Positions 1-64,000 of a DNA stretch of 64,000 nucleotides are shown here, piece after piece. The stretch is from contig CBDBKE010000002.1 of assembly GCA_965206645.1 (NCBI GenBank), positions 544,001-608,000 of the forward strand, read 5' to 3'. The translations under genes and the position numbers were made by a program. This stretch comes from Terriglobia bacterium (GTDB lineage Bacteria; Acidobacteriota; Terriglobia; JAJPHL01; JAPKYU01). The notes under the pieces were generated by a model that saw nothing but the letters and a program-made list of their open reading frames with translations, was not told where the DNA came from and did not search any database. Every line of letters starts with the position of its first letter. Positions within the stretch are counted from its first letter, which is position 1.

Positions 1-19
1 ACTCGCTAAAACTCTTCAT
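1..19 (-). CDS. Probable start (MKSFSE...) of type IV pilus protein PilO, running off the window edge
   Basis: ATG at 19 with a purine-rich upstream sequence, directly after pilN; identity inferred from pilMNO gene order only. Confidence 0.4.
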
Positions 20-74
20 ATCTCTTGCCCCCCCCTGTCTGGCCCCGCAGCCCCTAGCCCGCCGGGCCCGGTTA

Positions 75-677
75 CTACTGCATTCCCGGCGTGCCGCCTG
101 CGCTGGGCGTAGTGAGCGGCGCCAGGTCGGCGTTGAGGGAAAAAACAAAAGTGGGGAAGTCCTTGACGCGATCCTCCTGGAAGGATTCCCGGATTTCCAC
201 ACTCTTGAACTGGCCGCTGCGCTTCAGGTTCGCAATGAAGTCAGCTACGGTATTGACGCTGTCTGCCACCCCGTTCATGCTGACCCTGTTGTCTTTGCTC
301 GAGAAGCTGGTCAGCCAGAGGTGCTCGCTGAGCCCGACTGTGTTGACCACCGTGTTGAGCAGCCTCACCGGACCGGTCTTTTTATTCTCCAACTCCTGAA
401 TGATGTTGATGCGTTGTTCAAGCGTCTGTTTATGCTGCAAGTTCTGGTCATACTGCCGCTTGACCCCTTCCAGGCGCGCCTTGTTTGCCTGGGCTTCCGT
501 CATTCGCTTGTCCAACTTCGCCTTCTGGCCAGAAATCATCTGCCAGTCCACGACCAGCACACCCACCGCCGCCACCAGCACGATCACGAGCAGAACCGTC
601 AGCTTGGCCCCCTCGACGCTGACCGCCGGAGCGCGGGCCACCTCCTTCCTGCCGCCCAACAGGTTGATGCGGATCAT
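75..677 (-). CDS. pilN: Type IV pilus assembly protein PilN
   Basis: N-terminal MIRINLL PilM-binding motif, one TM helix, coiled coil; 4-bp overlap with pilM. Confidence 0.93.
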   Translation of the reverse strand: MIRINLLGGRKEVARAPAVSVEGAKLTVLLVIVLVAAVGVLVVDWQMISGQKAKLDKRMTEAQANKARLEGVKRQYDQNLQHKQTLEQRINIIQELENKKTGPVRLLNTVVNTVGLSEHLWLTSFSSKDNRVSMNGVADSVNTVADFIANLKRSGQFKSVEIRESFQEDRVKDFPTFVFSLNADLAPLTTPSAGGTPGMQ

Positions 678-1732
678 AGGTTTTCAAAACTCCTCAGGGC
701 CAGCCCCACAGCGACGGCCAGTCGCGGCGAGTTTTCTGCGATCAGATCGCCGTGCGGTCCCCCCACGTCGTACCCCAACTTGCGGAACGGGTTCAACTCC
801 TCCACCGGAATGGAAAACTCCTCCCTCAACACGTCTATCAAGCCCGGCACTCTGGCTGATCCGCCCGCCAGATGAATCTTCTGAATGTGCTCGCCAGCAG
901 CCGTGGCCCGGAAGAAATCGAATGTCTTTTGGATTTCCAGGATGATCAGCTCGGAAACGGACTGCAGCACAGGTAGCCGGGCCTCCTTGCTGACCCCTGG
1001 CACGCCCTGGCCCATCTTCACCTGCTCGGCATCCTCGAAGCTGAGGTCCAGCCCTTTTTGCAGCGAGTCGGTGTACTGATTGCCACCGATGCTCACATCG
1101 CGGGTGAATAAGGGAACGGTTCCGCGGACGATGTTGATATTCATCACGCTGGCGCCAATGTTGAGTAACGCCACGGTCTGGTTGCTCGGCGGCTCGTAGT
1201 TGTACTCAAAGGCGTTTTGCAAGGCAAAGGCGTCCACGTCCACGACCGCCGGAGTCTTGGCTGCCTGGCTCAACACGTTCGTATAATTCAGGATCTTGTC
1301 CCTCTTAGCGGCTACCAGCAGCACCTCCATGCCGCCGCCCGACGCCTCCGAGGAGAGCGTCTGCCAATCCAGGTTTACCTCAGCGATGTCGAAGGGGATG
1401 TGTTGGGAGGCCTCCGACTGGATTTGTTCCGCCACTTCCTCGTCGGCCATGGGGGGCATGGATAGGCGCTTGACGATGACCGAGTGACCGCTCACACTGG
1501 TGTCCACGTTTTTCGTCTTGATCTTATGCTCAGTGAACATCCTGACAATGGAGTTGGACACCGCGACCGTATCTACAATGGCCCCCTCTACCAGGATTTC
1601 CGGGGCCAGGGGCTCCACGGCCAGCTTGTCGACAACAAACTCCTTACCACTCTTTTTCAACTCCACCGCTTTTAGGGCACTGGACCCAATGTCCAGTCCT
1701 ACGACCTGTTTGCCTTTGCTAAGTCCGAACAT
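674..1732 (-). CDS. pilM: Type IV pilus assembly protein PilM
   Basis: Actin-like motifs VGLDIGSS, LLNIGAS, IGGNQYT, LAGGSA; C-terminal AVAVGLALR. Confidence 0.95.
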   Translation of the reverse strand: MFGLSKGKQVVGLDIGSSALKAVELKKSGKEFVVDKLAVEPLAPEILVEGAIVDTVAVSNSIVRMFTEHKIKTKNVDTSVSGHSVIVKRLSMPPMADEEVAEQIQSEASQHIPFDIAEVNLDWQTLSSEASGGGMEVLLVAAKRDKILNYTNVLSQAAKTPAVVDVDAFALQNAFEYNYEPPSNQTVALLNIGASVMNINIVRGTVPLFTRDVSIGGNQYTDSLQKGLDLSFEDAEQVKMGQGVPGVSKEARLPVLQSVSELIILEIQKTFDFFRATAAGEHIQKIHLAGGSARVPGLIDVLREEFSIPVEELNPFRKLGYDVGGPHGDLIAENSPRLAVAVGLALRSFENL

Positions 1733-1822
1733 GCCTCACTCCTACTCGCTGTCAGCCACCGCCGCAGCCGCCCTGGCCGCGTTTGCGGCCCTCGACCCGG
1801 CCCTCATGGCTCACTGCACCCG

Positions 1823-2104
1823 CTATAGCAGGCGCCGGGCAGCCGCGTAACGCTTGCTGCCGTCTCGCACGCTGGCCGCCGCCTCTGGTTTGCCCGCCAC
1901 TTCGCGGGCCATCCGCCTTCGGCCTGTCGCCAGACTCTGTTTCTCCATCCACCGGTCCAGGGTCGTCTTCTTGAATTTCCACCTGTTGCCAAGCTTAAAG
2001 CCGGGAATCTGCTCCTGGGCGACATGCCGATACAAGGTGTCGGAGGAAATTCCCAGGTATTTCGAAGCCTGGCGTACGTTCATCACTTCTGGCGGTTTAG
2101 GCAT
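1823..2104 (-). CDS. Excisionase-like (HTH_17) DNA-binding protein
   Basis: MNVRQASKYLGISSDTLYR...IPGFKLGNRWKF pattern; start moved to ATG at 2104. Confidence 0.85.
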   Translation of the reverse strand: MPKPPEVMNVRQASKYLGISSDTLYRHVAQEQIPGFKLGNRWKFKKTTLDRWMEKQSLATGRRRMAREVAGKPEAAASVRDGSKRYAAARRLL

Positions 2105-2200
2105 AGGAGCCGATCCCTTTGCTCCGGTGTCTCCCTCTAGCACTGGCCACCTCTCGGGGACACCCTCACTCCCTCCAGTAAAGGGGAGCAAACCGAAACG

Positions 2201-2231
2201 TATCGTCCCATTGACGTTGTTGCGGTGTCAA
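2201..2231 (-). promoter_or_regulatory. Putative sigma70 promoter of the HTH-pil operon overlapped by the inverted repeat TTGAC-N11-GTCAA
   Basis: Minus strand reads TTGACA-18 nt-GACGAT; palindrome arms at 2211-2215 and 2227-2231. Confidence 0.45.
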
Positions 2232-2586
2232 GAACCATTCGGCCGCAGTTGTGCGGGAATCTTTGGGTTTCTTCAAGCCTCTTCGGCGTTTCTACCTGTT
2301 TTTGCCGCACATCTGGTTGCGCTCTCTGGGGTAGGGCCCTAGATATTGGGCCTCTCTTGCCAATACCGCAAGTACCAAGGTAGTAAAAGGGCTTCCGGCA
2401 GCACCGGATGGCTTCCGCTGCACGGCAGGGGGAGCGGCCCTGCCTCTTGAGCCTGTCTCTTCAAGAAAGAAGCGCTAGAGGGGAGGAGGACGCCGGGGGA
2501 GTATCTGAGTTTCCAAGCGCACAGGCCTGAGATTTTCTGCGGAACTCGCAAGAGTCAGGATTTATCCTCTTGTTGCCTTTGCTTGG

Positions 2587-3090
2587 CTATTTCTGCCCCT
2601 GCTTGGCCATCCCTGCCCCTTGCTTGGCAAAGAAAGCTTCGCCGCGTTTCTTGATCTCCTCCGGGGAGAGGTCCTCTTTGTGAGTGGCCAGCGACCACTG
2701 GTGACCGAAGGGGTCCACCAGCGTGCCGTAGCGGTCGCCCCAAAAGGCGTCCATCAAGGGCATCCCCACGGTGACCCCGGCCGAAACAGCCTGCTCGAAG
2801 GCGGCGTCTGCATCCTCGACGTACATGTGAATCGTCACCCCGGTGCCGCCCAGCGACCGTGGGGAGAGGGTCTTCCACGCCGGGAACTCGTCGACCAGCA
2901 TGAGAATGGAATCTCGGATCTTCACCTCCGCGTGCATGACGCTTTTCCCGTCCGGCCCGTGACTGATGCTGAGCACCTCGGCGCCGAACGCCCGTTTGTA
3001 AAACTCAATAGCCTGCGAAGCGTTGCGCACCACCAGGTGGGGTGTGAGCGTGTGGAAGCCTTCGGGAATGGGTTTCACCGGTTTAGCCAT
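2587..3090 (-). CDS. VOC/glyoxalase family protein (PhnB-like)
   Basis: PIPEGFHTLTPHL, AIEFYKRAFGA, FWGDRYG...DPFGHQW. Confidence 0.9.
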   Translation of the reverse strand: MAKPVKPIPEGFHTLTPHLVVRNASQAIEFYKRAFGAEVLSISHGPDGKSVMHAEVKIRDSILMLVDEFPAWKTLSPRSLGGTGVTIHMYVEDADAAFEQAVSAGVTVGMPLMDAFWGDRYGTLVDPFGHQWSLATHKEDLSPEEIKKRGEAFFAKQGAGMAKQGQK

Positions 3091-3134
3091 TGTGCTGTCC
3101 TTTCTATTCGGAGGTTCTGGAACCAGAAGCAGCC

Positions 3135-4106
3135 TCAGTAGGCAGAGAGCTCCCGGCAGGCGCGAATCACGTCCTGCTCGTTGGGCAGGAACGCCTTTTC
3201 CAGCGGGGGGCTATAGGGCACCGGAGTGTCAGGAGCAGTGATGCGGCGGATGGGACCGTCCAAGGATTCGAAAGCCTTCTCCGAAATGATCGCCGCCAGT
3301 TCGCCGGCCAGGCCGCCGATCCTGGTATCTTCGTGCAGCAGCACAACCTTGTTGGTGCGCCGCACACTCTCCAGCACAGTCTCCTCATCCAGCGGGACCA
3401 GGGTGCGCAGGTCCAGTACCTCGATCTCAATCTCTTCCTTGGCCAGCGTCTCGGCGGCCCGCAGGGCCACGTGCACCATGGCTCCGTAGGTGATCACGGA
3501 GATGTCTCGGCCCGTGCGACGCAGTGCCGCCTTGCCGATCGGCACCAGGTACTCGGGCTCGGGCAATTCCTCCTTGATGCTGCGGTAGAGCAACTTGTGC
3601 TCGAAGAACAGTACCGGATCGTTGTCGCGAATGGCCGACTTGATCAGGCCGCGTGCGTCGTAGGGCGTTGCCGGCGCAACTACCTTCAGTCCCGGCGTGT
3701 GCACGAAGGCCATTTCCGGATTCTGCGAATGGAACGGCCCGCCGTGAATGCCGCCCCCAGAGGGCCCGCGGACCACCATGGGCACCCCGGCACCCCACCG
3801 ATAGCGGCACTTGGCGGCGAAGTTTACCAACTGGTCGTAGGCGCAGGAGATAAAGTCGGCAAACTGCATCTCAGCCACCGGGCGCAGACCCAGCAGGGCC
3901 GCCCCAACGCTGGACCCCACAATGGCCGACTCCGAGATGGGTGTGTCAATCACGCGCCGTGCCCCGAAGCGTTCCAGCAGCCCGGCGGTAATCTTGAAGG
4001 CGCCGCCGTAGGCCCCGACATCCTCGCCGAGAACAAAAACGTCCGGGTCGCGCTCCATCTCTTCCCACAGGCCCTGCCGGATGGCTTCCAGGTAGGTGGT
4101 CAGCAT
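3135..4106 (-). CDS. 2-oxoacid (pyruvate/branched-chain) dehydrogenase E1 beta subunit
   Basis: TYLEAIRQG, GEDVG, DTPISE, HSQNPE, EVLDLRTL; start moved to 4106. Confidence 0.92.
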   Translation of the reverse strand: MLTTYLEAIRQGLWEEMERDPDVFVLGEDVGAYGGAFKITAGLLERFGARRVIDTPISESAIVGSSVGAALLGLRPVAEMQFADFISCAYDQLVNFAAKCRYRWGAGVPMVVRGPSGGGIHGGPFHSQNPEMAFVHTPGLKVVAPATPYDARGLIKSAIRDNDPVLFFEHKLLYRSIKEELPEPEYLVPIGKAALRRTGRDISVITYGAMVHVALRAAETLAKEEIEIEVLDLRTLVPLDEETVLESVRRTNKVVLLHEDTRIGGLAGELAAIISEKAFESLDGPIRRITAPDTPVPYSPPLEKAFLPNEQDVIRACRELSAY

Positions 4107-4125
4107 GGTTTTGCTTTGTGCGGCT

Positions 4126-5178
4126 TTAGCCCCGGGCGGCGGAAAAGGTGCGTCGCGACGCCGGCGATTCTTGCCGCCCATCGTACACGTTGTCCAGCAC
4201 AGTAGCCGGATCGGGGAAGGGACGCTGTTCGGCCCAGCTCACCGCGTCATCCACCTCGGCGATGATGCGACGGTTCAACTCGCCCAGTCCCGCCTCCGAC
4301 AGGAAGCCCCACTCCATCATCACCGCCTCCAGGCGGGTGATGGGGTCCTTGCTCGCCCACTCCTCAAACAATGCCTTGGGGACATACTCAGCCTTGTCGT
4401 GCGCCGAGTGGCCGGTCATGCGGAAGGTCTTGCACTCGACCATAGCTGGCCCGCGGCCGGAGCGTGCGTGCTCGACGGCCTGCTGGGCAGCTTGGTAGAC
4501 CGCGATGACATCGTTGCCATCCACAATCTCCGCCGGAATCCCATACGCGGGGCCACGGTCGGCCACGTGTTTCACCGGCATCTGCAACTCCACCGGGGTC
4601 GAATAGGCGTACTGATTGTTGTTGCACAGGTAGACGACAGGAAGCTTCTGCACGGCGGCCAGGTTTAACCCTTCGTGCCAGTCGCCGCGGCTGGTGGCCC
4701 CGTCGCCGAAGTAGCAGAAGACCACGTTGGGCTTGCCTTGGTAGCGCAGAGCCAGGGCGGCGCCGCCGGCCACCGGGACGATGGACCCAATGCTGCTAAT
4801 GAAGGCGATGAGATTCAGGCCCAGGTCGCCCATGTGCATGTTGCCGTCGCGCCCTCGGGTGGGGCCGTCCACCCGCCCCATAAACTGCGCCAGCACCGTG
4901 TGCGCGCTCATGCCGCGAACCAGAAACGCCCCCAGGTCCCGGTGCGACGGGCACAGCACATCGTCCTGCTGGGAGATGAGCGCGCTGCCGACCCCAATGG
5001 CCTCCTGACCGCGCCCCCCGTAAACGCCGCCCACGATCAGTCCCTGGCGGTAGAGCTTGAACTCGATGCGGTCCTCCAGCTCGCGCTGGAGTTTCATGAA
5101 ATACAGCATCTGGTGCAGAAGCTTGGTGTCCAATCCCACTGGGCGTACCCTCCCCCCCTGTGAAATGGCGTGCTCCAA
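4126..5178 (-). CDS. 2-oxoacid dehydrogenase E1 alpha subunit (TPP-dependent)
   Basis: GQEA, FGDGA...NN TPP motif, FRMTGHS, DPI. Confidence 0.92.
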   Translation of the reverse strand: MEHAISQGGRVRPVGLDTKLLHQMLYFMKLQRELEDRIEFKLYRQGLIVGGVYGGRGQEAIGVGSALISQQDDVLCPSHRDLGAFLVRGMSAHTVLAQFMGRVDGPTRGRDGNMHMGDLGLNLIAFISSIGSIVPVAGGAALALRYQGKPNVVFCYFGDGATSRGDWHEGLNLAAVQKLPVVYLCNNNQYAYSTPVELQMPVKHVADRGPAYGIPAEIVDGNDVIAVYQAAQQAVEHARSGRGPAMVECKTFRMTGHSAHDKAEYVPKALFEEWASKDPITRLEAVMMEWGFLSEAGLGELNRRIIAEVDDAVSWAEQRPFPDPATVLDNVYDGRQESPASRRTFSAARG

Positions 5179-5345
5179 TAAGCGGTCGGCTATTCTACCA
5201 TATGCCTATTGCCCTGAAAGCCTCTTGGAAAAGGCCTGACGTCACACCGTCAAAAAAGGCTTTGCCCGTAAGTTTCTGCTAGAAAAGGATATGTTGCGTT
5301 TCCATCTCGGATCTCGTATGTGATAAACACGCTGCAGATTCCCAT

Positions 5346-6104
5346 TCACTTGCTCTTTGAACCCTCGTTTTCTTGCCGTCGTTTGTTTACTAAGAAGCGG
5401 CGGACGCGCCGAAGCAGGCCGTCGAGCATTCTGGGCGTCAGCTTGCCGGTAAACGTGTTCTGCTGGCTGGGATGATAACAGGCGAACAGGACCGGCAAGG
5501 GCGGCGGCAGCGCGTAACGGGCGCCGTGGGCGAAGCGATAGGAGGCCAGCGAGGCAACGCGCCCCGTGTCCCGAAGCAGGCGGAGGTAGCCATCAAAGGC
5601 GATCTTGCCCAGCGCCAGCACAGCCCGGATGTTGGGCAACAATTCCAGCTCCCGCGCCAGGAAGGGGCGGCAGCGGGCCTGCTCCTCGAGCGTGGGCTTG
5701 TTGCCGGGAGGAGCGCAGCGAACCGCGGCGGTGATGTAGGCATCGCGCAACTGGAGGCCGTCGCCGCAGTGCGACGAGGTGGGTTGGCTGGCAAACCCGG
5801 CGCGATACAGCGCGCCATAGAGGAAGTCGCCAGAGCGGTCGCCGGTGAACATCCGCCCGGTGCGGTTGCCCCCGTGGGCCGCAGGGGCCAGGCCCAGGAT
5901 CAGCAGCCGCGCTCCTGGGTCGCCGAAGGAGGGCAGCGGCCGGCCCCAGTAGTCCCACTCCCGGAACGCCCGGCGCTTCTCGCGCGCCACCTTTCGGCAG
6001 TGCCTCACCAGGCGCAAGCAGCGCTGGCAGACAATGATTTGCTGCTGGAGATGAAGCAGCGGGATTTCGCTGCTTGTGGTCCGCACGAGCCGCTGTGCTA
6101 CCAA
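5346..6104 (-). CDS. Uracil-DNA glycosylase (family 5/UdgB-like, Fe-S)
   Basis: CxxCxRL, GLAPAAHGGNRTGRMFTGD, RCAPP, YHPSQQNT. Confidence 0.9.
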   Translation of the reverse strand: MVAQRLVRTTSSEIPLLHLQQQIIVCQRCLRLVRHCRKVAREKRRAFREWDYWGRPLPSFGDPGARLLILGLAPAAHGGNRTGRMFTGDRSGDFLYGALYRAGFASQPTSSHCGDGLQLRDAYITAAVRCAPPGNKPTLEEQARCRPFLARELELLPNIRAVLALGKIAFDGYLRLLRDTGRVASLASYRFAHGARYALPPPLPVLFACYHPSQQNTFTGKLTPRMLDGLLRRVRRFLVNKRRQENEGSKSK

Positions 6105-6131
6105 AGCAAAGTCCCCCGGCCAAAGCCGCCG

Positions 6132-6539
6132 CTACTTTTTGAACAGATTATCGAAGGCGCTGCGCGCGTTGGCAGGCCGGCCGCCGGAGGAGGTGTCGCG
6201 CTCCACGGTCGCCCGCGCCTCATAGAACGAGCACTCATTGCGAGCGTCCTTGGGGGTGATGCGGTCCGGGATCGGCTTGCTGCACTCGAAGTGGCTGCCC
6301 GTGTCGAAGTTGACGCATTGCTTACAGCTATGCAGTTCAAAGCCGCATCGCGGGCACTGGCCGCGGGTATCCACCGCCGGGGGAAGCAGCGTGCCACACC
6401 CGGCGCAACGCATCACCGTCCTCGCGCCGGGCATGCGCAGCATGCGAGGGCCGCCCAGGTCTTGTTTCGGTGGGCGCTTCTCGGCAGCCGACTCCCGATC
6501 AGCGTCCATGTAGCCTTTTTGTCGGTATTTCCTCGCCAT
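6132..6539 (-). CDS. Conserved Cys-rich (zinc-finger-like) hypothetical protein
   Basis: CxxC..CxxC..HxCxxC..C..C pattern and C-terminal AFDNLFKK; start set at MARKYRQ. Confidence 0.75.
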   Translation of the reverse strand: MARKYRQKGYMDADRESAAEKRPPKQDLGGPRMLRMPGARTVMRCAGCGTLLPPAVDTRGQCPRCGFELHSCKQCVNFDTGSHFECSKPIPDRITPKDARNECSFYEARATVERDTSSGGRPANARSAFDNLFKK

Positions 6540-6620
6540 ACCACCGGCGTCCATCCCGGCGTCCATCATAGTCCCGGCGGCCGGAATTGGCCACACAAAC
6601 TCGGCCAAGAAGATCGCCGC

Positions 6621-6657
6621 GCCGTGAGCAAGGCCACGCTTTAGTGGCGCTCACGGT
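6621..6657. repeat. GC-rich hairpin (REP-like or terminator)
   Basis: ccgtgagc...gctcacgg arms enclosing a gccac/gtggc inner stem. Confidence 0.45.
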
Positions 6658-6735
6658 CTCCATCGTCTGCGACGCCAGTCCGAGCCGCAGTTGGCATTCC
6701 AACGCCGCCAGCAAGGACGTCCGAGGCTTCGAGAG

Positions 6736-7638
6736 TTAGTAGATGCTGCCCGGAATCGCCTCGCTGGCGCCAGTAAGCACTTGACGGGCGCCGGCCCGCA
6801 ACAATGTCACGTCGCTGCCGACCAGAAAGACGCGAAAGCCCTGCTTGACCCGTTTTTTTATCTGCGCGGGGTCACCGGAAGGATAGCCGACCGGCACTTT
6901 GTACTTCTTGCCAGCCGCCAGCACCCGGGCGACAGCCTGCTCCACCCTCGGATGCTCCACCTGCCCCCCGACGTCCAGCGAATAGGAGAGGTCGGAGGTG
7001 CCGATAAACAGTAGATCAACGCCGGGCACCGACGCGATCTCCTCGATATTTTCCACGCCTTCCTTGCTTTCAATGAGGGTGATCACCATCACGTTGTCGT
7101 TCGCCCAACCGGCATAGTCGCTGCTGGACAGGCCCCAGCGCGCCGCCGCCAGGGTCGGGCCGAATCCGCGGATGCCCTCCGGCGGATACTTGCAGGCGGC
7201 CACTGCCTGCTGGGCCTGCTGGCGCGTGGAAACGAAGGGAAAGATCACGCCTAGGCTGCCGATATCGAGCACGCGCTTCGCCAGCCAGTGCCGCTTCTCG
7301 GGCACCCGGATGAAGGGCACCGCCTTCAGACCGCGCGTGGCCAGGATCATCTCCCGGGCCGACTCCAATGTGATCGGGCTGTGCTCCATCTCGATCCAGA
7401 CAAAGTCGAAGCCGGCGTCGGCCAGCGTGGCGGCCGCATCGGCGCTGCCCATATTGACGGCAGCTCCAATGACGACCTTGCCTTCTTGGAGCGCCTTTTT
7501 CACTGAGTTGTGAAAGGGGGCTTTCGAGGTCGCTGGCGGCGCCGGATCAGACCATAAAGGATCAGCCCATAAAGGAATCAGCAGAGAAATGGCCAGAACA
7601 AAAAGGAGAGTCAGGGAAATGCGATTTACTTGTGTCAT
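6736..7638 (-). CDS. HpcH/HpaI aldolase family protein with N-terminal signal peptide
   Basis: GFDFVWIEMEH, KRVLDIG, YPPEGIRG, IES..GVENIEEI, FIGTSDL; hydrophobic N-terminus. Confidence 0.9.
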   Translation of the reverse strand: MTQVNRISLTLLFVLAISLLIPLWADPLWSDPAPPATSKAPFHNSVKKALQEGKVVIGAAVNMGSADAAATLADAGFDFVWIEMEHSPITLESAREMILATRGLKAVPFIRVPEKRHWLAKRVLDIGSLGVIFPFVSTRQQAQQAVAACKYPPEGIRGFGPTLAAARWGLSSSDYAGWANDNVMVITLIESKEGVENIEEIASVPGVDLLFIGTSDLSYSLDVGGQVEHPRVEQAVARVLAAGKKYKVPVGYPSGDPAQIKKRVKQGFRVFLVGSDVTLLRAGARQVLTGASEAIPGSIY

Positions 7639-7834
7639 GCGAGTCCTCTCGGCCCACGAGTTGGGCGGGCGCTATTATGGTTGGTCCCGGGTGGCTGAGC
7701 CAAGCTCCTCTTGCTGTGGTTATTTGCTCCATCGGGCTTTCATTTGTTACTGGCATCTTTTTGCCGGCATTTTATTGCCGGGCATTTGATTTGTTGTCGA
7801 GTCGCACTCCGATCGCTGGCATAATAAGGGAGCC

Positions 7835-8731
7835 ATGCTGGTGACGCTGGAAAACCGCCCGGCAGCAGGCGAGCGGCCGAAATGGCTGAAGGTGCGCGCG
7901 CCTGGCGGCCCCAACTACCGCGAACTGAAGGCGCTGATAGAGGGCGAGCGCCTGCACACGGTCTGCGAAAGCGCCCACTGCCCCAATATCGGAGAGTGCT
8001 GGGAGCAGCGCACGGCTACCTTCATGATCCTGGGCAACGTCTGCACGCGCCGCTGCGGCTTTTGCGCAGTGCCCAAGGGCGCGCCAATGCAAGTGGATTG
8101 GGACGAGCCGCGCCGGGTGGCCGAAGCGGTGGCCCGGCTGGGCCTGGAGCACGCCGTGGTCACCTCCGTGGATCGCGATGACCGCAAGGATGGCGGCGCC
8201 GCCCTGTTCGCCCTGACCATTGCCGAAATCCGGCGCCGGAATCCCGGCTGCAAGGTGGAGGTGCTGGTGCCCGACTTTCAGGGCTCGCTCGAGGCGTTGG
8301 GTATGGTGCTCGAAGCCCGCCCCGACGTGTTCAACCACAACATCGAGACCGTCGAACGTCTTTACCGCCCGGTACGTCCAGGCTCCCGCTACCACCGCTC
8401 CCTGGGGCTGCTCCGCGCAGCTAAGGACATGGCCCCGCAAACGCCAACCAAGTCCGGGCCAACCAAATCCGGGATAATGTTGGGATTGGGGGAGCAGTGG
8501 GAAGAAATCGTTCAGACCCTACGCGACCTGCGTGAACACCGGGTGGACATCATTACCATCGGCCAGTACCTGCGCCCCTCGACCAAGCACCTGCCCATTG
8601 TCCGCTACTACACTCCTGAAGAATTTGCCGAGCTGAAGAAGATTGCCACCGACATTGGTTTCCAGCACGTCGAGTCCGGGCCCTTTGTGCGCAGCTCCTA
8701 CCACGCTAAGCGCGCTTTGCAAGCTCCCTAG
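7835..8731 (+). CDS. lipA: Lipoyl synthase
   Basis: [12 protein letters not shown] and CTRRCGFC cluster motifs; RSSYHA. Confidence 0.97.
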
Positions 8732-8828
8732 CTGATATTGCTCCAGGATGTAGGCGGAGGGCCCATCTGGCCTGCCCTGCATTGGGACTCAGTGGCTCGA
8801 AGCCGGAAGTGCCGGGGTGCTCGCGTTC

Positions 8829-9807
<979 letters not shown>

Positions 9808-9818
9808 GCTAAAACGCC

Positions 9819-11087
9819 TTAGTCGGCGGCGACTCGCACCGGCCCCATGTTCTCAATAATGCAGGTAGCGAACTCGCTGGTCTTTACCTTGGTGGCGCCC
9901 TCCATCAGCCGTTCCAGGTCGTAGGTGACCTTCTTTTGCTGAATGGTGTGGGCGATGCCCTCCTCGATCAGGTCCCCGGCTTCACGCCAGCCCAGATAGC
10001 CGAACATCATCGCTCCCGACAGCAGGAGGCTGGAAGGGTTGATCACGTCCTTGTCGGCGTACTTGGGGGCCGTCCCGTGGGTGGCCTCGAAGACCCCGCA
10101 GCCGTCGCCGACGTTGGCGCCCGGCGCCAATCCCAGGCCGCCCACCTGTGCGGCGCAGGCATCCGACAGATAGTCACCGTTCAGGTTCGGCGTGGCCACC
10201 ACCTCGTACTCGTCGGCCCTCGTCAGCACCTGCTGGAACATCGAGTCGGCAATGCGGTCCTTGATCATGACCTTGCCGGCCGGCAGCTTGCCGCCGTGTT
10301 TGCTGCAGACCTCCTCCTCGGAGAGAGTCACGTCGGCGAACTCCTCGCGGGCCAGCTCGTAGCCCCAGTCGCGGAACGCCCCCTCGGTGAATTTCATGAT
10401 GTTGCCCTTGTGCACCAGCGTCACGCTCCGAAGGCCGTTTTCCAGGGCATAGCGAATGGCCTGGCGGACCAGCCGTTTCGATCCGGCCACCGAAATCGGC
10501 TTGACGCCGATGCCGGAATCGGACCGCACGTTGTGGCCCATCTCGGTGTTCAGGAAGCGGATCACCTTCTCTACCTCTGGCGTGCCCTGCTTCCACTCGA
10601 TGCCGGCGTACACGTCCTCGGTGTTCTCGCGAAAGATCACGACATTCATGCGCTCTGGGTGCCGGACCGGCGAGGGGACACCAGGGAAATAGCGCACCGG
10701 GCGCCAGCAAGCGTAGAGGTTCAGCACCTGGCGCAAGGTCACGTTCAGGCTGCGGATGCCGCCGCCCACCGGGGTGGTCAGCGGGCCCTTGATGCCGATA
10801 CGGAAGTGCTGGATGGCGTCCACCGTGCCCTGGGGCAGCCATTCGTTGAACCGCTGCTTGGCCTTCTCACCGGCAAACACTTCGTACCAAACAACCCGCC
10901 GCCGGCCGCCGTAGGCCCTCTCCACGGCTGCATCAAAGACACGCCGGGCAGCCTTCCAGATGTCGCGCCCGGTGCCATCCCCCTCGATGAAGGGCAGGAT
11001 GGGGTTGTCCGGAACTAGGTACTTGCCGTCTCGATACTCGATTTTGGCTCCCTCGTTGGGAACGGGAACACCATTAAACGAGCTCAT
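9819..11087 (-). CDS. icd: Isocitrate dehydrogenase (NADP)
   Basis: [42 protein letters not shown]; start moved to MSSFNG. Confidence 0.96.
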
Positions 11088-11264
11088 AAACCTATGCGCT
11101 CCTTCCTCCCAGACTGCCCACTTCCCCTCCCGAACGAAAGTTAGCACCCTCGGCACACGCTTTTCAACTGGCAGCCTGCCCGGTGGCAAGACGCGTTCTC
11201 GGCTGTTGTAAGCCGCGCGGAAAGTGTTTGCAGGACAGCGGGCATTTCGATACTTTGAACCGAG

Positions 11265-12689
11265 ATGGAGCAGCAGGCCCAAGGCGCAGTTCCTATAGAC
11301 CCCTACACCTTATCGGAAGACGCGGTCCGGGAACCGCCGACTTCGCTGCGGCAATCGTTGCGCCACGTCGGTCCCGGTCTGATCCTTGCCGCTACTATCG
11401 TGGGCACCGGAGAGCTGATCGCCACCACGCACGTGGGCGCGCAGGCGGGCTTCGCCCTGCTGTGGCTGGTGATTGTGAGTTGTTTCATCAAGACTTTCGC
11501 GCAAATCGAGCTGGCGCGCTACACCATCTCCTCAGGCCTGACGACGTTCGACGGGTTTCGGCAACTGCCCGGGCCAGGCTTCCTGCTGCCCTGGTGGTGG
11601 CTGGTGATGATGCTGGCGGTCCAGGCGCAGTTGGCAGCTATGGTGGGCGGCATTGGCCAGGCGATCCACATGGCTGTGCCTGGCCTTTCCTCTGCGATCG
11701 CTGAGGCGGTGGGCCTGGCTGCCCGGCCCGAGTTACCTTGGGCGGTGCTGGTTGCGCTGCTGACGGCAACGCTTCTGGCGGTGGGCACCTACTCGGTGGT
11801 GGAGCGCAGCTCCGTCCTGCTGGTGGCGGTCTTCACGCTGATGACGGTGGGCTGCGTGCTGCTGCTGCCCTGGACCGGCCACTCCTTTGGCTGGCGCGAG
11901 ATCTCCTCCGGGCTTTCCTTTCAGATCCCCCCCCATGCAGTTGGGGCGGCGTTTGCCATGTTTGGCATCACCGGGGTGGGCGCCACCGAACTGATCGCCT
12001 ACCCCTACTTTTGCATCGAGAAAGGCTATGCGCGCCACGTCGGCCCGCGCAGCACGGATGAGGCCTGGATCCGACGCGCCCGCGGGTGGCTGCGCGTGAT
12101 GCGCTTGGACGCCTTTCTCAGCATGGTCGTGTTCACGGTGGCCACACTGGCCTTCTATCTGCTAGGGGCCTCGGTCTTACACCAATACACCGGACCGGAA
12201 GGGTTGCCGGGTACTGTCAGCGGCCTGTTGCAAGCTCTTTCGCGAATGTACGTGCCCGTGCTGGGTGAGCGCGCGGCTCTCTGGTTCATTGTGATCGGCG
12301 CCTTCGCCGTGCTGTTCTCTACTTTCTTTGTCTCCAACGCCACCATCGGTCGCACCCTGACCGATTTTCTGAAGGTGAATGGCTTCATCCGGCTCACCCA
12401 CCCGGGCGACCGGTGGTGGTGGGTTCGCCGCTTCTCCTTCGTGTTCCCGTTTGTGCATCTCTGCCTGTTTGTGTGGGTTGCCAACCCGGTGCAGCTGGTC
12501 ATTATTGGCGGGTTTGGCCAGGCACTGACGCTGCCCATGATCGCCGCCGCTGCCGTCTACATGCGTTACCGCAGAAGCGACCGTCGCCTCATCCCAGGCT
12601 TGTTGTGGGATGTCTTCCTGTGGCTTTCCCTGCTGGGCTTCTTCGCCACCGCCATCTACGGCGTCTGGATCACCTACCAGAAGTTGTAG
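11265..12689 (+). CDS. Nramp-like/APC superfamily membrane transporter
   Basis: [19 protein letters not shown]1 motif; about 11 hydrophobic segments. Confidence 0.8.
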
Positions 12690-12740
12690 TGAGTACGGCT
12701 TTCGACTTCAGTCCTTGCACTTCGTATTGTTGACTCTGAC

Positions 12741-15700
12741 CTACCCGAAGATTTCGTGGAAGACATCGCGGATCCTCGACGTGACTGTTTCCAGAGACTC
12801 CGCAAGGGGACGGCCGCGCAGGGCCTGGGGCAGCCAGCGCTCGGCCAGCCCTGCCAACGCTTCGGCCTGGGGGTCGGCCACGGGCAATTCGCTGTCCGAG
12901 CGCCCTGTGGAGACGCGTAGCGCGTGCTCCAACCCGCGCAGAAACATTGCTCCCTCGCGCAACGTCTGGACCTGGTCGGGGCGCAACTGGCTCATCCACT
13001 CGACCACTCGCAGCCGGTCCAGAGTGTTCAGTGAGGGGAAAAAGACCTGGGCCGCCTGCAGGCGCAGATAGGTCAGGATGAAATCAATATCGTAGTAGCC
13101 GCCCGGGGCGGTCTTGAGCCGGTTGTGAGGGGTGGTGATGGCTTCCAGCTTCTTGCGCATCTCGGCCAGCTTTTGGGCGGCCTCCGGTCCCTGTCCAAAG
13201 CGCTCACCGATCGTGTTCTGGATGCGCGCCAGCAGCACCGTGCCCTCGGCTACGTCGCCGGCTACCACTCGCGATTTCATGTAGGTGACGGCTTCCCAGG
13301 GCTGCGCCGCCGAGGCGAAATATTCGGCAAAGCCCGCTTCGGCTTCCACCAGTTCGCCCTCGCGGCCGCGTGGGCGCAGGCGTGTATCCACCGCAAAGAT
13401 AGTTCCCTCCCCGGTGTAGGCCGACAGAATCTCGATCATCCGTTCCGCCACCCGCGTCCAGAAGTGTTTGGCCTCCGGATCGCCGCCGCGGTAGAGAAAG
13501 GCCAGGTCGGCGTCGGAGGCGATGTCGAATTCGCGGATGCCCAGGCGCCCCAGCGCCAGCACGATCAGGTCTCCGACGGGGTGGGCCATCGTGCGCGCCG
13601 TTTCCTTCACCGCCGCCTGGTAGGCGGCGCGCAACGCCTGCTCGGCCAGCGCGCTGGTGGCTTCCAGCGTGGAGAAAACCGGAACGGGGCCTAGCAGGCT
13701 ATGGGCGTGCACCCGCATTAGGTTCCGGCGGTGATGCCGGCGCATCAGGGCCATCTTCTCGGCGAGAGGGGCTTCGGAACAGGCCACGTGCATCAGCAGT
13801 GGGTCATCCTGCACCGTGTAGGCGGCTTCGACCCGGAACCGTCCCTGCTCCTCCAAGGCCAGCGTTTCGCCCGCTGGCGGCAGCTCAAGCAACTCGGAAA
13901 TTTCCATCGGGTGGCGCACCAGCATCTCGCTCAGAAACGGGCTGTGCTCAAATAAGTCCGCGGCCCGCTCCAGTACTTGCGGGTGCTGGCAGAGGAAGGC
14001 GAACTCCTCCGCGCCAGCGTAGGCGCTGGTGATGAATCTCTGCAGGGCTTTCCGCCCGCGCCGCAGCGGTAGCTGGGAAATCTCCTGGTAGAGGGGTGGG
14101 CAGTTGCTCTCGATGTAGCGCAGCAGTTCGGGATAGCCGTGCTCCCCGGTGGTGAATGGGGCCTCGGGCTCAAGCCGGAACGGGCGGTGAGCAATCTTCG
14201 AGGGCGAGTGGGCCAGGATTAGCCGGTCGTAAATCTCGCGCACCTGGTTCATGTGCCGCTCGACTTCGGCCAGCAGAATCTCGGCCGCCTCCTGATGCGG
14301 CTCGCCGACCTCGGTGCCGACGGCTGCGGCCCGGCGTGTGGCTTTCCCGCCGGTGACGCCCGTGTGCTGGTCCAGGCGGGCGCGGCGCGCCAGCACGGCC
14401 AGCGCGTCGGGCGAGGTAGGCAAGCGGTGCGTCTGCTGGCCGCGGTCCAGTTGCAGCAGGTGCTCGATGTGGCGCAGGAACAGGTAGGCGCGGCTCAGCG
14501 GGCCGTAGTCGCGCTGCCGCAGGTAGCCCTTCTCAGCCAGCTTTTGCAGGGCAAACAGGGTCCCGCCGGAGCGCAGCCAGCTCTGCTGCCCCCCGTACAG
14601 CCGCTGCAGACACTGAGCCAGAAATTCGATATCACGGATGCCGCCCCGTTCCAGCTTGACGTTAATGCCCGGGTTCCGTAAGGAACGCCGCTCGAGAGCG
14701 GTGCTGATGCGTTCCCGGGCAAACAGCACGCTGTCAATGGCCGCGAAGTTCACCGAGGTGCGGTAGATGAGCGGTTGGACGTACTCCAGGAAATCGCGCG
14801 CTAAAGCCGCGTCGCCAGCCGAGTGGCGGGCCTTGGCCAGTGCCTGCAGTTCCCAGTCCCGGGCACGCTCGCCGTAGTACTGGCGCGCGCCCTCCAGCGA
14901 AATGGCCAGGTCGCCTTCCCCGCCTTGGGGGCGCAGGCGCAGGTCCACCCGGAACACCATCCCCTCGGGGCCAAATTCCGTCAGCGTGCCCACCACCCGG
15001 TGCGCCAGTTTGACGAAGTACTCCTTGTTGGAAATTCCCCCGCTGGTCTCGCCATTGCCACGGTAAAGAAAGACCAGGTCAATGTCGGAGCTGTAGTTTA
15101 GCTCGTTGCCGCCGAGTTTGCCCATGGAGAGGATAGTCATGGGGCACTCGGCATTTTCACTGCCGGCGGCATCCTTGGTCTCAGGCAGGGGGGTCTCAAG
15201 CAGCGGCTTGCCGTAGCGTTCCTCCAATTCCGCCTGGGCGTGTTGCAGCGAGTATTCGAGGATCGCGTCGGCTAGCCCGGACAGCTCCAGCGTGATCTCC
15301 GGCAGCGTCGCCAGATGTAGGACGTCGCGCAAGACGATGCGCAGGTACTCGCGCCGCTTGAACCGGGCCAACAGTGTTGCAAGTTCGACGCCGGATTGCT
15401 GCGGTTCGTCCGCGAATGCGCTCAGCGAATGGGACATCTCCTCCCCCGTTTTCACCCGGTACAGGGTCGGCTCCCGCTCCAGCCAGAGGGCCAGATCTGG
15501 CTGGCGAATCAGCGTGTTGGCCAGGAACTGGCTGTAAGCAAACAGGGTCAGCAGATGGTGCAATGCCGGCGGATGCAGCCCCAGATACTCGCGGACCTCG
15601 GGCGTCGCCGAAGCTGCGAAGCGTTCCAGGTTGCTGAGCGCCGTATCGGGATCCGGGACGCTGGGGAGAAGGCGCGGCAGCGCTTGCTGCGCCGCCGGTG

Positions 15701-15782
15701 GCAGCTCCCGCTCGAGCCGCGCCAAGTTTTCCCTCGCGCGCGCCGGCTGGAGAAACTGGACTGATCTCAACGCCGCTTCCAC
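12741..15782 (-). CDS. glnE: Glutamine synthetase adenylyltransferase/adenylyl-removing enzyme
   Basis: Two NTase repeats (MGKLGGNELNYSSDIDL; LGRLGIREFDIASDADL), VDLRLRP, KLERGGIRDIEF. Confidence 0.93.
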   Translation of the reverse strand: MEAALRSVQFLQPARARENLARLERELPPAAQQALPRLLPSVPDPDTALSNLERFAASATPEVREYLGLHPPALHHLLTLFAYSQFLANTLIRQPDLALWLEREPTLYRVKTGEEMSHSLSAFADEPQQSGVELATLLARFKRREYLRIVLRDVLHLATLPEITLELSGLADAILEYSLQHAQAELEERYGKPLLETPLPETKDAAGSENAECPMTILSMGKLGGNELNYSSDIDLVFLYRGNGETSGGISNKEYFVKLAHRVVGTLTEFGPEGMVFRVDLRLRPQGGEGDLAISLEGARQYYGERARDWELQALAKARHSAGDAALARDFLEYVQPLIYRTSVNFAAIDSVLFARERISTALERRSLRNPGINVKLERGGIRDIEFLAQCLQRLYGGQQSWLRSGGTLFALQKLAEKGYLRQRDYGPLSRAYLFLRHIEHLLQLDRGQQTHRLPTSPDALAVLARRARLDQHTGVTGGKATRRAAAVGTEVGEPHQEAAEILLAEVERHMNQVREIYDRLILAHSPSKIAHRPFRLEPEAPFTTGEHGYPELLRYIESNCPPLYQEISQLPLRRGRKALQRFITSAYAGAEEFAFLCQHPQVLERAADLFEHSPFLSEMLVRHPMEISELLELPPAGETLALEEQGRFRVEAAYTVQDDPLLMHVACSEAPLAEKMALMRRHHRRNLMRVHAHSLLGPVPVFSTLEATSALAEQALRAAYQAAVKETARTMAHPVGDLIVLALGRLGIREFDIASDADLAFLYRGGDPEAKHFWTRVAERMIEILSAYTGEGTIFAVDTRLRPRGREGELVEAEAGFAEYFASAAQPWEAVTYMKSRVVAGDVAEGTVLLARIQNTIGERFGQGPEAAQKLAEMRKKLEAITTPHNRLKTAPGGYYDIDFILTYLRLQAAQVFFPSLNTLDRLRVVEWMSQLRPDQVQTLREGAMFLRGLEHALRVSTGRSDSELPVADPQAEALAGLAERWLPQALRGRPLAESLETVTSRIRDVFHEIFG

Positions 15783-15849
15783 GTTCGCTTATATAGCATA
15801 GCCCGTCTGCGCTCTGGCGCAGTACAATCAGCGGCTGTACAATCAGCGA

Positions 15850-16503
15850 ATGCGGCGGCCACTCGGTTCCAGCGCCCAGCGGGTTCACAGCCCAGGGCTC
15901 CTGTGGCGGCTGTATCTCAGCCTGCGGGGCTCCGAACAGGTGCTGGTGCGGCCGGCGCCGGAACTGCCGCTGGTCTTGATTGCCCACTTGCGGCGCGAGC
16001 GGGCTCCCGCCGCTGAATTGCGAGGCGCGCTGGAAGAAACCTGGCTGACGATTCCCACTGCCATTCGCCGGCAGTACGAGGCAGTCCTGAAGAAAGTGCC
16101 GCCGATCGTGGTGGTCATCCTGCGGCGCCGAAACCCCTGCGGGTGCCTGGGGCATCACCATCGTCCGGGAACGGAAACGCGCATTGCCCGCAAACTGCGA
16201 ACCCTTAGCGGGGTGCCGGTAGGCGAGCTGGACCTGGCCTTTCAAACCATCCGCGAGTGGCAGCCGCTATTGCTCTCCGACCTGGCCATTGAACCTGCCG
16301 TACAACAGGCAGACCGGGAAGAGCTGGAGGTGTTCCGCTATCGGCTGGGCCTGCTCGACGTGTTCCTTCACGAGTTGCACCACTACGCCGCGCCCCAGGA
16401 GGCCGAGCGGGCGGTGCGTGAGCGCAGCCAGCGCTTCTACACCCAGGTACTCGATACCTTCATGCGGGCGCGATTCGGTGTACGCTACGGGCTGCAGCAA
16501 TGA
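15850..16503 (+). CDS. Hypothetical protein with HExxH and CxCxGHHH motifs
   Basis: 217-aa ORF with TACAAT 6 nt before ATG; FLHELHH and NPCGCLGHHH. Confidence 0.7.
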   Translation: MRRPLGSSAQRVHSPGLLWRLYLSLRGSEQVLVRPAPELPLVLIAHLRRERAPAAELRGALEETWLTIPTAIRRQYEAVLKKVPPIVVVILRRRNPCGCLGHHHRPGTETRIARKLRTLSGVPVGELDLAFQTIREWQPLLLSDLAIEPAVQQADREELEVFRYRLGLLDVFLHELHHYAAPQEAERAVRERSQRFYTQVLDTFMRARFGVRYGLQQ

Positions 16504-16562
16504 GCGCGCATCATTAATCAGCAGCCGACATTGGCAGACGACCGGAATGAAAGGAGACACCC

Positions 16563-16874
16563 ATGGCTGAATTTGTCAAAGTGGCTACCACGGCGGAGTT
16601 TGGAGACCCCTTGAGTGGCAAGCTGGTAGAAGTCGCTGGGCGCGCGGTCGCCCTGTTCCAGGTTGGCGGCAAGTACTACGCCATTGAAGACACCTGCACG
16701 CACGCAGGCGGGCCATTGTCGGAGGGTTTACTGGAGGGCAACGAGGTAACCTGCCCCTGGCACGGCGCCCACTTTGACGTCACCACGGGCGAAGTCAAGG
16801 GGCCGCCCGCCCGCGCCCAGGTCCAATCGTTTCCGGTGCGCGTTGTTGGCTCCGACATCGAAGTGGAAATGTAA
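16563..16874 (+). CDS. Rieske [2Fe-2S] ferredoxin
   Basis: CTH...CPWHG; strong SD (AAGGAG). Confidence 0.93.
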   Translation: MAEFVKVATTAEFGDPLSGKLVEVAGRAVALFQVGGKYYAIEDTCTHAGGPLSEGLLEGNEVTCPWHGAHFDVTTGEVKGPPARAQVQSFPVRVVGSDIEVEM

Positions 16875-16912
16875 CGGGAGCTGTGTTCTCAGTCTCGACT
16901 GGAGGAAACGGA

Positions 16913-17305
16913 ATGATTTCAAGAGCGATACATTGCAGGCTGGTGGTTTTGGCCGTCACCCTAGCTCTGTTCTGGGCAGCGGTGGTTGTCGGTCAGAACA
17001 CGTTCGGAGCGCCCAAGACCCTGGTGCACATAGTCACGATTCAGTGGAAGCCGGATGCCACCGACGCCGACAAGCAGAAGGCACTGGACGGAGTCAAAGA
17101 AATGGCCGCGGCGATACCCGGCATCAAGAACGTGTGGATCAAAGCCACCAAGGTTCAGCCGGCCGACTTCAACGCCGTCTTCGTGATCGAGTTTGAAAAC
17201 CCGGAGGCGCTCAAGCGGTACGCCGACCACCCGGCGCACGAGAAATGGCAAGAGCATTACTCGGCCGTCCGCGCCTCCAGCTACAACAGCGTGGTCAGCA
17301 ACTGA
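16913..17305 (+). CDS. Dabb (stress-responsive alpha/beta barrel) protein with signal peptide
   Basis: HIVTIQWK, IPGI, F...AL..YADHPAH; GGAGG SD. Confidence 0.85.
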   Translation: MISRAIHCRLVVLAVTLALFWAAVVVGQNTFGAPKTLVHIVTIQWKPDATDADKQKALDGVKEMAAAIPGIKNVWIKATKVQPADFNAVFVIEFENPEALKRYADHPAHEKWQEHYSAVRASSYNSVVSN

Positions 17306-17454
17306 ACCGCGGCTCGCGGGGCTGAGCGGCAGAGGTCTGCGGGGAAGGCTGTGTCCGCGCCCGTAGCTGCGTCAGGGCGAATCTCTTCGTGCCGGGAACA
17401 TCCCGCTTCATGCCGGGAACATCCCGCCTGGGGCAGCGTATAATCAAACGAGAA

Positions 17455-18675
17455 ATGAATTTCCGCGAAATGGCGGCGATGGCGTGGACGAGTGTGCGCG
17501 CGTACCGGTTGCGCTTCTTTCTCACCCAACTGGGTCTGGCGATGGGGGTGGCCACGATCATTACCGTGATGACCCTCATCCAGGGCGCCAACGCCTACGT
17601 CAAAGACAAGATTGCCAACCTGGGCATTGATGTCTTTCAAGTTTCCAAGACGCCAGTGGCCATCTCTGACTTTGAAGAGTACCTGCGGGCCCGGCGCAAC
17701 AAGGACATCGTGGTGGAGGATCTGGAGGCGGTTCGCGAGCGGTGCCGCCACTGCGCTGCCGTAGGAGCGCAGGTGGATGCTCCGGCGCGGGCACGCTACC
17801 GCGACCAGGAACTGGCCGACGTCCACATACTCGGCCAGACGGCCAACATGAGCAACATCGGCACCCGCATCGTGGAGCGCGGTCGTTATTTCAGCCCATT
17901 TGAGGAGCAGAAGGCTGCCCCAGTCTGCGTCATCGGCCACGGCCTGGTCGAACACCTGTTCCCCGCCACTGACCCCCTGGACAAGGTGGTGCGTGTGGGT
18001 TCGCAGCAACTGCGGGTGGTGGGCACGACCGAGGAAATCGGCTCCATCTTGGGCCAGGAGCAGGACAATTTCCTGATTCTGCCGCTCCCGCTCTTCTTCA
18101 AGCTGCGCGGCCCACGCCACAGCCTGAAGCTGCACGTGCAGGCCCCAGGCGAGGCGGCCTACCAGGCGGCGCAGGACGAAGTGCGGGTCGTGCTGCGTGC
18201 CCGCCGACACGTCGCCCCAGGAGCCAAAGAAGATTTCTACATCGTTACCCCGGACTCTTACCTGGACCTGTGGCGTTCCATCAGTTCCGCGTTTTTTGTG
18301 GTGTTTGTCCTGATTTCTTTGATTGCCGCTGTGGTGGGAGGCATTGTCATCATGAACATCATGCTGGTCTCCGTCACCGAGCGCACCAAGGAGATCGGGG
18401 TGCGCCGGGCGTGCGGAGCCCGCCAGCAGGACATCCTGCGCCAGTTTCTGGCAGAGGCGCTGCTGTCGTGTGTCCTCGGCGGGGTGGTGGGGGTGTTGAT
18501 CGGCTTCGGGGCGGCGACGGCCCTCAGAAACTTCACCAGCTTTCCGGCCGAGGTTCGGCTGTGGGTAGCGGTGCTGGGCGTGGTGTTGGCCTCCTCGATC
18601 GGGTTGTTTTTCGGAATCTACCCGGCGACCCAGGCCGCCCGCCTGGACCCGGTGGTGGCCCTGAGGAGCGAATGA
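17455..18675 (+). CDS. MacB/FtsX-like ABC transporter permease
   Basis: GGIVIMNIMLVSVTERTKEIGVRRACGA; PATQAARLDPV; TATAAT at 17439. Confidence 0.92.
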   Translation: MNFREMAAMAWTSVRAYRLRFFLTQLGLAMGVATIITVMTLIQGANAYVKDKIANLGIDVFQVSKTPVAISDFEEYLRARRNKDIVVEDLEAVRERCRHCAAVGAQVDAPARARYRDQELADVHILGQTANMSNIGTRIVERGRYFSPFEEQKAAPVCVIGHGLVEHLFPATDPLDKVVRVGSQQLRVVGTTEEIGSILGQEQDNFLILPLPLFFKLRGPRHSLKLHVQAPGEAAYQAAQDEVRVVLRARRHVAPGAKEDFYIVTPDSYLDLWRSISSAFFVVFVLISLIAAVVGGIVIMNIMLVSVTERTKEIGVRRACGARQQDILRQFLAEALLSCVLGGVVGVLIGFGAATALRNFTSFPAEVRLWVAVLGVVLASSIGLFFGIYPATQAARLDPVVALRSE

Positions 18676-18710
18676 AAAAAGCAGGTTTCACGTGTCAGAC
18701 TCAGCAAACC

Positions 18711-18754
18711 CCTGACATCTGAACCTAGCACTTGATACCTGAAACCTGGCACCT
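18711..18754. repeat. Degenerate heptamer repeat (CCTGAAA-type), about 6 units
   Basis: cctgaca tctgaa cctagca cttgata cctgaaa cctggca. Confidence 0.6.
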
Positions 18755-18760
18755 ATTCTG

Positions 18761-20014
18761 ATGACGCGTGATGAACTGAAAGAGAATTTCCTGGTCGCAA
18801 TGGACACGCTGCGGGTGCGCAAGCGGCGCTCGGCGCTGACCGTGCTGGGAATTGTCATTGGAGTGACTTCGGTCATCGCCGTGGCGGCCATCATCCAGGG
18901 GCTCAACCGCCATGTGGGCGACCGGGTGCAGTCGTTCGGCTCGCGCGTGCTTTTTCTCAGCCGCATGCCCTTTGGCCGCTTCGGACGCCTGCCGGAGAAG
19001 ATCCGGCTGCGCAAGCACTTTCGCTACAAAGACGCGCGCTACATCCGGGAACGCTGCCGCTCCTGCGAGTACGTCACCGCTTTCGGCACGCGGGCCCTTT
19101 TCTTTGGGGGAAGCAACGAAATCCGCGCCGGACGCGAGCAGGTAAAGGACCCCATCCTGCGCGGCGCCGACCCCGAGTACGCCGAAGTCCTCCCGCTGTT
19201 TGGCGTCCGCGACGGGCGCTTCATCAGTCCCTATGACCTGGCGCACAGCCGCTACGTGTGCGTGCTGGGGGCGGCCGTAGCCACCTCGCTGTTTCCCAAC
19301 GTGGACCCGGTGGGCCGCGAGGTCGTTCTGAACGGCTTGCGCTTTGAGGTCATCGGGGTGATGGAGAAGGATGCCGGGCTGTTCGGCCAGTCGGGTGTGA
19401 ATCGGTTCGTCATCATTCCCTACTCCACCTTCCACAAGCTTTACCCGGAGAGCCGCGAACACTTCCTTGCGGTCAGCACACTCGACCCGTCGCTCCTGTC
19501 GCAGACCAAGGACGAAGTGACACATATCGTGCGGCGCCTGCGGCGGGTGCCGCTCAGTGCCGAGAATGACTTTGAGATCGCAACCCCGGATTTCCTCACC
19601 GACCTGTGGGAGCAGTTGACCGGGGCGTTGGTCCTGCTGACGGCTGTGATCAGCTCCATCGGCCTGTTGGTGGGTGGCATCGGGGTGATGAACATCATGC
19701 TGATCTCGGTGACCGAGCGGACCCAGGAAATCGGCATCCGCAAGGCCGTGGGTGCGCGGCGGCAGGATATCCGCGCCCAGTTCCTGATCGAAGCCATCAC
19801 TCTGACCAGTTTTGGTGGCGTGCTGGGCATTGTGCTGGGTATTGCAGTGAGCTGGACGGTGCATCTGGTGTTTCCCCTGTTGCCGACCGAAGTTTCCCTC
19901 CTGTGGGTGACACTAGGGTTCTTGATCTCTGTCTCGGTGGGCCTGTTTTTTGGCTTTTACCCGGCCAATCGCGCCGCCAACCTCGATCCCATCACGTGCC
20001 TGCGCTATGAATGA
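18761..20014 (+). CDS. MacB/FtsX-like ABC transporter permease
   Basis: RSALTVLGIVIGV; GGIGVMNIMLISVTERTQEIGIRKAVGA. Confidence 0.93.
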   Translation: MTRDELKENFLVAMDTLRVRKRRSALTVLGIVIGVTSVIAVAAIIQGLNRHVGDRVQSFGSRVLFLSRMPFGRFGRLPEKIRLRKHFRYKDARYIRERCRSCEYVTAFGTRALFFGGSNEIRAGREQVKDPILRGADPEYAEVLPLFGVRDGRFISPYDLAHSRYVCVLGAAVATSLFPNVDPVGREVVLNGLRFEVIGVMEKDAGLFGQSGVNRFVIIPYSTFHKLYPESREHFLAVSTLDPSLLSQTKDEVTHIVRRLRRVPLSAENDFEIATPDFLTDLWEQLTGALVLLTAVISSIGLLVGGIGVMNIMLISVTERTQEIGIRKAVGARRQDIRAQFLIEAITLTSFGGVLGIVLGIAVSWTVHLVFPLLPTEVSLLWVTLGFLISVSVGLFFGFYPANRAANLDPITCLRYE

Positions 20015-20738
20015 TCGTGCCGGTACGCGCAACCTGCGACCGGCTTTGTGGGTCGTGCTTCTGGTGCTGGCCTCGCTCAGCGCGGCGGCCTGCCCGCCGC
20101 GCGACGAACCGCCGGAGCAGGCGCGCGCCCGCATGGTGCGCGAACAGATCGAAGCGCGTGACGTGCACAACCCGCGGGTGCTGGAGGCCATGCGGAAAGT
20201 GCCCCGGCACCTCTTCGTCAGGCCTTCGCTGGCCAGGCGGGCCTACGACGACACACCCCTACCCACGGCCGCCGGCCAAACCATCTCCCAACCTTACATT
20301 GTGGCCTTCATGACCGAGCAACTACAGCCGGAGAAGGAGCACGTTGCCCTGGAAGTCGGCACCGGATCCGGCTACCAGACCGCGGTGCTGTCCTTGCTGA
20401 TCTCCAAGGTGTACACCATCGAGATTGTGCCTGAGCTGGCGCGGAGCTCGGCAGAGCGGCTCAAGAAACTGGGCTACAACAACGTGGAAGTGCGCCAGGG
20501 CGACGGCAACCATGGCTGGCCTGAGCACGCGCCCTACGACTTGATCATTGTCACCGCGTCGCCCACAGAAATCCCGCCGGCGCTGCTCGACCAGCTGAAG
20601 CCGGGCGGACGCATGGTGATCCCGACAGGCCCCTCGGGGAATCAGCACTTGCGCCTGGTGGAGAAGAATCAGCACGGCCGCTACGTTGTCCGGTCGGTGC
20701 TTCCCGTTTCGTTTGTTCCCCTGGTGCGGGGCCCATAA
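20007..20738 (+). CDS. pcm: Protein-L-isoaspartate O-methyltransferase with hydrophobic N-terminal leader
   Basis: VPRHLFV, GQTISQPY, LEVGTGSGYQ, APYDLIIVTA, QLKPGGRMVIP. Confidence 0.93.
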   Translation: MNDRAGTRNLRPALWVVLLVLASLSAAACPPRDEPPEQARARMVREQIEARDVHNPRVLEAMRKVPRHLFVRPSLARRAYDDTPLPTAAGQTISQPYIVAFMTEQLQPEKEHVALEVGTGSGYQTAVLSLLISKVYTIEIVPELARSSAERLKKLGYNNVEVRQGDGNHGWPEHAPYDLIIVTASPTEIPPALLDQLKPGGRMVIPTGPSGNQHLRLVEKNQHGRYVVRSVLPVSFVPLVRGP

Positions 20739-20849
20739 CGAGCCGGCGACTAGCAGGCACGATTTCCGGCACGCCCAGTTCCCGGCAGGCCCAGTTTGGG
20801 CAGGCTTGGATACGTTCTGCCATGATGGATTCATGGTAAAATGAAGGAC

Positions 20850-21782
20850 ATGCTGATCCGTATTCCACGCCTCTGGGAAATTCCGGAACGGCTGGCCACC
20901 CCTGAGGACGCAGTTCTGAACCGGCGGCAGCTCTTGCGTGCCGGCGCCATCGGCGCCGCCGCGCTGGGAGCAAGCGGGCTGGCCTTCCCAGAAGCCGCTG
21001 AGGCTGCTGTCGGCCGCAATCCCAAGTACAAGCTGGACCGGCCTCTCACCGACGAGCGCGTCGCGGCCACCTACAACAACTTCTATGAATTCGATCAGCA
21101 GGACAAGACCGCCCCGGCTCGCCTGGCACAGAAGCTGACGACCCATCCCTGGACGATTGAGGTCACCGGATTGGTCCAGAAGAAGCTGAAACTGGACGTC
21201 GAGGACCTGATCCGCAAGATGCCACTGGAGGAGCGCCTCTACCGGTTTCGCTGCGTGGAAGCCTGGGCCATGGCCGTGCCCTGGACCGGCTTTCCCATGA
21301 AGGCCTTCCTAGAGTACGTGAAGCCGCTTTCTTCAGCCAACTTCGTGCGCTTTGTCACTTTCTTCCGGCCCGGCGAGGCTCCCGGCTTCGCGAAGTATCA
21401 CTGGTATCCCTGGCCGTACCACGAGGGGCTGACGATGGCCGAAGCCGCCAATGAAATGACCCTGATGGTCACTGGGATTTTCGGTCATGACCTGCCAAAG
21501 CAGCACGGCGCGCCGATCCGGATGATCGTACCGTGGAAGTACGGCTTCAAGAGCATCAAGAGCATCGTCAAGGTCGAGTTCACCAAGAAGCAGCCACGTA
21601 CCTTCTGGAACACGGTTGCGCCCAAGGAATATGATTTCTGGTCCAACGTGAATCCCAAGGTGCCGCACAAGCGTTGGTCCCAGGCCACCGAACAGATGAT
21701 TGACACGCGCGAGCGGCGGCCGACCCATCCCTACAACGGCTACGGGCAATACGTGGCCCACCTCTACTCCAGAGCCAAGTAA
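20850..21782 (+). CDS. msrP: Periplasmic methionine sulfoxide reductase catalytic subunit (Mo, Tat)
   Basis: NRRQLL Tat motif, YNNFYEF, RFRCVEAW, PWKYGFKSIKSI, WSQATE. Confidence 0.93.
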   Translation: MLIRIPRLWEIPERLATPEDAVLNRRQLLRAGAIGAAALGASGLAFPEAAEAAVGRNPKYKLDRPLTDERVAATYNNFYEFDQQDKTAPARLAQKLTTHPWTIEVTGLVQKKLKLDVEDLIRKMPLEERLYRFRCVEAWAMAVPWTGFPMKAFLEYVKPLSSANFVRFVTFFRPGEAPGFAKYHWYPWPYHEGLTMAEAANEMTLMVTGIFGHDLPKQHGAPIRMIVPWKYGFKSIKSIVKVEFTKKQPRTFWNTVAPKEYDFWSNVNPKVPHKRWSQATEQMIDTRERRPTHPYNGYGQYVAHLYSRAK

Positions 21783-21819
21783 GCGCTCCGCCTTTTTCCA
21801 ATGGTTTCCACGCTCATGA

Positions 21820-21843
21820 CCGGGCAGGGCCGTCCCTGCCCGG
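21820..21843. terminator. Perfect 10-bp hairpin between convergent msrP and bshA
   Basis: ccgggcaggg-ccgt-ccctgcccgg; no clear U-tract. Confidence 0.4.
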
Positions 21844-21893
21844 CTCTCGCTTGGCTGGCGTAGCCTCCCGTAGCATGCCGTAGCTGGGCGGCT

Positions 21894-23039
21894 TCAGCGC
21901 TCCAGCACCTGGCGGTAGTAACGCTCGTACTGGGGAAGAATCAAGGTAGCGCAAAAGCGGGTGAGTGCCGTGTTGCGGGCGGCCTCGGCCATGCGCCTCC
22001 GCCGCTCCGGCTCGCGGAGCAGCAGCAGGACGCGCCCAGCCATGGTCTCCGTGTCGCCGACTTCGCTCAGGTAGCCGTCGTGCCCGTCGGTGATGACCTC
22101 CGGAACACCTCCCACCCGGGTGGCGACCGGGATGGCCCCGCAGGCCATGGCTTCCAGCGCCGCCAGCCCGAAAGATTCCATCCCGCTGGGCAGCAGCAAC
22201 ACCTCGCACAGCGGCAGCAGGCGATGCACGTTGTCCTGCTTGCCCAGGAACAACACATCGCGCTCCACGCCCAATTGGCGCGCCACGTACTCGGCGTTGC
22301 CCCGTTCCGGACCGTCGCCGATCATCAGCAGCCTGGCCGGCATTTCCTTTCTCACTCGGGCGAACACAGCGACCACGTCAGCAATCCGTTTGACGGCACG
22401 GAAATTGGACAGGTGGGCTACCAACTGCTCCCCGGCCGGGGCCAGCACGGCCCGGGCCGCCTCATCGCGCTTCGGGTGGTAGAGGTCACAGTTCACGAAG
22501 TTGTGGATGACCTGGATCGGGCGCTGGATTTCCAGCTCCCGTTGGGTGGTCTCGCGCAGGTTGTGGCTGATGGCGGTGACGCCGTCGCTGTACTCGATGG
22601 CGAAGCGGGTGATGGGCAGGTAAGAGTGATCCGTGCCCACCAGGGTGATGTCGGTCCCGTGCAGGGTGGTGACAAAGGGGAGGCGGCGCCCGGACTGGCT
22701 GACCAGCATGGCCTGGGCCAGGTAGGCGCTGACCGAGTGAGGAATCGCGTAGTGCACATGCAGCAGGTCCAGTCCTTCCGCGAAGGCCACCTCGGCCATG
22801 CGGGTGGCCAGTGCCAGCGTGTAGGGCGGGTAGTCGAACAACGGGTAGGTGGTCACCTCCACCTCATGGTAGGTGATATTTTGGGCGATCGAGGAGTCAG
22901 CCGAAAGGTCCAGGCGGATCGGGCGGGCGTAGGTGATGAAATGGACCTGGTGCCCGCGTGCCGCCAATTCCATCCCCAGTTCGGAGGCCACCACCCCGCT
23001 GCCCCCATAGGTCGGATAGCAGGTAATTCCAATCTTCAT
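21894..23039 (-). CDS. bshA: N-acetyl-alpha-D-glucosaminyl L-malate synthase (bacillithiol pathway)
   Basis: MKIGITCYPTYGGSG, HVHYAIPH, TTLHGTDIT, SNFRAVKR, ESFGLAALEA. Confidence 0.93.
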   Translation of the reverse strand: MKIGITCYPTYGGSGVVASELGMELAARGHQVHFITYARPIRLDLSADSSIAQNITYHEVEVTTYPLFDYPPYTLALATRMAEVAFAEGLDLLHVHYAIPHSVSAYLAQAMLVSQSGRRLPFVTTLHGTDITLVGTDHSYLPITRFAIEYSDGVTAISHNLRETTQRELEIQRPIQVIHNFVNCDLYHPKRDEAARAVLAPAGEQLVAHLSNFRAVKRIADVVAVFARVRKEMPARLLMIGDGPERGNAEYVARQLGVERDVLFLGKQDNVHRLLPLCEVLLLPSGMESFGLAALEAMACGAIPVATRVGGVPEVITDGHDGYLSEVGDTETMAGRVLLLLREPERRRRMAEAARNTALTRFCATLILPQYERYYRQVLER

Positions 23040-23296
23040 GCACCTTCAGTGTAATACGCCTTTGGCTAAGGAACGCTCAAGACCACCGGGTCGGTCTTTC
23101 GTTTCACCACCAAGTCGCAAAGACATCGGCGCGTGGTTAGTCGTGCTCATCGTTGTGCTCATCAGGGAAGCGCCCAGCTCAGTCTTCCAGAAGACGCGGA
23201 AAAGCCAACACTGGCGGGGAATTATAGAAAATTCCGATGACCCGGATAACCAGCTTCAGTTGCGCGTTTTCACGCGCTATGGTGAACTGGAAAGCT

Positions 23297-25903
23297 ATGC
23301 CAGGCAGTCGTAGCTCGGCGCCGAGTAAAGTCAAGGCCGCGCCCACTTATCAGCGCCGCTCCGCCCAGCTCCGCGAAGAGTTTCTTGCCTCCGGGGACGG
23401 ATACGCTCTGGTTCGCGGGCGGTCGGCAGCCGTGGACGAGATAGTGCTGTCGGCCTACACCCGGTACTTGTCTGCGGATCCCATCGGCCCCTCCGGCTTC
23501 TGCCTGGCGGCCCTTGGAGGATACGGCCGCCGAGAGCTGTTCCCTCACTCCGATGTGGACTTGCTGCTGCTGTTTGCCCGTCAAGTAGGGCAGCCAGTCA
23601 CCCGCGAGCAAATCGCCGAGTTCCTCCGGGAACTTTGGGACGCCGGGCTGCGCCTGGGACACTCGGTCCGACTGCTGGCCGAATGCGGCACGCTGGCGGA
23701 GGGCAATACCGAATTCAGCGTGGCCCTGATGGATGCGCGCTTCGTGGCCGGCGATCGGGCACTGTTCGACCGGCTGCAACAGGAAACGCTGCCGCGCCTG
23801 GTGCAGCGTGAACGGACGGTACTGCTGCGTAACCTGATAAGCCTGGCCGAATTCCGCCACAAGAAATTTGGCCAAACCATCTACCACCTGGAACCCGACG
23901 TCAAGGAATCGCCCGGAGGGTTGCGCGACTACCAGCTCGCCTGCTGGCTGTCGCGGATTTTGCGCGCCGAGGAAAAGAGCGTGCCGCCCCGGGAGGAGTT
24001 GCCCGAGACGGCGCGGCGCGAGGTGGCCGACGCCCACCAGTTTCTCGCTGCGGCCCGGGTCCAACTGCATCTGCTGTGCGGGCGCGACGCTAACACGCTC
24101 AGCTTCGACCTGCAGGAAGAGCTGGCGAGGCAGGGCCGACCGGGCCAGGGCGAGACTAGCGCGGAACACCCCGGCGCGGAACAGTGGATGCGGTCTTATT
24201 TTGGCCACGTGCGCCACATCTATCGGATGGTCAGCCACTCCCTGCGCCAGTCGGCCGCGCCGCGTTCTACGCTTTCCCGCTGGCTGCAGCAGCGGCAGGA
24301 GCGCTTTTCCAACACCGACTTTGCGGTCCACAGCGGCGAGGTGTTCCTGCGCAATCCCATCCACGCGCAACGGGACCCGGGCCTGTGGCTGGATCTGTTT
24401 GAGTTTCAAGCCCGGCACGGGGTCGCTCTGAGCCTGGAAACGGAACGACGCCTCGATCGTCAGCTCGCCGAACTGGCTGAGTGGGCACAGCAGGCTCCCC
24501 ATCTGTGGCCCCGCTTCCGTCGCATTCTGGCGCTGCCACACGCCTATACGGCCCTGGCGGCCATGCATGAACTGGGAATGTTGGGGGCGCTGTTCCCCGA
24601 GTTTCGCCTGATCGAGTCGCTCGTGATCCGGGACCTCTATCACAAATACACGGTGGACGAGCACTCCCTGCTGACCATCAAACACCTGCAAGAACTGAAA
24701 CCCTTGGCCGGACGCAAGGAACCTGAGCGCACGCCCGAGGGCCGTTTCCCGGCCCGCTTCGCCGAAGTGTTCGCCGAGCTGGACCATCCTGAGCCGATGT
24801 TGCTAGCCCTGCTCTTCCATGACCTTGGCAAGAGCGGGTACGGCGAGCATGTACAAGTTTCGCTGCGGCTGCTGGATCCCATTCTGGCCCGATTAAAAAT
24901 GGAGGAAGCCGAGTTGGACCTGGTCCGGTTCCTGGTGGGAAACCATCTGTTGATGTCCACCACCCTCGGCACCCGCGATCTGTCTGACCCGGAGACGATC
25001 CAAGAGTTTGCCGCCCGCATGGGAACCACGGAACGGTTGAAGATGCTTTGCCTGTTCACCTACGCCGACATCCAGTCGGTGAACCCCGGCGCGCTGACGC
25101 CGTGGAAGGAAGAGATGCTGTGGCAGCTCTACCTGGCCGCCCACAATGAACTCACCCGGCAACTGGACACTGACCGCGCCGAGCCCGGGGAAATGGCCAT
25201 GTCGTTTCGCCCCGAAGTAACCGCGTTCCTGGAGGGCTTCCCCCGGCGCTACCTGAAGACGCATACCCCGGCCGAAATTCTGGCGCACTTCGGGCTGGCC
25301 CAGCAGCTGGCGCATCGGCCGGTCCAGTTTTCGCTGAGCCGCCATCATGGCCACCACCAGTTGTTGGTCCTCACCTTCGATCACCCGTTCCTGTTTGCTG
25401 CCATCACCGGGGCCCTGGCGGCCTTCGGGACAAACATCCACAAGGTGGAAGCCTTCTCCAACCGGCAGGGTATCGTGCTGGACACCTTCCAGTTCGTGGA
25501 CCTGCACCGGACGCTGGAATTGAATTCCGAGGAGTCGGAGCGCCTGCTGAAGATGCTGGAAGACGCCATCCTGGGCAAGACGGACGTGGCCAAGATGATT
25601 GCCGGGAGGCTGGACCGGCCCGTACCCGGACGGGCCAGCTATCGCGTGGAAACGCGGGTCCGCTTCGACAGCTCGGCCTCGGCCTACAGCACCCTGCTGG
25701 AGGTGATCACCCGCGACCGGCCCGGCTTGCTCTACCGCATCTCCAACGTTCTTTCGGCGCACGGCTGCAACATCGAAGTCGTGCTCGCCGACACCCAGGG
25801 ACCCATGGTCATTGACGTTTTCTACGTCACTCGCGAGGGCGGCCCGCTGGATCCTGAGTGGCAGTCGGCGCTGGAAAAGGAACTGTGCCGCGTTCTGGAG
25901 TAG
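23297..25903 (+). CDS. glnD: PII uridylyltransferase/uridylyl-removing enzyme
   Basis: GGYGRRELFPHSDVD, KESPGGLRD, HKYTVDEH, FHDLGK, two C-terminal ACT domains. Confidence 0.93.
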   Translation: MPGSRSSAPSKVKAAPTYQRRSAQLREEFLASGDGYALVRGRSAAVDEIVLSAYTRYLSADPIGPSGFCLAALGGYGRRELFPHSDVDLLLLFARQVGQPVTREQIAEFLRELWDAGLRLGHSVRLLAECGTLAEGNTEFSVALMDARFVAGDRALFDRLQQETLPRLVQRERTVLLRNLISLAEFRHKKFGQTIYHLEPDVKESPGGLRDYQLACWLSRILRAEEKSVPPREELPETARREVADAHQFLAAARVQLHLLCGRDANTLSFDLQEELARQGRPGQGETSAEHPGAEQWMRSYFGHVRHIYRMVSHSLRQSAAPRSTLSRWLQQRQERFSNTDFAVHSGEVFLRNPIHAQRDPGLWLDLFEFQARHGVALSLETERRLDRQLAELAEWAQQAPHLWPRFRRILALPHAYTALAAMHELGMLGALFPEFRLIESLVIRDLYHKYTVDEHSLLTIKHLQELKPLAGRKEPERTPEGRFPARFAEVFAELDHPEPMLLALLFHDLGKSGYGEHVQVSLRLLDPILARLKMEEAELDLVRFLVGNHLLMSTTLGTRDLSDPETIQEFAARMGTTERLKMLCLFTYADIQSVNPGALTPWKEEMLWQLYLAAHNELTRQLDTDRAEPGEMAMSFRPEVTAFLEGFPRRYLKTHTPAEILAHFGLAQQLAHRPVQFSLSRHHGHHQLLVLTFDHPFLFAAITGALAAFGTNIHKVEAFSNRQGIVLDTFQFVDLHRTLELNSEESERLLKMLEDAILGKTDVAKMIAGRLDRPVPGRASYRVETRVRFDSSASAYSTLLEVITRDRPGLLYRISNVLSAHGCNIEVVLADTQGPMVIDVFYVTREGGPLDPEWQSALEKELCRVLE

Positions 25904-25961
25904 GGGCGAACGGCTTGCTGCACTCGTGGCGCGGGCTCTGCCGGGGAGATTCAGAGGCCCG

Positions 25962-27266
25962 CTATGCCAGGTCGCGCAATTCGCTCATCCGAAGGCGCAC
26001 GACGGCAGTGATGGCCAGCGCGACCAGGCAAAGCGAAGCCAGTGCCTCTGGGGCTCCGATGTGCTCGGCCACCGCGCCAGCCAACAGGCCGCCGAGTGGA
26101 GCCAAGCCCAGGAAGGCCATCGCGTGCGTGGCCATGATGCGGCCGCGCATCTCGGGGGCAACGTACTTCTGAAGCAGGTTGTTAATGGTGGAGAAGGCGG
26201 TCACCATGGTGGCGCCGGTTAGCGCCAGGGCCACCAGCGCCAGATCAAACCGGCGGGAAAGGGCAAAAACGACCAGCGCGGCGTAAAACAGCAGCGCAGA
26301 GTGCAGCGCGAAGGCGCCTTTCCGCGACCGGTCGCCGCGCCAGGCCAGCAGCAGGGCGCCCGACAGCGCGCCGACCCCGGCCGACCCCATCAGGTATCCG
26401 AAGCCGCGCGGCCCCACCTCCAGGACGTCGCGCGCGAACACGGGCATCAGCACGATATAGGGCATGCCGCAGAAGCTCGCCAGCGCCTCCAGCAGGATCA
26501 AGGTGCGCAGCACGCGGTGTCGGCGCAGGTAGTAAAAGGTAGCCAGCAGCGGCTTCCAAAGCCGACCGGAGCTTCCGGCATCGGCGGCGGCGCGGGCCGG
26601 CAGGCGAATCCGCGCCAGCGCCAACAGCAGCGCCAGGAAGCTAAAGGCATTCAGGTAGAAGCAGCCGGCGACTCCGATGCGGTCCATAGCCAAGCCTGCC
26701 AGGGCGGGCCCCAGCATGCGAGACAAGTTGTACTGGGCTGAGTTCAACGCGATCGCGTTGGTCAGATCCTCGGCCCCCACCAGTTCGGGCAGGCTGGCCT
26801 GGTAAGCCGGCGTGTTCATGGCCATTGCCATTCCCGACAGGAACGAGAGCACCAGGATATGCCGGATGTTGACGATGTCCAGCGAGGTCAGCAAGGCCAG
26901 CAGAAACGCCAGGACCATCAGCGCCGACTGCGCCAGCAGCATCACTCGGCGGCGATCGGCGCGGTCGGCGATGACCCCGCCGAGCGGAGTGAACAATAGC
27001 AGCGGAATCCAGGAGGTGAACCCCACCAGTCCCAGCCAAAACGGGGAATCGGTCAGCTGCAGAACCAGCCAGCCCTGCGCCAGGGTGTACATCCAGGTGC
27101 CGGTGTTGGAGATGAAGTTGCCGCTCCAAAACAACCGGTACTGCGGGTGCCGCAGTGCGCGAAACATCCGGCGCACCGGTGGCTGCGGAACCGGGGCCAC
27201 CGGTACTTCCGGCTCGACGACCTGCGCTAGCTTGCTGACTTCGGTGCTGGAATCCGGATTCGGCAT
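25962..27266 (-). CDS. MFS transporter
   Basis: GGVIADRADRR motif A; 12 TM pattern. Confidence 0.9.
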   Translation of the reverse strand: MPNPDSSTEVSKLAQVVEPEVPVAPVPQPPVRRMFRALRHPQYRLFWSGNFISNTGTWMYTLAQGWLVLQLTDSPFWLGLVGFTSWIPLLLFTPLGGVIADRADRRRVMLLAQSALMVLAFLLALLTSLDIVNIRHILVLSFLSGMAMAMNTPAYQASLPELVGAEDLTNAIALNSAQYNLSRMLGPALAGLAMDRIGVAGCFYLNAFSFLALLLALARIRLPARAAADAGSSGRLWKPLLATFYYLRRHRVLRTLILLEALASFCGMPYIVLMPVFARDVLEVGPRGFGYLMGSAGVGALSGALLLAWRGDRSRKGAFALHSALLFYAALVVFALSRRFDLALVALALTGATMVTAFSTINNLLQKYVAPEMRGRIMATHAMAFLGLAPLGGLLAGAVAEHIGAPEALASLCLVALAITAVVRLRMSELRDLA

Positions 27267-27322
27267 GCAAGGATTCACCGCCAGCGGCAGAACAGCCTGG
27301 CCGGCTTCTGCGGCGCTGGCGG

Positions 27323-27670
27323 CTAGGATTGGCTCTTGAACACCCCAACCACGTTTCCTTCCGGGTCGGCAAACATGCCCATGGCTCCCATACCTGGAAT
27401 CGGCGTGTTGGGAACGACCACCTTGCCGCCAAGCTCTCCCGCTTTCTTCAGGGAAGCGTCAATGTCGTCCACTTGTACATAGAAGGTCACGTAATTGGGA
27501 GCGCCTGCAGGTGGCTTGAAGATGCCACCATTCAGGCCCCCGGTGTTGGTCATCCCGTAATTCATCGGGTTGTTAGAATCAATGTTCCACTCAAACAGGG
27601 CGCTGTAGAACTTCTTGGCCTGTTCGGCATCTTTCACCGCAATTTCCCAGTGCACCACAGGGTTGGGCAT
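27323..27670 (-). CDS. VOC family protein
   Basis: MPNPVVHWEI, FYSALFEW, YVQVDDID, FADPEGN. Confidence 0.88.
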   Translation of the reverse strand: MPNPVVHWEIAVKDAEQAKKFYSALFEWNIDSNNPMNYGMTNTGGLNGGIFKPPAGAPNYVTFYVQVDDIDASLKKAGELGGKVVVPNTPIPGMGAMGMFADPEGNVVGVFKSQS

Positions 27671-27875
27671 AGCGTCTCCTTCTGAGGATTTTTCAGGAAC
27701 ACCCACGTATTGCAAACATCGAAGAAGCCGGGAAGCGGGAAAGGATATCAGACGGTTTGCCGCACTGTCGAGAAGCTTTCCGCGAACGCTGCGGGCCTGC
27801 GTCACGTCGCACGATTCGATGGCTTCTCGCCAATTTCCTGCGTCGCTATCGGCCCGGCGTAGTATAACCACTGCC

Positions 27876-28748
27876 ATGAACGACCCTCAAACACAGCGCG
27901 AGAATCGCGCACCGGCCCTGGCGTACGAAAAGGCGAAATTCCTGGCCAGCCCCGACGCCCGCGCGCTACGCGTTCTTTCCGAATACATGGAGCCGCTGGC
28001 TCGATTCCGGCGCCAGAACATCCAGGACACGGTGGTGTTTTTCGGCTCGGCCCGCGTGCACAGCCGCCAGGAGGCGGAACGGCAGCTCCAGGCGTTGAAG
28101 CAAGCCGGCGACGCAAACCGCGATCCACAGCTTGCGGAGCAGGTTAAGGAGGCTGGAGTCGCGCTGAACTGGTCGCGCTACTATGAGGAAGCACGGGAGT
28201 TGGCGCGACTGCTGACCGCCTGGGCCAAGCCCCTGCCATTTGCCCGCCGCCGGTTTGTCGTGTGCTCCGGCGGTGGACCAGGCATTATGGAAGCGGCCAA
28301 TCGGGGCGCCTCCGAAGCCGGGGGAAAGAGCATCGGCCTCAATATCTCCCTCCCCTTCGAACAACCCCCGAACCCCTATATCACCCCTGAGCTAAGCTTC
28401 CAGTTTCATTATTTCTTCATGAGGAAGTTCTGGTTCGTGTATCTAGCCAAGGCGGTGGTGATTTTCCCGGGCGGCTTCGGTACGCTGGATGAGCTATTTG
28501 AACTGCTGACCCTGGTCCAGACCAACCGGCTTGCCAAGCGAATAGCCGTCCTCATCTACGGCCGCCAGTACTGGGACAGTGTTCTGCGTCTGGAGAAGCT
28601 GGCCGAGTGGGGCGCCATTAGTCCGGAAGATCTGGAGTTGTTCCAGTACGCGGACTCGCCGCAGGAGGGTTTCGACGTACTCAAAGGCTACCTGGAAACG
28701 AACCACCTGCACCTGCCAGCTGCCGAAGAAGAAGGCCCAGACATTTAA
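27876..28748 (+). CDS. LOG family (lysine-decarboxylase-like) nucleotide phosphoribohydrolase
   Basis: FGSAR, GGGPGIMEAAN, PGGFGTLDE. Confidence 0.92.
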   Translation: MNDPQTQRENRAPALAYEKAKFLASPDARALRVLSEYMEPLARFRRQNIQDTVVFFGSARVHSRQEAERQLQALKQAGDANRDPQLAEQVKEAGVALNWSRYYEEARELARLLTAWAKPLPFARRRFVVCSGGGPGIMEAANRGASEAGGKSIGLNISLPFEQPPNPYITPELSFQFHYFFMRKFWFVYLAKAVVIFPGGFGTLDELFELLTLVQTNRLAKRIAVLIYGRQYWDSVLRLEKLAEWGAISPEDLELFQYADSPQEGFDVLKGYLETNHLHLPAAEEEGPDI

Positions 28749-28821
28749 TGCCGGACATTTAATAATAGAAGCGCCTGCGAATCTGAATGCTGCGCACCTG
28801 CCCGGAGATAAGCTAGCTGCG

Positions 28822-30372
28822 ATGGGCCACCGCGCGTATGCGAGAGCTGCGCCACTTGCTGCGGGGCCGTGTCCGCGCCGCAGCGAATCGGAGGTCCTGG
28901 AGCCCTACGTCGAGGACGCCTCCGGGTTTACCGGACGCGCCGAATTGCTGCTGCTTCCCGACGATGAAGCCCAGGTCAGCGCCGTGCTGCGCGAAGCGGG
29001 GCGCACCGAGACGCCGGTGACAGTCTCAGGCGCCGGCACCGGGCTCACAGGAGCCCGGGTGGCGCAGGGCGGCTGGGTACTGTCTGTGGAGCGGCTAAAC
29101 CGCATTCTCGAAATTGCCCCGGGAGGCACGCGCATTCAGCCAGGAGTTTTGCTGAAAGAATTGCAAGCGACGGCCCAGCAGACCGGGCAGTTCTACCCGC
29201 CGGATCCCACCGAGATCCACGCCAGCATCGGGGGCACCATCGCCTGCAACGCTTCCGGTGCGCGCAGCTTCAAGTATGGGGCGACACGCCGCCACGTGCG
29301 CCGCCTGCGGCTGGTGTTACCCAACGGCGATCTGCTGGAACTCGTGCGCGGCGAGGTGACAGCCAACGCCGCAGGATGCTTCCAGATGGTGCTGGCCAGC
29401 GGCGACATGCGCGAAATTCGTCTGCCCGATTTTCCCATGCCCGCCACCACCAAGCACTCCGCCGGCTACTGGTTTCGGCCGGGCATGGACCTTGTGGACT
29501 TGTTCATTGGTTCGGAAGGAACCCTGGGCGTGGTGACCGAAGCCGAGCTGGCGCTGCTGCCCTGGCCCGGCGAGGTCCTGGGCGGCGTCATCTTTTACTC
29601 TAGCGAGAGGGCCGCACTGGACTTTGCGACCCGAGCGCAGCGCCTCGCCCACGACTCGCAGTGGGCCGGCCCGGCCTGCGCGCGACTGCTGGAGTTTTTC
29701 GATCACAACTCGCTGGCCCTGCTGCGCCTGCACCGTTACCCGGAAATTCCTGCCCAGGCCCAGGCCGCGATTCTGCTGGAGCAGGAAATCGGCAGCAGCC
29801 CGCGGGAAGAGGCGGCCGAGCGCTGGCTGGAGGTGATCGGGGAACAGGACGCGTTGCTGGAGGATTCCTGGTTTGCTGTTTCGGCCGCGGAGCGGGAAAA
29901 GTTCCGGGAATTTCGCCACGCCATCGCCCTGATCGTCAACGACACCGCCCGGCTCAACGGCTATCCCAAGCTAGCCACCGACCAAGCGGTCCCCGTAGAG
30001 CGGACTCAGGAAATTCTCGCCTTCTACCACCACGAACTGGACGCCCTGTTTGCCGGCGCCAACCCGCCCCAGTACACCATCTACGGCCACATCGGCGACG
30101 GCCACCTGCATGTAAACATGCTGCCAACCAATGAAGCCGACTTCGGCGCAGCCAAATCTCTGCTGCTGAAATTCGCCGCGCGGGCGGTGAAGCTGGGCGG
30201 CACGGTGGGGGCCGAGCATGGCCTGGGCAAGAGCAAAGCCCACCTGCTCAAGCTGCTGTATCCGCCGGAGGTGCTCGAGGCCATGTGGCGCATCAAGCTG
30301 GCCCTGGACCCCAAGAACCTGCTCAACCGCGGCAACCTGTTCGGGACCAGTCCCCTGCTCCAGCCTGCCTAG
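28822..30372 (+). CDS. FAD-linked oxidase (GlcD/D-lactate dehydrogenase-like)
   Basis: GAGTGLTG, YPPDPT, FIGSEGTLGV, GHIGDGHLH, AEHGLGK; start uncertain. Confidence 0.88.
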   Translation: MGHRAYARAAPLAAGPCPRRSESEVLEPYVEDASGFTGRAELLLLPDDEAQVSAVLREAGRTETPVTVSGAGTGLTGARVAQGGWVLSVERLNRILEIAPGGTRIQPGVLLKELQATAQQTGQFYPPDPTEIHASIGGTIACNASGARSFKYGATRRHVRRLRLVLPNGDLLELVRGEVTANAAGCFQMVLASGDMREIRLPDFPMPATTKHSAGYWFRPGMDLVDLFIGSEGTLGVVTEAELALLPWPGEVLGGVIFYSSERAALDFATRAQRLAHDSQWAGPACARLLEFFDHNSLALLRLHRYPEIPAQAQAAILLEQEIGSSPREEAAERWLEVIGEQDALLEDSWFAVSAAEREKFREFRHAIALIVNDTARLNGYPKLATDQAVPVERTQEILAFYHHELDALFAGANPPQYTIYGHIGDGHLHVNMLPTNEADFGAAKSLLLKFAARAVKLGGTVGAEHGLGKSKAHLLKLLYPPEVLEAMWRIKLALDPKNLLNRGNLFGTSPLLQPA

Positions 30373-30389
30373 CGCATCTGTTGCATTTC

Positions 30390-30443
30390 CATCCTGAGCA
30401 CAGCCAGAGTCGAGGGGAGTGCCTTGCGAAGAAAGGGATGACA
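30390..30443. repeat. REP-like element (CATCCTGAGC...GTCGAGGG...GGATGACA) between convergent genes
   Basis: Imperfect terminal inverted arms; resembles the sequence at 62960. Confidence 0.4.
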
Positions 30444-30457
30444 GCGAAGGGCAAAAA

Positions 30458-31156
30458 TCACTCGGAGCGGCGGCGGGCGAGAGAGCCAGCCAGCAGGGCT
30501 CCAAGCGTGCTGAGCGCGAGGAAACTGAACAGATAGACGGTAGCTAGCATCACAAGCAGCACGGCGGCGCCGCCTGGCGAATTGATCAGCTCCTGGATTT
30601 GAGCCGCATCCTCGGGTTTCAGCATGGGCGCTGACCGCTCCAGGTTCTCCCGCAGGTAATCCAAAAACCCCAGAGTACTGCGCCGGATCAGGGCAAAGGA
30701 AACCATGGCCACCAGGGAAGCCACCAGGCAGCCGAAAAGGCCGCTTAGGGCTCCCAAGCGGGCTGCTTCGTTGGAAAAGGTTGTGCGGCCAAATTGCTTA
30801 TGAAAGAAGAAAACCGCCAGCGCCCCGCAGCCCAGCATCCACAGGCAAGCGCAGTTGCTGGTGCCGGGGACGCCCACCAGCGCGCCGGCGGCGACGGCAG
30901 CCCAGAACGCCGGGCCCACCATCTGCGGTCCGGAAACCGGCGCCACTCTCCAGCCTGGAGGTGCCGGAGCCACTTCCGGCTCCGGCGCGAGGACTGTCGA
31001 ATCCTGAGTGCTTGGGGATTCCTCCTCTGGCTGATCTTCGGAAGCCGCTGCGCTATCCGGCGGCTGTTCGGACGTCTTGAGCTTCTGTCCACAAATGGGG
31101 CAGAAATACGCAATCGCCGGCAATTCGGCGTCGCAATTGGGACAGCGTTCCATCAA
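30458..31156 (-). CDS. Zinc-ribbon membrane protein
   Basis: CPNC..FCPICG N-terminus; TM helices with NCACLW. Confidence 0.75.
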   Translation of the reverse strand: MMERCPNCDAELPAIAYFCPICGQKLKTSEQPPDSAAASEDQPEEESPSTQDSTVLAPEPEVAPAPPGWRVAPVSGPQMVGPAFWAAVAAGALVGVPGTSNCACLWMLGCGALAVFFFHKQFGRTTFSNEAARLGALSGLFGCLVASLVAMVSFALIRRSTLGFLDYLRENLERSAPMLKPEDAAQIQELINSPGGAAVLLVMLATVYLFSFLALSTLGALLAGSLARRRSE

Positions 31157-31635
31157 TTGGCGCGGCCCTGGGTGATCTCAGCCAGGGCAAGCTTGCTGCG
31201 CCGACGCCTCTGGCGGACCACAGCTTTCTTCCGTGATAGCCGCATAGCCTGAACCAGTTCCCCGTCGATGAACGGCGCGGCCGTTGCGCCAACCAGCAAA
31301 CCCACCAGTAGCCGCCCCATGGCCCAAGGCGGACGCAGCCCCAGCCACTCGCTGCCCACGTCGGCGGCCAGCAACAGGCTGGCCGCCGCCAGAGTCCGCG
31401 GCCGCGCCCGAAGCCTGATCAGCAGCGCCAGCACTGCTCCGGCATAAATGCCGAAGCAGCGCGCGCACACCGCCATGGGACCGCCCGCAAACCACAACGC
31501 CCGTTCCGTCTGCTGGTGGCACACCGTCTGGAACAACAGGTACACCCAGGCAGAATCGAGCAGCGATGCCAGGCCGGCCAACAACATCACAACCACGGCG
31601 CCGGCCAGCAGGACAATGTGGGGGGTGCGAATCAT
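31153..31635 (-). CDS. DUF2085-like membrane protein
   Basis: VCHQ..ER...MAVCARCFGIY. Confidence 0.85.
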   Translation of the reverse strand: MIRTPHIVLLAGAVVVMLLAGLASLLDSAWVYLLFQTVCHQQTERALWFAGGPMAVCARCFGIYAGAVLALLIRLRARPRTLAAASLLLAADVGSEWLGLRPPWAMGRLLVGLLVGATAAPFIDGELVQAMRLSRKKAVVRQRRRRSKLALAEITQGRAN

Positions 31636-31694
31636 GATTTACCGGCTGTCTGCTATACCGGAGCGCATTCTCCCAGACGATCAGGAAAAGAAGA

Positions 31695-32870
31695 TCAGGA
31701 AAACGCTGAAATCCCGGTGATTCTCTCGCCGATCGCCAGGGTGTGGATGTCGTGCGTGCCCTCGTAAGTCTTAACCGACTCCAGGTTGCACATATGCCGG
31801 AAGACGGGGTACTCGTCGCCGATGCCGGTGGCTCCGAGAATGTCACGAGCCAGGCGCGCCGTTTCCAGCGCCATTTCCACGTTGTTGCGCTTCAGCATGG
31901 AGATATGGGTGTGGTGGGCGCGGCGGGCGTCCTTCAGCCTTCCCACGTGCAGCGCCAGCAACTGCCCCTTGGTAATCTCGGTGATCATCCAGGCCAGCTT
32001 CTGCTGGACCAATTGGTGGCTGGCGATGGGTCTGTTGTCGAACTGGCGGCGTTCGAGCGCGTACTGCCGGGCGGTCTCGTAGCAGGCCATGGCCGCCCCC
32101 AGCGCGCCCCAGCCGATGCCATAGCGCGCCTGGTTCAGACACATCAGCGCTGCTTTCAACCCATCGGTGCCGGGCAGCAGGTTTTCGCATGGGATCCGCG
32201 CGTCCTGGAGCGACAGGCTGCTGGTGACCGAGGCCCGCAGGGAAAATTTTCCCTTGATGTCGCGCGCTGTGAGCCCCGGGGTGCTCTTTTCCACCAGAAA
32301 GCCGCGAATGACGCCGTCCTCCGTCTTGGCCCAGACGAGCGCCAGGTCGGCGATGCTGCCGGAGGTGATCCAGGCCTTCTCGCCGTTGAGCACGTAGTGG
32401 CGCCCGTCCCGGACGGCGCGGCTGCGCAGGCTAGCGGGGTTGGAACCGAAGTCGGGTTCGGTCAATCCAAAGCAGCCAATGGCCCGGCCACTTTGCAGCC
32501 GCGGCAGCCACCGCTGCTTTTGCTCCTCGGAGCCGAACTCCAGGATCGGGTACATGACCAGCGCGCCCTGCACGCTGGCGAAGCTGCGCAGTCCGCTGTC
32601 GCCCCGCTCCAATTCTTGCATCATCAGGCCGTACTCGACGTTGGACATCTCGGCGCAGCCATAGCCTCGCAGGTTGGCCCCGAGAAACCCCAGCTCGGCC
32701 ATCTTCGGGACCAGGTGCAACGGGAATTTCCCCTCCCGGTTATGCTCCTCGATGATGGGAATGACTTCGTTCTCCACAAATTCGCGGGTGGTCTGACGCA
32801 CCAGCAGCTCCTCGGAGCTGAACAGCGAGTCCACCTCCACGAAGTCCACGCCGCGAAACGGAAAGGCCAT
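31695..32870 (-). CDS. Acyl-CoA dehydrogenase (glutaryl-CoA dehydrogenase-like)
   Basis: GCFGLTEPDFGS, NQARYGI, TYEGTHDIH. Confidence 0.9.
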   Translation of the reverse strand: MAFPFRGVDFVEVDSLFSSEELLVRQTTREFVENEVIPIIEEHNREGKFPLHLVPKMAELGFLGANLRGYGCAEMSNVEYGLMMQELERGDSGLRSFASVQGALVMYPILEFGSEEQKQRWLPRLQSGRAIGCFGLTEPDFGSNPASLRSRAVRDGRHYVLNGEKAWITSGSIADLALVWAKTEDGVIRGFLVEKSTPGLTARDIKGKFSLRASVTSSLSLQDARIPCENLLPGTDGLKAALMCLNQARYGIGWGALGAAMACYETARQYALERRQFDNRPIASHQLVQQKLAWMITEITKGQLLALHVGRLKDARRAHHTHISMLKRNNVEMALETARLARDILGATGIGDEYPVFRHMCNLESVKTYEGTHDIHTLAIGERITGISAFS

Positions 32871-32898
32871 TAGCTCGCTCTCAGCCCAGCCATTTTTC

Positions 32899-32981
32899 TC
32901 TTAGCCTGGTCTTAGCCCGGTCTTAGCCCGGTCTTAGCCCGGTCTTGGTCTTGGCCTTGTCTTAGCCTTGTCTTAGCCTGG
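32899..32981. repeat. 11-bp tandem repeat (TCTTAGCCCGG), about 7.5 units
   Basis: Read directly; lies between the divergent acyl-CoA dehydrogenase and sigma genes. Confidence 0.9.
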
Positions 32982-33089
32982 CTCTTGGGCCGAAAGCCCA
33001 GTATATGCCCTCTGCCGTTGCTCCCAAAGGAATCACCCTTACGGAAGTGCGGGCCGCCCCAGGGCCGCGTATAATCTTTGGAAGAAGTC

Positions 33090-33932
33090 ATGACGGCGGC
33101 AGAATTCCAATCCCGCTACCGTCGCCTGCTGGAGCAGCTCTACTCGGCGACGCCCGCCTCCTCCCGGGGACTGCCACTGGAGGCTTTCGCTCAGGCAGCG
33201 CACGCATCGCTGGAGAAATACGGCGGGGAGGGCAGCGTCGAGGAATACCTGCGCTCGGTCCGGCTGCGCGATCTGGCGCTGGCGGCTGCCTGTGCGCACG
33301 GCGACGAGCGGGCCTGGCGGCAGTTCTTTGAGGAACTTCGCGGACCGCTGCGGGCGGCTGGCCGCGCGCTAGCGGGCCCGCGCGGAGAGGAGCTGGCCGA
33401 CGCAATGTTTGGCGAACTCTACGAGCAACGGGCGCGGCTGGCCTCCTTCGCCGGGCGCAGTTCGCTGGCAGGGTGGCTGCGCGCGGTCCTCTACCAGAGC
33501 TACGTGGATCGCTTGCGCTCGGAGAAAAAGGAAGTCTCATTGGAGGAGCGTGAATCAGCCGGCCAGGTCGTATCCGCGGCGGCAGTTGCGGATCCGGTCG
33601 AACAGGGACAATACGAGCGCATGGCCCAGAACGCGCTAGAAACGGCTCTCGAGCGCCTGCTGCCGCGCCAGAAGTTGCTGTTGGATTTTTACTATTTTCA
33701 TGGGCTGACCCTGCGCGAGGCCGCCGCCCTGGTAGGGGTGCATGAGGCCACGGCCAGCCGCGAGCTAGACCGGGCTCGTAGCCAGTTGCGCCAGACTCTG
33801 ACTAGCATCCTAAAAAAAGAGCACCGGTTGGAGGAGGACGAGGTGAGGCGCTGCCTGTATCAGGCTGTGCAGGGCCGCTTGGAGATTCGGCGGAGCGTGC
33901 AAGATCGCGGCACGCCTGCCGTTCAGAAATAG
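33090..33932 (+). CDS. ECF sigma-70 factor
   Basis: DLALAAACAHGD, FAGRSSLAGWLR (region 2), GLTLREAAALVGVHEATASR (region 4); TATAAT at 33070. Confidence 0.88.
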   Translation: MTAAEFQSRYRRLLEQLYSATPASSRGLPLEAFAQAAHASLEKYGGEGSVEEYLRSVRLRDLALAAACAHGDERAWRQFFEELRGPLRAAGRALAGPRGEELADAMFGELYEQRARLASFAGRSSLAGWLRAVLYQSYVDRLRSEKKEVSLEERESAGQVVSAAAVADPVEQGQYERMAQNALETALERLLPRQKLLLDFYYFHGLTLREAAALVGVHEATASRELDRARSQLRQTLTSILKKEHRLEEDEVRRCLYQAVQGRLEIRRSVQDRGTPAVQK

Positions 33933-33940
33933 GGGCCAAA

Positions 33941-35416
33941 GTGCACGTACCGGACGACCACACGCCTTTGGAGGACTTGCTGCGGCGGCGAAACTGGGAG
34001 GGCGCGGCGGGCGGTGAACTCTGCAACAACGCCGAGCTGCTGGCCGCGTACGCGGAAGGCCAGCTCCCCCAGACGACCCGCGAGCGCTTCGAGCAGCATC
34101 TGGCCACCTGTGCGGCCTGCCAGGCTGCTGTGGTGCGTCTGGTGCGCTTGGCACCGCAGGAATCGGCCGCTGGTGCCGCCGCCGCAGGAACGCAGACCTC
34201 CCGGGCGCCCCGCATTTCACCTGTGTTTCGCTGGCGTTGGGCACTGCCCGCATTGGCCGGCGTGATCCTGACGGGGTCGTTCATCTATTACGAGCGCTTC
34301 CAGATCGTGGCCCCCCGCCCCTCCACTGCGCCTGGCCGCGTTGCTGAGCAGGCGGCCCCGGAGCCGGAGTCGCCGACAGGTTCGCCACTCGCCCAGGCCC
34401 CCGCGCCTCAGGCTCCCGCAGAGGTCGCCACCAGTCGCGGCGTCCCGCTAGGCGAAGCTGACAAGGCGCGCCCAGTTGAGAGAACGACAGTCAGGGGAAC
34501 GACAGTTGGGGGAACGACAGCGGCAGTGGCTACTGAGGAAGAGGAGCGGCTGCCGCAAACACGGCGAGAGTTCCAAGGCGGCTTCGCCGAACAAGGGGCG
34601 CGAGCAGCGGATCCTGTCCCGGCCGCTGCGCCTCCTCCGCCCCCATCGGCGTCTCCATCCGGAGCAGATCGGCTCGCGCAACTTGAAAGTTCCGCTGCAC
34701 GCGCGCTCAAGACGAAAGACGGACCGCAGGTGCTCGACGATGCTGTCGCACAGAGCGCGTCCGAGGCACAAGCCAAGACCTCAGTGACTAACAAGCTTGC
34801 CGACCGCCGTCGAGCCCAGCCCGCTCCGAAGCCGTCGCGATCGAAGGAATTGCGAAGGACGCAAGCCGAGCCGAAGAACGCGGCCAAGAGCGTCCTGACC
34901 CTCGAGGACCGGCTCGCCAAACGCGCCGATTTGGCTAAAAAAGAGGAGACTAGGCGGTCCGGAGCTGAGGGCCATCAGTACGCTAGAGCGGAAGCGGTCG
35001 GCGCGGCAACGGGGCTTAAGGGGCGCGACGCTCAGACGCGCGGGCCGTTCCGCAAACAAGTCCTGGCCGCGACGCACCGCCTGGCTCTAACTATCTCCGG
35101 CCTGCTGCTGGTGTCCCCCGCCGAGTCCAACGAATGGCAGCCGCTGATCATACCGACGGGCCCGTCGGGCTCGTCAGGCACGGCGGTCACCAATTTCGCC
35201 GTTTTCGGCGATCACCTGTGGGTGCTGTTGCCCGGAGGCCGGGTGGCGCATTCTGTCAACCTGGGCCGAAGCTGGTATCCACTGGTCGAGACGGGAGCAA
35301 AAGATCCTGTGACTATCTCCTTCACGAGCGCGCTTACTGGCGAAATCCTGACCCGCTCCGGACGCCGCCTGCGCACCGCTGACGGCGGCCAGACTTGGAA
35401 GCCGGTGCCGAAATAG
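33941..35416 (+). CDS. Zinc-finger anti-sigma factor with TM helix and C-terminal Asp-box (YCF48/BNR-like) domain
   Basis: HLATCAAC (HxxxCxxC), one TM helix, SVNLGRSW and TADGGQTW boxes. Confidence 0.82.
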   Translation: MHVPDDHTPLEDLLRRRNWEGAAGGELCNNAELLAAYAEGQLPQTTRERFEQHLATCAACQAAVVRLVRLAPQESAAGAAAAGTQTSRAPRISPVFRWRWALPALAGVILTGSFIYYERFQIVAPRPSTAPGRVAEQAAPEPESPTGSPLAQAPAPQAPAEVATSRGVPLGEADKARPVERTTVRGTTVGGTTAAVATEEEERLPQTRREFQGGFAEQGARAADPVPAAAPPPPPSASPSGADRLAQLESSAARALKTKDGPQVLDDAVAQSASEAQAKTSVTNKLADRRRAQPAPKPSRSKELRRTQAEPKNAAKSVLTLEDRLAKRADLAKKEETRRSGAEGHQYARAEAVGAATGLKGRDAQTRGPFRKQVLAATHRLALTISGLLLVSPAESNEWQPLIIPTGPSGSSGTAVTNFAVFGDHLWVLLPGGRVAHSVNLGRSWYPLVETGAKDPVTISFTSALTGEILTRSGRRLRTADGGQTWKPVPK

Positions 35417-35543
35417 AGTGTGTGATGGCCCCGCAGGCGCTGCCACTGCTTTGGCAGAAGGGGGATTCCGGCGGCAAATTGCGACGGGTACGCTGCAGTT
35501 GCTGCAGTAGTGGTTCTGGAGAGGCCGGGACGACGGCTGCCTG

Positions 35544-36416
35544 CTAACTCGTTTTAGCCGGGGCGGGCGCGGCCACCGGTTCATACTCGTACTTGCCGCC
35601 CTCGCCGGCGCGCACATAGCCCCAGGGGTGTTCCGCGTCGTGTACGAAGACGCAAAGCCAATTCTCGGAGGCGGCCTGCGCAAGAAGGCGCTTCTTGTTC
35701 TCGATGGTCTCCAGCGGAAACAGGTCGAACGCCATGACCCAGGTGGGATTCAGGTGGGCAGTGGAGGGGACCAGATCGGAGAAGTAGGCGCAGGTTTGCC
35801 CGCCGGACTGGATCAGCACTACCTGCAGGTTCCGCGTGTGCCCCGGCGTGACCCGAACAACCAGGCCCGGCGCCAGGGTGGCGTTGCCGTCCAGCAGCGT
35901 CATCTGGCCGCTGCCAACCAGTGGTTCGTAGTTTTCGTCCAGGTAGCTGACGCGGTCGCGGTCATGGCGCAGGTGGGCATGCTCCCACTCGCCGCGCTGC
36001 ACGAAGTAGCGGGCCCGGGGGAAGACGGGCATTGCCCGGCCGCCCTGCCAGCGGGTGTTGCCCCCGCAATGGTCGAAGTGCAGATGTGTGTCGACGACTA
36101 GTTCTATGGAGTCAGGATCAATGCCGCGGGCTGCGATGTCTTCCGGCAAGCTGCGCTGCCGCGCGACACCGTAGAGGCGAACACGCTTCTCGTCTAATTT
36201 CTCGCCAATGCCGGTTTCGATTAGGATCGTGTGGCGGTCGCTGCGGGCCACCAGGCAGTTCAGTCCGACTCGAATGCGATTTCCCTCGTCGGCTCCCTTT
36301 TTGCGGCTCCACAGTGCCTTTGGAACCACGCCGAAATAGGCGCCCCCATCCAGCTGGTAGGTGCCGTCGGAGACCAGGAACAGCTCATAGTCGCCCAGGG
36401 TGATCCGATCCGGCAT
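35544..36416 (-). CDS. MBL-fold metallo-hydrolase (YtnP-like)
   Basis: LDGGAYFGVVPK, THLHFDHCGG, PGHT. Confidence 0.9.
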   Translation of the reverse strand: MPDRITLGDYELFLVSDGTYQLDGGAYFGVVPKALWSRKKGADEGNRIRVGLNCLVARSDRHTILIETGIGEKLDEKRVRLYGVARQRSLPEDIAARGIDPDSIELVVDTHLHFDHCGGNTRWQGGRAMPVFPRARYFVQRGEWEHAHLRHDRDRVSYLDENYEPLVGSGQMTLLDGNATLAPGLVVRVTPGHTRNLQVVLIQSGGQTCAYFSDLVPSTAHLNPTWVMAFDLFPLETIENKKRLLAQAASENWLCVFVHDAEHPWGYVRAGEGGKYEYEPVAAPAPAKTS

Positions 36417-36430
36417 CGGCTGTCGAACTG

Positions 36431-36799
36431 CTAGTTGCGAACGTACTTGCGACCGCGTTCTACCAACTCTGAGGCATCTTCCACGAATTCCCGGCCCCGG
36501 TCCACCACTTCCCGGCCGCGGTCGTAGAGTTCATGCCCCCGGTCGGAAACGAAGTCGCGCGCGTCCTCGGCTCGGTCGGAAACGAAGTCGCGCGCGTCCT
36601 CGGCTCGGTCGGAAACGAAGTCGCGCGCGTCCTCGGCTCGGTCGGAAACGAAGTGCTGCGCCTTACTGGCCTTCCTGGAAAGATAGCGGCGCGTGACTCG
36701 GCCAGAGCGGGGCGCGTACAGCAAAGCCACTGCTGCCCCGAAGCTGACCCCAGCCAAGAACCACAGCACCCCGTTGCCACCTTCCTCGTTGTATCTCAT
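36431..36799 (-). CDS. YtxH-domain protein with internal 11-aa repeats
   Basis: GAAVALLYAPRSG..TR; (DFVSDRAEDAR)n. Confidence 0.85.
   Translation of the reverse strand: MRYNEEGGNGVLWFLAGVSFGAAVALLYAPRSGRVTRRYLSRKASKAQHFVSDRAEDARDFVSDRAEDARDFVSDRAEDARDFVSDRGHELYDRGREVVDRGREFVEDASELVERGRKYVRN
36540..36654. repeat. 33-bp perfect coding tandem repeat, 3.5 copies
   Basis: cggtcggaaacgaagtcgcgcgcgtcctcggct x3 plus a partial copy. Confidence 0.95.
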
Positions 36800-36981
36800 G
36801 GCTTTTCCTCCTGGGCTTTTTCCTCCTACTCTGCGCAGCGGCAAACACCATCACCCGCCGCCGCTACTACCATTTTAACACAGTCTAGAGCGGTCTCTGG
36901 CCCCGGCCATACCGTGCCGGCAGACGTCCGGCCTCAGGCGTTACCAAGGTGCCAACACTCCGAGAATTCGGCAATGAGGAG

Positions 36982-37010
36982 TTGCTGGCCAGTTCGTTTA
37001 TGGCTATAAT
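36982..37010 (+). promoter_or_regulatory. Putative sigma70 promoter
   Basis: TTGCTG-17 nt-TATAAT. Confidence 0.55.
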
Positions 37011-37099
37011 CGGCCTCTTCACGAACCTCGGGGAGAGTGGAAAGCACCCATTCACTGGGGTTCTCAGAGAACGTTCGGCTCGCGCTAGGTCAAATCTGT

Positions 37100-37201
37100 A
37101 TGCGCACGATCTTTTTTGGCCTCTTGAAGAGGACACTGCTTGTGGCGGCTACGGTCAGTGTGCTTGCCGTGGCTGCCGCCCTGCTTCTTTACAGAATATA
37201 G
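37100..37201 (+). CDS. Small hydrophobic peptide, 33 aa (MRTIFFGLLKRTLLVAATVSVLAVAAALLLYRI)
   Basis: ATG..TAG read by hand; single TM helix; upstream promoter. Confidence 0.45.
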   Translation: MRTIFFGLLKRTLLVAATVSVLAVAAALLLYRI

Positions 37202-37240
37202 CGCTCTGCCTTCCTCGTATCAGGGTTCCCGCCTCGGGTT

Positions 37241-38731
37241 CTACTCCTCTTTCGGCGTTGCGCCTTCGGATCCATGCAGGGCCCGCGGTCCCAAGCCAAG
37301 CAGCTGCTCGGCTTCCGGCGGACCCCAGTCACCGGCTGCGTAGAAGTGCACCGGGCCACGCTGTTCGAGCAAAGGCGTGTACAAGCGCCAGGAAGCTTCT
37401 ACTTCATCATCGCGCACGAACAGAGTCTGGTCACCGGCGAGGATGTCCAGCAGGAGTGTCTCGTATCCGTCTGGAAGAGGAGCAAAGGCCTCCTCATAGC
37501 GGAAGTGGAGACGATGTGTTTGGAGCGTTAGTTGCTGGCCCGGGGTCTTCACTTCGAAGTGCAGGTCGAACCCTTCCTCAGGCTGCAGCGTGATCACTAA
37601 AGCGTTCGAGTGAATCTTGCACGAGTCAAACGGTTGGAAGAAGGTTACCGGAGGACACCGGAACCGGACCGCAATCCGGCTCACTCGGCGGGGTAACCGT
37701 TTGCCGGTCGACAGATAGAACGGCACACCGTGCCAGCGCCAGTTCGCTATCTCCAGTCGGACCGCCACAAACGTTTCGGTCTGCGAGTCGAGGGCCACAC
37801 CAGGCTCCTCCCGGTAGGCCGGCACCTCCGTGCCGTTCAGTTTGCCTCGGCTGTATTGACCGAGGACGACGCTCTCCGGACGGATACGCTCAATCGATCG
37901 CAGCACTTTAACTTTTTCGTCACGGATGGAGTCGGCGTCAAAAGCCACAGGAACTTCCATGGCTGTCAGTGTTAGCAACTGGGTCAAGTGATTCTGCACC
38001 ATGTCGCGCAAAGCACCGGCTTGTTCGTAGTAGTCAGCCCGCTTCTCGACTCCTAAACTTTCCGCCACGGTGATTCCTACACTGTGTACCCGGTCGCGGT
38101 TCCAAAGAGGTTCGAAGAGGGCGTTGGCGAAGCGGAAAGTAAGCAAGTTCTGTACTGTTTCCTTGCCCAGGTAGTGGTCAATCCGATAGACCTGCGATTC
38201 CTCAAAATAGCGATGAACCAGGCCGTTCAGTTCCCGGGCAGAGACGAGGTCGCGCCCAAAAGGTTTCTCGATCACCAGACGGGTCCAGCCTGAACTGTGG
38301 TTCAACCCCGCATCGGCAAGTCCTGTGATCGTAGCCGGGAACGTTGCTGGTGACAGCGCCAAATAGAAGGCTCGGTTCCCCGGCAGGCCGTGTGCCTGCT
38401 CCAGCTCGGCAATGCGCCCGGCCAGAGACCGGAAGTCTTCCGGGGTGCCTTTGCCAATCGGCTGGTAGAACAGACACTGATCGCACCAACGGCTGCTGAA
38501 CTCCCCTGCTTCTACTCCCTCAGCCTTCAAGGCCTCCCGCGCCAGCGCCCGGAAGCCGGCCTCACCCGGCTCGCTTTTCCGGGCCACACCCAGAATCAGG
38601 CAGCGATTGATCTGCCCACTGGTGGCCAGGCGATAGAGCGAGGGCAGGAGTTTGCGGCGCATCAGGTCGCCGGTCGCGCCGAAGACCACGAACAAATGGG
38701 CATCTGTGCGAGGATTGGGAGGCCCGGTCAT
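37241..38731 (-). CDS. zwf: Glucose-6-phosphate dehydrogenase
   Basis: [26 protein letters not shown]. Confidence 0.96.
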
Positions 38732-38732
38732 C

Positions 38733-39641
38733 TCATGTGTCTCGCTTCACCGCGTGGCCGCCGAATTGCTCTCGCATGACGGCGAGGAGTTTGTCCGCAA
38801 ACGGTTCGGTTTCCCTCGAGCGGAAGCGGCGCTGCAAGGCCAGAGTGATGACCGGAATGGAGCAACCCAGCTCGATTGCCTCCAGAACCGTCCAACGGCC
38901 TTCCCCAGAATCGGCCACATAGGGCGCAATGCCTTCCAGTGTGGGATTCTCGTTCAGAGCCTGCGCCGTCAAGTCGAGCAACCAGGAACGCACCACGCTC
39001 CCGTGCCTCCAGATTTCGGCGATCCGCTGCAGGTTCAGGCCGAATTCGCTCTTGCTCTGCATCAGGGCAAACCCCTCGGCGTAGGCCTGCATCAGGCCAT
39101 ATTCAATGCCGTTATGAACCATCTTGACGAAGTGCCCGGCGCCGCTCGGACCCACGTGTCCCCAGCCCTTGTCGGCAGCCGGCGCCAGTGTCTGGAAGAT
39201 GGGCGAGAGCCGCTGGACGACCTGCGCCTCGCCGCCGATCATCATGCTATAGCCCTCCTGAAGACCCCACACGCCGCCGCTGGTGCCGGAATCCACAAAT
39301 TGCAGCCCTTGCTCTTTGACTGCCGCAGCGCGTCGCATCGTGTCCTTGTAGTTGGAATTGCCACCATCTACGATCACGTCATCTTGGTTCAACAGAGGCA
39401 ACAGCGCCTCTATCGTCTCATCCACCGGGTTGCCAGCCGGGATCATCAGCCAGACGACCCGGGGCGGCTTGAGCTGCTCCACAAGATTCGGCAGCGAATC
39501 GGCGCTGACCGCGCCTTTCTCCACCGCCCGCCGGACCGATCCTGGATCCTGGGCGTAGCCCACTACGCGGTGGCCGCCGCGTAAGAGCCGCTCGACCATA
39601 TTTCCCCCCATACGGCCCAGCCCAATCATCCCCAATTCCAT
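38733..39641 (-). CDS. gnd: 6-phosphogluconate dehydrogenase (short, decarboxylating)
   Basis: [32 protein letters not shown]. Confidence 0.95.
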
Positions 39642-39655
39642 GGCATCCCTCCCCG

Positions 39656-40276
39656 CTATCCAGAGTTAACGTCTATGCCGTGCTCCTGAAGCTCCCGGCG
39701 CAACTGCGCTGGATTTTGATAGTGAACGGTCCGCATGCCCAGAAGCTGCGCGCACTCCAGGTTCAAGGCCCGGTCGTCAATGAAGAGGCATTCTTCCAGA
39801 GCCCGCCGGGTAATTTGCGAGGCCAGGCGGTAGATCCCGCGCTCAGGCTTTTTCACACCCAGAAAGCAAGAGCTGAAAAAGGCAACGAAGTAATCGCGCA
39901 ACCGAAACTGTTCGATGCGGTAGAGGTTCAACTCCAAGGACTCGTTGTTCAGTGCGGCCATCAGATACTTCCCGGAGCTCGCCAATCGCTCCACCAGCGC
40001 CAGCACCTCGGGCAGCGGCTGCGATTGAGTAAATATAGAGGTCTTGAAGTCGTCCTGACTAAACGCGCGCGACCGATAAAAGACAGTTCGCCGCAAGTAC
40101 TCATCGAGCGTGAGGAGACCTTTCTCGAAGTCAGCCACTACGAGGTCATGCCGATCTTCAAACTCTTCCCAATCCAAGTGGAACTGCTCGGCAGCCCGGC
40201 GGCGCGCCTCGCGGTCCCAACCATTGGTCAGCAGCACGCCGCCCACATCCCAAAACAGCGTGGTGATCTCAGCCAT
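39656..40276 (-). CDS. HAD family phosphatase
   Basis: WDVGGVL, KP, FIDD. Confidence 0.9.
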   Translation of the reverse strand: MAEITTLFWDVGGVLLTNGWDREARRRAAEQFHLDWEEFEDRHDLVVADFEKGLLTLDEYLRRTVFYRSRAFSQDDFKTSIFTQSQPLPEVLALVERLASSGKYLMAALNNESLELNLYRIEQFRLRDYFVAFFSSCFLGVKKPERGIYRLASQITRRALEECLFIDDRALNLECAQLLGMRTVHYQNPAQLRRELQEHGIDVNSG

Positions 40277-43055
40277 GCAGCACCTCCGCCAGGCGCTTGA
40301 GCCCACCGGTGACATCGCTGCCCAGATTGATCCGCAGGACACGCCTGTCGCGCTGCTTCAGGGCCAGGAAATCGCCCAGGGCCTGGGCCTGAATCAGGGC
40401 TCCAAACGTGTACTCGGTTTCCGGCACCGCCAGGTCCTCTTGCGGATTGTCCACCAGCTGTAGGAACAGGCCCGTGCCCGGCCCGCCCTTGTGCAGTTGG
40501 CCGGTGGAGTGCAAGAAGCGCGGCCCGTACCCTAATGTCGTGGGAGCCTTCAGGCGGCTTCCCAGCGCTCGGCGAATTTCCTGCAGAGCCGTTGTGACCT
40601 CGACCGCCGGCGCCAGATAAGCCTGGAGCGCGATGTAGTCTCCGGGTCCGGCGCCAGCCAGCCAGTTCCCCACAGCTTGAGCCAGTGGTTTTCGCCGTGC
40701 CGCCGATATTGGCTTCGCTCCATTGCGCGATCCTTTCGCTTTGCCTTTTGCCTGTCCCATTGCCTGCCGGGCCAGTTCCTTGGCCAACTGAACATCCGGC
40801 TGGTTGAAGGGGTGGATCCCGAGAACGGCACCCGCGGCCGCAACAGCCACTTCCCAGCGGAAAAACTCCTGGCCCAGATCCACCATCTCAAAGAGGCTCA
40901 GGCGAACCACCGGATGGCCTGCAGCTTCCAGCGCCGCCACTTGTGTCTCCAGCTCGGAGTCTTCTTTCCCGTCCCTGGGCCCATCCCTAGGCCCATCCCT
41001 GGACAGGTGAACGAAGAGCCGGTCTGGGCCGTAGCCAGCCGCGGGAAGCGCTGGTTCGTCAGCGACCGGGAGAATGCCTTTACCCTCCTTGCCGGTGCTC
41101 TCGGCGATCAGCTGTTCTACCCAGGCCGGCAAGGAGGCCAGTGATGCAGAGGCCAGGAACGTCACCTTGTCGCGTCCTGCCAGCGCGAGTTCTCCCAGTG
41201 TAGATCCCAGCGTTAACCCTGGATTGTCGGACTCCGGAACGCAAAAGGAGCAGGCCTCCGCCATTTGCCATGCCCGGTCCAAAAGCTGGTGCACATCCAC
41301 CCCAATGAGCGCTGCCGGCACCAGACCAAAGACGCTGAGGGCTGAATACCGCCCGCCGACCTCGACGGGCGCGGAAAAAGTGCGCCGGAACTGCCGTTCC
41401 GTAGCAAGTTTTTCCAGCGGCGTTCCCGGATCCGTGATGGCAACGAAGTGACGTCCGGGAGTGCTGGTCAACCGGCTGACTCGTTCCCAGAAATAACGGA
41501 AAAACGAGAGGGTCTCGCCGGTCGTGCCCGACTTGCTGGAGACCAGGAACAGAGTGTGCAGCAAATCGACGCCCTTCTCGACGGCGCGCACGGCCGAAGG
41601 GTGCGTACTGTCAAGAACAAGCAGAGCAGGATGACCCGGCGCGTTACCGAAAGACCGCTGGAAAACTTCTGGCGCCAGGCTGGAGCCGCCCATCCCCAGA
41701 AGAACCACATGGCGGATGCCGTCGGCCCTGGCTTGCTGGGCGAAACCTGCCAGCTCATCGAGCTGTCCATGCATCTGTTCGGGAAGGTTGAGCCACCCCA
41801 GACGGTCGACGAGTTCCGGCACCGGCTGCGGCGACCACAGAGTCGGATCTTTTTGCCAGAGGCGACAGGCAAAGCGATCCTTCTGCCAGGCTTGCAGCCG
41901 CTGTTGCACTTTGCTCTGGTAGATCCCGAGGCTCAGCTGTTCACGGGCTGCCTGGCCCGCCAACAGCACCTTGCGCTTTTCTTCCAACGCGCCGAGAAGT
42001 TGCTCAAAGGAAGCCGCAAAGGAGCTGACGCCGTCTGCTTGCAGATTCTCAGTGATTCCGTCTAGGTCAATGCCGATCTTGGCCAGGCGGCTCAGCGTTT
42101 CCTGTGCTTCCGCCTGCTCCTCCTCCACGGTGTTGCCTCGCACGCGGCCGTGGTCCCCGAAGGCATCCAAAGTGGCCGGAGGCACAGTGTTGACCGTGTC
42201 CGCGCCAATCAGCTCCTCCACGTAGAGGACGTCCGAAGAGGCAGGGTTCTTGGTGCCGGTACTGGCCCACAGCGGCCGCTGCACGCGGGCACCGCGCGCG
42301 CGGAGCGCAGCGAACGACTCACCGTTGAAAATTTCCCGGAAGCGTCTGTAGACCATCTTGGCATTGGCAATCGCGGCCTGGCCTCGCAGGGCCAAAGCTT
42401 TCGACGTCCCAATTTCTTCCAGTTTGCGGTCGACGGCCGTGTCCACTCGGCTGACAAAGAAGGAAGCTACCGAAGCGACGCGTTGCGGTTCGGAGGCCTG
42501 CTCGAGCCCACGAAGATAGGCCTGGGCCACCGCTTCGTAGTGCGCCAAAGAAAACATCAGCGTGACGTTGACGTTGATTCCTTCGCCGATGAGTGCTGCG
42601 ATGGCGGAAATTCCTTCGGGCGTCGCGGGCACCTTGATCATCACATTGGGGCGGTCCAGTGCCTTCCACAAGCGACGCGCTTCGGCGAGGGTGCCCTCGG
42701 TGTCATGTGCCAGCCGGGGCGAGACTTCCAGGCTGACGAAGCCGTCGGCTCCCTGGGTGCTCTCATAAACCGGGCGGAACGCATCGGCCGCCTTCTGGAT
42801 ATCTTCGATCGCCAGCATCTCGAACAGCACAGCAGCGTCAGCATGAGGATCCTCACCGAACCGGACGCGCAAGGCCTCATCGTAGTCTTTGCTGCCGGAG
42901 ATGGCTTTTTCGAAGATCGTCGGATTGGTGGTGACACCACGCAGGCCGTCTTCCAGGATCAACCGTCCGAGTTCGCCGCTGGTCATCAAGCTGCGTCGGA
43001 TGTAGTCGAGCCAGATCGACTGGCCGCGCTTCTCGAGCTCCTTGAGTGGGTTCAT
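40269..43055 (-). CDS. tal: Bifunctional transaldolase/phosphoglucose isomerase
   Basis: SIWLD, TTNPTIF, MIKVP, PLWAST; then [28 protein letters not shown]. Confidence 0.93.
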
Positions 43056-43522
43056 GGTTTCCCCTTGCTGGCGTTGAAGGCGGCTTCCAGCGCGCTGACT
43101 TTTTTCAGCCGGCGACGGTGGCGTTCTTCCTCGGTGAAATGCGCTTCTAGGAAAGTGCGCAACAGCTCCCGTGCCAGCTGCGAACCAATCACTCGAGCGC
43201 CCAGCACTAGCACGTTGATGCCGTCGTGTTCGACGCCCTGGTGGGCCGAGTAGGTATCGTGGCAGAGCCCGGCGCGGATGCCGGGGAGCTTGTTCGCCGC
43301 TACCGAGGCGCCCACGCCACTGCCGCAGAGGAGGAGGCCGCGCTCGGCTTGTCCACTTAACACGGCGCGACCGACGGCTTCGGCATAGTCAGGGTAGTCC
43401 GCCGGCTCGGTGCTGTGCGTGCCTAAATCAACAACTTCGTGGCCCAGACTTTTCAGGTAGGCGACAAGCTCCTGTTTTAAGGAAAATCCGGCATGATCGG
43501 CCGCGGCCGCAACTCGCATCAA
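43052..43522 (-). CDS. rpiB: Ribose-5-phosphate isomerase B
   Basis: ADHAG, DYPD, CGSGVG, ANK, RHRRR. Confidence 0.95.
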
Positions 43523-43750
43523 CTACCTCCCTACAAGTGTCCGGGCGCGTTCGGCCACCGCGTCCGGCGTGAACCCCAGCTTCTCCAGCACTACCTCGGC
43601 TGGCTGAACAAGTGCTCGACCGGCTGGTGGGTGGGTCCGTCTTCGCCCAGGCCAATGCTATCGTGGGTAAAGATGAAAATGGAATGGGTTTGCATCAGCG
43701 CCGCCAAAGGTGTTCACACAGAGTTGATCCAACGACTTCATGGAAGCCAT
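43523..43750 (-). pseudogene. tkt: Transketolase relic with two large internal deletions
   Basis: Three out-of-frame pieces: [14 protein letters not shown] / [33 protein letters not shown] / [26 protein letters not shown]. Confidence 0.88.
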
Positions 43751-43875
43751 GTTCTCCTGTTTAACGGGTACAGCTCATCTGGACTTCGCATTGTTCGCTC
43801 GGCATGCAAGACCTTAGCTTGGCTGCCAGCTTTGCACTGGAAGTATCCACCACCTGAAGTATCCAGCACCCGCCT

Positions 43876-44634
43876 TCAGCGATAATGCTCCGCGGAGGAC
43901 TGTGGCTCGAAACCGATGACTTTCCGTGCATGCTTCAAGTCCCGATAGCTCCACTTGTTGTTCGACACAACGTAGAAAATATCAAAGCGCAGGCTTTCGG
44001 GTGCCGCAATACAACGCTCGATCATCTGCGCGATGTCGCGCTGGCTGCACCAGACAGAGAACTGCCGAGTCTGCAGCGGGCGGTCTTCGCGGTTCACTGC
44101 ACCAATACGCAGGCAAATGACGGACATGCCGTAGGCGTCCGAGAAGTACCGCCCCAAGGCCTCGCCCCAGACTTTACTGCACCCGTAAAGCCCCGATGGT
44201 CGGACCGCCGATTCATGGGTGATCTGCTGCCACGTCTGAGGGACCTCGGAATACCGCGCTTGGACGACTGCGCTATAGGGAAATTGTCGTTCCCATGCGC
44301 TGATGGTCGCTCCGCTGCTCGCATAAATGATGCGTTTGACTCCAGCTCGGCGTGCAGCTTCAAAGACGTTATGCGTGCCGATGACATTGTTGTGAAGGAC
44401 CTCTTCCCATGTTGCGGTGTCAGACGCAACGGCCGACAAATGCACGACCACATCCTTGTGCTCAAATGCCGGCTGAATCGCTTCCAGGTTTGCAATGTCG
44501 GCTCGATGGCATTCCACGCCAGCCACGTCCCGACGGTTCAGCGCGCTGAGTACATATTTGTCTTCCAGATGCTGGCGCACCACGCTACCAATCAGACCGC
44601 TCATGCCCGTTATAAGTACGCTTTTCCGGTTCAT
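43876..44634 (-). CDS. NAD-dependent epimerase/dehydratase (uronate dehydrogenase-like)
   Basis: ITGMSGLIG, YGCSK, CLRIG, W.S.RD. Confidence 0.85.
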   Translation of the reverse strand: MNRKSVLITGMSGLIGSVVRQHLEDKYVLSALNRRDVAGVECHRADIANLEAIQPAFEHKDVVVHLSAVASDTATWEEVLHNNVIGTHNVFEAARRAGVKRIIYASSGATISAWERQFPYSAVVQARYSEVPQTWQQITHESAVRPSGLYGCSKVWGEALGRYFSDAYGMSVICLRIGAVNREDRPLQTRQFSVWCSQRDIAQMIERCIAAPESLRFDIFYVVSNNKWSYRDLKHARKVIGFEPQSSAEHYR

Positions 44635-44652
44635 AGGCTCTCCTTCGTTATA

Positions 44653-44670
44653 TTGAAACGCAACTTTCAA
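44653..44670. promoter_or_regulatory. Palindromic operator candidate TTGAAA-N6-TTTCAA
   Basis: Perfect 6-bp arms about 18 bp upstream of the 44634 start. Confidence 0.45.
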
Positions 44671-44903
44671 GAATACGGCATGCCCGCCATCCGCGAGAGT
44701 ATAGACCTTCATGCAACATCGCAAGGAGCTTTGGCCTTCATCGGACAACGTACGCCGTCGTAGCCGCAGACAAGGAACCATTGTCCGCCCAGGTGTGCTA
44801 GCATGGCGCTAAAGCAGGGAGACGAGGGGGTTCGCAAATACCCGGGCAGCAACCTGAGCTTGGAGAACCTGGGCTTAGACAACCCGGGCTTAGAGAGGAT
44901 CCC

Positions 44904-46268
44904 ATGGTTCCAATCACATCGATTTCTGAATCCTGCTGGCAAGTCCCGCGGCGGGAATTCTTGAGGCGACTCGGGGCAGCGACTGCTGCTGCGGCTGCCT
45001 TTTCCGCAAAGCTCTCGGCCTTCAGCGGTTCACCGGATGCACGCTCGCCGAAGAGGGCAGAACCCACAGGAGACCACCGTACCGGCCGGCCCGAGTTGAG
45101 TGAGGAAAGTTTCTGGGGCTTGGTCAAGGAGCAGTTCATCCTCCGCGACGGGCTCATCTTGATGAACTCGGCTAACCTCTGTCCATCACCTTTCTCGGTC
45201 ATGGAGACCGTCTTTGGCTACATCCGGGATGAGGACCAAGACGCTTCGTTCCAGAACCGTGCGAAGTACGATGAGCTGCAGGAATCGTCCCGAGCAAAGC
45301 TGGCCCGGCTACTGGGTGCCGGGCCGGAGGAAATCGCTCTTGTTCGAAATACCAGCGAGGGCAATAACGTCGTAGTGAATGCTCTGAACCTCGGGCCGGG
45401 CGAGGAGGTACTCTGTTGGGAGCAGAACCATCCCACGAATAATGTGGCCTGGAGAGTGCGGGGTGCCCGCCATGGTTTCAAGGTCAAGTATGTGAGTTTG
45501 GACTGGCCTCCCGGAAGCGCCGAGGAGATCCTTGAGGTGTTCCGCAAGGGCTTCACACCGCACACGAAGGTCCTCGCTTTCTCGGACGTATCCAACGTTA
45601 GCGGCGCCGCGCTTCCCGCGAAGGAGCTCTGCGCTATGGCGCATGAGCGTGGCGTCATCGCGCATATCGACGGGGCTCAGACGTTCGGCGTGAAGAAGCT
45701 CAACCTTCATGAAATCGGGTGCGATTCCTATGCAGGTAGCGCGCACAAGTGGCTCATGGGTCCCAAGGAAGCTGGCGTCTTGTATGTGAGAAAGGAGCGC
45801 ATCAAGGACTACTGGCCCCTGGCGGTGGGATCAGGCTGGGGAGCTGAAGTGGCTCCCGAGCCCAAGGGCGCGCGAAAATTCGAGAGCCTGGGCCAGCGCA
45901 ATGACGCCACACTGGCGGCGGTAGGTAAGGCGGTTGATTTTCACTACCTCATCGGGGACGTCCCCATCGAAGGCAGGGTTCGGCAGCTTGCCACTGCTCT
46001 CAAGGAGGGTATCGCCAGGATTCCGGGAAGCAAGCTCTATACCTCTCTTGATCCCACTCTCAGTTTGGGCGTGGTGATCTTCGGCTTAGGCGGCGCTGTC
46101 GACCACAAGAAAGCTTACATGCGGCTGTACGAAGATTATGGCGTGGGTGGGGCCTTCTTCCCCGGGAAAGAGCCGAAGCTTCGCCTCTGTCCTAATGTTT
46201 ACAATACCATGCCCGAAGTCGAGAAAGTCCTGGCCGCGCTTCAAGAGATCGCCAGCCAGGGTGCCTGA
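44904..46268 (+). CDS. Class V PLP-dependent aminotransferase-fold enzyme with Tat signal
   Basis: PRREFL, RNTSEG, IDGAQ, SAHKWLMGP. Confidence 0.88.
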   Translation: MVPITSISESCWQVPRREFLRRLGAATAAAAAFSAKLSAFSGSPDARSPKRAEPTGDHRTGRPELSEESFWGLVKEQFILRDGLILMNSANLCPSPFSVMETVFGYIRDEDQDASFQNRAKYDELQESSRAKLARLLGAGPEEIALVRNTSEGNNVVVNALNLGPGEEVLCWEQNHPTNNVAWRVRGARHGFKVKYVSLDWPPGSAEEILEVFRKGFTPHTKVLAFSDVSNVSGAALPAKELCAMAHERGVIAHIDGAQTFGVKKLNLHEIGCDSYAGSAHKWLMGPKEAGVLYVRKERIKDYWPLAVGSGWGAEVAPEPKGARKFESLGQRNDATLAAVGKAVDFHYLIGDVPIEGRVRQLATALKEGIARIPGSKLYTSLDPTLSLGVVIFGLGGAVDHKKAYMRLYEDYGVGGAFFPGKEPKLRLCPNVYNTMPEVEKVLAALQEIASQGA

Positions 46269-46307
46269 GCTACGGTCGCGTCCCAGAAATTCGCCACAAA
46301 AGTTCAT

Positions 46308-46377
46308 GACCACTCGCTCACGTTCGTAGCTCGGAAGCGCGTTGAAAAGACAGAGCCGCGCGCGTCAGCAAGCGGTC
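46308..46377. repeat. Imperfect inverted pair of 25-bp REP-like units
   Basis: gaccactcgctcacgttcgtagctc versus gagccgcgcgcgtcagcaagcggtc (18/25 complementary). Confidence 0.55.
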
Positions 46378-46583
46378 CCACAAGCACACAAACATAGGCA
46401 ACGTTTTTCCGGGACACAACACTAGGTGAACCCTTCGAGCCCGCGCTGGTATCCTGATCTCTTTGAGCCAGGCCGTGCGGTGAGGCTGATTCGGCCACCA
46501 GCGAGTCTCATTGGTACTGGCACACCTGCCCAATAATCTCCGAGGAGAAACAGGGAGATGGTGAGGTAATTACAGACAGATTA

Positions 46584-48527
46584 TTACCTCTTTCTTGGTT
46601 TGGGACTTAGCGTCGTACCGTCAAAGAAAAGAACAAAGCCCATGTCCTGACCTGCCAGCAGATCCGGCACTCCGTCCCCATTCCAGTCGGCCACCTCAAT
46701 GTTGGGCGTGTGGGTCCAACCTTCCAGCAGTTCCCGGCCCTGTTTTCGGAGGGACACTCCATCCAGGTCTGTTATTTCCTTCCCTTCCGCAAATATCGGC
46801 TTTTCATTGCTCTCCACATTTTCCAGGAAGAGGACTGGGGCGGAAAAAAGCAGTCCCGCGAGGATATCCCAGTCGCCGTCGCCATCCCAGTCGTAAACAT
46901 TCGGCTTGTCACGCTGGCCGTAGGGGTTATCCAGCTTGGAGAAGACGACTGGCGCTCCGGACTGGAACGCCAGCGGCGTCCCGGCCTGAAGCAGGAGTGC
47001 GCCGGTTTCATCTCGCTTCCGCAGATACAGGGTGTACCCGTAGCGGTCATTCACGGCGACCAAATCCATCAACCCATCCTCATTCCAGTCCACCGGCGCC
47101 GGTCTCACGCGGGCATGCCCTCTGGTGCGGATGATCTTTCCTGCCGCTTCCAGCAGCCGCGGTTCAGCCCACACCGGTGCCCGGCGGCCGCCCTCGTTCT
47201 GGAATAACAGGTATCCCGATCTTCCGATCTGGCCCGAGAGGAGGTCCAGGTCGCCGTCGCCATCCCAATCCACCAGCGAAGGCGATGAATACCCCCAGAA
47301 ACGCTCCACCGGCCCCTGCGGTTGATACCCCGTTTCCACGACAATGCGCAGGGGTTTGCCATCGGCAAAGCGAAGCAGCTCTCCTTCGGCAAGCACTGGC
47401 GTCTTTCGCGTCCTGATGTTGCGGAACAGATGGAACTCGCCATCGTCACTTTCCACCACCAGGTCCAGGTCCCCGTCACCGTCATAATCGACCGCATCGG
47501 GTGTGGAAAAGCCCGGAGTCCAGACCTCTGCCGCCGTTTCCCTGAAAGCCTCAAAAGTTCCGGAAAAGTACGGCTCACCCGGTTTGCCGGCATTACGAAA
47601 AAGAAACTCGCCGTCTTCACTGGAAGCCAGCAGGTCAAACAGTCCGTCGCCGTCCCAGTCCACAACGGAGACCTTGCTGTAGATGCCTGGATACTCAATG
47701 TAGAGGTGCCGGGGTTGTGCCAGTTTCGGCTGGGCGGAAGACCCTACATTTTCAAAATACAGAACCGGGAAAGATTCCTGGGTGACCAGCAGGTCCAGGT
47801 CGCCGTCCTCGTCCCAATCCACAGCGGTGGGGCTGCAGATTCCGAAGACAGTCAGGGGATGCCCGTCCAGCAGGAGAGGTTCGACACGGGGGAAGCGGGG
47901 TTGGGTGCGGGTGCCGTGGTTGGGCAAGAAATAAAGCTCGCCGTGAATCTGGCCAAAGCTGGTACGGCCACTGGGCGGAAAGCGGCCAGGAATTGGATAA
48001 GCGAAATAATCAGTCCAGATATCGCGCGTCCCCACCAGCAAATCTGGAAGCCCATCCCCGTTCCAATCGGCCACGAAAGGCGCACCACGGGTCAGCGGTT
48101 TCCGTCCGGCGGGCCGTGCACTTTCAAAGAGGGCCGATGAAACCAACGTCTGGGCCGTGCCGAAGGTGGGCTCGCCGGGCCGACCCGTGTTGAGGTGCAG
48201 GCGGATCTCGGGCTCACCCTCGCCTCCGTCGACGATATCCCACCGACCGTCCCCATTCAGGTCGGCTAGACAGATGTAGGAGCGCCAGTGCAGGAAAGAA
48301 AGTAGAGGGCCCTTTCTGAAAACTCCTCCGCCTACATTTTCGTACACCCGCTGATCAGCAATCAGGTCCAGGTCGCCATCACCGTCCCAGTCGATGGGAC
48401 TTGACCACATGACGCTACGACCAGAGCGCTTGGTTAGGGCTGTGGCTCCCGAGGCTCGGTTATGGGTTGCAAATCGGGGCGAAGATTTGTCTGCCGGTGC
48501 GGCAGACAAGACTGGGGGAACCGCTGT
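46584..48527 (-). pseudogene. FG-GAP/VCBS repeat protein, 5' end removed by the IS
   Basis: About 10 DWDGDGDLDL repeats; the frame runs into the IS terminus at 48528. Confidence 0.75.
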
Positions 48528-48594
48528 TGACCTGACCGGCACTTTTTGTACCAAGTGGAAAGAGAGAGAATCCACTTGAGGAGGAAGTGAGGTC

Positions 48595-48873
48595 ATGCCG
48601 ACAAGGAGTTACAAGCCGGAGCAGATTGTAGCGGTGCTACGGCAGATAGAAGTGCAGATGGGGAACGGGAAGACTGCGCCCCAAGCCTGCAAAGAAGCTG
48701 GAATCCACACCCAAACCTACTACCGGTGGCGGAAGGAATACGGCGGGCTGAAGGTGGTGCAGGCAAAACGGCTGAAGGAGTTGGAGAAGGAAAACACGCG
48801 GCTGAAGCGGTTGGTAGCGGAGCTTTCTCTGGAGAAGCAGGTGCTGCGGGATGTGGCACAGGGAAACTTCTGA
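48595..48873 (+). CDS. IS3 transposase OrfA (HTH)
   Basis: TYYRWRKEYGG..KRLKELEKEN.RLK; GAGG SD. Confidence 0.9.
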   Translation: MPTRSYKPEQIVAVLRQIEVQMGNGKTAPQACKEAGIHTQTYYRWRKEYGGLKVVQAKRLKELEKENTRLKRLVAELSLEKQVLRDVAQGNF

Positions 48874-49739
48874 GCCCTGAGCGGCGGCGTTGTGCGGTGG
48901 AGCGTGCGTGGGAGCAACACGGGTTGTCGGAACGGCATGCCTGCCGGCTGCTGGGGCAATGGCGAGGGACACAACGATACGAGCCGATTCATCGGGTGGA
49001 CGAGGATGCTCTGACCCGAGCGATCATTGCCCTGGGAGCGAACTACGGGCGATATGGCTACCGGAGGATCACAGCGTTGCTGCGGAGTGCGGGCTGGGAA
49101 GTGGGCAAGGACCGGGTGCAGCGGATTTGGCGGCGGGAAGGGCTGAAAGTGCCGCAAAAACAAAGGCCGCGAGGACGGCTGTGGCTGAACGACGGTTCCT
49201 GTGTACGACTGAGGCCGGAGCGACCGAACCACGTGTGGAGCTACGACTTCATGAGTGCCAGAACGCACGAGGGGAGAACGCTGCGGCTGCTGACCTTGCT
49301 GGATGAGTACACGCGGGAATGCCTGGCGATCCGGGTGGAGCGGAGAATGGGCAGCCAACAAATCATTGAGGCGTTGTCGGACGTGATGTTGTGGCGAGGG
49401 ATACCGGAACAGATTCGATCCGACAATGGTCCCGAGTTCATCGCCAAACAACTGCGCCAGTGGTTGGCAAATCTAGGGACCGGGACACTGTACATCGAAC
49501 CGGGCAGTCCCTGGGAGAACGGGTACTGCGAGAGTTTCAATGGGAAGCTGCGGGACGAATGCCTGAATGGAGAGATCTTCTACTCGTTGAAGGAGGCACA
49601 GGTGGTGATTGAACAGTGGAGGGTGCAATACAACACGGTGCGGCCGCACTCGGCGCTCGGCTATAGGCCCCCGGCGCCGGGGGCCTATAGCCCTCCCCTG
49701 CCACTGAAACCAGTTTCACAGCCCCAGGCTGCGATGTAA
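48861..49739 (+). CDS. IS3 transposase OrfB (DDE), fused to OrfA by -1 frameshift
   Basis: Slippery G_GGA_AAC at 48861-48867; WSYDF, RSDNGPEF, ESFNGKLRDE. Confidence 0.9.
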   Translation, partial: GKLLSPERRRCAVERAWEQHGLSERHACRLLGQWRGTQRYEPIHRVDEDALTRAIIALGANYGRYGYRRITALLRSAGWEVGKDRVQRIWRREGLKVPQKQRPRGRLWLNDGSCVRLRPERPNHVWSYDFMSARTHEGRTLRLLTLLDEYTRECLAIRVERRMGSQQIIEALSDVMLWRGIPEQIRSDNGPEFIAKQLRQWLANLGTGTLYIEPGSPWENGYCESFNGKLRDECLNGEIFYSLKEAQVVIEQWRVQYNTVRPHSALGYRPPAPGAYSPPLPLKPVSQPQAAM

Positions 49740-49777
49740 ACTCTCACTACGGTTGGTACAAAAAATCGGTCTGGTCA

Positions 49778-50584
49778 CCCACGGCCAGCCTCGAGCACTA
49801 CCTGTTCCCGCAGCTGATCGAGCACCCGTGCCTGCTGACCAACATGCGTGGTCTGTACTCCGACGCGATCGCTGACCACGTTTTCGCCTACATTGTGTGC
49901 TTCGCCCGAAACTTCCATCGGTATATCCGCAATCAAATGGAGTGCCGGTGGCAGCCAGTGGGGGACGACGCAGGGTGGGCAAACTTTGCCATCGGCCCCG
50001 CGGTGCCGACCGAGGGGGCGCAGGCGCACCTGCATCTCTCGGATGCGACGCTCGGCGTGGTGGGCCTGGGAAGTATCGGCGGCGAGGTTGCACGGCGAGG
50101 ACTGGCGTTCGGCATGCGGGTGGTAGCCGTGGACCCTGTCCAGACCCAGGTTCCCCAGGGGGTGGCAGCGATGTGGAGGCCGGAGCAGCTTGGGGATCTG
50201 TTGGCCCAGGCGGACTTCGTCGTCATCGCCGCCCCTCACACTCCGCAAACGGTGAAGATGTTCCGCCGGCAACAGTTCCGGCAAATGAAGCGCACGGCAT
50301 GCCTAATCAACGTGGGGCGGGGGGTGATTGTGGACCTGGCGGATCTGACGGCGGCGCTCGAGGCGGGCGAGATCGGCGGAGCAGGGCTGGACGTGTTCGA
50401 GGTGGAACCGTTGCCCCCGGACCATCCCCTGTGGAGGATGGAGAACGTCATCATTACGCCGCACGTTGCAGGCTACGCGCCACGGATCCCGCAACGACAT
50501 CTGGAGGTGGTGCTCGATAACGTTGGAAAGTTTGTTCGCCAGGAACCTCTGCGGAACGTCGTGAACAAGGCCTCGTGGTTCTAG
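49778..50584 (+). pseudogene. D-2-hydroxyacid dehydrogenase, N-terminally truncated by the IS
   Basis: Frame is open from the IS end (PTASLEHYLFPQLIEHPCLLTNMRG); GLGSIG, INVGRG, LDVFEVEP, TPHVAG. Confidence 0.82.
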
Positions 50585-50655
50585 GCCCATCCTTCTTATC
50601 AGCACCGTTCCGGCTTATCATCACCGTCCCGGCCGCTGGTCACGGACAGTGCAAG

Positions 50656-53259
50656 TTAGTTTGACGCCTTGGCGGATTTCTCCACAGGACGGTCCAGCCT
50701 GACGGGTAAGGGCGATCCCAACGTGTCGCCGTTGGGCTCAAAACCGCCTCCATCGACGTCCACGTAGATGGGATTACTCACGGCCAAGGGGGCCGCCTTG
50801 CCGCGCTCGGGCCCCATTACAGGGCCGAGTTCGGAGTTCTCGCCAACGGCAACGACAATCAAGTGGGCATCGCTTTTTAGCTCGACCGGGATCTTGTAGT
50901 CGAACTTCACCACATCGTCCGAAAAAAGTGCGGGGTTGTTTACACGAGTGTGGTTCAGCAGGGGATCCGGCTGTCCGTTGATGAGTATCTGTACCCGGTC
51001 AACGTCAAACCAGTTGGGGCACTGCACGCGCACGTGGAGGGTGAGCTTGCCTCCAGGCGCCCGTATGTCGTCGCCGGCCGTGCCGCTGCCTTTAGGACCC
51101 TCCCCTGCTGCTCTTGCGTGGACTTCCAAAAACGGCCCATTGGTCATGATGAGATTACCCCGCTCAGCAGCGTGAACAATATCCAGGGTCTTGATCTGGG
51201 CAGGATCATCGGTAGGGGAGCGGAGATAGTTGCGCAGCCAGCCCGAGCCATGAAAGTTGTAGTGAGCGTCCGTGTTGACCACGCCGGGAATCCGGTAGCC
51301 TTGATTCAGCAACTGGAGCCAGTTAAAGATGCGATGGTTACGCACCGTAGTTTTTTGCCGGTAGGTGTACAGGTAGGTAACCTGAAAAGGGATGATGTTT
51401 TCCAGCGGGTGCACTTCGATTACGTCCATATAACCAAACATTTTCTTGAAGCCACCGTCCGGTTGGCCATCGCCATCTTTGTCAAAAAAGAGCTGCCCGA
51501 TATCTGGGTGATTTCCTTGAACCAACTTTTCACTGCCGCTGTCCCAAAGGGCCAAGCGCTCGATTTGCACCGGGGGATCTTCGTGGGGGAGGGGGCCACC
51601 CCAATCCTGGGTGTGAGGTTTCACAATCAGAGGAAAGGCGTTCTGGTGATTCACTTGACTGAGAGTTCTGGTCGGCTCGGTAAGTTCTATTCCTGTCGCC
51701 GTTGCTATCGCCTGCTCGATGCCAAGCCTCTTCAGGTGGGGCACGTAGGTGGAAAGCCGATTATGCTCGGTGCACGGCGCAAACTCCAGGTGCTCAGCCA
51801 CTAAGTTCAGGACCCGGCCAAACTGACTGCCAGTATTATCTCCCGAGGGGCTGGAGTGACTGTGGAAGTCGGCGCTAACCCAACCAGTTGTATTGACCAC
51901 GCGCTTCAGGGTAGCCCGCAGGGGCACCTCCTGGCCTGGCCCAACTTCCAGTCGCGTGAAGACGGCCTCGTATTCGGGTCCGTGGCTGATGATGACTTGG
52001 TAGGTGCCCGGGGGCAGAATCTGCGTGAATCGACCATCGTGGCTGTAGTAAAGGTTATGCACCGCGTGCTCCCCGCTATCGGGGCCAAAGTGGGGCGATT
52101 CTGTCCCTTCTATGCCAAGGAACTGGACCTTGCAGGCGATGGGATTTCCCTCCACGTCACTGACTCGCGTTACCACCCGCGAGGCAATGGGGAATTCGAC
52201 GCTCAGCTCTTTTCTTGAACCTGTCACTTGGAAAGAAACTTCTCGGCTGCCTCGTCCCAGAGCCGACACTTTGGCCCGAAATTTCCCGGGCGGAAGGGGG
52301 AATGCCACCCGGCCGCGCTCGGAGGTCCGAGCGTTTCCGTAGGGCCTCCCACCTAAGAGGAGAGCTACATCGGCATCGGCCACCGGCTGTCCGCCAGCGT
52401 CGGTCACGTTCAAACTGACGGGGAAGAGAGACTCGCCGTCAATCAGCCGGGCTTGTGATTTCACACCTACAAGGTTTGCTTTTGGAAAAAGGCGGCGTGA
52501 GAGCACATACTTTTGCCCTGGTCCTAGCTTCACCGTTTCCTGACCGTCCTTCAAATAGTGCAGGGCTGTAGCTCGGTTATACTCGTCTCCCTGGCTCTGG
52601 ATCGTGTGGTCCTCGGCCAGAATTCCATAGGCCTGTCCGAACCATTTGTCATAAACCCAGAAGAGCTTCGACTCGCCGTCGCGGGTCTTTTCGAAGGTGT
52701 TGTCCGCTCGCACTTCATCCACTAAAGAAATCATCAGCGGGCTTTTCCAGGGATTACGGTAAATCGAAGTGACACGGAGATAGGGCTCACCATCTTTCAG
52801 AGAATAGATCAGCTCTATTTCGGGGTGGCCTTCCCGGGCCGGGCTGATGCACCGCAGTTCGACAGATGGGCCTTCAATTAACGCCTTCCCGGGCTCCTCC
52901 TTAACATCCGGGTCCAGCACATTCAGCCCCTGAAGCTGTAGCGGGTACTGCCGGGCGCCGGGATAGAAGGCGCTGAGTTGATCGTTCAGCCGGTGACGCT
53001 CAGTTAAGTCGATGACGGCTCCTCCCACCTGCTTCACCGTCGTGTTCGCGTTGCGGCCCTTGACGGGTTTTGCCACCACGGCTACCAGCCGCTCATTCCG
53101 CAGTACGAAGTCGCCATAAATGGAGTCCACTTCCTTCCCCTGAGGTGCATACTCCTCCCAGGTTTCTGCTGTAAGCACGGCCAGCTCGCTCGCGTTCACG
53201 AACCCTGGCATTGCACCTATTGCAAAAAGAAAACAAAAAAAGTAAACGCTCGATCTCAT
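50656..53259 (-). CDS. Secreted PHP-like (CehA/McbA-type) metallohydrolase with beta-sandwich domains
   Basis: Signal peptide; ADFHSHS, TEHN, NHP, NTDAH, TNGP. Confidence 0.8.
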   Translation of the reverse strand: MRSSVYFFCFLFAIGAMPGFVNASELAVLTAETWEEYAPQGKEVDSIYGDFVLRNERLVAVVAKPVKGRNANTTVKQVGGAVIDLTERHRLNDQLSAFYPGARQYPLQLQGLNVLDPDVKEEPGKALIEGPSVELRCISPAREGHPEIELIYSLKDGEPYLRVTSIYRNPWKSPLMISLVDEVRADNTFEKTRDGESKLFWVYDKWFGQAYGILAEDHTIQSQGDEYNRATALHYLKDGQETVKLGPGQKYVLSRRLFPKANLVGVKSQARLIDGESLFPVSLNVTDAGGQPVADADVALLLGGRPYGNARTSERGRVAFPLPPGKFRAKVSALGRGSREVSFQVTGSRKELSVEFPIASRVVTRVSDVEGNPIACKVQFLGIEGTESPHFGPDSGEHAVHNLYYSHDGRFTQILPPGTYQVIISHGPEYEAVFTRLEVGPGQEVPLRATLKRVVNTTGWVSADFHSHSSPSGDNTGSQFGRVLNLVAEHLEFAPCTEHNRLSTYVPHLKRLGIEQAIATATGIELTEPTRTLSQVNHQNAFPLIVKPHTQDWGGPLPHEDPPVQIERLALWDSGSEKLVQGNHPDIGQLFFDKDGDGQPDGGFKKMFGYMDVIEVHPLENIIPFQVTYLYTYRQKTTVRNHRIFNWLQLLNQGYRIPGVVNTDAHYNFHGSGWLRNYLRSPTDDPAQIKTLDIVHAAERGNLIMTNGPFLEVHARAAGEGPKGSGTAGDDIRAPGGKLTLHVRVQCPNWFDVDRVQILINGQPDPLLNHTRVNNPALFSDDVVKFDYKIPVELKSDAHLIVVAVGENSELGPVMGPERGKAAPLAVSNPIYVDVDGGGFEPNGDTLGSPLPVRLDRPVEKSAKASN

Positions 53260-53607
53260 AGGAAGACCCCCTTCCCCCTTATTATCTTATCTCCGGCTTC
53301 GTCTTCGCCGAAATCTCCGATTTTAAGCTTGCCCTTCGCCCAGGAGCATACGCCAGCCACCCTGTCAGCTCAAGCCCACAACGCCACGGCCGCTCTTGGT
53401 TGGTTTCGCTGCAATCTAGCTGCTCAGAAGTCGTCCAGGAGGGACAAGTTTTAGCGGTGAGGCAGGTTCGAGGGCCATCGCTAAAGATCATCGATTTTCA
53501 AGACCCTCGTGATAATAACATTACGTAGTCAAGCTGCTTCCCTGAGGACCGGGAGGGTGCTGTTGGCCAACTCATTTTTTCCGACGTAACTACTCAAGAA
53601 ATGTCGA

Positions 53608-55119
53608 ATGAGGACGAAGATGGATTTCTCGAGACGTAGATTGCTTTTCTCCGCGCTGGCTTTGGCTGCCACGCATCATGGGGCGCAAGCCGCGAAAGCT
53701 CATTCCCACCGTCGGCCGAACATTTTCTATGCCACTGCAGACGATTGGTCACACGGCCACGCCGGCGCCTATGGCTCGAAGTGGGTTAAGACGCCGGTTT
53801 TCGACCGGATCACGCGAGAAGGGGCTCTGTTTAACAACTGCTTTACGTCAAATCCCAAGTGCAGTCCGTGTCGCGCAAGTATCCTAACAGGCCGGAACAC
53901 GTGGCAGTTGGAAGAAGCCGTGAACCACTGGGGGGTCTTCCCGTCCAAGTTTGCGGTCTACCCCGACCTACTCGAGGAAGCCGGATATCTGATCGGATAC
54001 ACCGGCAAGGGATGGGGTCCCGGAGACTATCGAGCGGGTGGCTTCAAGCGAAATCCCGCTGGCCCTGAATATGCGAAGTACAGCCTGAAAGCTCCCTTCC
54101 TATCCATGTCGTCGAAAGACTACGCGCGCAACTTCGAATACTTCCTTGAGCACCGCAGGCCCGGCCAACCCTTCTGCTTCTGGTTCGGACCCACTGAGCC
54201 GCACCGCGACTACGAGTACGGCTCGGGTGTGCGCAGCGGTAAGGACCCAAAGGAAGTACCCCTGCCGGCTTACTACCCGGACCACCCCACCATTCGGCGT
54301 GACATGCTTGATTATGCGATTGCAGTGGAATGGTTCGACACGCAGCTTGGGAGGATCATCAGGAAGCTTGAAGAGATCGGGGAATTGGACAACACCTTCA
54401 TCCTCGTGACGTCAGACCACGGGATGCCCTTCCCGCGCGTCAAGGGTCAGATCTACGAGCACGGCTTCCACCTGCCTCTTGCTGTTCGGTGGGGAGGGAT
54501 CAAAGGAGGCCTCGTCATTGACGACTTTATCAACGCTCGTGACTTTGCACCAACCTTTCTGGAGTTAGCGGGCATCAAGCCTCACCCGCAGATGACAGGC
54601 CACAGCTTCCTCGAGATCCTCACGCAAGGCAAGTCGGGTCTCATTGACTCAAGCCGCACGCGGGTGCTGGCGGGCAAGGAACGTCACGATCTGGGGCGTC
54701 CCAACGATTGGGGATATCCGGTGCGAGCGTTGCGGACGCCGGAGTACCTGTACATTCACAATTATGAGCCGGACCGCTGGCCGGCGGGTAATCCCGAGAC
54801 CGGCCACCAAAACTGCGACGGCAGCCCAACGAAATCCGTTCTCCTAGAGAACTTCGACAAGTTTTACGCGTTGTCGTTCGGCAAGCGGCCCGCCGAGGAG
54901 CTTTACCGTATTGGGCACGATCCTGATTGTGTTCACAACCTGGCGGCTGATCCCATGTACGCGGAAACAAAGCGAAAGCTCCGTGCTGAAATGGAGCAGA
55001 TGCTCCGCGACGAAGGGGACCCGCGCGTGCTCGGCAACGCCGCCGTTTTCGATACCTACAAGTGGACCGGGCCGCGAGGTCAGGCTTACGACAACTGGCT
55101 GAAAAATCAGAAGCTGTAG
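53608..55119 (+). CDS. Sulfatase (formylglycine-dependent, Tat-exported)
   Basis: SRRRLL, PNIFYATADD, CSPCRASILTGR, TSDHG. Confidence 0.92.
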   Translation: MRTKMDFSRRRLLFSALALAATHHGAQAAKAHSHRRPNIFYATADDWSHGHAGAYGSKWVKTPVFDRITREGALFNNCFTSNPKCSPCRASILTGRNTWQLEEAVNHWGVFPSKFAVYPDLLEEAGYLIGYTGKGWGPGDYRAGGFKRNPAGPEYAKYSLKAPFLSMSSKDYARNFEYFLEHRRPGQPFCFWFGPTEPHRDYEYGSGVRSGKDPKEVPLPAYYPDHPTIRRDMLDYAIAVEWFDTQLGRIIRKLEEIGELDNTFILVTSDHGMPFPRVKGQIYEHGFHLPLAVRWGGIKGGLVIDDFINARDFAPTFLELAGIKPHPQMTGHSFLEILTQGKSGLIDSSRTRVLAGKERHDLGRPNDWGYPVRALRTPEYLYIHNYEPDRWPAGNPETGHQNCDGSPTKSVLLENFDKFYALSFGKRPAEELYRIGHDPDCVHNLAADPMYAETKRKLRAEMEQMLRDEGDPRVLGNAAVFDTYKWTGPRGQAYDNWLKNQKL

Positions 55120-55148
55120 TAGTTTAAACCAAGTGAGGAGTGAGACCC

Positions 55149-55523
55149 ATGAGTAATGCACCTGCAAACGTGAGCGAGTATGACGTGATCGCCAAGGTCG
55201 TCCAGCACTACATCGATGGCGCCAGATCCAGCAAAGGCGACGACATGAAGCCCGCCTTCCACGAGGACGCGACGATCTTCGGTTATGCCGGTGCCGACTT
55301 GTTCGCCGGCCCTATCCAGCGGCTTTTTGACTGGGTTGACAAGAACGATCCAGCGACGGGGCTCCAAGCACGGATCGCCAGCATCGACCTCATTAACACG
55401 GTCGCAACCGTGCGGCTTGAACTCGACAACTGGAACGGCAGCCGGTACACCGACTTGTTCACGTTGCTAAAAGTCGACGGGGAGTGGAAGATCATGAACA
55501 AGGTCTTCCATCTGCACCCCTGA
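55149..55523 (+). CDS. NTF2-like (putative lumazine-binding) protein
   Basis: YIDG, AFHEDA, YTDLFTLLKVDGEWKIMNKVF. Confidence 0.85.
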   Translation: MSNAPANVSEYDVIAKVVQHYIDGARSSKGDDMKPAFHEDATIFGYAGADLFAGPIQRLFDWVDKNDPATGLQARIASIDLINTVATVRLELDNWNGSRYTDLFTLLKVDGEWKIMNKVFHLHP

Positions 55524-55665
55524 GGGAGTAGCGAGCGAGGCATAGGAAGGACCGTTTGAAGAACTGGTGATCGCTGCCTCGGGACCCCGAACGCCGGCGG
55601 CCAGGGTGGGATTGCGCCGTTCACGGACCTGATTTCACACTTCGAAAATTAGACATTTCAACTCA

Positions 55666-56658
55666 CTATTTTCGAGCAGGCGGCAAAAACTCCTTTCGCA
55701 TTTTCGCTACCACAGTGAAGTGCGGGTCCACAACATTAGCAATGTCGTACTCCAGCACATGACCCATGAGTAGCGAAGAACCACGCTCGCTGAAGCCATA
55801 GTCGGTCATCAGCCACCGCTGCAGCTCGGTAGTAGCATGCTGCAGGGCCTGGAGCAGAGGCCTGGCGCTGCCCAGCACCATGATGTATTCATCGTTCTCC
55901 AGCCTCGGCCAATTGATTTTCTTGTCCTTGATGAGATCAACGGAAAATTCCACATCCATCGAAATTTCAAGGGCGTTGCCGACAACCTCCCCATCCCCTT
56001 GCCTGGCGTGGCCGTCGCCGACAAACAGCAGAGCTCCCGGCTCGCTCACGGGAAGCATGAGCTTGGTCCCAGCCACCATCCCGTTGTAATCCATATTGCC
56101 ACCAAATGAGTCTGGCGTGCTGGTCGCAACCGCCTCCTTCCTAGGCGGTGCTACGCCAACGCAACCCAGCATGGGACGCAGCGGAACCTCGATTCCTTGC
56201 GGCCACATGGACTCAGAAGTTGGACGAGCAACCCGACGCCCTCTATCCACGCGCCAGGTCTCGGTGCTGCGCTTCCGCTCAGCCTTCAGTCGAAGGAAAG
56301 TCGGGTCAGCAGTGTAAGGTGCAAGCAGAGTGCTCGACCATGCTGTGGAACGGTTTGGCTCAATCTTTTCCAGCCGGATGACCAACGCGTCGCCGGGTTC
56401 AGCCCCTTCGATATAGAACGGACCGGTTTGCGGGTTGGGCGGCTCACCGACTTTGTTGTTTTGGGCATCATGGCCTCGTGCGTCAATAGTCGCGGTAATG
56501 ACGCGGTCACCGGGCTTGACACGTAATACCGGCTCATGGGCAAATGAGAAGGTGTTGTAGTACCGGACTGGCTTAAACCGGTGGGTCTCTGCAAGCATCG
56601 TACGACAAATGAGCAACAAACTTGCTACACACACGACACAGGTTGAGACGCGTCTCAT
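55666..56658 (-). CDS. Acetamidase/formamidase family protein with signal peptide
   Basis: TGPFYIEGAEPGD, GGNMD, VGDGHARQGDGE. Confidence 0.88.
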   Translation of the reverse strand: MRRVSTCVVCVASLLLICRTMLAETHRFKPVRYYNTFSFAHEPVLRVKPGDRVITATIDARGHDAQNNKVGEPPNPQTGPFYIEGAEPGDALVIRLEKIEPNRSTAWSSTLLAPYTADPTFLRLKAERKRSTETWRVDRGRRVARPTSESMWPQGIEVPLRPMLGCVGVAPPRKEAVATSTPDSFGGNMDYNGMVAGTKLMLPVSEPGALLFVGDGHARQGDGEVVGNALEISMDVEFSVDLIKDKKINWPRLENDEYIMVLGSARPLLQALQHATTELQRWLMTDYGFSERGSSLLMGHVLEYDIANVVDPHFTVVAKMRKEFLPPARK

Positions 56659-56933
56659 CGTTGTCCTCCGTTGACTAATCTTATCGCATGGCCCGGCGGT
56701 TGGCACCCCACTTGAGGCACAATTTCGCTACATGCGGACCAGTTTGCTGGCAGACACGGGACGCTTAGGTAGAGCCTGCCCGCTTTTTTCTGAATCCCGA
56801 ATTTCACGGAGTGAAGGTAAGATTGGGGCCACATCACTTCCAGGCATTTCACCTGGCGGTGATTCCGCTCAAGCTGGCTGGTCGCGAGGCCTCGCAGATT
56901 CGCGCCATTGCCTGGGCGCTATAAGGAGTTTTT

Positions 56934-57980
56934 ATGCCGAATATTCAACCGTTGCAACTTCGGGAAATCGCCAGAGAGCTTCTGGAAGCTGCCAGCGCCA
57001 CCGCGCGGGAGGCGCGCATCGTAGGCGACGCCCTTGTGGAGGCCAATCTGGAGGGGCACGACTCGCACGGGGTGGTGCGCATTCCCGAATACGTCGAACG
57101 GATGGAGCAGAAGCTGATCCACGTCGGGGCGCAAATGCAGGTGGTCCACGAAACGGAAGCCTTCGCGGTGATTGACGGGAACTGGGGTTGGGGGCAGGTG
57201 GTGGGGATCGAAGCCATGGACGTGGCCATCCAAAAGGCTTCCAGAGTTGGAGTTGGCGTCGTCGCCGTGCGGCAGTGCAACCACCTGGGGAGGGGCGGTG
57301 ACTACCCGCGCCTGGCGGCCCAGCGCGGGATGGCCGGCCTCTTGTTCATGAATACCCATGGCGCCGGTCAGATTGTGGCGCCCTGGGGTGGCCGGGCGCG
57401 GCGGCTTTCGGCCAACCCCATTGCGATGGCGATACCCCGACCGCCTCAGGAACCTCTGGTCATGGATATCTCCACCTGCGCGATTGCCGGCGGCAAGGTC
57501 ACCGTGGCACTCCACGGCAAGAAACAAGTTCCCCCCAATTGCATTGTTGATGCGGAGGGGCAGCCGACGACCAACCCCGCCGATTTCTTCGGTCCGCCTG
57601 AGGGCGCCTTGCTCCCCTTCGGCGGGCACAAGGGCTTCGCCCTGGGGTTGCTCAGTGACATTCTTGCTGGAGCCTTCTCCGGTGCCGGTTGCTGCGGTCC
57701 CACCGCCACGCGTATCGGCAATAGCTTCCTGGCGGTGGTTCTTGACATTCAGCAATTTCGCGATCGGAAGATCTTTGACGCCGACGTTGAGCAACTGGTG
57801 GAATACGTCAAGAGCAGCCCGCTGATGCCAGGATTTACCGAAATTCTTGTCCCCGGCGAGCCCGAGCGTAGAGAGCGAGTGCGCCGGGAAAGGGACGGGA
57901 TCCCGGTGGCGGATGAGACGTGGAGGCAGATCTCCGAGACGGCACAGCGCTATGGTGTACAGGCTGGCAACCGGTCCTAG
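56934..57980 (+). CDS. Ldh_2 (malate/L-sulfolactate dehydrogenase-like) oxidoreductase
   Basis: GHDSHGV, NHLGR, NPIA, PFGGHKG, PGEPE. Confidence 0.9.
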   Translation: MPNIQPLQLREIARELLEAASATAREARIVGDALVEANLEGHDSHGVVRIPEYVERMEQKLIHVGAQMQVVHETEAFAVIDGNWGWGQVVGIEAMDVAIQKASRVGVGVVAVRQCNHLGRGGDYPRLAAQRGMAGLLFMNTHGAGQIVAPWGGRARRLSANPIAMAIPRPPQEPLVMDISTCAIAGGKVTVALHGKKQVPPNCIVDAEGQPTTNPADFFGPPEGALLPFGGHKGFALGLLSDILAGAFSGAGCCGPTATRIGNSFLAVVLDIQQFRDRKIFDADVEQLVEYVKSSPLMPGFTEILVPGEPERRERVRRERDGIPVADETWRQISETAQRYGVQAGNRS

Positions 57981-58022
57981 CGGGTTTAGCGGCCAAGTCG
58001 TTAAGCTTCAAGGAGCATTGGT

Positions 58023-59168
58023 ATGAACGCTTTGGTCCTTGAAGAAGTTGGGAAATTTCAGCTTCGCGAGATTCCCAAACCTGTTCCTGGGGACCGTGAT
58101 GTGCTCATTCGAGTGGGTGCGGTCGGGATTTGCGGAACGGACCTGCACATCTTTCAGGGGCTGCTCAACCTCAGCCGCGACTCGCGCGGCCAGCCGATCC
58201 CGTTGGGGGAGAAGCCGCAAATCCTGGGGCACGAATTCTGCGGAACTGTGGAGGCCGCCGGTGGGAAGGTGAAAAAAGTCAAGCCCGGCGACAGAGTGGT
58301 GGTGGACCAGGTCCTGAACTGCGCCAGCCAGGGCCGGTCGCAGCTCTGTGAATTTTGTGAGACTGGGGATTCCCACCAATGCGAGTTCAGCCAGGAGTTG
58401 GGCGTCACCGGGGTGCCGGGCGCGCTGAGCGACCACGTCAGCGTTCCGGAGGCAAATGTCGTGTTGCTGCCCCCGACCATGCCCGATTTTCAGGGCGCTA
58501 TCATCGAACCTCTGGGGTGCGTGCTTCACGCCAGCGACCGGATGGAAGCGGCTCACAACCGCTATTCGTTCGAGGGGCAGCGTCGGATTCGGTACGTCGT
58601 GATCTTGGGTGCCGGACCGAGCGGGTTGCTGTTCCTTCAGTATTTACGCAAGATCAGGAATTTCGACGGCGAGATCTTTGTCGCAGATATGCGGGCAAGC
58701 AAACTGCAACTGGCCGAGAAGCTGGGCGGCACGCCTCTCGATGTACGGAAGACGGATCTGGCCTTTGAGATCCAGCAGCGCACCCATGGCCAGGGGGCGC
58801 AGTATCTGATCGAGGCGTCCGGGGTCGGAGAAGTCTTTGACTGTATTCCCTTGATTCTCCGACGGCAGGGGACCTTGCTGCTCTACGGGGCTGGCCACTC
58901 CGGCCGAGATATTGGATGCCTGACGCCTCTCCAGGTCATGGAGCATGTCCTGGTCACGACGGCCGGCGCCTCCGGCGGGTTCGATGCCGACGGAACCCCA
59001 ACGATTTACCGGAGGGCCATGGAGTACATCCGCGACGGCAAGATTGACGCGGAAAGCCTAATCAGCCATCGTTACCGACATTTGTCCCAGATGCAGCGGG
59101 CGTTTAGCGAAGACTCCAAGCAGCAGAACTATATCAAGGGCATGCTGCTGCGCGGCGGAACCTCGTAG
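58023..59168 (+). CDS. Zn-dependent alcohol/polyol dehydrogenase (MDR)
   Basis: GICGTD, GHEF, four structural Cys, IEPL, GAGPSG. Confidence 0.9.
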   Translation: MNALVLEEVGKFQLREIPKPVPGDRDVLIRVGAVGICGTDLHIFQGLLNLSRDSRGQPIPLGEKPQILGHEFCGTVEAAGGKVKKVKPGDRVVVDQVLNCASQGRSQLCEFCETGDSHQCEFSQELGVTGVPGALSDHVSVPEANVVLLPPTMPDFQGAIIEPLGCVLHASDRMEAAHNRYSFEGQRRIRYVVILGAGPSGLLFLQYLRKIRNFDGEIFVADMRASKLQLAEKLGGTPLDVRKTDLAFEIQQRTHGQGAQYLIEASGVGEVFDCIPLILRRQGTLLLYGAGHSGRDIGCLTPLQVMEHVLVTTAGASGGFDADGTPTIYRRAMEYIRDGKIDAESLISHRYRHLSQMQRAFSEDSKQQNYIKGMLLRGGTS

Positions 59169-59305
59169 CCGCGCCCCAAGAGCAGCCGGGCAAGGTGCAA
59201 GCCATCCGGCTTTCGAGATCAAGCTTTCGAGTTCAAGCGGGCGCCGGCGGTTGAGCGCTCTTTCCTCAGCGGATCATGTTCGTTTGATCGAAGAAAGGGA
59301 GTCGT

Positions 59306-60406
59306 ATGGATAGGGAAAAGCGAGAATCAGAAAATATAGATTTAGATTTGACCGGCACCATAGGCCCGAAGCCTCGCGCCGACTATGGCATCGCCATTGT
59401 GGGTGCAGGCAAAATTGTGCGCTATGCCCACCTGCCGGTTTACCGCAACTGGAACTTAAGAGTCGTGGGAATTATGGATGTCGATCAGGAGCAAGCAAAG
59501 GCAGTGGCAAGAGACTTCCAGTTGCCTAAGGTGTATCCCGACCTTTCGGCTCTGCTCTCCGACGACAGCGTGCAGATCGTGGACATCGCCGTGCCGGCGC
59601 GCTTCCAGCCGGAGATCGCCTGCCGGGCTCTGGAATCGGGCCGTCACCTGCAGTGCCAAAAGCCGTTCGCAGAACGGTACGCTGACGCACGAAAGGTCGT
59701 TGAACTGGCCGCGGCCCGAGGGCTGAAGGTGGCCGTCAACCAGCAGATGCGCTGGACACCCTCTATGCGGGCGGTGAAGGAATTGATGCGCCGGGGCTGG
59801 CTCGGCGAGCCGCTCCGCGCCGAGTTCGAGATCAACCTTTGGGAAGGTCTGGGCGGTTGGGCTGTGGAGCTTGATCCCTTCGACTTGCTCTACTACTCGA
59901 TCCACTTTTACGACGTGATTCGCTTTCTCTACGGGGAGCCTGAGTGGGTCTACTCCATTTGCGGAAAATGGCCGGGACAGGCCTTGAAGGGGGAAACGCG
60001 GACCAACACCTTGCTGGAGTACCCCTCCGGGCTGCAGCTGCTGCACCGCACCAACCACAATAACCATGCCGGTGACACTTATGCCCGGTTTCGCGTGGAG
60101 GGAAGCGAAGGCGTGGCCAAAGGAGACTTCGGCATCCACTACGGGTATCCCCACGGCCGTACCGACGAGTTCTCTTTTATCACCCGGCAGTACCTGCCCT
60201 CGTGCTGGCTGGATGTCCGATTCCAGGACAAGTGGATGCCGGACGCCTTTGCCGGGCCGATGCTGTCGCTGATGGAAGCTATCGCCACGGGCTCGGAGCC
60301 GGCCACCTCGGGGCGGGACAATCTCAACAGCTTGCGGCTGGCCTTCGCTGTGCGCCGCTCGCAAGAACTTCACCAACCCGTTCGGCCCGCAGAGGTGAAC
60401 CTCTAG
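59306..60406 (+). CDS. Gfo/Idh/MocA oxidoreductase
   Basis: VGAGKI, CQKPFA, VNQQMRW, IHFYD. Confidence 0.88.
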   Translation: MDREKRESENIDLDLTGTIGPKPRADYGIAIVGAGKIVRYAHLPVYRNWNLRVVGIMDVDQEQAKAVARDFQLPKVYPDLSALLSDDSVQIVDIAVPARFQPEIACRALESGRHLQCQKPFAERYADARKVVELAAARGLKVAVNQQMRWTPSMRAVKELMRRGWLGEPLRAEFEINLWEGLGGWAVELDPFDLLYYSIHFYDVIRFLYGEPEWVYSICGKWPGQALKGETRTNTLLEYPSGLQLLHRTNHNNHAGDTYARFRVEGSEGVAKGDFGIHYGYPHGRTDEFSFITRQYLPSCWLDVRFQDKWMPDAFAGPMLSLMEAIATGSEPATSGRDNLNSLRLAFAVRRSQELHQPVRPAEVNL

Positions 60407-60529
60407 GAAGAGTGAGACTTCCCGGCTTCCTCCGAGGCTGGCGACGCCTGGCGGCGCGGGGATATTGACCGGACCTTCCGAGAAGGCCTATAGTTGTCTG
60501 GAGCACGCTTCCCGCGGCGTGTAACGGTC

Positions 60530-61141
60530 ATGATGATCCTGTACGAAGCCTCGATGCGCTGCCGCTACTGCGGCTCCCGTGTGGTGCACAAGCTTCTCTC
60601 GGACGAGGTGCTGGCCCTCAGGCAGAATCAGCTACCCAAGCGCAACTGCAACTATTGCGTGGGTTTGACCGAGTGGGAATTGTTGGATTGGAAGGGAACT
60701 CCCCCTCCGTCCGAAGCGGAGCCCGAGGTCGGGGTAACTCAGCCCGCTGTCCCGCGCCCTCACGACCGCATCCTGATCATTGATGACGATGATCTGACGC
60801 ACATCCTCCTGCGCAAGGTACTCGAAGCAGAGGACTGCACGCTGGAGGTCGCCAGCGACGGGAAGGAGGGCCTGCAAAAACTGGTTGAGGAACATTACTC
60901 TCTAGTGATTTGCGACATCCACATGCCCGGCCTGGACGGCAAGCAGGTATTCCGCTTCATTGACGAGCAGGCGCTGGGTAGCAAGCGCCAGATTATTTTT
61001 ATCACTGGAGACACCGGCGCCGAGACCCGCGAGTTCCTAAAGAGTACAGGTTGCCCCTACCTGTACAAACCTATCCAGGTTTTACAATTCTCTTCGATGG
61101 TCCAGGAAATACTGGATGCCAATCGCGCCCCTCTGGACTAA
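60530..61141 (+). CDS. Response regulator receiver protein with N-terminal CxxC..CxxC domain
   Basis: ILIIDDD, CDIHMPGLDG, FITG, YKP; upstream TTGACC-18-TATAGT. Confidence 0.82.
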   Translation: MMILYEASMRCRYCGSRVVHKLLSDEVLALRQNQLPKRNCNYCVGLTEWELLDWKGTPPPSEAEPEVGVTQPAVPRPHDRILIIDDDDLTHILLRKVLEAEDCTLEVASDGKEGLQKLVEEHYSLVICDIHMPGLDGKQVFRFIDEQALGSKRQIIFITGDTGAETREFLKSTGCPYLYKPIQVLQFSSMVQEILDANRAPLD

Positions 61142-61238
61142 TCCACCGCAGAGCCATTCCGGAGGAGGCCTTCCGTTGGCGCACAATGCCCGGTGCCACC
61201 CGGGCACCTAGCGCCGGAACCTCAGAGCCGACCATCGT

Positions 61239-61850
61239 CTATTTTTGCAGCGCCTGGCGGATCGCCTCGTTCGATGGGCGTACCCTGAAATTCACTTCGG
61301 TGAAGCGCCATTCCACTTTGCCCTGTTTATCCAGCACGTAGGTGGTGGGATGGGGAATGAAGCGGCCCTTGGCGGCGGCTTCATTGCGCAAGCCGTAGCG
61401 GTCAATCACCCGGTGGTCGGCGTCCGACAGCAACCGGTAAGTCACCGCGCCGGGTGACTTGGCCCGTATACGCTCAACCATCGTCCGCAGCTTGTCCGGC
61501 GGATCGGAACTCACCGCCAGGAGTTCCACTTCCTGGCGCCCACTTTCACTCAACAGATCGCGCAGCTCTCCAAGCTGCTTCATGCAGTAGCCTCACCAGT
61601 AGCCGCGGTAAAACACAAGCACAACCTTTTTCTTCCCCCGAAAGCTGGAAAGCGTCACCAGTTTGCCGTCCTGGTCTTGGAGGGTGAAATCCGGAGCCAG
61701 GCTACCCTCCCGGACCCGGTCCAGGTCGGCCGGCGGAAGGTCACGTTCCCCGACGGCAGCGCCGAGGGCAAGGGGAGCTGCCATGGCAAGAGCAACACAA
61801 TTCAGCAGGAACGTCACAAGAAAACTGGGCAAGCTGAACTTTGAGCGCAT
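61239..61850 (-). CDS. AhpC/TSA (peroxiredoxin-like, thioredoxin-fold) selenoprotein, 203 aa, with in-frame UGA at 61593-61595
   Basis: APDFTL..VLVFYRGYW-[TGA]-GYC-MKQL; both ORFs share one frame; hairpin downstream of the TGA. Confidence 0.88.
61562..61578 (-). promoter_or_regulatory. Putative bacterial SECIS hairpin
   Basis: GCAGCU-UGGAG-AGCUGC after a 14-nt spacer 3' of the UGA; G in the apical loop. Confidence 0.65.
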
Positions 61851-61877
61851 ATTCAGCCAGTTTACCTCCGTCCCAGG

Positions 61878-63143
61878 TTACAGGAACAAGAATTCAGAGT
61901 CCGTGGAAGGTGCCCGGTGAAGCACAGCCGTCTGTTGCGGCCCGCCGAGCCGGTAGCGCGTGCCCCGCCAGGCGATGGTGCGGGTGAACCCCGCGCGGGT
62001 GAAGTTGTAAAACATCAGCAGCGGTATCAGCGGCGCTAGCAAAATGAAAGCCCAGCGCATGCGCCGGATTTCGTCAAGGTGATCCGGCATTGCGACACTG
62101 GCCCCGGCGGCCCGGGCGGCGCCGGTGGCCATACCCACTAGCCCGATCGCCGCCAGCAGCGCGAGGGCTGGCAGTGAGGACGCTGCCCAAAGCAGCGAAG
62201 CCACTCCAGCGCAATAGAGGCCGTTGGATGCCAGGCCCAGTTGCCACAGCCTGGGAGCGTAAACCCGCGTGATGATGATCTGCCGCGTCGTCCAGGAGAA
62301 CAGCTCGCCCCACTCGCATTCGCCGTGTGTGGGGACAAGGTGGATGGGTACAAACCGGATGGACAGGCCGGCCTCCCGGAGCGCGGTGGTGAGGCGATAG
62401 TCGTCGCTTACCGAGCCGCGCCAGTAACGGTCCACGTTCAGGTGAGTGAAGGTTTCGCGGCGCACCGCTGTCCCGCCGCCCCAACAAAAGTTCCGGCTGT
62501 GATCGCCCAACACCGAAGCGATAAAGGAATTCCACACGGCTCGGAAAATCGAAGGCAGACTCCGGCCGAGGGCACTGCGGGGAGGCAGGTACCAGCGGTA
62601 ACTGGTGGTCGCGCCCACTTCCTGTTCGGGTCGCGCCAAGGGCCGCACCAGTTCGCGGAGCCACCTGGGGTTAGGCCGCCCGTCCGAATCGGCAAACACC
62701 AGCACCCGGCTGGACGGGCGCACCTGCCGCACCGCCGCGCGCAGCCTCGTTACCTTTTCCCCCTCGTCCGACTGAGGTGCGGCGTAGATGAGCCGGGCGC
62801 CATGGATGGCGCTGGCAGTCGCCGATGCCCGATCCTCCGGTCCCGAGGTGGTAAAGATTAGCTCGTAGTCGGGATAATCCTGCTGGCGGTAGGCGGCCAG
62901 GTTCTCCTCCAGTCCTGGCTCGTATCCGCGGCAGGGCACAATCAGGCTGAGCGGCGGGGTGTCATCTTGAGCAGGGAGCCGGGAATGCGGAGTCTCGCTT
63001 GGGGCAGCATCTGCATGACCTGTTTCACGCAAAGGGGAGCTTGCATCCTGTCTGTCGCGATGGATGAAGGATAGCCAGCGCCGCGCACTCAGCAGCGAAC
63101 GCACACTTTGCAATAGCGCCAGCAGCCCCACCGCCCAGAGCAT
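61878..63143 (-). CDS. GT2/GT21 glycosyltransferase (ceramide glucosyltransferase/HpnI-like)
   Basis: LIVPCRG, QDYPDYE, FADSD, SDD, RQ motif; TM helices at both ends. Confidence 0.85.
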   Translation of the reverse strand: MLWAVGLLALLQSVRSLLSARRWLSFIHRDRQDASSPLRETGHADAAPSETPHSRLPAQDDTPPLSLIVPCRGYEPGLEENLAAYRQQDYPDYELIFTTSGPEDRASATASAIHGARLIYAAPQSDEGEKVTRLRAAVRQVRPSSRVLVFADSDGRPNPRWLRELVRPLARPEQEVGATTSYRWYLPPRSALGRSLPSIFRAVWNSFIASVLGDHSRNFCWGGGTAVRRETFTHLNVDRYWRGSVSDDYRLTTALREAGLSIRFVPIHLVPTHGECEWGELFSWTTRQIIITRVYAPRLWQLGLASNGLYCAGVASLLWAASSLPALALLAAIGLVGMATGAARAAGASVAMPDHLDEIRRMRWAFILLAPLIPLLMFYNFTRAGFTRTIAWRGTRYRLGGPQQTAVLHRAPSTDSEFLFL

Positions 63144-63317
63144 ACGGTTCAGATTATGACACGGGGACTAACGCCAAGCGCTTCCCGCAACCGGCCAGCT
63201 GGCACAGGCTGCTGCTCTGCCACGGGCTTGGTTGCCTGTGCAGGTATCCGGGCAGGTCTGGTCTGGTTTCGCCAGTCTGCCGGGCGCCTGGCAACCGGCA
63301 GACTGCCCAGGTGGCTT

Positions 63318-63480
63318 CCAGCTTGTATCCTCCCGATTCCACTGGCCCGATTCCACTGGCCCGATTCCACTGGCCCGATTCCACTGGCCCGATTCCACTG
63401 GCCCGATTCCACTGGCCCGATTCCACTGGCCCGATTCCACTGGATTCCACTGGCCAGCTTGTATCCTCCCGATTCCACTG
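63318..63480. repeat. 14-bp VNTR: A-B8-partial B-A-B (A=CCAGCTTGTATCCT, B=CCCGATTCCACTGG)
   Basis: Eight perfect B units at 63332-63443. Confidence 0.95.
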
Positions 63481-63582
63481 ATAAGATGTGCGCGTCTTTG
63501 AGGACTGGCACTTCCGCATCCTGCCGCGCCTGTGGTTTCCCGAGGGAAACCATGACTTCACAGAAAGTACATTTGTTGGCAG

Positions 63583-64000
63583 ATGTTTAGTCGTCGAAGC
63601 AAGGTTCTGGGACTGCAGCTGGCACTGGCCGACCTGGCCATCACGGTCCTGACATTTGAAGCGGCCTATCTGCTTCGGCAACACCTGCCCGAGCTGCAGT
63701 TGTTTTACCTGGAACGAAGCGTGTTTGTCGGGGTGCTGGCCAGTGTGCTGGGCATCTGGTGGATGGTGGGCGCCGCCATGGGCATCTACCGCCGCACGGA
63801 ATTGTTCGAGGTGCCGCGCATCCTGGGCGACACGCTGCGTCAGGGACTGCTGGGCACAGCCGTGCTAATGGGCTGGCTCTACCTGCTGAAGCTGGGTCAC
63901 GTCAGCCGGCTCTTCATCCTGTTCTTCGTTATCCTCAACACGGTGGTGCTGCTGGTTTACCGCCTTTCGGCGCGCTCGCTGCGCCGACTGCGGCGACATG
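63583..64000 (+). CDS. Probable priming sugar transferase (WcaJ/WbaP-like), N-terminal TM part; truncated by the window edge
   Basis: MFSRRSKVLGLQLALAD..AAYLLR..GIY..VSRLFI four-TM pattern; catalytic domain not visible. Confidence 0.65.
   Translation, partial: MFSRRSKVLGLQLALADLAITVLTFEAAYLLRQHLPELQLFYLERSVFVGVLASVLGIWWMVGAAMGIYRRTELFEVPRILGDTLRQGLLGTAVLMGWLYLLKLGHVSRLFILFFVILNTVVLLVYRLSARSLRRLRRH

Follow-up and report, generated by a model that had tools for sequence, protein, structure and literature searches.

[quoted passage not shown] Its defining features are a PF00578 domain and, within it, a UxxC or UxxU motif; two reviews both class it as predicted, one of them adding "with high confidence" (PMC13188914, PMC9312934). 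An ocean-metagenome survey, in its entry for "Prx-like 1" (pfam00578, UxxC), counts 225 sequences that carry selenocysteine (Sec) and 2,740 that carry Cys (PMC2398784). A comparative study from 2006 lists the family in Geobacter, Syntrophus and Desulfotalea, and its figures for the Acidobacteria come to only three selenoprotein families and four selenoproteins (PMC1794560).

Two further systems stand close to the protein discussed here. One is AhpE (Rv2238c), the 1-Cys peroxiredoxin of Mycobacterium tuberculosis, a cytoplasmic enzyme that works without selenium and has no second redox residue at the spacing seen in our protein. The other is the ResA/TlpA group, with which our protein has in common a thioredoxin fold, a W-C-x-x-C type of motif at the N-terminus of a helix, and an N-terminal segment for export or anchoring. 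In a thioredoxin-type CxxC motif, the attacking Cys sits at the N-terminus of a helix, after a strand.

The gene lies in a window (the whole stretch of DNA that was analysed) of 64,000 nucleotides from a Terriglobia bacterium. On the minus strand of that window, an 85-amino-acid open reading frame (61593-61850) and a 114-amino-acid one (61239-61583) share a single frame under translation table 11, and the junction between them is TGA-GGC-TAC-TGC. Read through, this gives FYRGYW-U-GY-C-MKQLGEL. A first-pass annotation of this DNA had drawn attention to the pair of frames, to the junction and to the FYRGYW-U-GY-C that it would encode, and all three are confirmed in the sequence. The TGA, at 61595-61593, is the only interruption of a frame of 203 codons that starts with ATG at 61850-61848 and stops with TAG at 61241-61239. 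The features of the locus are these:

61239..61850, minus strand: complete coding sequence of a Sec-containing Prx-like oxidoreductase (203 codons and a TAG stop).
61593..61595, minus strand: in-frame UGA, codon 86, read as Sec (39 of 45 aligned loci and all 26 orthologues have TGA here).
61584..61595, minus strand: redox motif U86-G-Y-C89 (from the sequence, alignment A1, the AhpE alignment and the model).
61562..61578, minus strand: SECIS-like hairpin (from RNAfold, a comparative test and covariation).
61761..61850, minus strand: probable signal peptide, residues 1 to about 30 (from the sequence, read by eye).
61878..63143, minus strand: family-2 glycosyltransferase gene, the upstream context (from the list of open reading frames and a comparison of neighbourhoods).

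The in-frame UGA has conserved coding sequence on both of its flanks, and a single Pfam domain, AhpC-TSA, runs across it (residues 49-181, E 6.2e-33, 113.8 bits against a cut-off of 26). Pfam Redoxin also matches the protein (E 5e-24). Because the protein has both of the published defining features, the PF00578 domain and a UxxC motif with Sec in first place, the published definition by domain and motif fits, and we assign the gene to the Prx-like thiol:disulfide oxidoreductase selenoproteins as a new member. What sets this copy apart from the published family is its source, a member of the Terriglobia (Acidobacteriota). The suggestion of a "hidden" selenoprotein does not extend to the literature, where the family has been known, and named, for about twenty years.

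Curated protein models, in turn, supply no name. Fourteen NCBIfam families matched the protein and none did so at its cut-off, so that naming by this route had to be rejected. The ResA model scored 54.5 (cut-off 170), TlpA 31.6 (230) and BCP 72 (140). Among the models that are aware of Sec, the model for SelL-related redox proteins scored 48 (120), WAxxUGC 35.7 (300), PrxU 35.4 (270) and TUGYCR 16.8 (100). These Sec-aware models describe (seleno)proteins that, like ours, have a thioredoxin fold and carry the Sec within or beside a CxxC-like motif; TUGYCR even has the U-G-Y-C core in common with our protein.

That no curated model covers the subfamily explains how its genes are called. Public protein sets store the gene of the window only as a C-terminal fragment of 114 residues that starts at Met90, and fragments of this kind, 111-127 residues long, make up 31 of the best 120 homologues listed. 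In five of seven fragments inspected, the call begins four residues past the Sec. The stored fragments come without the active site, and the expectation that annotation pipelines would split the gene is borne out.

The fold of the protein was modelled with AlphaFold on alignment A1, which holds 29 sequences. The model has a mean pLDDT of 87.6 and a pTM of 0.80, with values above 90 in the core and a poorly defined stretch over the first 40 or so residues. Here, the Sec sits at the N-terminal end of a helix (87-96), right after a strand (75-80). Alignment A1 shows no variation at Y81, R82, G83, W85 and C89, and conservation of at least 90% at P166 and P168.

Foldseek returns AhpE, PrxQ and BCP as the top matches to this model, with TM-scores of 0.76-0.88 normalised to the target. 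AhpE is the best PDB match by sequence (E 1.2e-16) and also the best by fold (TM 0.87 normalised to the target, rmsd 2.0, 31% identity). The PrxQ/BCP peroxiredoxins come next by fold, followed by ResA, and the order of the PDB sequence matches is alike. For the ResA/TlpA proteins, the TM-scores are 0.78-0.83 normalised to the target and the sequence matches have E values of 6e-10 to 1e-6. Our protein differs from ResA and TlpA in having Sec in place of the first Cys and in a scaffold that is nearer to the peroxiredoxins.

By these structural matches, the protein has the fold of a peroxiredoxin. The catalytic residues tell another story. When the protein is aligned with AhpE, the Pro of the canonical P-x-x-x-T-x-x-C corresponds to R82, the Thr to U86, the peroxidatic Cys to C89, and Arg116 (whose position was identified from the entry for an R116A mutant) to P168. 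Three of the four catalytic residues are therefore replaced, and only the Cys is kept. The P168 that occupies the position of Arg116 may be the counterpart of the cis-Pro of ResA. The label "peroxiredoxin-like", which the first-pass annotation had given to the protein, accordingly holds for the fold, where AhpE is the best match, and not for a proven peroxidase activity. As three of the four residues have been replaced, the protein is better described as an exported selenol/thiol oxidoreductase than as a classical peroxiredoxin.

A mechanism of the ResA/TlpA type can be proposed on this basis. Sec86, as an exposed nucleophile, would attack its substrate (a disulfide, a sulfenic acid or a peroxide), after which Cys89 would trap the adduct on Sec86 in an internal selenylsulfide. 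Recycling of the protein would fall to an electron shuttle in the membrane, of the CcdA/DsbD type. The genome has one CcdA/DsbD_TM gene, which adjoins a gene for a Cys-type redoxin. Given that the selenoprotein is real, we lean slightly towards a role as a thiol-disulfide (or sulfenate) reductase, a role that is read from the sequence and that is favoured over a peroxidase because the motif is of the thioredoxin type and the peroxiredoxin residues are missing.

The competing view of the chemistry makes the protein a selenium peroxidase. Here, hydrogen peroxide or an organic hydroperoxide would convert Sec86 to a selenenic acid, Cys89 would resolve it, and the enzyme would amount to a periplasmic counterpart of glutathione peroxidase built on a peroxiredoxin scaffold. 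The match of C89 to the peroxidatic Cys is, of course, what such a view would want, as is the rank of AhpE, followed by PrxQ and BCP, at the head of both the sequence and the fold comparisons; automatic names in the databases likewise read "peroxiredoxin". Against this must be set the replacement of the activating Pro, Thr and Arg by R82, U86 and P168, the W-U-x-x-C at the N-terminus of a helix, which is a thioredoxin-type arrangement, and the failure of all the NCBIfam peroxiredoxin models (BCP and PrxU, for example) to come anywhere near their cut-offs. We consider the peroxidase unlikely, and it stays alive because the scaffold is closer to AhpE and BCP than to ResA and TlpA.

The reductase and the peroxidase would both work outside the cytoplasm. 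The N-terminus reads MRSK, after which come about 25 hydrophobic residues and an ALA|M or ALG|A; read by eye, this resembles a signal peptide, as had been suggested. A hydrophobic N-terminus precedes the conserved domain in all 28 of the aligned database homologues; in some distant relatives, several predicted membrane segments take the place of the leader. The model shows a helix at residues 9-22 with low pLDDT. From its sequence, the signal peptide most likely sends the protein to the periplasm.

Everything said so far about chemistry presupposes that UGA-86 is read as Sec, and for this the relatives of the gene provide the evidence. Of 61 related genomes, 14 give matches at E<=1e-20; these number 16, each with exactly one TGA. 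An even sample of the phylum gave matches at E<=1e-15 in 132 of 401 genomes; one TGA is present in 121, and none in 29, of the 150 matches listed (of 158). Three rows of that sample come from unpublished genomes (G083, G106 and G205); leaving these out gives 129 of 398 genomes, and one TGA in 118 of 147 listed rows. Thus, the Sec forms outnumber the Cys forms in the Acidobacteriota by about 4 to 1 among the matches listed, in contrast to the ocean survey, where Cys forms dominated. Related genomes are not independent samples, and these counts of TGA codons, like those of hairpins below, include kin.

When loci were fetched and aligned, the codon at the site was TGA in 39 of 45, and TGC or TGT in the other six. 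The context in all 45 is [FY]-R-[GA]-x-W-[U/C]-x-x-C. This is what the earlier proposal, in asking for homologues with Cys or TGA at this site, had looked for: the TGA is kept in close and in distant homologues, and Cys occupies the site in a minority of loci.

A scan of named genomes with a single protein as query returned 80 loci. Of these, 26 are orthologues, every one with TGA at the site; their sources are Terriglobia, Blastocatellia, Bryobacteraceae and other Acidobacteriota, plus five metagenome-assembled genomes (MAGs) outside the phylum: two from Gemmatimonadota, one from Burkholderiales and two labelled Heliomicrobium. The closest named record is a Terriglobia MAG with 96% identity. 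The other 54 loci, whose AhpC/TSA proteins are more distant, do not enter the counts; 51 of them lack the motif (they are mostly P-x-x-x-T-x-x-C peroxiredoxins, plus three Sec-peroxiredoxins with FTGGU), and three have Ser at the site. Full-length homologues in the databases (28 aligned) have Cys at the site in 24 cases and Trp in four.

Reading UGA as Sec requires, of course, a host that can do so. The genome that contains the window (4.4 Mb in 4 contigs, 97.9% complete) holds selA (553 bits), selD (354 bits, with one in-frame TGA of its own), and selB, whose N-terminal part scores 309.5 bits and whose C-terminal stretch, in the same frame of 649 codons, brings this to 342.8 bits. It also holds one tRNA-Sec (78.5 bits) with the anticodon TCA (UCA). 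All four exceed their curated cut-offs, and the next five matches to the tRNA-Sec model that were checked are ordinary tRNA-Ser and tRNA-Leu. The Sec machinery that the proposed recoding implied, selA, selB, selD and a tRNA-Sec (UCA), is thus found in the genome.

The same proposal implied further selenoproteins in the genome, and candidates for these turned up as well. Five of 16 AhpC/TSA-fold matches in the genome have an in-frame TGA, namely the gene of the window and four more, and to these is added selD. The Rdx/SelW family has no match in the genome, and the CMD/AhpD family has four, none with a TGA.

TGA is not generally reassigned here, since it terminates 10 of the 30 long open reading frames with high GC3 in the window (these are mechanical open reading frames rather than verified genes). 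This ordinary use of TGA as a stop, together with gene calls that recognise only the 114-amino-acid frame downstream, is what might lead one to see in codon 86 a true stop and in the locus a nonsense pseudogene or two small genes. Such a reading is hardly credible in view of a TGA that is kept in 39 of 45 loci and in all 26 orthologues at identities that go down to about 35%, of strong protein conservation on either side of it, of one Pfam domain that crosses it and of a complete Sec machinery in the genome; to judge from the model, moreover, neither half alone would make the fold.

It is just as improbable that UGA-86 is decoded as Cys or Trp, by a tRNA-Sec-like suppressor (a tRNA-Cys of the selC* type) or through a partial change of the code. 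Opal suppressors of this kind, tRNA-Cys that resemble tRNA-Sec, are described in bacteria, and the same source mentions "allo-tRNAs" in Acidobacteria; its passages on selC* name Firmicutes, Thermodesulfobacteria, Nitrospirae and Proteobacteria as carriers, and not Acidobacteria (PMC5389517). In the genome itself, the sole tRNA above the tRNA-Sec threshold is the one with anticodon UCA, the next five being tRNA-Ser or tRNA-Leu, and selA and selD are present and intact. The Trp at the site in four of the 28 database homologues might be taken to favour a suppressor; these four sit on metagenome contigs of about 1 kb, and they would most simply be genes whose TGA was translated by the caller under a TGA=Trp table.

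Reading UGA-86 as Sec also calls for an RNA signal. Downstream of the TGA, a hairpin of the form GCAGCU/UGGAG/AGCUGC begins after 14 nt, and it is present at 61578-61562 just as the first-pass annotation had described it, spacer included. RNAfold adds one U-G pair, which gives a stem of 7 bp and a GGA loop (61571-61569). With the U of the UGA as the start of the count, the two arms of the stem are columns 18-24 and 28-34, and the hairpin overlaps the codons of K-Q-L-G-E-L.

Taken alone, the hairpin of the window is not above chance. Against dinucleotide shuffles, its z is 0.05 over 41 nt, -0.05 over 60 nt and -1.87 over 25 nt, and in the minimum-energy fold of 60 nt an alternative pairing competes with it. 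Since the hairpin is not thermodynamically significant in its own right, it is the comparative data that carry the weight.

For the comparison, a hairpin was counted if its stem was contiguous over at least 5 bp, if its loop measured 3-8 nt, had a G in the first two positions and started 16-25 nt past the UGA, and if its energy was no higher than -4 kcal/mol. The rules for spacing and loop are patterned on the bacterial SECIS consensus, as reportedly used in bSECISearch. Such a hairpin is found in 62 of 63 distinct Sec-form sequences, against 447 of 6930 sequence windows (6.5%) placed at other codons of the same genes. Two of six Cys forms have one.

The loops of the Sec forms are GGA (18), GGC (12), GGU (8), AGUUG or AGUUA (9), and others. 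The hairpins fall into three registers in different branches, with loops that start at about 16-17, 20-21 and 23-25. The stem sequences differ between the registers (for example CAGCU/AGCUG, UCGGC/GCCGA and CUGCGCG/CGCGCAG), which argues for selection on a structure and not on one sequence.

Within the register of the window, the pairing could be followed column by column. Alignment A2 holds 46 of the 63 distinct Sec forms; it omits 16 sequences of the other registers (11 with a loop start of about 16-17 and five of about 23-25) and one that is identical over the 48 nt used. In A2, 93.2% of the cells pair, compared with 21.8-47.1% once the 3' partner has been shifted by 1-3 columns. Changes on both sides are seen in three of the seven pairs: 18-34 (UA 19, GC 15), 24-28 (UA 15, CG 14, UG 3, GC 2) and 21-31 (GC 42, AU 2). 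Columns 18 and 24 are both third codon positions, and the codon of column 24 is a Leu codon in which that position is synonymous. These silent positions track their pairing partners. Conversely, some of the conservation of the hairpin lies at the level of the protein, since the stem overlaps a conserved QLxxL that is also found in the Cys forms. A G-loop hairpin downstream of the UGA is nevertheless kept among the relatives, with covariation, where a simple nonsense mutation would have led one to expect no conserved hairpin.

All of the computational marks of a bacterial selenoprotein gene are present at this locus. Judged from the sequences, the whole configuration, a domain that runs across the TGA in combination with a TGA and a hairpin that relatives keep, is more than chance would be expected to give. 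The decoding of UGA-86 as Sec is strongly supported, although it is established by comparison of genes and not by chemistry. We take the locus to be, almost certainly, a real selenoprotein gene. As the ribosome reaches UGA-86, SelB with Sec-tRNA(Sec) would bind the hairpin and Sec would be inserted; the hairpin that would guide this event begins 14 nt downstream, has a GGA (or UGGAG) loop, and is built from the codons of the conserved QLGEL. The finished protein would then be exported, most likely to the periplasm. Taken as a whole, the locus is very probably one intact selenoprotein gene of 203 residues that encodes an exported redox enzyme with a thioredoxin fold.

The neighbourhood adds little to this. 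The glycosyltransferase gene ends 27 nt before the start codon of the selenoprotein gene on the same strand, and the two may be co-transcribed. In the other direction, the selenoprotein gene converges on a gene for a response regulator. The glycosyltransferase, response-regulator and GFO/IDH/MocA neighbours recur in only three of 69 loci (L029, L030 and L072), all of the same genus. As the neighbourhood is conserved only within the genus, it was rejected as a clue to function. Between positions 61000 and 63400, a search found no promoter-like sites, and four terminator-like sites against 2.0 expected, none of which adjoins the gene. A GGAGG stands 14 nt upstream of the ATG, a long spacing for a ribosome-binding site.

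A literature search brought to light no study dealing specifically with this subfamily or with the selenoproteomes of Acidobacteriota. A specialist would hardly be surprised by the gene, of course, because the recoding mechanism and the protein family are both textbook material. The family itself is not new, and the value of the finding lies in the repair of annotation. Dozens of relatives are stored as fragments, and a Sec-aware model for the Y-R-G-x-W-U-x-x-C subfamily would mend many annotations.

With some hesitation, a broader proposal can be made. Proteins with Y-R-G-x-W-U-x-x-C may form a distinct subfamily without a curated model, one that is mostly in the Sec form in Acidobacteriota, is found in roughly one in three of the genomes sampled, is often present in several copies and is exported to the envelope. 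If this is true, the SECIS element would be an RNA signal inside the coding sequence of a conserved helical peptide, QLxxL, with synonymous Leu codons keeping the stem.

The locus also bears on how selenium is used in this phylum. The one genome analysed here has selD and five AhpC/TSA-fold genes that bear a TGA, to be compared with the four acidobacterial selenoproteins in a table of the 2006 study (PMC1794560). This gives a modest hint that the use of selenium by Acidobacteriota, including its use in redox systems of the envelope, is commoner than early surveys reported. Should the broader proposal hold, common soil bacteria once counted as poor in selenoproteins would rely on selenium for the redox defence of their periplasm.

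An in-frame TGA is carried by five of the 16 PF00578 matches in the genome that is the source of the window (G000). These are the gene for the predicted selenoprotein itself and four further loci (L023, L028, L152, and L153), each of which encodes an AhpC/TSA fold and holds a single such codon.

AhpC/TSA-fold genes with one in-frame TGA elsewhere in the same genome (contig and positions; motif)
L023, C3:720277-720651; FTGGU-TKE
L028, C4:1407841-1408152; FYRGHW-U-PFC
L152, C4:1111206-1111511; HRHLA-U-LPC
L153, C3:177338-177646; LRHFG-U-QFF

Here, the motif of L023 places Sec in the peroxidatic position, and by its sequence this locus is of the true Sec-peroxiredoxin type. The tRNA-Sec gene (C3:716855-716945) lies approximately 3.4 kb away. 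L028 is a paralogue of the window's selenoprotein gene that lacks the leader.

The selD gene (L001, C2:761488-762411) also holds one in-frame TGA, and its product, selenophosphate synthetase, is for this reason probably a selenoprotein as well. Only one match to the DsbD_TM/CcdA family is present in this genome (C3:398036-399315). It stands directly upstream of L025, a Cys-type redoxin homologue, and this pair may form a reducing pathway of the periplasm.

Within the window, the selenoprotein gene is convergent with a gene for a response-regulator receiver protein (60494-61141, plus strand), whose N-terminal extension contains two CxxC pairs (CRYC ... CNYC). A GC-rich inverted repeat (approximately 61190-61210) lies between the two genes. 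On the other side, the gap that separates the family-2 glycosyltransferase gene from the next gene holds a perfect tandem repeat (63332-63443), in which the 14-nt unit CCCGATTCCACTGG is present in 8.0 copies with 100% matches. This repeat is the reason for the repetitive "GIGPVESGQWNRAS" pseudo-ORFs in the window's ORF listing.

Some homologues of the selenoprotein have Cys at the Sec site. In three of the six Cys-form genes (L047, L056, and L071), a weakened hairpin of the UCGGC/GCCGA type persists, and this type is also found in the Sec forms that neighbor them. The residual hairpin would be consistent with a recent replacement of Sec by Cys.

Four full-length homologues (database proteins P0006, P0007, P0009, and P0011) have Trp at exactly this site, in the motifs YWWLYC, YWWPYC, HWWIHC, and HWWPYC. 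All come from metagenome contigs of approximately 1 kb, and their Trp is probably a TGA that the gene caller rendered as Trp. If so, this would be a second type of mis-annotation in the family of the window's selenoprotein.
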